Translations under genes and position numbers: made by a program | Notes under the pieces: generated by a model | What the model was told of the DNA's origin: nothing | Database searches by the model: none | Seen by the model: only the letters and a program-made list of their open reading frames with translations | Shown here: in pieces, positions 1-31,834 of the stretch | Layout of the letters: each line of letters opens with the position of its first letter | Numbering within the stretch: the stretch's first letter is position 1 | DNA from: Opitutales bacterium | GTDB taxonomy: Bacteria; Verrucomicrobiota; Verrucomicrobiia; Opitutales; JAFGAQ01 | NCBI GenBank assembly: GCA_028704125.1 | Contig: JAQVLM010000002.1 | Span: 1 to 31,834 of the forward strand | DNA: 31,834 nt | Direction of reading: 5' to 3'

Positions 1-2
1 TT

Positions 3-1646
3 TCGATTATCGTCGGCATTGTATGGCGATCGTCGCGCAACCAGAATACTGCGGCCGACTACTTTCTGGCTGGCCGCCATGTGGGCTGGTTCGTGGTCGG
101 TTGTTCGCTGTTCGCTTCGAACATCGGGTCTGAGCACATCGTTGGGCTCGCCGGATCGGGTGCGAACAACGGGATGGCTCAGGCGCACTGGGAGCTGCAT
201 GCTTGGGTGATGATCATGCTCGGTTGGGTCTTCGTTCCCTTCTATTACCGGTCGGGCGTGTTCACGATGCCGGAGTTTCTGGAACGCCGTTTCAATTCGA
301 AGACGCGCTGGGTTCTTTCGGTTGTGAGTTTGGTTGCTTATGTGTTCACGAAAGTATCGGTGACGGTTTATGCCGGCGCGATTGTCTTCCAAACGCTGCT
401 TCCTGACACATTTGGCACTCCCGAGAACGCTTTTTGGGTCGGAGCCTTTGCAACCGTTATTCTCACGGGGATATACACGATTTTGGGCGGACTCCGGGCG
501 GTGGTTTACACGGAGGTCGCGCAAACCTTTGTGCTGTTGTTGGGATCGTCGCTGATCACCTATTTCGGTTTGAAGCACCTTGGCGGTTGGGGTGAACTCA
601 TCGAAACCTGTAAGGTGAATGCGGAACGCTTCGCCCTTTGGCGCTCAAACACGGATCCGAATTTCCCATGGTTGGGCGTGATGATCGCCTCTCCCGTTAT
701 CGGTATCTGGTATTGGTGTACTGACCAATACATCGTGCAGCGCACTTTGGCAGCCAAGAGCCTCAAGGATGCACGCCGCGGTGCGATCTTTGGTGGTTTC
801 CTGAAGGTATGGCCGGTTATGATCTTCCTGATTCCGGGCATGATCGGATATGCGCTTCATCAAAAGGGTGTCATTCAGATTCCCTTCAAGACAGACGGTT
901 CCGGTGAGCTTTTGGGTGATGCGGTGTTTGCGACGATGGTGCAGACGATGCTCCCGATCGGATTGCGCGGTTTGGTGGTTGCCGGGTTGCTTTCCGCATT
1001 GATGTCGTCGTTGGCTTCCCTTTTCAATTCCTGTGCGACGCTGTTCACTGTGGACATTTACAGCAAGATGAATCCGAACGCGAGTCAGGCCCGTTTGGTG
1101 CATGTGGGTCGGGTAGCCACGGGATTTGTGGTTTTGGCCGGGTTGATCTGGATTCCGATCATGAAGAAAGTTTCCGAAGGGAACTCCGGTCTCTACGACT
1201 ACCTGCAGAATGTGCAGGGTTTCCTGGCTCCTCCGATTACGGCAGTATTCCTGCTCGGCTTGTTCTTCAAGCGCATCAATTCAACCGGAGCATTGGTCGG
1301 GTTGTTAACCGGGTTTGTGCTCGGGATGCTCAAGCTTACGATTCAGACACTTTCGAAGAGTGGTGCCTTGGGTTCCGAAGGTATGTTGTATCAGATTGGT
1401 GAATACAATGGTTACTACTTCTCGGGTGTGCTCTTTATCTTCAGCGTGATCCTGGTGATCGTGGTGTCGTTGATGAGCCCCGCTCCAAGCGAAGAACAAG
1501 TGGCCGGTCTGACCTATGGCTCGATGTCCGATGCGCAACGCAAGGAAAACCGCGAGAGTTGGAACTGGATGGATGTCGTTGCGACCATTGGTGTGCTCGG
1601 GCTGGTGGTTGGGGTTTACATCTACTTCAGTTTCTGGCTGAGCTAA
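3..1646 (+). CDS. Sodium:solute symporter (SSS/SGLT-like sugar cotransporter), 5'-truncated by the window edge
   Basis: Frame is open from position 3 (SIIVGIVWRSSRNQNTAADYFLAGRHVGWF), so GTG at 81 is internal. SSS motifs DYFLAGR, ASNIGSEH, GGLRAVVYT, WYWCTDQYIVQR, many TM segments; galM downstream. Confidence 0.93.
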   Translation, partial: SIIVGIVWRSSRNQNTAADYFLAGRHVGWFVVGCSLFASNIGSEHIVGLAGSGANNGMAQAHWELHAWVMIMLGWVFVPFYYRSGVFTMPEFLERRFNSKTRWVLSVVSLVAYVFTKVSVTVYAGAIVFQTLLPDTFGTPENAFWVGAFATVILTGIYTILGGLRAVVYTEVAQTFVLLLGSSLITYFGLKHLGGWGELIETCKVNAERFALWRSNTDPNFPWLGVMIASPVIGIWYWCTDQYIVQRTLAAKSLKDARRGAIFGGFLKVWPVMIFLIPGMIGYALHQKGVIQIPFKTDGSGELLGDAVFATMVQTMLPIGLRGLVVAGLLSALMSSLASLFNSCATLFTVDIYSKMNPNASQARLVHVGRVATGFVVLAGLIWIPIMKKVSEGNSGLYDYLQNVQGFLAPPITAVFLLGLFFKRINSTGALVGLLTGFVLGMLKLTIQTLSKSGALGSEGMLYQIGEYNGYYFSGVLFIFSVILVIVVSLMSPAPSEEQVAGLTYGSMSDAQRKENRESWNWMDVVATIGVLGLVVGVYIYFSFWLS

Positions 1647-1657
1647 TCGCATTTGTC

Positions 1658-1699
1658 AGGGCCCTTCCTCGGGGTGATATCCGGGAGGGCCCTTTTTTT
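1658..1699 (+). terminator. Intrinsic terminator hairpin after the symporter
   Basis: AGGGCCCTTCC...GGGAGGGCCCT inverted repeat followed by a T7 tract, 12 nt after the stop codon. Confidence 0.75.
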
Positions 1700-1728
1700 G
1701 TCTTTGCCTCAATTCTCCAAATATGCAT

Positions 1729-2892
1729 ATGAAAACAAAAAAAATCCTACCCTTCATGATACTTGCTTCTCTTCTTGGTTCCGGCGTTAATGCTGGTGAT
1801 TGCTGCGATGGTTGTTCCGTTCCTTCCCGCTCCTTTGGCGAACTTGCGGATGGACGGACGGCGATGATCTACACCCTCACCAATAAATCCGGCATGAAGG
1901 CCGAGATCACCAACTATGGTGGTGTGGTGGTGAACCTCATGGTTCCGGATCGGGACGGAAAACTCGCCGATGTGGCCCTCGGATTTGACAAGGTCAGCGA
2001 TTACGAAAAGAAGGTCTACTATTTCGGTAGCCTGATCGGACGTTACGGAAACCGCATTGCCAATGGGACCTTTGAACTGGATGGAGTGACCTACAAGCTT
2101 CCGCTGAACAATGAACCGGGCGGAATTCCCTGTTCGCTGCATGGTGGATTCAAGGGCTTTCACACTGTATTGTGGGATGCTGAACCCTTGGTGGCGGAAG
2201 ATGGAACCCAAGGTTTGAAACTTTCCTATGTGAGCAAAGATGGAGAGGAAGGTTATCCCGGAAACCTCACGGTTACGGTTCACTACTGGTTGGATGCCGC
2301 CAACGCACTCCGGATCAGCTACGAGGCAAGCACGGACAAGGCGACTCCGGTCAATCTCACGAACCACTCCTATTTCAATTTGGCAGGAGAAGGTTCGCCT
2401 ACCATCAATGATCATGAGTTGATGTTAAAGGCTTCGGCGTTCACGCCAGTGAATGCCGGATTGATCCCGACCGGTGAAATCGCTCCGGTGGAAGGCACTC
2501 CGTTTGATTTCCGCACCCCGCATCCGATCGGGGAGCGGGTGGACGCGGATCATCCGCAGATCGCGCTCGGCGGTGGCTATGACCACAACTGGGTGTTGGA
2601 CAATCAGGATGGCTCGATGGCGCTCGCCGCGCGCGTTAAGCATGCAGCCACTGGCCGTGTGATGGAAGTTTGGACGATGGAACCCGGTATTCAGTTCTAT
2701 GGTGGGAATTTCCTCGATGCCAGTGACCTGAGCAGCGCGAAGTCCGGCAAGCCGTATCCGAAGCGCTCGGGATTCTGCCTCGAAACCCAGCACTATCCGG
2801 ATTCGCCGAATCAACCGGCTTTCCCGTCCACGATCCTGCGTCCGGGCGAAGCCTACAAGACCACAACGGAATACCGTTTTTCGGCTGAGTGA
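1729..2892 (+). CDS. galM: Aldose 1-epimerase (galactose mutarotase) with N-terminal signal peptide
   Basis: Motifs GRYGNRI, SLHGG, EEGYPG, TNHSYFNL, YDHNW, CLETQHYPDSPN. N-terminus MKTKKILPFMILASLLGSGVNA resembles a Sec signal. Start 1723 or 1729. Confidence 0.93.
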   Translation: MKTKKILPFMILASLLGSGVNAGDCCDGCSVPSRSFGELADGRTAMIYTLTNKSGMKAEITNYGGVVVNLMVPDRDGKLADVALGFDKVSDYEKKVYYFGSLIGRYGNRIANGTFELDGVTYKLPLNNEPGGIPCSLHGGFKGFHTVLWDAEPLVAEDGTQGLKLSYVSKDGEEGYPGNLTVTVHYWLDAANALRISYEASTDKATPVNLTNHSYFNLAGEGSPTINDHELMLKASAFTPVNAGLIPTGEIAPVEGTPFDFRTPHPIGERVDADHPQIALGGGYDHNWVLDNQDGSMALAARVKHAATGRVMEVWTMEPGIQFYGGNFLDASDLSSAKSGKPYPKRSGFCLETQHYPDSPNQPAFPSTILRPGEAYKTTTEYRFSAE

Positions 2893-2911
2893 GGCTTGAC
2901 GGATGTTTTAA

Positions 2912-3520
2912 TTGTCGCGGGTTGGGATGAGTTTCATGAAACTTAATGAAATTCTTATACGGGTGATCACGGATCCCGGGTATCCGGATCCGCTTCGGCG
3001 CAAGAAAGGGGAACTTAGAGTTCTCCTTTCCTGCGTGGTTTTAGGGAGTATCATTCTGGTGGCGTATTATTTGAGTCCTTTCCAGACCAGATGGATGGCT
3101 GCCCGGGTGAGTCTCCCCGAGATGGTGTACCAGAGTTATGCTCCCGTTCCTTCTTTGGAAACTGCTGAGCTGGTAGTCAAACGGTTGTCGGGGCTTGCCA
3201 ACTGGCGAATCGGGTGGATGGCGGCAGCGTTTTCTGTGGGAATGCTTTCCTGTATCGGACGGTTCCAACGATGGAAATTCGGTTTTGTTGGAATCTCGAT
3301 GCTGTTATTTGCCTCAGGCTATCTGGAGGTGCAAAGGATTGATTCATTCCAAGTTGGATTGTTGTCCCATTGGGGTACTCAACTAAGTGAGACCTCGTTT
3401 CAAGCTTTGAGCCGAACGGTCTATTTTCACGGAGTGTGGAAGTTTGTGGCGCTTGTTTTTGCAGGGGTTCTTTCTGTTGGATTCTTTATGAAATGGATGC
3501 GATCCATTTTTCAGAATTAA
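2912..3520 (+). CDS. Hypothetical membrane protein (about 4 hydrophobic segments)
   Basis: 202-aa ORF 19 nt after galM on the same strand; hydrophobic stretches; no family recognised. Start may be 2927 or 2936. Confidence 0.65.
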   Translation: MSRVGMSFMKLNEILIRVITDPGYPDPLRRKKGELRVLLSCVVLGSIILVAYYLSPFQTRWMAARVSLPEMVYQSYAPVPSLETAELVVKRLSGLANWRIGWMAAAFSVGMLSCIGRFQRWKFGFVGISMLLFASGYLEVQRIDSFQVGLLSHWGTQLSETSFQALSRTVYFHGVWKFVALVFAGVLSVGFFMKWMRSIFQN

Positions 3521-3904
3521 ACACAAATCGGTTCCCTGTATTAGCATTAGATGGTGCTTATTGTGGAGGATGGATTTGGTGCAAGACTCTTTGAGATACT
3601 TTCGTGAGAGTGTTGTGGAATGAAAGAATGCAACCATGGAGCTAGATTTTATACGTGTGCATCTATTTGTTTTTGATACTTCCATTTTAAGATAAAAAAG
3701 CCTTGCTCGATATCAGAACCTCTGTGAATGGCTTTGTTGTTTATTAATTCTGCCTGGTTTTCGAAGAGAGGATTGGTCTATTATTTATAGGGACAGCCGG
3801 GTTTTGCTTGGGTAGGCTTTCGGATATACGGTTACATCATGGGTCTGTTGGCTATCTTCTGGGCTTGCACCGGAAGGGGCTTGGTGACGATATGGCGTTT
3901 CCTG

Positions 3905-5242
3905 ATGATGAGCACGATGGATCTATTTGAGCGTTCGAAGTCACTGGCCGACTATGCATCGGTCCGCGATTTTCTTTACAGTCTCCGGTATCATGGGGCC
4001 AAGTATGGACTGGAGCGGATGGAGCGATTTGCCGCTGGCCTGGGGAATCCACAATTGAAGGTTCCGTGTATTCACGTTGCTGGCACCAACGGGAAAGGAT
4101 CGGTCAGCGCGATGTTGGAATGCATGCTGCGCCAGGCTGGAAACCGGGTGGGGCTCTACACTTCGCCGCACTTGATTTATCAGGGAGAGCGGATCCAGAT
4201 TGACCGGAAGATCACGAGTGAGGAGGAGATCGTGGAGATGACCCGGAGGCTGGTTCCGGTGGCCCTTGAGGTTGCAGGTGGCAATATGGCGGATTTTCCG
4301 TCGTTTTTCGAGTTCATGACCGCTATGGCGTTTGAGCGTTTCGCGTCCGGAAAGGTCGATGTGGCGGTTTATGAGACCGGTCTTGGTGGTCGGCTGGACG
4401 CCACGAATGTGGTGCGGCCGCTCGTGTCGGTTATCACTTCGATCAGTCTGGACCATACCCAGATTCTGGGGGATTCGATTGAGGCGATTGCCGCTGAGAA
4501 GGCGGGGATCATCAAAGACGGGATTCCGGTGGTGATCGGTCGGCTTCCGGTGGAAGCGGAGGCGGTGATCCGTCGGGTGGCGCGGGAACGGAAATGCCCA
4601 GTGTATTCGGTGATGGAGCGTTTCGGAGCGGATCCGTCCGGGTATCCTGAAACGTGTTTGAAGGGGAGTTTTCAGCGCATCAATGCCGCGACAGCTACTC
4701 TTGCGGCAGAGCTTGTGGCGGAGCGTTTCCGGTTGAGCCCTGAGGGGATTCGCAGTAGCCTGACTCAGGTGCAATGGCCGGGCCGATGGGAAGTGCTGTC
4801 GGTGAATGAGGGGCGAAACCGTCTGATTCTGGATGCCACGCACAACGATGAGGGTGCCCGGGCGCTGCGGGAAAACATCGCAGGTATTGAGAAGGATACC
4901 GGTATGAAGCCTGTGGTGGTTGCTGGGACCTTGGGTCATGATCGTGCGCCCTCGCTCATCGGGACCATAGCGGAATACGCTGAGACGCTGTATCTGCTGA
5001 GTCCGGCGCAGCCGAGGGCATTGTCATTTGAGGCGATGAAAGCGTATGTTCCGGAGTGGTTTGGTGGTGAGGTGCTCGACTTGCCCATGGATCAGCTTTT
5101 CGCGAAGGACCGGTGCCTGATGCCACTCAAGCAAGGGCAGACCATTCTGGTGACCGGATCCATTTACCTGATTGGCGAAGTATGTGAATACGTGCGTTTG
5201 GGCGCTCCAGTTCACCAACAGTCGCTTCAGGACGTTATCTGA
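3905..5242 (+). CDS. folC: Folylpolyglutamate/dihydrofolate synthase
   Basis: IHVAGTNGKGS, GLYTSPHL, ETGLGGRLDATNV, EKAGIIK, WPGRWE, LDATHN, VTGSIYLIGE. Start placed at the ATG cluster 3905-3917 rather than 3839. Confidence 0.95.
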   Translation: MMSTMDLFERSKSLADYASVRDFLYSLRYHGAKYGLERMERFAAGLGNPQLKVPCIHVAGTNGKGSVSAMLECMLRQAGNRVGLYTSPHLIYQGERIQIDRKITSEEEIVEMTRRLVPVALEVAGGNMADFPSFFEFMTAMAFERFASGKVDVAVYETGLGGRLDATNVVRPLVSVITSISLDHTQILGDSIEAIAAEKAGIIKDGIPVVIGRLPVEAEAVIRRVARERKCPVYSVMERFGADPSGYPETCLKGSFQRINAATATLAAELVAERFRLSPEGIRSSLTQVQWPGRWEVLSVNEGRNRLILDATHNDEGARALRENIAGIEKDTGMKPVVVAGTLGHDRAPSLIGTIAEYAETLYLLSPAQPRALSFEAMKAYVPEWFGGEVLDLPMDQLFAKDRCLMPLKQGQTILVTGSIYLIGEVCEYVRLGAPVHQQSLQDVI

Positions 5243-5268
5243 CCTATTGGTTCGGGGAGATTAAGGAA

Positions 5269-6159
5269 ATGGATTCAGCAGCGGGTGGAAATATGGGTTC
5301 GAATGCCGGGGGAGTGGTGTATGTCAATTCCGGAGAATGGGATGTATCGCGATTCACCGGCAAGGATGCCCCTTTGGTTGACATGGCGGAGTTCCCCTCG
5401 TGGATCCTGCATGAGGATGGTGATGTGCTGGTAATGAACAAACCCGGTTGGTTGGTTTGCCATCCCTCAAAGTCAGGTCCTCTGTCAAGTTTGATTGGCG
5501 CGGCCAAGGAATACCTTGGGGTGGAAAACCTGCATTTGGTCAGCCGCTTGGATCGTGAGACGAGTGGAATTGTGTTGGTGGCCAAGCACCGCCGGTCGGC
5601 GAGTCAATACCAGCGCGCGATCGAAGACCGGAGGGTTGAGAAACAGTATTTGGCGTGGATTCGTGGCCGTTTGGAATCGCCACAGGAGGTGAATCAACCG
5701 TTGGCGCGGGACAACGAGAGCCTGGTTCACGTCAAACAGACGGTCCGGAGCTCGCGTTCGGCGCAAAAGGCCAGGACGGTGTTTGAGCCGGTTGGGTGGA
5801 GTCGCGACGGCGGGCTTACCTTGTGCCGTGTTTTACTGCACACCGGGCGGAAACACCAGATCCGGGTTCATGCCAAATGGATGGGGTATCCGGTCTATGC
5901 GGACAAGCTTTATGGCCCGGATGAGACCTGCTATCTGGATTTCGTTGAGCAAGGGTGGACGTCACGCATGGATGCGGTGTTGGGCTTTCCCCGGCAAGCG
6001 TTGCACGCTTGGCGTATGCGGTTCAGTGGGGTGGAATACCCATCGGATTTCGAAGCACCGCTTCCGGGTGATTTGAATGAACTGATGAACCGGATGTGGA
6101 TGGGCGATTGGACGTCCGAGCGATACTGGGAAAAGGCGCCGGTTGATGCGTCCGCCTGA
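5269..6159 (+). CDS. RluA-family RNA pseudouridine synthase
   Basis: NKPGWLVCHP, SRLDRETSG (catalytic Asp), HTGRKHQIRVH, YADKLYG, QALHA. Exact start uncertain. Confidence 0.92.
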   Translation: MDSAAGGNMGSNAGGVVYVNSGEWDVSRFTGKDAPLVDMAEFPSWILHEDGDVLVMNKPGWLVCHPSKSGPLSSLIGAAKEYLGVENLHLVSRLDRETSGIVLVAKHRRSASQYQRAIEDRRVEKQYLAWIRGRLESPQEVNQPLARDNESLVHVKQTVRSSRSAQKARTVFEPVGWSRDGGLTLCRVLLHTGRKHQIRVHAKWMGYPVYADKLYGPDETCYLDFVEQGWTSRMDAVLGFPRQALHAWRMRFSGVEYPSDFEAPLPGDLNELMNRMWMGDWTSERYWEKAPVDASA

Positions 6160-6226
6160 AATATCGGCTGCTTCGGGCTCATTACCCGCTTGCCATATGC
6201 CGGGTGGATTGGCCTAGAATCGATCC

Positions 6227-7009
6227 ATGGCTGAAGACTTACTCGCGCTAGCGATGGTTCAGACGGATATTGTCTGGGATCAGGTGTCCGTGAATCTGGA
6301 GCGAATCGATCAACTCCTCGATATGATCGGGGAAGCGGTCGATGTGGTTGTGCTTCCGGAGACCTTTGCGACTGGATTCATCACCAAGCCCGATCCGCAG
6401 GTTCCGGACCGGACCGGTGAAGTGGTTCGGTGGATGGCAGACAAAGCGCGGCAAATGGATGCCATGATCATGGGCTCGCATGCGAGTCGCTTGGGCGCAA
6501 AGATGGCCAACCGCTTGTTTGCGGTTAAACCGGACGGTGAAGTGCTCCACTATGACAAGCGGCACCTTTTCACCATGGGAGGGGAGGATGCGCATTTTGA
6601 AAGGGGGGAGAGCCCACTGTTGATCGAGTTCCGGGGCTGGAAGCTTTTCCCGTTGATATGCTACGATCTCCGCTTTCCGGTATGGAGCCGGAATGTGCAT
6701 GGCTATGATCTATTGATCTATGTCGCCAATTGGCCCCATGTGCGGCGGATTGTCTGGGATACACTGGTGCCCGCGCGCGCAATTGAGAACCAGAGTTACG
6801 CGCTTGGTGTGAACCGGATCGGCCCCGACGCACATGGCACGGCCCACTCTGGTGGATCGCAACTGGTGTCGCCCGAGGGTGAGCTGCTCCACCGGATGGA
6901 TGGGAGCGAAGGCGTAGCGGTGAAGCGGATTTCCCGAACCGCACTTCTCAAGCTGCGCGAGCGTTTTCCGGTGCTTCGGGATGCGGATGGATTCCGTCTT
7001 GGGGCTTAA
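6227..7009 (+). CDS. Carbon-nitrogen hydrolase (nitrilase superfamily, YafV/Nit2 omega-amidase-like)
   Basis: Catalytic triad motifs VLPETF (E), YDKRHLF (K), ICYDLRFP (C); ARAIENQ. Confidence 0.9.
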   Translation: MAEDLLALAMVQTDIVWDQVSVNLERIDQLLDMIGEAVDVVVLPETFATGFITKPDPQVPDRTGEVVRWMADKARQMDAMIMGSHASRLGAKMANRLFAVKPDGEVLHYDKRHLFTMGGEDAHFERGESPLLIEFRGWKLFPLICYDLRFPVWSRNVHGYDLLIYVANWPHVRRIVWDTLVPARAIENQSYALGVNRIGPDAHGTAHSGGSQLVSPEGELLHRMDGSEGVAVKRISRTALLKLRERFPVLRDADGFRLGA

Positions 7010-7018
7010 TCCTGGCCA

Positions 7019-7564
7019 TCAGGAGCAGGTTTTCACCAATCGGGTGAAGTCCCTGAAGGCCGGGTGGGATACCTCGCCGAGTATCGAATAAAACACGGTC
7101 TCCGAGGGGAGTGAAAGGATGCCGTGTTGCGTCAGTGCCTGGGTGACGGCATCCCCATCCTGTGCCCGTCTGCAGCCGATGCAGTCGCTGAGCAGGGTGG
7201 TTTCAAATCCGTCGGCGTGTGCGCCGATGACCGTTTGGTAAACGCAGATCGGGGTTTCAATACCGCCGACGAGGAGGTGTTGAACTCCATCTTCTTTGAG
7301 GCGGCTTTGCAGTGCCTCCAAGGGCCAGGCCGAGAAGGTCGATTTATCCCATTCCGGAGCTTCGGGTGCGAGGTCTTTCAGCTCGGGAAGAGTGGCTCCC
7401 AGTTTGTCCCTGATCTGGGTGGTGAAATATACCGGAATGCCGAGCAGTTGGCATGCGCGGATCACAAAACCGCAGCGTTTCCGGATGCTGGATTCTTCCG
7501 GGATGGATTTGAGAAATGGCTCCTGCAGGTCGATCAGGAGACAGGCAACTCCGGGGGTGTTCAT
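7019..7564 (-). CDS. Isochorismatase-family cysteine hydrolase
   Basis: LLIDLQE, DKSTFSA, GGIETPICVYQT motifs; 181 aa. Confidence 0.88.
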   Translation of the reverse strand: MNTPGVACLLIDLQEPFLKSIPEESSIRKRCGFVIRACQLLGIPVYFTTQIRDKLGATLPELKDLAPEAPEWDKSTFSAWPLEALQSRLKEDGVQHLLVGGIETPICVYQTVIGAHADGFETTLLSDCIGCRRAQDGDAVTQALTQHGILSLPSETVFYSILGEVSHPAFRDFTRLVKTCS

Positions 7565-7578
7565 GTGGAATCAGGTGC

Positions 7579-7605
7579 AAAAAAAAAGGGTGCATGGCGC
7601 ACCCT
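7579..7605 (-). terminator. Intrinsic terminator downstream of rpmG
   Basis: Minus strand reads AGGGTGC-GCCAT-GCACCCT followed by a long T tract. Confidence 0.8.
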
Positions 7606-7644
7606 CGAGAAAGATCTTATCAATTCCGATAACGTGTGGCCGGA

Positions 7645-7812
7645 TTACTTGATTTCCTTGTGGAGGGTGTGACGACCCAGAGATGGGTTGTACTTCATTT
7701 TTTCCACGCGGTTAGGCTGTGTCTTTTTGTTACGGCTGCTCATGTAGCGGGAAGGGTGTTTGCCTTCCTTGCGGGCTTCCGTGCATTCGATGATAATGTG
7801 TTCCCTCGGCAT
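7645..7812 (-). CDS. rpmG: 50S ribosomal protein L33 (55 aa, below the ORF-track cutoff)
   Basis: Manual translation: MPREHIIIECTEARKEGKHPSRYMSSRNKKTQPNRVEKMKYNPSLGRHTLHKEIK*, with L33 motifs RY..KN/KK, KYNP, HTLHKE; followed by a terminator. Confidence 0.95.
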   Translation of the reverse strand: MPREHIIIECTEARKEGKHPSRYMSSRNKKTQPNRVEKMKYNPSLGRHTLHKEIK

Positions 7813-7867
7813 GGTGTCTTAAAGTTAAAAGTATGGGATGAAAGTGATATTGATGAAGATGACAAGG

Positions 7868-9229
7868 CTAAAAGTATCCACCGATCTTATTTTCGGTGAG
7901 CAGGATCATGTCGCCGCCGCTGAACAGGCTGACATGGCCCGTGCTGGATGATACGACAATCGCCACGCACTTGAAACTGAGCGAGATCCCGGCTGCGGCG
8001 GCATGGCGTGATCCGAGCCCGCTGGGGAGGTTTTGGGGATATTGGGTCGGGCGCAAAAGGCTGCCGGCGGATTCGACGACCCCGTTGCCCTTGATGACGA
8101 AAGCACCATCGATGCTGGACAATTCCTTGATGGTTTCGTCCATGAACGGGTTGAGGACATTGCGTTCATCCTCGCTGTATCCGTAGAACGGGTTGAGCAG
8201 GAGAGGTTGGGAGTGTTCGAGCACCTTCTCGGAATCCCCGAGGACAAAGAGCGATCCGACCGGCTTTCCCTCACGGCCCTCCAGGGAGAGCTCCGTGGCG
8301 ATGGAGAGCACCCGTTCGAGAACTTCGACTTGGATACCCGGAGGGATCACATTGGGGCGACCTGGAATGAGGGATTGGAACTCGCGGTCAACATCGATGA
8401 TGAGGATCGTGTCGAGCAGGTTGCTGCGCGGGAGACCGCCGACGCAACAGACGACGTCCTGAGTGGTGAATACCCCTTTACCGAGGCCGATAATAAACGC
8501 ACTGCGCAACTGTGACAGGCGCGAGTTCGAAAAAGTGCGGATCGGGATGACCGTATCGATCTGGGGACGCGTCGCGGCGTATTCTGTCTTGCCGGGCGAA
8601 ACCAGAACCGTGCGGATTCCCTTGATATCGATTCCAAGCTCAAATGCCCCACCCGTAAAGGTGTCGCCGAAGATCATCAGGGAGGTGCATTGCGACATCA
8701 TCGCGATCTTTTCCGCTTCGCGCAGGAGGTTCCGGTTGATGCGGGAATACTCGATTTGCGGAAGACTCGAACCGCCTCCAAGCGCATCCCGAACAGCCGA
8801 CTTGAACTCATCGAGCGAGTCTGATCCGGTCAAGTTGTCGACAATGTTCTCGTCCTGCAGAATCTGCGCGATATCCGAGAGCACGCGGACATAGTTGCGG
8901 GCTCTGTCGTTTACAAGGAGCATCACGACAACCCGGACTTTCCCATACGCACTTGGGCTATCATGGGAGAGCCCGTCCGGGCATCGGCCGATCGCGATCC
9001 CGTAACGTTTGTTCCACGGTATCCGCGCATAGGGCATGGCAATGCCTTCCCCAAGGTAGGTGGTTCGGGTTTTTTCTTTCTCAATCAAGTCCTTGAGGAT
9101 TGCGTCCTTGGAGAAGCCCTCCTGGGAATCCAGACCGAACAAGTCGATCAGTTCCCCAAACGCACCCCTCAGATCCTTGCTCTTGAGATCGACGATTCTC
9201 GAGTGGGTGACAAGCCGGTCGAAGCGCAT
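7868..9229 (-). CDS. Diadenylate cyclase (DisA_N/DAC, DacZ/CdaZ-like) with N-terminal PTS EIIA(Ntr/Fru)-like domain
   Basis: C-terminal DAC: ELSLEGREGKPVGSLFV, SIDGAFV, GLGSRHAAAA, AIVVSSSTG. N-terminal EIIA-like: EKEKTRTTYLGEGIAMPYAR. Confidence 0.88.
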   Translation of the reverse strand: MRFDRLVTHSRIVDLKSKDLRGAFGELIDLFGLDSQEGFSKDAILKDLIEKEKTRTTYLGEGIAMPYARIPWNKRYGIAIGRCPDGLSHDSPSAYGKVRVVVMLLVNDRARNYVRVLSDIAQILQDENIVDNLTGSDSLDEFKSAVRDALGGGSSLPQIEYSRINRNLLREAEKIAMMSQCTSLMIFGDTFTGGAFELGIDIKGIRTVLVSPGKTEYAATRPQIDTVIPIRTFSNSRLSQLRSAFIIGLGKGVFTTQDVVCCVGGLPRSNLLDTILIIDVDREFQSLIPGRPNVIPPGIQVEVLERVLSIATELSLEGREGKPVGSLFVLGDSEKVLEHSQPLLLNPFYGYSEDERNVLNPFMDETIKELSSIDGAFVIKGNGVVESAGSLLRPTQYPQNLPSGLGSRHAAAAGISLSFKCVAIVVSSSTGHVSLFSGGDMILLTENKIGGYF

Positions 9230-9403
9230 GGGAAATTCAGGTCAAATAGGAGTTTCAACAGGTGAAGCCGCAGCCGGTGCATACCAACCGGTTGCAACGC
9301 ATTCCCGACATGCGAGAGGTGTGTCGGTGAATAACCTGCATAAGCTATTGCCATTCATTTGTTTAAGGTTTTCAAGTCAATAATGATGCCAATCCGCGAT
9401 TTT

Positions 9404-10006
9404 TCACGGGTTCAGTGCTCTTGCCGACCCGCTGAGCAGGGGAATGACCTGGTCGGGAGAGCGGGCCACCATTAGGCGATCGAGCTGGTTGGAGCCCAGA
9501 AAACCCTGTCGGGTCATGTGTGCAAGGAATATGAGCAGGTGTTCATAGTAGGATGCGGTGTCGAGCACTGCGCAGGGTTTTACGTGGAAAGAGAGCTGTT
9601 GCCATGTGAAGATCTCGAAGAACTCGTCCATGGTTCCGATGCCGCCGGGCATCGCCACAAATGCATCAGCCAAGGAGGCCATGGTCATTTTGCGCTCGTG
9701 CATGTCGGTGACGCGGATGAGTTCGGTCAGGCTGTCGTGGGCGAGTTCGCGCGTGTTGAGGGCGTGTGGGATCACTCCCACCACCGATCCACCGGCTTGA
9801 AGAACGGCGTCCGCTATTGCACCCATGAGGCCGGTTTTGCCGCCACCGTAGATCAGCCGGATCCCCGCCTCTGCAATGCATTTCCCGAGCTTGAGCGCGT
9901 CTTCCCGGTAGGCTTGGTCGTGTCCCGGGCTGGAACCGCAGTAGACGCAGATGCTTTGAATCGGGAGGGTTTGCGGGCTTATGCCTGAATGGAATACCGT
10001 GGTCAT
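9404..10006 (-). CDS. LOG-family nucleotide phosphoribohydrolase (TIGR00730-like)
   Basis: ICVYCGSS, LIYGGG..GLMG, MHERK, PGGIGTMDE. Start placed at ATG 10006 rather than 10150. Confidence 0.92.
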   Translation of the reverse strand: MTTVFHSGISPQTLPIQSICVYCGSSPGHDQAYREDALKLGKCIAEAGIRLIYGGGKTGLMGAIADAVLQAGGSVVGVIPHALNTRELAHDSLTELIRVTDMHERKMTMASLADAFVAMPGGIGTMDEFFEIFTWQQLSFHVKPCAVLDTASYYEHLLIFLAHMTRQGFLGSNQLDRLMVARSPDQVIPLLSGSARALNP

Positions 10007-10160
10007 GACGCGATAATGATACCATGTTTTGTGCCGCGTTGGGAAGCGGTATGTGCGGGGATGTAAGCCCCCGGGGTGGAGTGTCCGGGCTCGCGATGGA
10101 TTGGCTCGCTGGAGGGGAAATGGTGTTGCAGTGCAGCTTGGAGAACCCATGCTCGGCCGG

Positions 10161-11057
10161 ATGTCCTGGTTGTTGTTGGGAGTTTTGTCAGCCGTTGCGC
10201 TGGGTATCTATGACCTGTTGAAGAAGGCCGCTGTGAATGGAAACGCGGTGCTCCCTGTGCTTTTTTTGTCCTCGTTGATTGGGGGGGTGATATGGATGCC
10301 AGCGGTGGTGCTGTCCTTTACAGGGGGAGTGGAGTCTCTCCCGGATTGGATGGGCGTGGATCCGATTGGATGGAGGGGGCATGGGTTGCTGTTCTTGAAG
10401 GCGATGATTGTAGCGGCTTCCTGGGTGTCGACCTATTTTGCGCTCAAGCATCTTCCGATCAGTATCGCGAGTCCCATACGGTCGACGGGTCCCCTGTGGA
10501 CGCTGATCGGGGCGCTGATCCTGTATCGCGAGGCCCCGTCGATGACTCAGGCTGCGGGCATCGGGGTAACACTGGTCTCGTTTATGTGGCTTTCGTTTGT
10601 GGGGAGAGGAGAGGGGATCCATTTCTCGCGCAACGGTTGGGTGGGGCTGATGGTGCTCGGCACGGTGATCGGATCGGTGTCGGCACTCTACGACAAATAT
10701 CTGCTCGGGCATGCGGGTTTTTCGCCGTCGACGACACAGGCATGGTTTTCGATTTACCTTGGGGTGGTGTTGTTGGTTCCGGCATGGGGGTGGCTCAGGC
10801 GGTGGTGGCCCAGAGCTGAGTTCCATTGGCGGTGGTCCATTCCGTTTATCAGTGTTTTTCTGTTGTGCGCGGATTACGCGTATTTTACGGCCCTCAGGGA
10901 TCCGGATGCCCTCATTTCCGTTCTGTCGAGTCTCCGGCGGGCCAATGTTCTCGTTACCGTGCCCCTTGGCGTGCTCCTGTTCCGGGAGAAACGTTTCCGG
11001 GCGAAGCTGCCGTGTGTGCTCGGTATTCTGGCCGGAGTATGGCTGATCCTGTCATAG
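10161..11057 (+). CDS. EamA/DMT-family transporter
   Basis: About 10 hydrophobic segments in two repeats (ALKHLPISIASPIRS; ALRDPDALISVLSSLRR). Start 10149 or 10161. Confidence 0.85.
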   Translation: MSWLLLGVLSAVALGIYDLLKKAAVNGNAVLPVLFLSSLIGGVIWMPAVVLSFTGGVESLPDWMGVDPIGWRGHGLLFLKAMIVAASWVSTYFALKHLPISIASPIRSTGPLWTLIGALILYREAPSMTQAAGIGVTLVSFMWLSFVGRGEGIHFSRNGWVGLMVLGTVIGSVSALYDKYLLGHAGFSPSTTQAWFSIYLGVVLLVPAWGWLRRWWPRAEFHWRWSIPFISVFLLCADYAYFTALRDPDALISVLSSLRRANVLVTVPLGVLLFREKRFRAKLPCVLGILAGVWLILS

Positions 11058-11241
11058 GCTTGGTTTCTCCAAACTGCCTGGTCTTGCCCAATCGACGGGT
11101 GAGGCTTGATTTGATCACGAGACTGTGCAAGGCTTCCTCTATGAGAACATGGGTCGTCTTGTTCCGTTTCTATTCCGGAGTGGCTTTTGCTGCCCTGAAT
11201 GGCGGTTCATGGCGTCAGATCATGACTAACCCCCGTCGGGT

Positions 11242-11973
11242 ATGAAATCGCGGCGACGGATCGGGATATTGCTGGCCATTTTGGGCGCGATGATCGGAAT
11301 TTCGGCAATGGATGGAGGAAAACCATCGGATGAGGCGGCTTATGCCGAGGCGAGGAAGAAGATGGTGCGCAACCAGATTGAGGCACGGGGCGTCAAGCAT
11401 CCAGTTGTGCTTGAAGCCATGCGCAAAGTGCGCCGCCATTTGTTTGTGCCCCCGTCTTTCTCCCGGGATGCGTATGCGGATATGCCTCTGCCCATCGGAT
11501 CAGGCCAAACCATTTCGCAGCCTTACATCGTTGCGGTCATGACTGAGCTCATCGATCCGCGGCCCGGAATGAAGGTGCTGGAAATCGGAACGGGGTCGGG
11601 ATACCAGACCGCCGTATTGTGCGAGTCCGGAGTCGAGGTGTATTCCATCGAAATCATTGAGGCTCTCGCGACACAGACCGCACAGCTGCTGGATGAACTC
11701 GGCTACGGAGGCGCCCACCTCAGAATCGGGGATGGATATGCCGGTTGGCCGGAACACGCTCCGTTTGACGCGATCCTCTTGACTGCTGCCCCCCGCGAGG
11801 TGCCCGCTCCGCTCATGGAGCAAGTCAAGCCCGGCGGTTGTATCGTCCTTCCGGTGGGCGATGCTGATCAGGAGCTAAAAAAGCTGGTGTTAACGGAACA
11901 AGGATGGAAGGAAACGGTGGTGTTTCCCGTGCGCTTTGTTCCGATGACAGGGAAGGCGGAATCGGCCCAATAG
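11242..11973 (+). CDS. pcm: Protein-L-isoaspartate O-methyltransferase with signal-peptide-like N-terminus
   Basis: VRRHLFV, LPIGSGQTISQPYIV, VLEIGTGSGYQTA, GDGYAGWPEHAPFDAI, VRFVPM. Confidence 0.93.
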   Translation: MKSRRRIGILLAILGAMIGISAMDGGKPSDEAAYAEARKKMVRNQIEARGVKHPVVLEAMRKVRRHLFVPPSFSRDAYADMPLPIGSGQTISQPYIVAVMTELIDPRPGMKVLEIGTGSGYQTAVLCESGVEVYSIEIIEALATQTAQLLDELGYGGAHLRIGDGYAGWPEHAPFDAILLTAAPREVPAPLMEQVKPGGCIVLPVGDADQELKKLVLTEQGWKETVVFPVRFVPMTGKAESAQ

Positions 11974-12007
11974 TTTTGGAATCCGCTTCCCAGCGGAGGC
12001 ATTTTCC

Positions 12008-13264
12008 TTAGCTCAGAAGCCTGAGGTGTTTGCCGAGATGCTTGGCGAGCAGTTCTGTGTGGAGGTCTTCTTCGCGGGACAAGGTTTCGAGGATGGCGTC
12101 CCGGAAGCTTCGCCCATCGGTGTGCGTGCCTTTGCTCAGAACGGAGCCGAAGGTGACGTGGAGAATCTGTCGCCCTTGGTCGTCGTTTAGAAACAAGTCT
12201 TCCATCGTGCGTGCGTCCTCCCTGATCCGGACTCCCTGAACGAAGCCGGGGGTGACAGAAATATGGTAACTCATTTTGTCTTCCTCAAAACGCCCGAGGC
12301 AATAACGGGCGATTTCAGCGAAGAGAGCGGGCTCTGTCCGGCAAACGGTTCGCAGGGCTTCGAGGTAGCTGGTGCCGGATGTTTTGACGTGGAGGAGGTC
12401 TCCGCATACACGACTGATCACCGGATAAATCGAGAATTTGTCAGAACCGCTGTGAATGCTGATCTTGTAGGGGCCAAAGGCTTGGGCGATCTCGAAGTGT
12501 TTCCGGAGATCGGTTTCGAATGCGGCCAAATCTCCCTTGTAGTCGATACCTTTCTCAAAATCGCCGATGAAGCGTGGTGCCAGACTCACAAACGGAACCC
12601 CACGCCTTTTGAGTTCGAGGGTGAAGAACAAGTGCTCGAGAGGGGAAGTGGGTTGGTCGGTCTCATCCACAGAAATCTCAATCTCGGACTGGCGTCCGGA
12701 CGTTTCTTTGGCAATGGCCTTAGCCATGGTCTCGCAATGGGCGACTGCGCGGCCATATTTTACCGCAGCCCGAAGTAAGGTGGCAGCGTCATATTGAAGT
12801 TCCCGACCATTGCTTACTGGAAAGGATTTACACAGGTAAAGTTCCTGAACCCGTGCGCCACCGTATAGTCCTTCATTGTTCTGCTTTTCAACTTCCTGCT
12901 CTAGTTCGGATGCTTCCATGGTGTCCGAGCGGTTGTTGACGTGTTCTGAAGGATCGATGGTGAAGAAAGTGAAGCCGGCGGCTGCGGTGTAAGCAACGTC
13001 CTGAGGCGTTTTGAGGTGATCGGCGTCCGCACCCCACGATCCCTGATAGTTTGCCTTGATGATGGCTGTCCGGGCTGCATCGATGACCGCATCGGGAGTG
13101 CGTCCGATGCGGGTGAGTTCGCGGATGGACTGTTGGGCGAGGATCGGTTTGAAGCTGTAGCCCTTGAGGGCTTCAAGGTGGCCGCGACCGGCCATTCCGA
13201 GACGGTCACCGAAACCAAAGGTCTTTGCGAGACCGAGGGTGGAGGGTTGGATGATCTGTTCCAT
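12008..13264 (-). CDS. uxaE: Tagaturonate/fructuronate epimerase
   Basis: FGFGDRLG, QQSIRELTR, WGADADHLK, LAPRFIGDFEKGIDY, HSGSDKFS, HVKTSGTSYLEALR. Confidence 0.9.
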   Translation of the reverse strand: MEQIIQPSTLGLAKTFGFGDRLGMAGRGHLEALKGYSFKPILAQQSIRELTRIGRTPDAVIDAARTAIIKANYQGSWGADADHLKTPQDVAYTAAAGFTFFTIDPSEHVNNRSDTMEASELEQEVEKQNNEGLYGGARVQELYLCKSFPVSNGRELQYDAATLLRAAVKYGRAVAHCETMAKAIAKETSGRQSEIEISVDETDQPTSPLEHLFFTLELKRRGVPFVSLAPRFIGDFEKGIDYKGDLAAFETDLRKHFEIAQAFGPYKISIHSGSDKFSIYPVISRVCGDLLHVKTSGTSYLEALRTVCRTEPALFAEIARYCLGRFEEDKMSYHISVTPGFVQGVRIREDARTMEDLFLNDDQGRQILHVTFGSVLSKGTHTDGRSFRDAILETLSREEDLHTELLAKHLGKHLRLLS

Positions 13265-13521
13265 TTGAATAACGGGGTATATAGAGGTCTTATTTGTGGC
13301 CTGATCCCATCATGGTCTCCCCCTTCCGGTCAAAAGGAAACTGGCGGCGATGCATGGATCAATGGAGTTTTTGGCCGGACAGCGGCCCGATTCGCCGTAG
13401 CTGGGTGCCATGCGCAACGGTGGTAAGTCAGGTTTGATTGGATGCGGAATGATGCCACACCGACACAGATTGGACGGAGCCCTGTTTCGATGGAGCGTAT
13501 CTTGCCGAACGATTCGATCCC

Positions 13522-14040
13522 CTAATCTTCCTTGATGATGAGGAGGCTCAGAATGGGTTTACCCCTTACTTTGAAAAGAAAGGTTTTTCTCACGCAGCCT
13601 GAGACCGGTTCAACCGATAGGCTCTTGCCCCTCAGAATGGAGGGGAGGGTGAGGGAGCACGGAAATCCGAACTGGCTGAGTTGGTTCTTGAACCCGCCGA
13701 TCGAAATATTGGTGAATTCACCGACCGCATCGTTGACGATATCGAGCGGATGATGGCCGCCATTCACCGGTTTAAGCATGCGCGAGGCAATGAAGTCTGC
13801 GGTTTCGTTCCCCATGAAGAGATACACAAATCCAAAGATATCACCGCTGAATCCGATGTTGGAGACGATCAAAGGGGTATCGTTGCCGAAGAGCTTCTCG
13901 ACTCCTGCGGCGACCGTCGGGGGTTCGGTCCAGGGTTCGAGTTTGATGGAAGAATGCAGCATCATCGTGAAAACATCCCGTAATGCCGCATTCATCATCG
14001 CCGCCAGTTCGCCGTATGAAATACTGAATGCTTGGGCCAT
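13522..14040 (-). CDS. cheX: CheX/CheC-family chemotaxis phosphatase
   Basis: 172 aa; IGFSGDIFG, DAVGEFTNISIGG (E-x2-N motif), LTLPSILRG. Confidence 0.85.
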   Translation of the reverse strand: MAQAFSISYGELAAMMNAALRDVFTMMLHSSIKLEPWTEPPTVAAGVEKLFGNDTPLIVSNIGFSGDIFGFVYLFMGNETADFIASRMLKPVNGGHHPLDIVNDAVGEFTNISIGGFKNQLSQFGFPCSLTLPSILRGKSLSVEPVSGCVRKTFLFKVRGKPILSLLIIKED

Positions 14041-14082
14041 AAGCTATAAGTTTATTCGGTCCAAATGGCTTTCGGTTAAGCG

Positions 14083-14112
14083 AAAAAAAAGACCCCGTCT
14101 CACGACGGGATC
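14083..14112 (-). terminator. Intrinsic terminator after glnII
   Basis: Minus strand GATCCCGTC-GTGA-GACGGGGTC followed by T8. Confidence 0.8.
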
Positions 14113-14170
14113 CTTTTCGCACGTCCGAACTCTCGAGCGGACATCCTTACCATCAAACAAAGATCCCCGC

Positions 14171-15181
14171 TTATTCAGTTGGAATCTCTGAAAGGGTTCT
14201 CAGCACACGGGAGGCAATCTTGTAAGGATCGGCCATCGAATTCGGGCGACGGTCCTCAAGATAGCCCTTGTAATTGTTCTTCACAAAGGCGTGGGGCACC
14301 CGTACCGAGGCTCCGCGATCCGCGATGCCCCAGCTGAATTTGTCAATGGACTGGGTTTCATGCAGACCGGTCAGGCGCATATGGTTGTCAGGTCCATAAG
14401 CTGCGATGTGCTCATCGCGATACTTGTCGAAAGTGGCCATGAGCTTTTCGAAGTAGGGCTTACCACCCACTTCGCGCATGAACTTGGTCGAGAAGTTGCA
14501 GTGCATGCCCGAGCCGTTCCAGTCGCCCTGGAAGGGTTTGCAGTGCAGTTGCACCGTCACCTGGTAGCGTTCGCAAAGCCTGGACATGATGTAACGTGCG
14601 ACCCATACATCGTCTGCAGCCTTTCTGGAGCCTTTGCCGAAGATCTGGTATTCCCACTGGCCTTTGGCCACTTCGGCATTGATCCCTTCATGGTTGATGC
14701 CGGCTGCGAGGCAGAGCTCGAGGTGCTCTTCGACAATCTCGCGCGCGATATCGCCCACGTTTTCAAAGCCGACCCCGGTATAATACTGCCCCTGTGGTTT
14801 TGGGTATCCGTCTTCCGGCCATCCCAAAGGACGACCATTCTGCATGAGGAAGTATTCCTGTTCAAAGCCAAACCAGGCATCCGCATCTTCCGGAACGGTG
14901 TTGCGGTAGTTCGAAGGATGGGGATCCCCATTGGGCAGCAGGACCTCACACAGCACGATGAACCCGTTCTCCCTTGCTGCATCGGGATAGAGCGCCACAG
15001 GCTTCAGCATACAGTCGGAGCTGTGCCCTTCGGCCTGGCGGGTCGAGCTTCCGTCGAATCCCCACATCGGGCAATCCTCAATTGACTTTGGTTCGGCATC
15101 GGCAATCTTGGTCTTTCCACGCAGATTGGGCTCCGGAAGGTAGCCATCGAGCCAGATATACTCCAGTTTGAATTTAGGCAT
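14171..15181 (-). CDS. glnII: Glutamine synthetase type II (GSII)
   Basis: 336 aa (GSII size); KLEYIWLDG, WGFDGSST, GFEQEY, EGINAEV..GQWEYQI, WNGSGMHCNFS, RLTGLHET, DRGASVRVP, YLEDRRP. Confidence 0.93.
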   Translation of the reverse strand: MPKFKLEYIWLDGYLPEPNLRGKTKIADAEPKSIEDCPMWGFDGSSTRQAEGHSSDCMLKPVALYPDAARENGFIVLCEVLLPNGDPHPSNYRNTVPEDADAWFGFEQEYFLMQNGRPLGWPEDGYPKPQGQYYTGVGFENVGDIAREIVEEHLELCLAAGINHEGINAEVAKGQWEYQIFGKGSRKAADDVWVARYIMSRLCERYQVTVQLHCKPFQGDWNGSGMHCNFSTKFMREVGGKPYFEKLMATFDKYRDEHIAAYGPDNHMRLTGLHETQSIDKFSWGIADRGASVRVPHAFVKNNYKGYLEDRRPNSMADPYKIASRVLRTLSEIPTE

Positions 15182-15272
15182 AGTGTTTATTCGTTTAATG
15201 GTGTAAGGTTATAGCCTCACGTGCGAAAAGGTTGATCGGATGGGATTAACCTGATGAAGCTGCCATTACGTT

Positions 15273-15288
15273 AGCAACCCGCTTGCCA
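15273..15288 (-). promoter_or_regulatory. Sigma54 (-24/-12) promoter for glnII
   Basis: Minus strand TGGCAAGCGGGTTGCT: GG-N10-GC with TGGCA and TTGC consensus, about 90 nt upstream of glnII. Confidence 0.8.
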
Positions 15289-15348
15289 TTCAAACAAAAA
15301 AGCCGAAATTTGTATCCCGAAATTTCAAAATTACACTTTTGACCACCC

Positions 15349-15786
15349 ATGCATGACGTCAAAGACACTCAACGCTCGGTCGTAAAGGTAGGATACGACG
15401 GACGTGTTCACAAATACTACCGCGGACCAGCGGCAAAAGAGCGCTACGAGAATGAGGTGTGCATCCTTGAGTATCTTGAGCGCAAGGGTTGTTCCTTCGT
15501 TCCCCGCATACTGGAAAACCATCCCGGGGATCTGTACATCGTCACCACCAACTGTGGACACCGGGCGGACAACGTGAGTGAGGATACGCAAGTCCGCTTG
15601 TTCCGTGAACTCGAGCAGTATGGGGTAAAGCACGAGGACCCGTTTGTCCGCAACATCACCTACAACATGCAAACCGGTCGGTTTTGCATTATCGATTTTG
15701 AGTTTGCGACCAACCTTGAGACCGGGCTAGGCCTGCGTATTGAAGATGTCGGTGGCCGACCCAACCAGCCGCGAGTCACGCCATGA
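15349..15786 (+). CDS. Minimal protein-kinase-like (PKL fold) protein, 145 aa
   Basis: Ordered kinase-like motifs: RVHKYY (beta3 Lys), ERYENEV (alphaC Glu), KHEDPFVRNITY (HxDxxxxN), IIDFEFA (DFG-like). Stop overlaps the PP2C start (ATGA). Confidence 0.8.
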   Translation: MHDVKDTQRSVVKVGYDGRVHKYYRGPAAKERYENEVCILEYLERKGCSFVPRILENHPGDLYIVTTNCGHRADNVSEDTQVRLFRELEQYGVKHEDPFVRNITYNMQTGRFCIIDFEFATNLETGLGLRIEDVGGRPNQPRVTP

Positions 15787-16601
15787 GGTTACGCTGGTCC
15801 GGTATGACCCATCCGGGTCGCTTTCGACGCAACAACGAAGATGCTTTCCTTGGTCTGATCTTCGACGCCCGTGAAGTGCATTATCTCGGAAAGGAAGACG
15901 AGCTGGTGGTCGATGATGACCAGCAGTTCGTGTTTGCTGTAAGCGATGGCATGGGAGGGGCAAATGCGGGCGAATACGCCAGTCGCATAGCGGTGCAGAC
16001 GGTTACCAAGCGTCTGCCGGAGGCCTTGCGCACCGCCATGCACGGGGATGCCGTGGATGATGCAAGCATCCTGCGCAACCTTTACCAGAGTATCCATTTG
16101 ACCATGTTGGATATGGGAAGAGCCTATGAGGAATGCAATGGCATGGGCGCGACCCTGAGTATGGTTTGGATCAATCCCAAACGCCTTTTGTTTGCACACA
16201 TCGGGGATAGCCGCATTTACCATTTGCCGGCGGAGGGGCCCATGGTTCAAATCACGGAAGACCACTCCCATGTCGGCTGGTTGCTGCGGCAAGGCAGGAT
16301 CAATGAGCGCCAGGCGAAAATGCATCCATCCCGCAACATTCTGGATCAGGCTTTGGGGGGTGGCATCCGCAAAATCGACCCGCAAATCGGTTCGGTTGGC
16401 ATTGCTCCCGGCGATACCTTTGCTCTCTGTTCAGACGGAATATGTGACGGCCTTTTCGATCATGCGATCACCGATATCATCCGCAGTCCCCATCCGCGGA
16501 TGGCGGACAAGCGCGTGTCCCAGCGGCTGGTTGATGAGGCATTGGCGAATTCGGGGAAGGACAACCTCACGGCTTTGGTGGTTTCAGTTGTCGAGTTGTA
16601 G
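15783..16601 (+). CDS. PP2C/PPM-family Ser/Thr phosphatase (PrpC/Stp1-like)
   Basis: RRNNED, VSDGMGG, HIGDSRIY, LCSDG, GKDNLT. Confidence 0.93.
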   Translation: MRLRWSGMTHPGRFRRNNEDAFLGLIFDAREVHYLGKEDELVVDDDQQFVFAVSDGMGGANAGEYASRIAVQTVTKRLPEALRTAMHGDAVDDASILRNLYQSIHLTMLDMGRAYEECNGMGATLSMVWINPKRLLFAHIGDSRIYHLPAEGPMVQITEDHSHVGWLLRQGRINERQAKMHPSRNILDQALGGGIRKIDPQIGSVGIAPGDTFALCSDGICDGLFDHAITDIIRSPHPRMADKRVSQRLVDEALANSGKDNLTALVVSVVEL

Positions 16602-17050
16602 GAATTTTCTGTTCTTTGGCTTGGTCCATAACATAAGGCAGAGTGCTTCCCTGTGCAGTTCTGGACCAGATTCTATGATGCATCTCGTTTTTTTCGACAG
16701 ATTTGTACCCATTCCACGAAAGGCGGGTGTAATTGTAACAATTTGCATTTAAGCGTCCTGTTTCCAAATCCACTGATGATTGGATTTGCTGACTCTGATT
16801 TGGGCCCTTGTCATGAGATTGAGAGGAGTCCATCAGGCTCCATAGTGTTTTAGCCGTTTTTGCAGTACGGGTCGATTGGAACCACAAATTGGATGGAATA
16901 GTCGCGATGGATTACCAAAACACGCCAGTCGTTAATGCTTTCATTGAGGCCTGCCCGTTTGATCCGGCAGGCTAGGTCCGCACTCAAACCTACAAGACCC
17001 GGAGACCCAAAGAAAGATGGACTGGAATCCTTTTTCCCGTGTTAATCCCC

Positions 17051-17074
17051 GTAGCGGAACGCGTGAGTGTTCCG
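17051..17074 (+). repeat. GTAG-type REP hairpin, family A copy 1
   Basis: GTAG-CGGAACGC-GTGA-GTGTTCCG. Confidence 0.8.
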
Positions 17075-17185
17075 ATATTCGAGTTGTGATCGGGTCGGGC
17101 GTGCTGACCGGCAGTTAGTGTGAAGAATTCAAGAATCTTCACCACTAAGATCTGGCGGACACGAAGGGTGGAGTATGAGATTTTC

Positions 17186-17215
17186 AATCTGCGGAAATCT
17201 GCGCCATCTGCGGAT
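17186..17215. repeat. Short tandem ATCTGCG repeat
   Basis: aATCTGCGgaaATCTGCGccATCTGCGgat, three units. Confidence 0.7.
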
Positions 17216-17273
17216 GGAATCTTTCTCCAAGAATATCTACTCGCGCAGAGGTGCCAAGACGCAGAGGGAAGAG

Positions 17274-17301
17274 CGGCTCGGCGGGGACACGTCGCCCTCC
17301 C
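17274..17301 (-). repeat. REP-like element, reverse orientation (GGAG variant of GTAG)
   Basis: Minus strand GGGAGGGCGACGTGTCCCCGCCGAGCCG. Confidence 0.5.
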
Positions 17302-17359
17302 GGGTTCGGGGAATTTCAGATTTCGTGGCAATCCGTTCCCGTGAGATTGGCTGTTGTGG

Positions 17360-17385
17360 GTAGGGGTGAGCGTCCCCGCTCATCC
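17360..17385 (+). repeat. GTAG-type REP hairpin, family B
   Basis: GTAG-G-GGTGAGCG-TCCC-CGCTCATC-C. Confidence 0.65.
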
Positions 17386-17439
17386 GCAAGCGATTGGACG
17401 GCTAGCGTGGAGTATGGGTATAGAGGATGGCTGAAGTCA

Positions 17440-17564
17440 CCCCCTCCGGAAGATTGGAATTCTTGGTCTGTTGTTTTGCGCCAGCAAAACGTATGTGGCC
17501 CGAAGAACTTATAGCGAGCTAGGCGAGCGATGTTAATCATTCTTATCATTAACAACTTTCGCCC
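17440..17564. repeat. ~125-bp structured dispersed repeat, copy 1
   Basis: First 93 nt match 18622-18714 at 84/93 positions (hand alignment); looser similarity continues to TTCGCCC. Confidence 0.9.
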
Positions 17565-17678
17565 TTTGGGCTCACTAAGATCCGCTGCGCGGACGACGAT
17601 ACTCCTCGCAAGCTCGGATCAACAGGTTGGAAGAAGAATCTTTGCCACAAAAGATCACATAGACAACGGAGTTCTTCC

Positions 17679-17702
17679 GTAGCGGGACGCGTAAGCGTTC
17701 CG
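17679..17702 (+). repeat. GTAG-type REP hairpin, family A copy 2
   Basis: GTAG-CGGGACGC-GTAA-GCGTTCCG. Confidence 0.8.
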
Positions 17703-17788
17703 ACCCGGCGTTGTCGGATTGAAGAAGAAGAAATTCTCACGCAGAGACCCCAAGACCCCAAGTAAGATGGATCGGATGCATTTTCCCC

Positions 17789-17812
17789 GTAGCGGAACAC
17801 GTGAGTGTCCCG
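17789..17812 (+). repeat. GTAG-type REP hairpin, family A copy 3
   Basis: GTAG-CGGAACAC-GTGA-GTGTCCCG. Confidence 0.8.
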
Positions 17813-18165
17813 TCTTCCGTCTTGACGACAGATTCGCGCTTGCCAATCAAGTCGATAGACCGGATGTTTGCTCATCAAGGCCCGCTGGCCATGGCATTTG
17901 CTTGCTTCCGGAAACGAAAATGGCATAGTCTGAACCCGTCCCTCCCCGAATCTGTCCCCAGTTCATTCCCACCACTCGTTTGCTCATAACCCACACGTCG
18001 GAATCCTATACTATGTCCAGAGTCTGGTCAGTCTGCATCGACGAAAGCGCCACCGCAGCTTCTGGCGCTTCCTCCAAAAAAAGGGGAATAATTGGACTGA
18101 CCCGTTTTCTTGCAGGTTGGTATGGTATCGGGAATTGGAGAAGGACTGGCAGGAAACTGTTAAAC

Positions 18166-18357
18166 ATGAAAAAGAGAGTATTGATAGGTTACGTTTGTGT
18201 AGTATTGGGTAGTTATTTCGTTTCCCGATCTTCATATGCATCTAAGGATGACTTTGTTTGGCTAGCGTTTTCCGGCGTAATCTGTTACACGCTTGGAGGT
18301 GTATTGAGAGGGTTTTTAATCAAATCAAGAAGTGATGATGAGGATCAGCGTGAATAA
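18166..18357 (+). CDS. Small AT-rich two-TM hypothetical protein (63 aa)
   Basis: MKKRVLIGYVCVVLGSYFVSRSSYASKDDFVWLAFSGVICYTLGGVLRGFLIKSRSDDEDQRE; purine-rich RBS-like sequence upstream; 3' half of track ORF 17980-18357. Confidence 0.55.
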   Translation: MKKRVLIGYVCVVLGSYFVSRSSYASKDDFVWLAFSGVICYTLGGVLRGFLIKSRSDDEDQRE

Positions 18358-18476
18358 ATGTTACCACTGAAATTGACGTCATACATTCGCCCGATTTGGA
18401 ATCGTAGGCTTTGGGGGTGGATTCCGGATTGGGATCGTAATTTGCGCTCAATACGGTGGAAATAAATGGAGGTTTT

Positions 18477-18534
18477 CTCACGAAGGCACCAAGGCACGAA
18501 GGATGGGTTTCTTTGTGAGCTTGGCGCCTTGAGG
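18477..18534. repeat. Inverted pair of tandem-octamer elements (imperfect long hairpin)
   Basis: CACGAAGGCACCAAGGCACGAAG followed by CTTTGTGAGCTTGGCGCCTTGAGG (reverse complement CCTCAAGGCGCCAAGCTCACAAAG). Confidence 0.6.
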
Positions 18535-18621
18535 CGAAGCCGGGCGAGAGATCGAAATTTCTGGATGGGATTAGCAGGATGATGAAGAAGAAGAGGTTCC
18601 CGCGCGGAGGCGCGGAGATCG

Positions 18622-18745
18622 CCCCCTCCGGAAGATCGGAATCTTTAGTCTGTTGTTTTGCGCGAGCAAAACGTATGTGGCCCGAAGGGCTTATAGCGAG
18701 CTTTGCGAGCGATGATAAAGAATCTTTGATTCACAACGTTCGCCC
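18622..18745. repeat. ~125-bp structured dispersed repeat, copy 2
   Basis: Direct repeat of 17440-17564; contains palindromes TTTTGC-GCGA-GCAAAA and GCCC-GAA-GGGC. Confidence 0.9.
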
Positions 18746-18760
18746 AGCGGCTAAGAAGGC

Positions 18761-18782
18761 GCGGGCAGAATGCTCCCGCTAC
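18761..18782 (-). repeat. GTAG-type REP-like hairpin, reverse orientation
   Basis: Minus strand GTAG-CGGGAGCATTCTGCCCGC (imperfect stem). Confidence 0.55.
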
Positions 18783-18985
18783 TATGGGCAGCAGGATTGG
18801 AAGTAAAGGATTCTTCACCAAGCCCCCAAGGCCCGAGGATGGAAGAGAATGTTCCGAGTCGCAGGCGACATTTTACAATAGGCAGGATTGTCGTGGAATA
18901 TCCGTTGCGTCAGTCAGAATGGAACGGCCAACAAGGCGGTGATCTCTGCTCGGGGTGTCTGTGAGGTCCCTCGACGGTATCCGGC

Positions 18986-19444
18986 CTAGAGGATGAGGTT
19001 GAAGACTTCCTTGAGCTTTTTCTTGAGGTCGCGTGCGCTCAAATCTTTCTGGATGTAGTAGCGCGCCCCGGCTTTGATGCACTCCATCACGGTCTTCTTG
19101 TCGTTTTCGGTGGTGAGCATGATAATCCGGGCATCCCTGCGGGTGGCGCGGATCTCGCGGAGGGTATCAAGTCCGCTTTTTCTGGGAAGACGGTAGGCCA
19201 TGATTACGATGTCGAACTGGCCCATGACGTATTCGCGGTAACCGCTGATGCCATCCACTGCCTCAACCACCTTGGCCACGCCCAGAGCCTTGAGGATCGT
19301 CCGGTAGAGCAAGCGGAACGCTTCACTCTCTTCGATGAGGAGGATGGCGTTTGGAGTTTTCTGTTGATTGGGAGCCACTATGGGGAGGGGTGAATTCTGA
19401 TGTTGCGGGAACTCAGTATTTATGCACTCGATAAATGCGGGCAA
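18986..19444 (-). CDS. Single-domain CheY-like pseudo-receiver (phospho-Asp replaced by Ala)
   Basis: LLIEES, EAVDG, FDIVIMAYRLP, SGLDTL, IIMLT, YIQK. Start uncertain (ATG 19444 or a downstream GTG). Confidence 0.85.
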   Translation of the reverse strand: MPAFIECINTEFPQHQNSPLPIVAPNQQKTPNAILLIEESEAFRLLYRTILKALGVAKVVEAVDGISGYREYVMGQFDIVIMAYRLPRKSGLDTLREIRATRRDARIIMLTTENDKKTVMECIKAGARYYIQKDLSARDLKKKLKEVFNLIL

Positions 19445-19470
19445 ATTACCTTAGACTCAAGCTGAGAAAT

Positions 19471-20589
19471 ATGGAATTGGAGCAATCAGTCCAGAGAAAG
19501 GTGTTGGTGGTCGACGATATCGCCTTCAACCGCAGGGTGCTTGAGAAGATTCTTTCCAAGCAAAACTTCGATATCACGAAGGCGTCGTCTGGCGAGGAGG
19601 CCCTGATGCGGGTCGAAAAGTCGATACCGGATTTGATCCTTTTGGACCTGAAAATGCCGGGAATCAACGGGATTGAGGTTTGCAAGAAACTGAAGGCCGA
19701 CCGGCGCTTCCGCCACATCCCGATCATGTTTCTCACGGCGAGCAACGAGTTGGATGATATGCGGGATGCCTTCCAGGCAGGGGCGATTGACTACATTACC
19801 AAGCCCTTCATTGCGGCTGAGCTGCATGCGCGTGTAACGACGCAGATCAATGCCTTGGATCAGGCTGAGCGCATGATGAAGAAAGTCGAGGAGCAGCAGG
19901 AAATGATTCATATCCTGTCCCATGACCTGAAGAACCCGATTGTCGCCTGCCGCGGGTTGGTCGAGTTGACTGAAGACGGGGATGTTTCCTTTGGTATGGT
20001 TTCCAAGACCTTGATCCGGACCTTGGATCAGTGCGTATCGATCATTGAGTTGGTGCGGAAACGCGGGCTCATGGATGAAACAGCAAGTATGCCGGATATG
20101 CAGGCTCAGGACTTGCTCTCAATGGTTAAGGAGTCGCTGTACCTGTTTGAGCGGAACCTCAGGGACAAGCAGATTCAGGTGAGCCTGAGTATTCCTGCCG
20201 GGATTGAGGTCTATGTGGAGCGTGTTTCCTTTGTGAACGTGGTCCTGAGCAATTTGCTGAGCAATGCGGTGAAGTATTCATATGCCGATTCGCAGGTTGA
20301 GGTGGAAGCGGCTCAGAAGGATTCGTATGTGGAATTGTTGATCCGGGATCATGGTATGGGGATTCCACAATACATGGTGCCGGTCATTTTCGATCCGCAC
20401 AAGATGACCCGTCGCCCCGGCACAGCGAAGGAACAGGGAACCGGATACGGCATGCCGCTGGTCAAAAAACTGGTGGAATCGTATGGGGGGCGCATCGGTA
20501 TCGAGTCGGTGGCCCGCAGTGAGGATATGGAACAGGCTGGAACCACGGTGGTGCTGCATTTGCCCCTGCCTCCGCCTGCGGATGCCTGA
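19471..20589 (+). CDS. Cytoplasmic hybrid kinase: REC + HisKA + HATPase_c
   Basis: VLVVDD, ILLDLKMP, YITKP; H-box SHDLKNP; N-box NLLSNAVKYS; G1 DHGMGIP; G2 GTGYGMPLVK. No TM or sensor domain. Confidence 0.92.
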   Translation: MELEQSVQRKVLVVDDIAFNRRVLEKILSKQNFDITKASSGEEALMRVEKSIPDLILLDLKMPGINGIEVCKKLKADRRFRHIPIMFLTASNELDDMRDAFQAGAIDYITKPFIAAELHARVTTQINALDQAERMMKKVEEQQEMIHILSHDLKNPIVACRGLVELTEDGDVSFGMVSKTLIRTLDQCVSIIELVRKRGLMDETASMPDMQAQDLLSMVKESLYLFERNLRDKQIQVSLSIPAGIEVYVERVSFVNVVLSNLLSNAVKYSYADSQVEVEAAQKDSYVELLIRDHGMGIPQYMVPVIFDPHKMTRRPGTAKEQGTGYGMPLVKKLVESYGGRIGIESVARSEDMEQAGTTVVLHLPLPPPADA

Positions 20590-20597
20590 CGCGTTGT

Positions 20598-21683
20598 ATG
20601 GACAGGGAGCGTCATCCGGATTTCGAGATCGACCGGACGCGTGCCGGTCGCGAGGATGTCGCCTCGTGGATGCGCCAGCTCTCGGGTCTTGTGGGTTCGG
20701 GAGTTCCGCTGTCGCGCAGTTTGGAGCTGTTGATCCGGCAGGAACAGAAGCGGTCCTTGCGCCGGGTATGGGGACGCATGTTGGAGATGATCCAATCCGG
20801 CCATGCGCTTTCGGATGCGATGACTTGTTTTCCCGGGGTTTTTGATGGAATGACGGTTCAAGGCGTCCATGCGGGCGAGCGGGCCGGGGTGTTGAGCGAA
20901 GGTCTCAAGCGCATGGCAGCGCATCTCCAGAGCCGGGTGCGCCTGACCCGGAAAGTCCGGGGTGCGATGGCCTATCCATTGACGGTTGCGGTGCTCGCTC
21001 TGGCGATTGTTGGCGCATTGGTTGTGGGCGTGATCCCGCGATTCGAGGTGTTGTATGAGGGTTTGCTCAAAGGGGCTCCGCTTCCGGGGCCCACCCGATG
21101 GGTTATGGCCTTCAGCCGGGCGCTTCAGCATAACGGTTTAGCGGTTTTGTGCGGGTTGGTTGTGTTGGCGGTTGGCCTTCCATGGGTGTTGAGGTTGCGT
21201 GGCGTGCGGGGTCTTCTGGATCGTTTGCTTCTCCACTTGCCGATATGGGGTGGGATAGAGCGTGACATGGCGTTTGTCAGGGTCGCGCGTGGTCTGGCGA
21301 CCATGCTGGCCGGAGGACAACCCATGCTCGATGCGGTGGACGGGGCGTCGGCTGTGGCCGGCAATCGCGCGATCGCGGATGCCATGCGCGGCATGCGCAG
21401 AGGGGTGGAGGAGGGGGAATCGTTGGCCCGGCTGATGGCGGAGCATCCGTTTGTTCCTCCGATGCTTGCGGGGCTGATGGAGATCGGCGAAGAGACCGGG
21501 CGACTTCCGGCGATGCTGGAGGAAGCGGCCGATGATCTCGAAGAGAAGGTTCAGGACCGGATGACCACGCTTGTTGCCTTGCTGGAGCCAGCAATGATCG
21601 TTGTGCTCGCGTTGTTGGCCGGATTTCTGGTGATTGCGATGTTTTTGCCGATCGTGGGTGTTATCGAGGGGCTTTCGGGTTGA
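20598..21683 (+). CDS. Type II secretion F / type IV pilus PilC-family platform protein (short N-terminus)
   Basis: Two T2SSF repeats: RQLSGLVGSGVPL, GERAGVL, AMAYP, GEETGRLPAML, LEPAMIV, AMFLP. Confidence 0.9.
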   Translation: MDRERHPDFEIDRTRAGREDVASWMRQLSGLVGSGVPLSRSLELLIRQEQKRSLRRVWGRMLEMIQSGHALSDAMTCFPGVFDGMTVQGVHAGERAGVLSEGLKRMAAHLQSRVRLTRKVRGAMAYPLTVAVLALAIVGALVVGVIPRFEVLYEGLLKGAPLPGPTRWVMAFSRALQHNGLAVLCGLVVLAVGLPWVLRLRGVRGLLDRLLLHLPIWGGIERDMAFVRVARGLATMLAGGQPMLDAVDGASAVAGNRAIADAMRGMRRGVEEGESLARLMAEHPFVPPMLAGLMEIGEETGRLPAMLEEAADDLEEKVQDRMTTLVALLEPAMIVVLALLAGFLVIAMFLPIVGVIEGLSG

Positions 21684-21798
21684 AGCGTGCGCTTTGGGGG
21701 CAGGATCAGAATCCGTTTTTTTGCTGTTCCGGTTTGAAGTAATCCGGATCAAAGTGATCGGAGTCGCTTGCCTGTTTAACAATTTGGGAATATCGGTC

Positions 21799-21825
21799 TT
21801 AACTTGGAGCTCAATCAGCCGATAC
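21799..21825 (+). promoter_or_regulatory. Putative sigma28 (FliA/SigD) promoter of the che operon
   Basis: TTAA-N15-GCCGATAC versus consensus TAAA-N15-GCCGATAA; about 85 nt upstream of cheW. Confidence 0.55.
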
Positions 21826-21911
21826 CCATGTTGACAGGAATGAAGGTTACCCCATCCAGCGGGATCCGGAGTTCCGGCAATCGATCCCCTTAAAAGTCAT
21901 TCCTCTGAATC

Positions 21912-22412
21912 ATGACACCGAGTTCACAGCAGCAATACATGACATTCTATCTGGGTGGAGACCTTTTTGGGATCAACATCCTGCTGGTGCGTGAGATCAT
22001 TCAGAACCTTGACCTGACGACGGTGGCGAAAGTGCCCCCTTACATTGCCGGGGTGCTCAACCTGCGCGGGCAGGTGGTTACGGTCGTGGATTTGGCCCGC
22101 CGGCTGTCCTTTGATGACAATGAAAGGGGTGGGCTCGGAAACTGCATTGTGCTCAAAACATCGTCCGAACTCGAAAACAATCCCACATCGGTTTCGCTGA
22201 ATGAGCGGACCATCGCGGATAAGGTGGGATTGCTGGTTGACCGGATCGGTGATGTGTTGCCGATCGATGCCAAGAGCATTATCCAGACCCCAAATCAGAG
22301 CGATAACCGGCTCGACAAGCGCTATGTGCGCGGGGTGGTACGCCTTTCGGATCAACTCTTGATCCTGCTCAATCTATCTGAAGTCCTCAATACCGAAACC
22401 CGGGTGGAATAG
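21912..22412 (+). CDS. cheW: Chemotaxis adaptor CheW
   Basis: FGINILLVREI, GVLNLRGQVVTVVDL, VGLLVDRIGDV, LLILLNL. Confidence 0.93.
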   Translation: MTPSSQQQYMTFYLGGDLFGINILLVREIIQNLDLTTVAKVPPYIAGVLNLRGQVVTVVDLARRLSFDDNERGGLGNCIVLKTSSELENNPTSVSLNERTIADKVGLLVDRIGDVLPIDAKSIIQTPNQSDNRLDKRYVRGVVRLSDQLLILLNLSEVLNTETRVE

Positions 22413-22459
22413 GTGATCCCGGAGTTGAAGACATTGTAAACTGCACAGTCTGATCCATC

Positions 22460-22777
22460 ATGAAAAACGAAGTTGTCGAAAAAAAGCTCCGGATAAAGGT
22501 TGGAGAAAATATCCTCTCGACCTCGATCGAACGGATGAACGCCGAGTTCAAGAAACTGGTCGCGGAGAACGAGGGATCGGTCTCCCAGATCGAGTTGGAT
22601 TTGGAGGGTGTGGAAACGATCGATTCCCAGGGGCTCAATCTGCTGATTGGTCTGTATCAGGAATGCAAACGCAAGCAGTGGGGCTTCCGGGTAGTGGAGT
22701 GCTCGGAGACGGTCAAGTGGCTGTTCACCATCTTTAAATTGAATGACGTGTTTGGGGTTGAGAGGGTTGGAAACTGA
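22460..22777 (+). CDS. STAS-domain protein (anti-sigma antagonist-like, possibly CheS-like)
   Basis: 105 aa; ELDLEGVETIDSQGLNLL with the conserved DS-x-G Ser. Confidence 0.85.
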   Translation: MKNEVVEKKLRIKVGENILSTSIERMNAEFKKLVAENEGSVSQIELDLEGVETIDSQGLNLLIGLYQECKRKQWGFRVVECSETVKWLFTIFKLNDVFGVERVGN

Positions 22778-22826
22778 CGGGCCAGGTTTCCGCAATTCCG
22801 GGTGATACGAATTGGAGAAATCTGCC

Positions 22827-25800
22827 ATGGTTGACAACGAACTGATCGGGATTTTCATTCAGGAGTCGAAAGAACACCTCGAGGCGATTGAGCCGGAGAT
22901 TCTGGCGATGGAATCCGCCTCGCACGACTCAGAGGGGGTGAATACCATTTTCCGTGGGGTTCATAGCATCAAGGGATCATCGGGATTCTTTGGTTTCGAT
23001 CAGATCTCCAAGCTCAGCCACGTGATGGAGAACCTGATGGCGCTGGTTCGGGATGGTCAACTCTCGCCGAACAGTGAAATGGTCAGTGTGCTGCTGGCCA
23101 GCACCGATAAACTCAAGCTCATGATCGATGACCCGCAGCATTGTGCGGAGGTGGCGATCGAAGATGAGGTCAAGCAGCTCAATACCTTTCTTCCCGCCGC
23201 CAAAGGTGGCACGAAGCCGGCTCAGGGTAAAGGCGAACCTGCCCCCAAGCAGGTGAAGCTGCCGGATTCGCTCAAACGCTTCAGGCTGGACCCTTACATT
23301 CTCAAAAACGCGATGCAACATGGGCATCTCGTGTTCGTGATCCGTTTGTTCATGAACAAGGATGTGAAGGAAAAAGGCCGGACTCCCTATGACTATTTCA
23401 AGGAGATCGAAAGCCTGGGCGAGTTCGTGGACGCCTATTTTGATTTTTCAAGCATCAGCGGGCTCGACGATGCGTTGTCGACTGACCTGGTGTGTTCCTT
23501 CCTCTTCACGACGGTGATGGGTTCCCCGGATATGATCACGAGTGTATTCGACATTCCGGCGTCGCAGGTGGAGGAGATCGAGGCGGGCGTGATCAAGGAA
23601 TGGTTGGGAACGAACCCGGGGGTGCAGACGCCCGAGGGGCGCGATGCAGCGGTGTTTTTGGAAGTGGTTGAGGATGAATCCGGCCCGGCTTCAGACACCG
23701 GGCATGAACCCGATAAGGTTGAAGAAGAGGATCATCTCGCACCAACGGATCATTTGGCGGTAAAGGCTTCCTCGGCTCCGGCAGCCCGCATGAAAGTGAA
23801 GCGGGCGGACGAGACGATACGGGTGAACGTGTCCCTGTTGGATTCGCTGATGAATCTCGCCGGTGAAATGGTTTTGAGCCGGAATCAGCTCATCCGGATC
23901 GCCGAGAATCATGGGCAGGAAATCGCCGGGCTTCAGAGCATCATCCAGAATATCAATCTGGTGACCTCAGATATGCATGAGAAGGTCATGCAGACCCGTT
24001 TGCAGGCCTTGGGAATCATCTTTGGCAAGTTCACCCGGATCATCCGCGACCTGGCGATGAAGCTGGGCAAGGAGATCATTCTGGACATTGAGGGTGAAGA
24101 TGTGGAGTTGGACAAGTCGATTGTGGAGGCTTTGTCGGACCCGCTCACCCACCTGATCCGGAATTGCGCGGACCACGGGATAGAGTTGCCAGAGGAGCGG
24201 GAGCGCATGGGGAAGCCGCGTGAAGGTCGTGTGCGACTTACGGCGAAGCACGTGGGCGGTCAGGTCTTGATCGAGATCATTGACGATGGCCGGGGAATGA
24301 ATCCCGAAAAGCTCCGGCAGAAGGCGATCGAAAAAGGAGTCCTCAAGGCTGAGGAAGCCGCCAAGATGTCGGATCGACAGGCCTTGACGATTATTTTCCT
24401 TCCGGGTTTCTCGACTGCAGAGAAGGTCAGTGATGTGTCCGGACGCGGTGTGGGAATGGATGTGGTGCGAACCAACATCGAAGGCTTGGGTGGTTTTGTT
24501 GATATTGATTCCGAGGTCGGAGTCGGCACCCGCATTTCGCTGCGTCTGCCTTTGACCCTGGCGATTATTCCCGCGATGATCGTGGGCTCATGTGGCCGCC
24601 GTTTTGCCGTGCCGCAAGTCAACCTCGAGGAAGTGGTCCGTCTTGGAGGCAAGAACAAGCCGGAGATTATCCGCGGCAGTCGCGTGTTACGGTTGAGGGA
24701 CTCCCTGTTGACCTTGATCAACCTTGCGGATGTGCTCGAAATCGCACCGCAGGAAGGGGAACGCGGTGGCGCTACGGATTGGGAGGACGGGTATGTCCTG
24801 GTTCTCAACGTCGACAACAATCAGTATGGGTTGATTGTCAGTGAGTTGCTTGATAGTGAGGAAATCGCGGTCAAGCCTTTGAGCGTCTACCTCAAGCAGG
24901 TGGGATGCTATTCGGGGGTAACGATCATGGGAGACGGAAAAGTTGCCATGATTGTGGACATTCAGGGCATCGCGACGATGGCCCGCTTGAAGTTTGCCGA
25001 GAACGAGATCAATGAGCAGTCCGCGTTGGATCTTGCCAATCAACTGCGCAGTTCCGACAGCGAATCGCTGTTGCTGTTCCGCAATGAGGGACTGGAGTTG
25101 TTTGCCATCAATCTTTCAACGGTGGCGCGCATCGAGCGGATCAAGGCTTCCGATATTGAGCACATTGGTAAGGGCGAATACCTGAAACTGGGTGGGCGTT
25201 CCTTGCGCCTGGTCAGGATGCATGATTATATGCCGATCGCCAAGCCGGAGCAGACCCCCCAGGATTTGTATGTGCTGGTTCCCAAGTTGTTGGCAAAACC
25301 GATCGGGATTGTGGCCACCCAAATCGTGGATACGGTTCAAACCGTGGTGGATCTCGACCGTGAAACCATCAGTGGGGTGGGGATACTCGGTTCGACATTC
25401 ATTAACAATGCGTTGGTCTTGCTGGTGGACATCTACAGTCTCTTCGAGTCGGTGGATCCGGAGGTATTCAGGCCCGCGGCCTATCCCGAGCGCTTCAAGC
25501 AGCTGAGGGCGCTACTGGTGGATAACAATGTGTTCTTCCGCACGGTGGAAGGTGATTTCCTCCGCCGCTTGTTTGGAGAGGTGGTCGATGTCCGTAATGC
25601 CGCGCAGGCCTGGGAAAAGCTATCGGAGGAGAATTTCCATGTTGTGATTTCGGATGTGGAGCTGCCCGGGACCAGCGGTTTCGATCTCTGCGGGAAGGTG
25701 CGCCACAGCGAGCGCCACAAGCATCTTCCGTTTATCGGGTTCTCTGCCAGGCAGGATCCCAATCATGAGGTTCTCGCAAAAGAGACCATGATGGATGCCT

Positions 25801-25886
25801 ATCAGATGAAGTTCGACAAGGTGAAGCTTCTCCGTTTGATTGAATCGATTTTTGACAGAAAAACTCCCCGTTTGACCCAGTCATGA
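22827..25886 (+). CDS. cheA: Hybrid chemotaxis kinase CheA (HPT-P2-like-dimer-HATPase-CheW-CheW-REC)
   Basis: IFRGVHSIKG; TIRVNVSLLDSLMNLAGEMV; DPLTHLIRNCADHG; DDGRG; SGRGVGMDVV; two CheW-like domains; C-terminal REC (VISDVELP). ATG 22827 has GGAG upstream. Confidence 0.95.
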   Translation: MVDNELIGIFIQESKEHLEAIEPEILAMESASHDSEGVNTIFRGVHSIKGSSGFFGFDQISKLSHVMENLMALVRDGQLSPNSEMVSVLLASTDKLKLMIDDPQHCAEVAIEDEVKQLNTFLPAAKGGTKPAQGKGEPAPKQVKLPDSLKRFRLDPYILKNAMQHGHLVFVIRLFMNKDVKEKGRTPYDYFKEIESLGEFVDAYFDFSSISGLDDALSTDLVCSFLFTTVMGSPDMITSVFDIPASQVEEIEAGVIKEWLGTNPGVQTPEGRDAAVFLEVVEDESGPASDTGHEPDKVEEEDHLAPTDHLAVKASSAPAARMKVKRADETIRVNVSLLDSLMNLAGEMVLSRNQLIRIAENHGQEIAGLQSIIQNINLVTSDMHEKVMQTRLQALGIIFGKFTRIIRDLAMKLGKEIILDIEGEDVELDKSIVEALSDPLTHLIRNCADHGIELPEERERMGKPREGRVRLTAKHVGGQVLIEIIDDGRGMNPEKLRQKAIEKGVLKAEEAAKMSDRQALTIIFLPGFSTAEKVSDVSGRGVGMDVVRTNIEGLGGFVDIDSEVGVGTRISLRLPLTLAIIPAMIVGSCGRRFAVPQVNLEEVVRLGGKNKPEIIRGSRVLRLRDSLLTLINLADVLEIAPQEGERGGATDWEDGYVLVLNVDNNQYGLIVSELLDSEEIAVKPLSVYLKQVGCYSGVTIMGDGKVAMIVDIQGIATMARLKFAENEINEQSALDLANQLRSSDSESLLLFRNEGLELFAINLSTVARIERIKASDIEHIGKGEYLKLGGRSLRLVRMHDYMPIAKPEQTPQDLYVLVPKLLAKPIGIVATQIVDTVQTVVDLDRETISGVGILGSTFINNALVLLVDIYSLFESVDPEVFRPAAYPERFKQLRALLVDNNVFFRTVEGDFLRRLFGEVVDVRNAAQAWEKLSEENFHVVISDVELPGTSGFDLCGKVRHSERHKHLPFIGFSARQDPNHEVLAKETMMDAYQMKFDKVKLLRLIESIFDRKTPRLTQS

Positions 25887-25945
25887 TGCGATGATATGAG
25901 CGGGCGGGACGATCCGAAAACTCTATTGCTCTGAGATGAGAACCC

Positions 25946-27142
25946 ATGGGTATGGATTCTGACATTCGTGTATTGATTGCTGACGACACCGCCTTGTATC
26001 GCAAGATCCTGAGTATGGCGGTGGAAAAGGTGGATGGCACAAAAGTGGTGGCCACCGCGTCGGACGGGATCCTTGCTCTGGAAACCCTGAAGCGACAACC
26101 GGCGGATTTGGTTTTGCTCGATGTGTGCATGCCCCGGATGGATGGGTTGGATGCACTCAAGGAGATCGGAAAACTCTATCCCGGGGTAGCGGTCGTGATG
26201 CTGAGCGGAGTGACAACTGCGGATGCGGATACCACGGTTGAGGCACTTCAGTCGGGCGCCCTTGAGTTCATTCCCAAACCGAAGTCGCGGAGTATTGAGG
26301 AGAGCATGGAGCAGTTGCGGCAGGAATTGGTCCGCATTGTTCGTTTGGTCCGGGTTCGGCGGAGTGTGACCGCGATTACCTCGCGTTCGATCCTCTTTCC
26401 GCCAAAGGAACCGCCGCCTGAACATCGGCATGTGCCGCTTCCGGAAGGCAGGCCGCCCGTGTTTCCGTCTCCAGTGGTGCCGCCATCTGCTTCCGTAGCC
26501 CCCGTGGCTCCGGTCGCTCGCAAGGTTGTGAGTTTTGATCCGGACCGGTCCCTGGTGGTGATCGGTGTCTCAACCGGGGGTCCCAACGCTTTGAACCGGC
26601 TGTTTTCGCTCATGCCCAAGAAGATCGGATGTCCGATTCTGGTGGTTCAGCATATGCCGGCTTTTTTCACCGCTTCACTTGCAACCTTTATTTCGAAGAA
26701 GACCGGTTTGTTGGTCAAAGAAGGCGCCGACGGAGAAGCCCTCCGGAATGACACGGTTTACATCGCCCCGGGTGGACGCCATATGGTATTGGAGCGGGAG
26801 GGGCTTGGTTTTAATACGACCTATCGGCTTCGCCTGAACGATGATCCTCCGGTGAACTCATGCCGCCCATCGGTCGATGTGCTTTTCAACTCGGTTGCAG
26901 AGCACTATCAGGGGGGAATCATTTCCGTGATCATGACCGGAATGGGAGAGGACGGGACCGCCGGAGTGGAACGGATCCGCAGACGTGGAAACTGCATTTC
27001 GCTCGCCCAGAATGAAGCGACCTGTGTGGTCTACGGGATGCCCCGTTCGGTGGCCGAGAAGGGACTTGTTGACGAGGTTATTCCACTCGATGGGATAGCA
27101 CCCCGTATTTCAGAATTGCTTAGTCAGAGAAAGGGAAATTGA
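25946..27142 (+). CDS. cheB: Chemotaxis methylesterase CheB (REC + Pro-rich linker + esterase)
   Basis: LLDVCMP; GVSTGG, QHMP, CRPSVDVLF, MTGMGEDG, VVYGMP. Confidence 0.95.
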   Translation: MGMDSDIRVLIADDTALYRKILSMAVEKVDGTKVVATASDGILALETLKRQPADLVLLDVCMPRMDGLDALKEIGKLYPGVAVVMLSGVTTADADTTVEALQSGALEFIPKPKSRSIEESMEQLRQELVRIVRLVRVRRSVTAITSRSILFPPKEPPPEHRHVPLPEGRPPVFPSPVVPPSASVAPVAPVARKVVSFDPDRSLVVIGVSTGGPNALNRLFSLMPKKIGCPILVVQHMPAFFTASLATFISKKTGLLVKEGADGEALRNDTVYIAPGGRHMVLEREGLGFNTTYRLRLNDDPPVNSCRPSVDVLFNSVAEHYQGGIISVIMTGMGEDGTAGVERIRRRGNCISLAQNEATCVVYGMPRSVAEKGLVDEVIPLDGIAPRISELLSQRKGN

Positions 27143-27148
27143 CCTAAC

Positions 27149-27988
27149 ATGCCAATCAGTACCGAAGAGTTTAATCTTCTGCGTGATTTCATCATCAAAC
27201 ACAGCGAGATTGATGTGAAGCCTGAGAAGACCTACCTCCTTGAGAGCAGGTTGACCCGGATGATGGTGGAGATGGGGGCGACCAATTTCAAGGAGTTCTA
27301 CCTCAACGCGCAGAAGGATACGTCCGGCAAACTTCGGGAGCGCATCATCGATGCGATGACGACGAATGAAACCTTCTGGTTTCGCGACTCCAAACCGTGG
27401 AGCCTGATGAAGGAGACGATCCTTCCACAACTGATCGAGCTGATCCGGACCCGTGCCAAGACCCGGATCCGGATTTGGTCGGCGGCATGTTCCACGGGGC
27501 AGGAACCTTATTCGATCGCGATGCTTTTGGATGACTACATCAGCACGAAACGGCCCGCTGGAGTCAGTATGGATAACTTTGAGATCCTTGCCACGGACAT
27601 TTCGCCGAGCGTGTTGTTCCTGGCAAACTCGGGTCGTTACAATCAGTTGGCGATGTCCAGAGGGTTGAGCGAGGAGTTCAAGACCAAGTATTTCAACACC
27701 AACGGCAAGATATGGGAAGTATCTCCTGCTCTCAAGAAACGGATCACCTTCAAGAAGTTCAATTTGCAGGACCATCCGTCCGCGTTGGGTTCGTTTGAGT
27801 TTATTCTCTGCCGCAATGTGGCGATCTATTTTTCCGATGTTTTCAAGAAGGAGTTGTTCAAGCGGATCCATTCCGTCCTGAACCCTCCGGGATACTTCCT
27901 TCTGGGAGCGTCGGAGTCGTTGGTTGGGTATTCCTCGGATTTTGACCTGGTTGAAGGTCAGGGGGCGATATTTTACAAAAAGAAATAA
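27149..27988 (+). CDS. cheR: Chemotaxis methyltransferase CheR
   Basis: TTNETFWFRD, IWSAACSTGQEPYSIA, ATDIS, ILCRNVAIYF. Confidence 0.95.
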   Translation: MPISTEEFNLLRDFIIKHSEIDVKPEKTYLLESRLTRMMVEMGATNFKEFYLNAQKDTSGKLRERIIDAMTTNETFWFRDSKPWSLMKETILPQLIELIRTRAKTRIRIWSAACSTGQEPYSIAMLLDDYISTKRPAGVSMDNFEILATDISPSVLFLANSGRYNQLAMSRGLSEEFKTKYFNTNGKIWEVSPALKKRITFKKFNLQDHPSALGSFEFILCRNVAIYFSDVFKKELFKRIHSVLNPPGYFLLGASESLVGYSSDFDLVEGQGAIFYKKK

Positions 27989-27997
27989 GGCAAACGC

Positions 27998-28372
27998 ATG
28001 AAAATACTGAGTGTGGACGATTCAATGGTGATGTTGCGGATCATATCCGATGCAGCGGCTGTGATTGGCGCTGATACAGTCACCGCTCGAAATGGAACCC
28101 TTGCGCTCAAGGTTCTTGAGGAACAGGGCAGCGAGATTTCGATGATCCTGCTGGATTGGAACATGCCCGGCATGACCGGCCTGGAGTTCCTTCAGAAGGT
28201 GAAGTCGGATCCGAGATGGAAGGATATCCCGGTGATGATGGTTACCAGTGAGGGGAATCCGGACAATGTGAAGAAGGCCCTCATCGCCGGCGCCACCAAT
28301 TATCTCGTCAAACCTTTTGCTCAGGAAGACCTCGAATCCAAGATCATGCAGTGCCTTGGTCAAGGATTCTGA
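27998..28372 (+). CDS. cheY: Single-domain response regulator CheY
   Basis: ILSVDDS, LLDWNMPGMTG, MMVTSE, YLVKPF. Confidence 0.92.
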   Translation: MKILSVDDSMVMLRIISDAAAVIGADTVTARNGTLALKVLEEQGSEISMILLDWNMPGMTGLEFLQKVKSDPRWKDIPVMMVTSEGNPDNVKKALIAGATNYLVKPFAQEDLESKIMQCLGQGF

Positions 28373-28414
28373 TTGTGTTCCTGCTATTCTCATCCTACTC
28401 GATCCGAACATCCC

Positions 28415-29278
28415 ATGAATCTCGATTCCCACATTACGGAGAAGCTCAGGCAGTGTGAACTTCCGGCCTTGCCTGTTCTTGCGCACAAAATCATGCGTAT
28501 GACCCAGGATCCGTATGTGGATCCCAACGACATTGCCGATCTCGTCAGGATGGACATGTCGCTATCCACCTCTGTTCTTCGGGTGGCGAATTCCGTTGCT
28601 TTTGGATACGCCGGAAAGGTGTCCAGCATCGGGGAAGCGGTTTCGCGCATTGGGTTGACGCGGATGCGGGATATGGTTTTGTCCGTTTCTTTGGTGAGCC
28701 AGTTCAGGACGTTGAAGGGCATCGATTTCTGCCAGTTCTGGAACCATTGCCTCTCGGTCGGTTTGGCGACCGAGATCATCGAAAGCAGGGCAAAGAATCT
28801 TTCGGAGCGTCACCGCGATTACACCTACACTTCCGGTCTCCTCCACAAGGCTGGTATTCTGCTGCTCGCTCAAAACTATCCGGAGGAATACCAGAAGGTG
28901 CTCGAAGCTGTGGCCAGTCAGGATCGCGATCTTTGGGAGGTGGAGAAAGAGCATCTGGGTATCACCCACAATGAAGCCTCCCACATTGTATTCCAGAAAT
29001 GGCAGTTCCCGGCTGAAGTGGCCGACGTCGCCTTGTACTACAATGATCCTGAGCATGTGCCGGAGGCTTCGCGTGAGATCACCTACATGGTGCATATCGC
29101 AAATTTCGCGTGCCTGAATCAGGGCATCGGTGTGGGGATCGAACGCTTTCCGATCAGTTTTTATGACCCCGCCTGGGAGGCGATCGGATTGTCGGTGGAC
29201 GATATCCCGTCGATCCTCGAAGCGGTGAACGTGCAGACTCAAAAAGCGCGTGAGATAATCGAGGCTGTGTCGAAGTGA
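28415..29278 (+). CDS. HDOD-domain protein
   Basis: LPALP, DMSLSTSVLRVANS, EAVSRIG, FWNHC, GLLHKAG, EKEHLGITH, KWQFP. Start placed at ATG 28415. Confidence 0.9.
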   Translation: MNLDSHITEKLRQCELPALPVLAHKIMRMTQDPYVDPNDIADLVRMDMSLSTSVLRVANSVAFGYAGKVSSIGEAVSRIGLTRMRDMVLSVSLVSQFRTLKGIDFCQFWNHCLSVGLATEIIESRAKNLSERHRDYTYTSGLLHKAGILLLAQNYPEEYQKVLEAVASQDRDLWEVEKEHLGITHNEASHIVFQKWQFPAEVADVALYYNDPEHVPEASREITYMVHIANFACLNQGIGVGIERFPISFYDPAWEAIGLSVDDIPSILEAVNVQTQKAREIIEAVSK

Positions 29279-29363
29279 TGCCTCGCTTCGGCGGAGCTCA
29301 GAAAAGGGCAGGGGTGATCGGAAATTCCGGAGCGGACAGGCAGATCTTCCCTTCCCGGGTTTC

Positions 29364-30362
29364 TCAGTGTGGCGTTGACCCGGATGCTGCGGCCCGGCGA
29401 ATCCTGTCGGCCAATCCGAGCCATTCCGGCTTATCGGGGGGGCGGTCAATAAGAATCGAATCGGCACCGGATTGATCCGCCAGGTGCAGTATTTTGTAGA
29501 GATGGCGTGCGCATTCTCCGGGATCGCCGCTTACGGATAAGAAAAAATGCCTAGCGGAAGGGTTGGCAATCATTGCCGGGTTTTGGGTAGCTTCGGGCTG
29601 GATCCGTATTCTGGCGCAGGATGCCGGGGTTTCATCCGACGGGTCCACCAGGAGGAGCGGAGTGCGCGGACTGTAGTGGACTTTCATTTGTCCGGGGCTA
29701 TCCATAGGTCCCTCTGAGCGGGAGGAATGCTGCCGGATCCGCAACGGGCATCCCATCACCTTTTCAATTGCCTCCGGCGTTATGGGGCCGGGCCTCAACA
29801 GAAGCGGATCATCGGGCTTGCGGAGGCTGACAATCGTGGACTCGATCCCGAGGTTGCATTCCCCTCCATCCATCAGATACTGGAGCTTGCCTTCCAATCC
29901 ATCCTTCACGTGAGCCGCGCATGTCGGACTGATGTAGTTGGATGGGTTTGCGCTGGGGGCGGCCAAGGGAAAGGGGATGCGGTCGAGCACCGCTCGCATC
30001 AGGGGATGTGCCGGCATGCGGATCCCGACTGTGGGCAATCCGGCGGTCACGCAATCCGGGATGGGTGATTTGCGGGGAAGCACCAGCGTCAATGGCCCGG
30101 GCCAGAATGCGTCGATGAGGCGTTGTGCGATTTCCGGAATCTCAACCCATTTGGAGTAGTCTTGGCCTGATCCGGTATGGACGATGAGTGGATTGGTGGC
30201 CGGCCGGTTTTTTATGTCAAATATCTTCGCAACCGCTTCGGGGTTCAGCGCGTTGGCCGCGAGGCCGTAAACCGTCTCAGTCGGCAAGGCCACGACTTCT
30301 CCGGATGCCAAAAGGGAAGCGATGGCATCGAGATCGGCATCATTTGGGGAGAAGAGTCGCAT
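29364..30362 (-). CDS. tsaC: L-threonylcarbamoyladenylate synthase, long Sua5-type (YrdC + Sua5 domain)
   Basis: VALPTETVYGL, IKNRPATNPLIVH, FWPGPLT, APSANPS, GIESTI, LRPG, SPGQMKVHYSP. Confidence 0.95.
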   Translation of the reverse strand: MRLFSPNDADLDAIASLLASGEVVALPTETVYGLAANALNPEAVAKIFDIKNRPATNPLIVHTGSGQDYSKWVEIPEIAQRLIDAFWPGPLTLVLPRKSPIPDCVTAGLPTVGIRMPAHPLMRAVLDRIPFPLAAPSANPSNYISPTCAAHVKDGLEGKLQYLMDGGECNLGIESTIVSLRKPDDPLLLRPGPITPEAIEKVMGCPLRIRQHSSRSEGPMDSPGQMKVHYSPRTPLLLVDPSDETPASCARIRIQPEATQNPAMIANPSARHFFLSVSGDPGECARHLYKILHLADQSGADSILIDRPPDKPEWLGLADRIRRAAASGSTPH

Positions 30363-30427
30363 ACAAACAAAAACACCAAGCAGCCTTATGTTCCGCTTGG
30401 TATGGATGAATCCCGTTTCCCGGGAAG

Positions 30428-30449
30428 AAAAGCCGCCATTGCGGGCGGT
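30428..30449 (-). terminator. Possible terminator after rpsR
   Basis: Minus strand CCGCC-CGCAAT-GGCGG then C-TTTT; short stem. Confidence 0.45.
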
Positions 30450-30459
30450 GGTCTGACGC

Positions 30460-30654
30460 TCAGAGCGTTGTCAGGATGTTGCGACCGCGTTTGATGACGC
30501 GTGCAACATGACGCTGCTGCTTGGCGCTCAATCCTGTATACTTGCGTGGAAGAATCTTTCCAGTGCCGGTGGTATAACGCTTGAGCAGATCACTGTCCAT
30601 TGCAGTGAGCAGTTCAGGAAGCTTCTCAGGGATTTCTTTGTTTTCCTCGGACAT
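30460..30654 (-). CDS. rpsR: 30S ribosomal protein S18, short Cys-free form (64 aa)
   Basis: LLKRYTTGTGKILPRKYTGLSAKQQRHVARVIKRGR; start placed at ATG 30654. Confidence 0.9.
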   Translation of the reverse strand: MSEENKEIPEKLPELLTAMDSDLLKRYTTGTGKILPRKYTGLSAKQQRHVARVIKRGRNILTTL

Positions 30655-30748
30655 AAATAAAAACATCAAAAACTGCAGAAGACTGGCTTGAGGTTCAAGC
30701 AAAAAACGAATGCATTGACTGAAATCATACGAAATAAATGCTGCAACC

Positions 30749-31756
30749 ATGACAATGTGCCCTAGAGCGCCTGGCAGGCGAGTCTTTTCAGATGATCCGG
30801 CCTCATCTGTAGCCGCGGTTGGAGAAATGGCTTTGATCCGGCGGATTCACGGATGGTTGGGCGATGCTAACCCCGCGCCACCCGAGGGAATCGGGGACGA
30901 TTGTGCGGTTTGGAGAGCGGACCAAGCTGTCGGGTGGGAGCTGGTGACCGTGGATGGGGTGTGCTATGGTCGCCATTTCGATGATGGTGTTTCCGCGTGG
31001 GATGCCGGGCGGAAACTGTTGGCGCGCAACATCAGCGATATTGCCGCGATGGGCGGTGAGCCGGTCCGCGGAGTCGTGGCATTGTGGCTCGCAGGTGCGA
31101 CCGATCTGGAATGGTTGCACGCCTTCTACTCGGGGATTCGCGATGGTGCCTTGAAGTATGGTGTGCGCATCGTCGGTGGGGACGTGGCTGAAGCGCCAGC
31201 GGGTGTATTTTTGTCGGACCTGACCTTGATCGGAAGATGCGCAGTGGAACCCGTCCGCCGAGGTATCGCGCGCGAAGGCGACAGTATCTGGGTGACCGGT
31301 TCCTTGGGCGGGAGTTTGCTCGGTAAGCATTTCCGCTTTGAGCCGCGGATCAGCGAAGGGGCATGGTTGGCACGTCGGGTTGGTGTGAAGGCGATGATGG
31401 ATATCAGTGATGGGCTTGCCAAAGACCTCGTTTCCCTCGTCGGAGGGCGTATGGTGGAACTCGATCCGGATGCCATTCCGGTCAGTGCTGAGGCAATCCG
31501 GTTTGCCGCCGGCTCAGGACGCGATCCCTTATACCATGCGCTGAGCGATGGAGAGGACTACGAGCTTGCTTTCGTGATGGATGCAAAGGTGGACGTAGAT
31601 GGGTTTAAACGGGAATGGAACGCTTGTTTTGATCTTCCAATTGCCTGTGTCGGCAGGGTGGCGTCCGGCTCCCCTGTGGAGCAAGGGGTGGCTGCCATCC
31701 GGCTTGCTGGCGGGAAACCCTGGACCTATGGGAGTGGTTATGAACACCTTGGATGA
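30749..31756 (+). CDS. thiL: Thiamine-monophosphate kinase
   Basis: GEMALI, GIGDDCA, ARNISDIAAMGG, VGGD, AMMDISDGL, DGEDYELAF. Confidence 0.94.
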   Translation: MTMCPRAPGRRVFSDDPASSVAAVGEMALIRRIHGWLGDANPAPPEGIGDDCAVWRADQAVGWELVTVDGVCYGRHFDDGVSAWDAGRKLLARNISDIAAMGGEPVRGVVALWLAGATDLEWLHAFYSGIRDGALKYGVRIVGGDVAEAPAGVFLSDLTLIGRCAVEPVRRGIAREGDSIWVTGSLGGSLLGKHFRFEPRISEGAWLARRVGVKAMMDISDGLAKDLVSLVGGRMVELDPDAIPVSAEAIRFAAGSGRDPLYHALSDGEDYELAFVMDAKVDVDGFKREWNACFDLPIACVGRVASGSPVEQGVAAIRLAGGKPWTYGSGYEHLG

Positions 31757-31834
31757 TTGGCGATCGGGGATCCGGGCCGCGGATGTGGGTTCCATGATGG
31801 GCTTGGGGCGCAATCTGGCCTCCTTGCTTCCGGA
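31740..31834 (+). CDS. Probable TsaE N-terminus, 3'-truncated by the window edge
   Basis: GGAG at 31731, ATG 31740, open frame MNTLDDWRSGIRAADVGSMMGLGRNLASLLP overlapping the thiL end. Resembles the TsaE first helix, and thiL-tsaE adjacency is common. The P-loop lies outside the window. Confidence 0.5.
   Translation, partial: MNTLDDWRSGIRAADVGSMMGLGRNLASLLP

Follow-up and report, generated by a model that had tools for sequence, protein, structure and literature searches.

Has c-di-AMP synthesis been released from PTS control in a bacterium whose PTS relay is still in place? This question is raised by a gene in the 31,834-nucleotide stretch of contig JAQVLM010000002.1 analyzed here (the window), which encodes a predicted diadenylate cyclase carrying an EIIA domain with tyrosine at the position of the phospho-accepting histidine. 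Potassium and osmolyte homeostasis are under the control of c-di-AMP, which is often essential, and the regulation of its synthesis is understood in just a few systems of the CdaA and DisA types.

The gene, of the EIIA/DacZ_P/DAC ('DacD') type, is complete and occupies positions 7868-9229 of the minus strand, on which all features below also lie. It encodes 453 amino acids followed by a stop codon. The ORF is intact and begins with ATG, and M1 is invariant across the homologs. Three Pfam domains score above their cut-offs in this single ORF, and the EIIA-DAC fusion with a middle domain described in an earlier note on this DNA is therefore real. The N-terminal domain (residues 1-150, positions 8780-9229) is of the EIIA(Ntr/Fru/Mtl) type, based on Pfam, phmmer against PDB, and Foldseek. 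Its Pfam core, PTS_EIIA_2 (PF00359), covers residues 35-144 (positions 8798-9127) with 61.4 bits (cut-off 27). The phmmer match to PtsN has an E-value of 1.3e-9, and Foldseek, run on the AF2 model, superposes its N-terminal domain on the PtsN structures 3urr and 2a0j with a TM of 0.80. The middle domain is DacZ_P (PF21755; residues 168-283, positions 8381-8728; 41.3 bits, cut-off 27.4), a module described as probably sensory, with the pyruvate-kinase-C-like fold known from archaeal DacZ/CdaZ (PMC6741144). The C-terminal catalytic DAC domain (DisA_N, PF02457; residues 315-440, positions 7910-8287; 74.4 bits, cut-off 27) matches CdaA structures in both phmmer and Foldseek searches. No other DAC-domain gene was found in the 86%-complete genome. 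Judged from sequence, its product is probably soluble and probably the sole c-di-AMP synthase of its bacterium.

The phospho-accepting position of the EIIA domain is occupied by Tyr67, whose codon TAT lies at positions 9029-9031. The minus strand here reads ...GCC ATG CCC TAT GCG CGG..., with TAT at 9031-9029. In the phmmer alignment against PDB, the segment lgegiamPYari stands opposite lgegvaiPHgri of Burkholderia PtsN (4gqx, 3urr), which places Tyr67 precisely at the phospho-His, as had been proposed from the letters alone. The site is that of His73 in E. coli PtsN and His65 in EIIA-Mtl. The motif of type 2 EIIA, G-x-G-[IV]-A-x-P-H, lacks its His and carries Tyr67 instead. Since the fold is present and the phospho-His is replaced, the domain is a member of EIIA by fold and not a canonical phosphocarrier. 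Based on established PTS chemistry, such a module would be incapable of canonical His-to-His transfer, in agreement with the earlier note.

Other positions of the domain also differ. Residue 51 (positions 9077-9079), read from the motif alignment as the conserved active-site Arg position, is Lys in this protein; it presumably corresponds to Arg49 of EIIA-Mtl and Arg57 of PtsN by our own reading of that alignment. Arg is seen here in at least 90% of the homologs, and Lys is seen in the genus of the window and in two further clusters of the Tyr clade. The whole family has Tyr113 opposite the second active-site His (His111) of EIIA-Mtl. Changes near the site in the Tyr clade are Met55 to Arg and Met72 to Trp, in addition to the change of Arg51 to Lys in the genus of the window. 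Positions that discriminate the Tyr clade are spread evenly, with 6, 6, and 5 in the respective domains. By this count per domain, remodelling of the EIIA pocket is not clearly apparent in the Tyr clade.

The catalytic motifs of the DAC domain were found where they had been described: DGA at Asp374-Gly375-Ala376 (positions 8102-8110), located by alignment with PDB entries and invariant in the family, and RHA at Arg408-His409-Ala410 (positions 8000-8008), aligned with RHR of CdaA. RHA is invariant in the best 120 homologs, and its Arg and His are invariant throughout. The third residue of the motif varies in the wider DacZ-type class, where Ala is the commonest (76 of about 150 representatives). 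RHA is therefore no peculiarity of this gene. The weight once put on RHA in place of RHR is not justified, as RHA is the norm of the class, and the idea that it marks an inactive or odd cyclase is rejected for the same reason. The protein shares the DAC fold, DGA, and the Arg-His of RHR with CdaA (DacA; 4rv7, 6hvl, and others). It differs from CdaA in having no transmembrane helices, in RHA, in other regulatory domains, and in the segment SSSTG, which corresponds to SEETG of CdaA; the Glu is absent from the subfamily, which speaks against the preferred reading below, and DisA likewise lacks it.

The architecture EIIA-DacZ_P-DAC is common to all of the best 120 homologs and is present in 58 of the 61 genomes of the order Opitutales. 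It is near-universal in the order and is not new; the note had itself allowed that such fusions may already be listed. Judging by the listed taxa, the gene corresponds to a member of the already catalogued 'DacD' class, with an N-terminal EIIA and a C-terminal DAC in Opitutae of Verrucomicrobiota, both of which are found here. The nomenclature reportedly comes from Corrigan and Gruendling in 2013, and we take 'DacD' to denote the EIIA-fused DAC class. The class resembles the present protein in being soluble, in its C-terminal DAC domain, and in its taxa, the homologs being named Opitutales, Puniceicoccaceae, and Coraliomargarita. Braun et al. (2019) apply the term to cyclases of Lacunisphaera, Puniceicoccaceae, Coraliomargarita, and Opitutae (PMC6741144). 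The difference is in the phospho-acceptor: this copy and its GTDB family have Tyr in place of the phospho-His that the class otherwise shows.

Two other known systems are partly similar. Like archaeal DacZ/CdaZ (DacY), the protein has the PK_C-like DacZ_P domain followed by DAC; unlike them, it is bacterial and has the extra N-terminal EIIA domain. Among NCBIfam models, DacZ (NF041371) matches best, with 117 bits over residues 239-443 only. This score is far below the equivalog cut-off of 430, so that the protein is related to haloarchaeal DacZ and is not its equivalog. DacZ of H. volcanii and CdaZ of M. jannaschii have both been shown to be active (PMC6741144, PMC10249747); the literature searched contained no assay of an EIIA-fused cyclase, and the present protein is a predicted cyclase. 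With EIIA(Ntr)/PtsN (4gqx, 3urr, 2a0j, 1a6j) it shares the fold, the G.G.A.P-x-.R motif, and a regulatory-type PTS in the genome. It differs from PtsN in its Tyr and in that the EIIA is fused to an enzyme instead of being free-standing.

Tyr67 is fixed in one family. All seven genomes of the GTDB family of the window (f1) have it, and these count as non-independent samples of a single family. Among the best 120 homologs, Tyr is seen in 10 protein clusters (P0001-P0010) that are 70-100% identical, and His in the other 110. Elsewhere in the order, His is present in 42 of 42 scorable genomes in which EI was detected, from 30-odd other families. The tree places the Tyr clade as monophyletic, with support of 100/100, nested among His lineages. 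The alignment of orthologs proposed in the note thus reveals a lineage trait and not a private variant.

The EIIA domain of the Tyr family is under strong purifying selection. Its dN/dS is 0.045 between two genomes of the family (G000 and G002), compared with 0.05-0.17 in congeneric pairs with His. Within the Tyr clade, column conservation amounts to 0.82 in EIIA and 0.81 in the middle domain, and the TRTTYLG.G.A.PY.R loop of EIIA is strongly conserved. Branch lengths were estimated on a fixed topology. The shares of tree length within f1 are 0.040 for EIIA, 0.045 for the middle domain, and 0.031 for DAC. Decay of EIIA in the Tyr clade is ruled out by these branch lengths, the dN/dS, and the per-domain identities and conservation. 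Neither was an EIIA-specific burst seen on the stem of the family, where the shares are 0.024, 0.022, and 0.027 for the three domains in the same order.

The PTS relay is retained in this family. EI and HPr are present in all seven f1 genomes. In the genome of the window, ptsI and ptsH, for which the earlier note had suggested a search, were both found, and hprK as well; the PTS is permease-less and of the regulatory type. Its HPr contains both the His15 and Ser46 motifs. Two other EIIA proteins of this genome, one stand-alone and one fused as Na/H-exchanger-TrkA_N-EIIA, both have the phospho-His. Loss of the PTS as a cause of the Tyr is rejected on the basis of these genes. One EIIA adjoins a gene for a ClC channel, and the other is the Na/H exchanger fusion. 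The retained relay appears to serve these EIIA proteins linked to ion transport.

Outside the Tyr family, decay of the residue or of the whole domain is seen only in genomes of about 0.8-1 Mb without detected EI. EI was not found in eight genomes, seven of them of 0.8-1.0 Mb. In three of the eight, the site reads Tyr or Asn or has degenerated, and a fourth (G042) has lost the whole EIIA domain. The other four still have His, which shows that the PTS is not strictly required for its retention. The tie between conservation of His and presence of EI and HPr supports the idea of PTS control over c-di-AMP synthesis in Opitutales.

Based on these facts, it is reasonably probable that in this family c-di-AMP synthesis is no longer coupled to PTS phosphotransfer and that the EIIA fold was kept for a regulatory or structural role independent of phosphorylation. 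In the ancestral form, HPr~P may have phosphorylated His67 and thereby tuned the output of the cyclase. Such control would couple c-di-AMP to PEP/pyruvate and the energy state. On the stem of f1, one CAY-to-TAY transition changed this His to Tyr, which is now fixed in the family. As EI, HPr, HprK, and other His-bearing EIIA proteins are kept, the relay would still run, but the cyclase would no longer receive the phosphoryl group. The Tyr-bearing EIIA would most likely be a phosphorylation-independent module locked in an unphosphorylated-like state. The role of the locked domain could be allosteric, or it could lie in oligomerization or partner binding, and any remaining regulation would go through the DacZ_P domain or protein contacts.

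It can also be speculated that the Tyr-bearing EIIA docks HPr, HPr~P, or HPr-Ser~P and reports the state of the relay by binding, without phosphotransfer. EIIA(Ntr) regulates its targets through protein-protein binding, and the retention of HPr, EI, and HprK, together with the strong conservation of EIIA including the loop around Tyr67, favors this reading. However, the changes of Met55 to Arg and Met72 to Trp, and of Arg51 to Lys in the genus of the window, could equally disrupt a docking surface. We regard docking as rather doubtful.

A neutral loss is somewhat less plausible still. Here the PTS input would have become dispensable, the His-to-Tyr change would have drifted to fixation, and EIIA would be kept only because its removal destabilizes the protein. 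The change is a single transition that has arisen independently in another genome (G009), and in other clusters of the protein family, drawn at 50% identity, the His has given way to Gln, Ser, Asn, or Arg. The relaxation of Arg51 to Lys in three Tyr-clade clusters and the lack of EIIA-specific acceleration or pocket remodelling are also consistent with drift. On the other hand, the dN/dS of EIIA and a relative rate equal to that of the His-bearing lineages argue for a function beyond a passive scaffold. The domain can be deleted outright where the PTS is truly gone, as in G042, and His is kept without exception in the scored EI-positive genomes outside the family.

It is very improbable that Tyr67 carries a modification of its own, such as one made by a tyrosine kinase, or that His89 is now the phospho-acceptor. 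All 10 Tyr-clade clusters have His89, at a position where Tyr or Phe prevails outside the clade. His89 nevertheless accompanies His67 in 15 of the 110 close homologs with His, as well as in several genomes, and is therefore a pre-existing variant of an aromatic position; a migration of the His to position 89 is unsupported for this reason. The Tyr-modified site suggested in the note finds no support either, and no kinase gene is linked to the cyclase gene in the flanks examined. We know of no precedent in the PTS for Tyr as a phospho-acceptor.

There is a negligible chance that TAT, one base away from the His codon CAT, reflects a mistake in sequencing or assembly or is private to one strain. 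This is refuted by the Tyr in 12 independent assemblies belonging to the same species cluster, by the contigs of four public runs from four studies (landfill, pig gut, biogas, and a metatranscriptome), which show no variant at 9029-9031, and by the Tyr throughout the family genomes and clusters down to 70% identity. The check for His that the note had put forward returned Tyr in these contigs and in the orthologs of the family, and His in the rest of the order.

The preferred reading, an EIIA uncoupled from phosphotransfer, concerns a known enzyme class and no new kind of system; what sets this family apart is the change of His to Tyr with the relay retained. The Tyr family would represent a case in which PTS control of a predicted cyclase is severed while the relay persists. 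The His, Tyr, and domain-less forms are matched natural variants for bench tests. A further proposal, tentative and with less in its favor than against it, is that the domain is a 'pseudo-EIIA': phosphorylation-dead and strongly selected, it would sense the PTS through HPr binding, or a new ligand, and gate c-di-AMP synthesis. If this is true, the His-bearing orthologs, the EIIA-less version of the reduced genomes, and the Tyr form would constitute a three-state natural experiment on the putative link between PTS and c-di-AMP.

A c-di-AMP riboswitch, DarA, and PgpH were not found in the 86%-complete genome. The search for a c-di-AMP phosphodiesterase, also suggested earlier, yielded a stand-alone DHH/DHHA1 protein as a candidate. 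The source habitats of the host Opitutales bacterium are anaerobic digesters and wastewater. No functional operon partner of the cyclase gene was found among the flanks examined. In these flanks, the neighboring LOG-family and EamA genes are common to the genus of the window only, and the isochorismatase gene is common across the family. rpmG is located directly downstream in six assemblies of the same species, and the loci of the His clade tend to carry an orphan nuoA upstream.

The gene of the predicted diadenylate cyclase is an intact ORF of 453 residues at 7868–9229 on the minus strand, and its product contains three domains scoring above the Pfam gathering scores: PTS_EIIA_2 (residues 35–144, 61.4 bits), DacZ_P (residues 168–283, 41.3 bits), and DAC (residues 315–440, 74.4 bits). 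The minus-strand codons around residue 67 are GCC ATG CCC TAT GCG CGG, with TAT at 9031–9029. When phmmer is run against PDB sequences, lgegiamPYari of the cyclase is paired with lgegvaiPHgri of Burkholderia PtsN, which places Tyr67 at the phospho-His position. What the earlier note had read from the sequence here (ORF, domains, and a TAT codon at the phospho-His position) is accurate throughout. Based on an AlphaFold2 model (120 homologs as input, mean pLDDT 81), the EIIA part is predicted to resemble PtsN/EIIA(Ntr) structures in fold (Foldseek TM 0.80 on target), and CdaA structures are also matched by the model.

'DacD' is presumably the EIIA-DAC class of Corrigan & Gruendling 2013. The DacD representatives of Braun et al. 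2019 (PMC6741144) are proteins of Lacunisphaera, Puniceicoccaceae, Coraliomargarita, and Opitutae, and the architecture is therefore already catalogued. The interpretation in the earlier note stands in part; the fusion is no novelty, and the enzyme class is common. The word-indexed search gives more than 2,382 homologs; the best 120 of them all have the same three Pfam domains, and those with names belong to Opitutales, Puniceicoccaceae, Coraliomargarita, and other Verrucomicrobiota. The gene is seen in 58 of the 61 genomes of the order, across 41 GTDB families and including genomes of 0.8–1.0 Mb, and is the sole DAC-domain gene found in its own, 86%-complete genome. Its top NCBIfam match is the haloarchaeal DacZ model (117 bits, below the cut-off of 430), indicating a relative of DacZ and not an equivalog. 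No description of a subgroup without the phospho-His in a PTS-retaining lineage was found in the literature searched.

Among the best 120 homologs, position 67 is Tyr in P0001–P0010, which share 70–100% identity with the query, and the remaining 110 have His. Tyr is fixed in the GTDB family of the window (f1), where it is seen in all seven genomes, from three genera and with sizes of 2.8–5.1 Mb. In the maximum-likelihood tree, the f1 proteins form a single clade (support 100/100) within His-bearing lineages, and their sister is the His-bearing protein of another genome of the order, G038 (100/98). This nesting indicates that His is the ancestral state and that it was replaced by Tyr once, on the f1 stem.

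EI and HPr, for which the earlier note proposed a search, are present in 7/7 f1 genomes. HPr of the window's own genome has His15 in the context GIHARPA and Ser46 in GKSIMG, and HprK is also present; PTS_EIIC was not found in this 86%-complete genome. Two further EIIA domains there keep the phospho-His. One belongs to a Na_H_Exchanger-TrkA_N-EIIA fusion (G000:C259, L005, 22–1773, plus strand). The other stands alone (G000:C548, L003, 1468–1938, plus strand) and is followed 4 nt downstream by a ClC-type channel gene (1943–3418, plus strand). Both are linked to ion transport. The HPr motifs, HprK, the His-bearing EIIA domains, and the failure to find PTS_EIIC indicate that the relay is regulatory. 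It evidently still has clients, the acceptor being lost in the cyclase only.

Outside f1, position 67 can be scored in 49 genomes. His is present in 42/42 of those in which EI was found, a count that is descriptive and carries no statistical test because the genomes are related. The exceptions are confined to genomes that gave no match to EI (PF05524), most of which gave none to HPr either. G009 (0.9 Mb, L053) acquired its Tyr independently of f1, since the sister genome G049 keeps His (support 100/99). His was likewise lost independently in G012 (0.8 Mb, L061), which has Asn together with an in-frame TAG, and in G057 (1.0 Mb, L062), where the motif at the site is degenerate. In G042 (0.9 Mb; neither EI nor HPr found), the EIIA domain is cleanly deleted, leaving a 304-aa DacZ_P-DAC protein (G042:C54, L082, ORF 1510–2424, plus strand) whose tblastn match is limited to residues 165–446. 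Four other genomes without EI found keep His. In the wider family, some full-length proteins that represent 50%-identity clusters carry Gln (P0139, P0142, P0206), Ser (P0189), Asn (P0136), or Arg (P0138). The pattern is consistent with His being upheld by the phosphorelay and free to decay after relay loss.

Judging from these sequences, the ancestral enzyme was probably controlled through phosphorylation of His67 by HPr~P, and one transition would have severed this input in f1. The EIIA fold would be kept there for a phosphorylation-independent role, as a locked allosteric, oligomerization, or partner-binding module, and DacZ_P would be the likely remaining sensor. The sequences show the architecture, the site, the fixation of Tyr, the retained PTS, and purifying selection; cyclase activity, phospho-control, and the locked state are inferred. 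The His, Tyr, and domain-less forms offer a natural three-state series for asking whether the PTS controls c-di-AMP synthesis.

It is possible, at a clearly lower probability, that the Tyr-bearing EIIA reads HPr through binding, without transfer; HPr and the EIIA domain are both retained in f1. Neutral loss, with the EIIA domain retained as a scaffold, is somewhat more doubtful still. EIIA dN/dS between the window's genome and G002 is 0.045 (dN 0.041, dS 0.90), and that of four congeneric or confamilial His-bearing pairs is 0.046–0.171. With the topology fixed, the f1 stem accounts for 0.024, 0.022, and 0.027 of the total tree length in EIIA, the middle domain, and DAC, respectively, and the branches within f1 for 0.040, 0.045, and 0.031. 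EIIA/DAC ratios of f1 terminal branches are within the general spread. In the Tyr clade, EIIA columns have a mean conservation of 0.82 and those of the middle domain 0.81, with almost no variation in the loop TRTTYLG.G.A.PY.R. Decay of the Tyr-bearing domain is rejected by the dN/dS, branch shares, ratios, and conservation; the domain is under purifying selection.

The Tyr clade has its own changes (Met55 to Arg, Met72 to Trp, Cys31 to Phe, Leu114 to Val, and Ala118 to Ser) and has His at position 89 throughout, and Arg51 is replaced by Lys in the window's genus. Positions that strictly set the clade apart number 6, 6, and 5 in the three domains, an even spread, so a remodelled EIIA pocket is unsupported and is not claimed. 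It is very improbable that Tyr67 or His89, both conserved in the clade, is modified or serves as a new acceptor. An error behind Tyr, which the earlier note had weighed along with a private variant, is ruled out by the f1 orthologs, by the query's own 90% cluster (12 members from different assemblies, with Tyr in all covering the site), and by contigs of four runs from four studies, one a metatranscriptome, without difference at 9029–9031. The sequence is present in wastewater, landfill, sludge, bioreactor, biogas, and pig-gut metagenomes.

The RHA motif of the DAC domain, singled out in the earlier note, is no peculiarity of this cyclase. Arg408, His409, and Ala410 do not vary among the closest 120 homologs. 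Across 150 cluster representatives at 50% identity, a set that takes in proteins of ~300 aa with DacZ_P and DAC domains only, Arg and His are essentially invariant, and the third residue varies (Ala 76, Thr 17, Gln 13, Arg 11, and His 7). The DGA motif is invariant. SEETG of CdaA corresponds to SSSTG, which is not taken as inactivating because DisA likewise lacks that Glu. No assay of any EIIA-fused member was found in the literature searched.

As for c-di-AMP phosphodiesterases, for which the earlier note proposed a search, the only candidate seen among three DHHA1 proteins of the own genome is a stand-alone DHH/DHHA1 ORF of ~344 aa (G000:C3, L075), which could be a DhhP/NrnA-type enzyme; PgpH, DarA, and c-di-AMP riboswitches were not found in this 86%-complete genome.

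The neighbouring genes give no hint of mechanism. On the same strand, the ribosomal protein L33 gene rpmG (55 aa, 7645–7812, minus strand) lies 55 nt downstream of the cyclase gene and is called at the same position in six independent same-species assemblies encoding the identical protein. After it comes an isochorismatase-family gene (7019–7564, minus strand), found by tblastn downstream of the cyclase in 7/7 f1 loci and at no other locus searched. At one f1 locus (G005, L014, G005:C36, about 37420–37440), a 1-nt deletion at about codon 62 (TYLGD/VAIPYAR) splits the cyclase ortholog into two frames, which could mean either a true pseudogene or an error in the MAG assembly. Directly upstream of the cyclase, 18 His-clade loci (L015, L016, L018–L022, and others) have an orphan nuoA-like ORF of ~127 aa, which is not seen in the Tyr family. 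In the window, the gene upstream of the cyclase is of the LOG/'lysine decarboxylase' family (SLOG; 9404–10150, minus strand) and, among the flanks examined, is common to the window's genus only. Its ORF is 248 aa versus a 200-aa gene in other assemblies, and the true start is probably internal.

Follow-up and report, generated by a model that had tools for sequence, protein, structure and literature searches.

Joint inheritance of a minimal protein-kinase-like protein, a PP2C phosphatase and type II glutamine synthetase in Verrucomicrobiota points to a possible phosphorylation switch on nitrogen assimilation

In Verrucomicrobiota, an extremely small protein-kinase-like (PKL) protein, hereafter the mini-kinase, is inherited together with a PP2C-type phosphatase and type II glutamine synthetase (GSII, encoded by glnII), and this joint inheritance points to a previously undescribed phosphorylation switch that would act on nitrogen assimilation. 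The locus studied here lies on contig JAQVLM010000002.1 of an Opitutales bacterium, from which a stretch of 31,834 nt (the window) was analysed. The glnII gene (336 aa, positions 14171–15181, minus strand), recognised by its matches to the Pfam domains Gln-synt_N and Gln-synt_C, is separated by a divergent intergenic region of 167 bp (15182–15348) from a plus-strand operon encoding the 145-aa mini-kinase (15349–15786) and an intact PP2C-type Ser/Thr phosphatase of 272 aa (15783–16601). The stop codon of the former and the start codon of the latter share an ATGA (15783–15786, plus strand), indicating translational coupling. The ORF coordinates thus agree with the first-pass annotation, which had described these reading frames, the ATGA overlap and the 167-bp divergent spacer to glnII. 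Since an in-frame TGA is located 9 nt upstream, the mini-kinase ORF cannot be extended in the 5' direction. In related loci, the region between glnII and the mini-kinase gene is typically 150–250 bp long. An Rfam search of the window revealed no RNA element, and a sigma-70-like promoter for the mini-kinase operon was looked for in the intergenic region and not found. With regard to expression, four metatranscriptome runs yielded short contigs, most of them over glnII, including one that spans 15076–15241 and ends within the predicted glnII 5' UTR; one further contig (15363–15615) covers the mini-kinase gene. These contigs weakly back expression of the locus, DNA carry-over being possible.

The sequence of the mini-kinase contains the catalytic motifs of the PKL superfamily in the order noted when the locus was first annotated: a beta3 lysine in VHK (K22), an alphaC glutamate in ENE (E36), the catalytic loop HEDPFVRN (H95, D97 and N102, conforming to HxDxxxxN) and a DFG-like DFE (residues 116–118, with D116). 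These residues are invariant in a family alignment, and each of the six is kept in 172–178 of the 178 relatives covering the region (172 for D97, the catalytic base of the HxD motif), so that the motifs cannot be ascribed to chance. The AlphaFold2 model (pLDDT 90.7, pTM 0.84) shows a bilobal fold in which an N-lobe beta-sheet with helix alphaC is joined by a hinge to one helix, the catalytic loop and the DFE metal-binding motif. Foldseek retrieved 278 PDB structures at E ≤ 1e-3, all of them PKL proteins, with E-values of 1e-6 to 1e-4 for the matching PKL structures, and the matches in AFDB were protein kinase domains. Superposition by VIA gave Z-scores of 10.6–12.7 over residues 1–126; as the values were flat at about 12 over ePK, Rio, PRPK, LanKC, Ark1 and APH, no single PKL family is favoured. 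The fold that had been proposed from the motifs was thus recovered, and the model also bears out the early remark that the chain stops too soon after the DFG-like motif to accommodate an activation segment and the C-lobe helices: the C-terminus lies 27 residues past DFE, about 10 of which are conserved, the model contains a single short helix in this part, and equivalents of the activation segment and of alphaF–alphaI are absent from it. The conserved core comprises approximately residues 1–125. With a pI of about 6 and a net charge of -3 in this core, the mini-kinase is an acidic protein. The best explanation of these features is that the mini-kinase is a catalytically competent, extremely reduced PKL enzyme that would transfer phosphate, as judged by the predicted structure and the retained catalytic residues.

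The assignment of the mini-kinase to the PKL superfamily comes from structure alone, because the best match in a sequence-profile search of the PDB reached an E-value of only 0.02 and covered nothing but the catalytic loop of Cdc7; Ark1 was not retrieved in this search. No dedicated Pfam or NCBIfam model matched the family. The Pfam profiles for APH (PF01636; 22.0 bits against a cut-off of 23.2), Kdo kinase (PF06293; 18.1 against 21.3) and choline kinase (PF01633; 13.5 against 29) all scored below threshold and reached only the catalytic loop. With no profile over threshold and no C-terminal substrate-binding subdomain, the protein falls outside these three families, although some relatives carry a precomputed PF01636 match. 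It likewise falls outside the Hanks-type Ser/Thr kinases (PF00069), having no Pkinase match and merely 27 residues after DFE, and outside ArkI/AQ578, with which it shares DFE but from which it differs by its HED loop, its pI of about 6 and the missing C-terminal helices. For Bud32/PRPK (TIGR03724, also COG3642) the score of 15.7 bits fell below the cut-off of 125, so the name 'Bud32' given to family members by JGI reflects distant similarity only; NCBI names them 'serine/threonine protein phosphatase'. The family is thus misnamed in public databases, and it is a large one: a set of 5.8 billion proteins contained 3928 relatives, nearly all of 134–150 aa, and its thousands of members belong to Verrucomicrobiota from aquatic habitats, soil, wastewater and the gut. 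Literature searches found no paper on the family and none in which, for Verrucomicrobiota, a Ser/Thr kinase is connected with glnII or GSII, in keeping with the initial statement that no characterised member was known.

The PP2C protein belongs to the PP2C/PPM phosphatases as judged by its profile matches (PF13672, 71.7 bits; PF00481, 51.9 bits) and by its metal-binding aspartate motifs NED (D20), DGMGG (D55, G56), D211/D218 and D260, which are at least 95% conserved among the PP2Cs of the module. Its best model was Stp1/IreP, with 184.7 bits, below the 230-bit cut-off. We surveyed the gene neighbourhood in 80 Verrucomicrobiota loci, the counts being lower where flanking DNA was not visible, and recovered both linkages that had been predicted for mini-kinase homologs, i.e. 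to PP2C and to glnII. The PP2C gene lies directly downstream of the mini-kinase gene in 76 of the 79 loci with visible downstream DNA. Among these 76 junctions there are 28 overlaps (12 of the 4-nt type), 39 gaps of at most 60 nt and five fusions, the two genes thus overlapping or lying within 60 nt of each other in 67 loci. Fused proteins of about 400 aa are also found in roughly 13 further cluster representatives, and in one genus the fusion is present in all five genomes. A mini-kinase without an adjacent PP2C was seen in a few lineages, at four loci. The best explanation is that the mini-kinase and its co-translated, in some lineages fused, PP2C form a writer/eraser pair.

The product of glnII is a GSII according to its length, its Gln-synt_N and Gln-synt_C domains and its nearest PDB sequences, which are GSII decamers (4bax, E-value 5e-94, and the yeast, human and maize enzymes). 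GlnII was also the best NCBIfam model, but the score of 372.7 bits lies below the 500-bit equivalog cut-off, which marks this enzyme as a divergent GSII subtype. The first-pass annotation had glnII driven by sigma-54, and this is well supported by prediction: TGGCAAGCGGGTTGC at 15274–15288 on the glnII (minus) strand is the sole exact match in the window to a -24/-12 element (TGGCA-N6-TTGC, with GG-N10-GC), in 56 of 64 related loci such an element precedes the glnII ATG by 90–125 nt, and the genome encodes RpoN (rpoN). Neither GlnE, nor a GSI over the cut-off, nor GSIII was found in this 86%-complete genome, which would create the need for a covalent switch on glutamine synthetase.

The glnII gene is the divergent neighbour of the mini-kinase gene in 63 of 78 Verrucomicrobiota loci, representing several orders. 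Moreover, in a sample of 401 genomes of the phylum, the genomes of the class that encode the mini-kinase are precisely those that encode the PP2C ortholog and glnII, 77 in all, and the tallies by family and by genus agree as well. Since related genomes are not independent, this perfect co-occurrence overstates the number of independent events. In about nine of the 77 genomes the genes are unlinked and located on different contigs; one genome has the co-directional order mini-kinase–PP2C–glnII, and in two others PP2C is divergent from glnII and the mini-kinase gene lies elsewhere. No other conserved neighbour was found around the three genes in the 80 loci. A GGACT-family gene follows PP2C in only 26 of the 80.

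The other seven glnII-bearing genomes of the phylum do not contain the module, and in all seven a full-length Hanks Ser/Thr kinase gene is located directly upstream of glnII. As a specificity control, glnII loci from another phylum were inspected, and 15 of 16 had no kinase within 1.5 kb. The possibility that the mini-kinase arose recently by truncation of the Hanks kinases encoded next to glnII was rejected, since hhalign detected no sequence relationship between them (probability 1%). The presence of a Hanks kinase beside glnII in genomes without the module is thus regarded as independent convergence, and we count it in favour of GSII as the target.

From this genomic linkage we consider it somewhat probable that the kinase and the phosphatase constitute a switch devoted to GSII itself. 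The mini-kinase would phosphorylate GSII on a serine or threonine and thereby alter its activity, the direction of this change being a putative part of the proposal, and PP2C would reverse the phosphorylation. Such a switch would give a bacterium lacking GlnE fast covalent control of ammonium assimilation, in addition to the transcriptional control of glnII of the sigma-54/NtrC type. Several observations temper this proposal. A glnII of 71% identity occurs without the mini-kinase in a single genome of another phylum, showing that GSII works without it, and divergently transcribed neighbours often regulate the expression of a gene rather than its enzyme. The lineages in which no PP2C adjoins the mini-kinase also count against it, as do the RNA kinase and the small-molecule kinases among the structural neighbours of the mini-kinase. 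A comparison of GSII sequences, 63 of them linked to the module, 7 linked to a Hanks kinase and 14 without a kinase, revealed no serine or threonine that sets the kinase-linked clades apart; the residues found to be clade-specific are G143 (an insertion of one residue), K173, Y243, H267 and H297, none of which is a serine or threonine. As every conserved serine and threonine lies in general GSII motifs, no phosphosite can be proposed.

A broader version of the proposal is more tentative, and we regard it as a possibility rather than an expectation. The module may be the first described covalent on/off switch of a bacterial GSII, a counterpart of GlnE, in which a kinase devoid of a C-lobe would be active only in complex, with scaffold and substrate docking both contributed by its PP2C domain or by the decameric GSII; sister lineages would have found another answer to this problem, a full-length, unrelated Hanks kinase encoded upstream of glnII.

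An unlikely but sensible alternative to GSII as the target is that the pair is a nitrogen-signalling module with another substrate, e.g. Ser49 of the P-II protein GlnB/GlnK or an NtrC-type enhancer-binding protein, and thus controls glnII expression or GSII activity indirectly. The intergenic region that the module shares is short and contains a sigma-54 promoter, and regulators are indeed typically found in such a position. The P-II protein of this genome, encoded beside amtB, has a cyanobacterial-type T-loop, YRGSEY, containing Ser49, and phosphorylated cyanobacterial P-II is dephosphorylated by a PP2C, PphA; we know of no kinase assigned to it. In one genome of the survey a P-II gene is even located 1.6 kb beyond PP2C. 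However, P-II is not among the conserved neighbours of the module, and the Ser49 T-loop was present in 38 of 38 canonical P-II genes from genomes with the module and in 17 of 17 from genomes without it. Co-variation with the module, which is perfect for glnII, is thus not seen for P-II, and Ser49 of P-II was rejected as the target because YRGSEY does not track the module. The separate adjacency of Hanks kinase and glnII genes in sister lineages also points at glnII itself.

A role for the mini-kinase as a Bud32-like ATP-binding or ATPase subunit, which would sense energy status and gate PP2C while another kinase writes the phosphate, appears rather improbable. The protein lacks the peptide-binding elements of ePKs (activation segment, APE and alphaF–alphaI), and its best structural matches include Bud32/PRPK and Rio kinases, whose activity is mainly that of ATPases. 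The obligate pairing or fusion with PP2C would fit such a subunit, as would the model of the fused protein (pLDDT 93.9, pTM 0.79), which suggests a fixed domain arrangement. On the other hand, the retention of the HxD aspartate in 172 of 178 relatives, together with N102 and D116, argues for gamma-phosphate chemistry, even if ATPases keep these residues too. In addition, a few lineages keep the mini-kinase by glnII with no PP2C adjacent to it, and minimal kinases such as OspG, a structural match here, phosphorylate proteins.

Finally, a non-protein substrate, either RNA (as for ArkI) or a small molecule (as for APH, Kdo and choline kinases), with the linkage to PP2C and glnII reflecting co-regulation only, is very unlikely: the top Foldseek match is the RNA kinase Ark1 (8yv5, E-value 1e-6, 26% identity), DFE replaces DFG in ArkI as well (PMC9095486) and the sub-threshold APH, Kdo and choline kinase profiles are the only profile matches, but the mini-kinase has an HED instead of an HGQ loop, no alpha7 YKR helix and no APH-type helical substrate-binding subdomain, it is acidic whereas ArkI has a large basic patch, its flat VIA Z-scores do not single out Ark1 or APH, and the protein phosphatase with which it is obligately paired or fused speaks for a phosphoprotein.

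If the preferred reading of a switch on GSII holds, the module makes post-translational switching of a bacterial GSII directly testable in cultured Opitutales, Pelagicoccus and Coraliomargarita. With about 125 conserved residues, the mini-kinase does not reach the size of the minimal kinases that it matches in the PDB (Ark1, OspG and NleH, about 170 aa), and it would probe the minimum fold required for catalysis and the outsourcing of substrate recognition to a partner.

Among known systems, the mini-kinase resembles OspG/NleH, Bud32/PRPK and Rio kinases (Z-scores of 10.7–12.4 against minimal and atypical kinases; TM-score of 0.50 by target for OspG) in being a truncated PKL protein without an activation segment, and these depend on partners such as E2~Ub or Cgi121/Kae1. 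They differ in size (170–290 aa), in keeping part of the C-lobe and in their unrelated contexts, namely the host ubiquitin system, KEOPS and ribosome biogenesis. ArkI/Ark1 (AQ578, COG2112), the archaeal tRNA 2'-kinase whose eraser is KptA, is likewise a small PKL protein with DFE in a writer/eraser system, but it has an HGQ catalytic loop, C-lobe helices that include the ArkI-specific alpha6/alpha7 with a basic YKR motif, and a large basic RNA-binding patch (PMC9095486), in contrast to the acidic mini-kinase with HED and no C-lobe helices. The operons of Hanks kinases and PP2Cs (PknB/PstP, PrkC/PrpC and Stk1/Stp1) show the same coupled writer/eraser arrangement, and the PP2C described here fits Stp1/IreP best. 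Their kinases, however, comprise about 270 aa plus sensor domains, whereas the 145-aa mini-kinase lacks the GxGxxG loop, activation segment, APE, alphaF–alphaI, TM and PASTA parts; here the kinase gene comes first, and the module is tied to a single gene of metabolism, not to loci for the cell wall or for division.

The isocitrate dehydrogenase kinase/phosphatase AceK is a single protein of roughly 570 aa with its phosphatase activity in the kinase active site. By analogy, both systems combine a PKL kinase with an opposing phosphatase for one central metabolic enzyme and are encoded beside genes of the pathway, and the fused mini-kinase–PP2C forms are likewise bifunctional polypeptides. In contrast to AceK, the module has a PP2C domain of its own as eraser, its kinase has about one quarter of AceK's size, and GSII is its presumed target. 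Ammonium enters biomass through glutamine synthetase, and adenylylation of GSI by GlnE is the textbook example of its control; to our knowledge, no covalent or other post-translational switch has been established for a bacterial GSII. The proposed role resembles that of GlnE in the reversible covalent modification of glutamine synthetase according to nitrogen status, but would differ from it in chemistry (GlnE adenylylates a tyrosine), in enzyme family and in the type of glutamine synthetase that is modified.

The gene layout proposed in the first-pass annotation was confirmed by the ORF coordinates. A 145-aa ORF (15349–15786, + strand), here called the mini-kinase, overlaps an intact 272-aa PP2C ORF (15783–16601, +) by ATGA, and a 167-bp spacer separates the small ORF from the divergent glnII (14171–15181, −), which encodes a type II glutamine synthetase (GSII). 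Because an in-frame TGA precedes the ATG (15349) by 9 nt, the mini-kinase N-terminus cannot be longer. The PP2C opens at its normal N-terminus with an RxxNED motif, so the small ORF did not arise by a frameshift within a larger kinase. PP2C and GS gave clear Pfam and NCBIfam matches, and the GS was assigned to type II because its closest solved structures are GSII decamers (4bax, E 5e-94; yeast, human and maize). Directly 3' of glnII lies a gene for a CheX/CheC-like CheY-P phosphatase (172 aa, 13522–14040, −), which is not kept beside the three genes in other loci. In the roughly 2.4 kb past the PP2C (16602–19000) there is neither a convincing long ORF nor an Rfam match, and an Rfam search of the window returned no RNA element.

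With regard to the mini-kinase itself, all Pfam and NCBIfam matches were sub-threshold and confined to the catalytic loop (APH, 22.0 bits; Kdo; choline kinase; Bud32, 15.7 bits). A set of 5.8 billion proteins contained 3928 relatives (E ≤ 1e-3), nearly all 134–150 aa long and from Verrucomicrobiota, whose public names disagree ('serine/threonine protein phosphatase' at NCBI versus 'Bud32' at JGI). In a 50%-identity library the family comprises only 268 clusters, and phmmer started from the mini-kinase did not reach ordinary kinases there. The kinase motifs first read from the sequence alone (beta3 Lys, alphaC Glu, HEDxxxxN and DFE) proved to be real, as the catalytic residues are each conserved in 172–178 of the 178 relatives spanning the region; K5, G15, D17, G18, K22, E36, H95, D97, R101, N102, D116, F117 and E118 are invariant in a 26-sequence alignment. 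In a Prosthecobacter MAG (locus L073:5449–6438), a 329-aa open frame without an adjacent PP2C ends in the mini-kinase; the upstream 184 residues have no Pfam match and could represent an N-terminal extension or simply a start codon further upstream in the same frame.

The AF2 model (pLDDT 90.7, pTM 0.84) begins with three strands and alphaC; two further strands lead to a hinge, after which come one helix, the catalytic loop, two short strands and DFE. Beyond DFE there is nothing but a short strand and a helix of four residues. The mini-kinase is thus modelled as an N-lobe plus catalytic machinery without activation segment or C-lobe helices past the metal-binding loop, in agreement with the early stop noticed in the first-pass annotation. 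The protein-kinase-like (PKL) fold suspected there was borne out by Foldseek, which matched only PKL proteins in the PDB, the best being the RNA kinase Ark1 (E 1e-6, 26% identity), with Rio2, Bud32, lanthipeptide-synthetase kinase domains, RNase L, ULK1 and OspG among the other top matches. VIA-align of residues 1–126 gave similar Z scores (10.6–12.7) for ePKs, Rio, PRPK, Ark1 and APH, none standing out. In the AFDB clusters the mini-kinase hit its own family first, one member being a fused form of 402 aa, and protein kinase domains thereafter. At about 125 residues, the conserved core is shorter than the structural matches Ark1, OspG and NleH, which have about 170 aa. Because membership tests placed the mini-kinase outside the Hanks kinases, Bud32, ArkI and APH, it is an unclassified PKL family; a literature search found no paper describing it, in line with the earlier statement that no characterised member was known.

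The expected partnership with PP2C held in a survey of 80 loci from one-per-species genomes (Opitutales, Limisphaerales, Verrucomicrobiales, Chthoniobacterales and others), where a PP2C lies immediately 3' of the mini-kinase in 76 of the 79 loci with visible downstream DNA. At these junctions, 28 PP2C genes begin before the kinase gene has ended (12 with the 4-nt ATGA overlap), 39 follow gaps of at most 60 nt and five are fused in frame. Kinase–PP2C fusions also account for about 13 other cluster representatives, each about 400 aa long with a linker of 15–25 residues, and one genus carries the fusion in 5/5 sampled genomes. The AF2 model of a natural fusion (pLDDT 93.9, pTM 0.79) would fit a fixed domain arrangement, and conservation is at least 95% at the metal-binding motifs of the PP2C.

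Linkage to glnII was also apparent: of 78 visible loci, 63 have it as divergent neighbour, and no other conserved genes were found around the trio in the 80 loci. A gamma-glutamyl cyclotransferase-like gene (GGACT/AIG2, PF06094) follows the PP2C in 26/80 loci (e.g. L049:4198–4569) and is absent from that position in the window. In 401 genomes sampled across the phylum (cut-offs E ≤ 1e-40 for PP2C orthologs and E ≤ 1e-60 for glnII), the mini-kinase occurred in 77, the PP2C ortholog in 77 and glnII in 84. Within the class bearing the mini-kinase, all three genes are present or absent together, with identical family and genus tallies (e.g. families f3 25/26, f4 27/35 and f12 3/31; genera g4 0/4 and g6 0/3), although independent co-losses are fewer than such counts suggest, since related genomes are not independent and G126 contains withheld bases. 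Several genera inside otherwise positive families lack all three. Joint presence extends to about nine genomes with the genes on separate contigs (G312, G005, G033, G243, G372, G327, G081, G249 and G219), and the arrangement varies: mini-kinase–PP2C–glnII on one strand (G348), PP2C and glnII divergent and the kinase at another site (G081, G327), glnII–mini-kinase–PP2C co-directional (locus L060, G401), and glnII elsewhere in the genome (loci L039, L044).

The sigma-54 control ascribed to glnII was also upheld, as a −24/−12 element lies at 15274–15288 on the glnII strand (−) and its position is conserved in 56 of 64 loci. Some 60 nt separate the −24 box from the start of the kinase operon, and the glnII enhancer region must overlap this start, which would allow reciprocal transcriptional control. 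In many Opitutaceae-type loci, a YTGGCAAG motif recurs near the start of the mini-kinase, some 85 nt upstream of the −24 box as read in glnII orientation. It may be an enhancer-binding site or a kinase-operon promoter element; it is not evident in the window's shorter spacer. Metatranscriptome contigs from related strains span parts of glnII, and one spans 15363–15615 of the mini-kinase, hinting at expression. The genome (86% complete) contains rpoN and P-II; since neither GlnE nor GSIII was found in it and no GSI scored over the cut-off, GSII appears to be a principal GS, without classical covalent control. A 509-aa GS-like open frame on contig C286 (3305–4432; L089/L090) scored 145 bits against the GSI cut-off of 429 and may be a divergent GS-family enzyme, not canonical GlnA.

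The remaining seven glnII genomes of the phylum sample, all outside the class, encode a GSII about 57% identical and no mini-kinase. In 7/7, a full-length Hanks-type Ser/Thr kinase (316–423 aa, PF00069) immediately precedes glnII on its strand (L082–L088 in G044, G035, G080, G377, G281, G242 and G158). Its relationship to the mini-kinase is not detectable by sequence (hhalign probability 1%), so that glnII has independently acquired two unrelated kinases as neighbours. A hydrophobic anchor seems to be present at the C-terminus of most of these Hanks kinases, and amtB is also downstream in L088. In a second phylum, reached via L060 and used as control, glnII occurred in 16/201 genomes, and no kinase was found within 1.5 kb of it except in G401; G544 has a 71%-identical glnII and no mini-kinase.

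Comparative genomics thus supports the proposed writer/eraser pair, and the module is very probably tied functionally to GSII-dependent nitrogen assimilation. As the best explanation we lean towards a dedicated reversible phosphorylation switch acting on GSII. No lineage-specific Ser/Thr was found in GSII as candidate phosphosite; this is not strong counter-evidence, since AceK targets a universally conserved active-site Ser.

Alternatively, the mini-kinase may be an ATPase or a regulatory subunit of PP2C. It might also be an RNA kinase, as DFE is common to it and ArkI; however, ArkI (PMC9095486) carries HGQ and a basic face, and its C-lobe helices include a YKR motif, whereas the mini-kinase has HED, no such helices and an acidic pI of about 6. 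P-II as target of the pair was suggested by its cyanobacterial-type loop YRGSEY with Ser49, but the loop is general in the order, occurring in 17/17 canonical P-II from module-free and 38/38 from module-bearing genomes among the genes read, so P-II shows no co-variation with the module and Ser49 was rejected. This P-II, whose T-loop holds both Ser49 and Tyr51, belongs to an amtB-glnK-type operon (L109:607–2583, contig C72). A small-molecule kinase is made unlikely by the missing substrate-binding subdomain.

As a switch on GSII, the module would work like cognate Ser/Thr kinase/PP2C pairs and would resemble AceK and GlnE in its presumed role.
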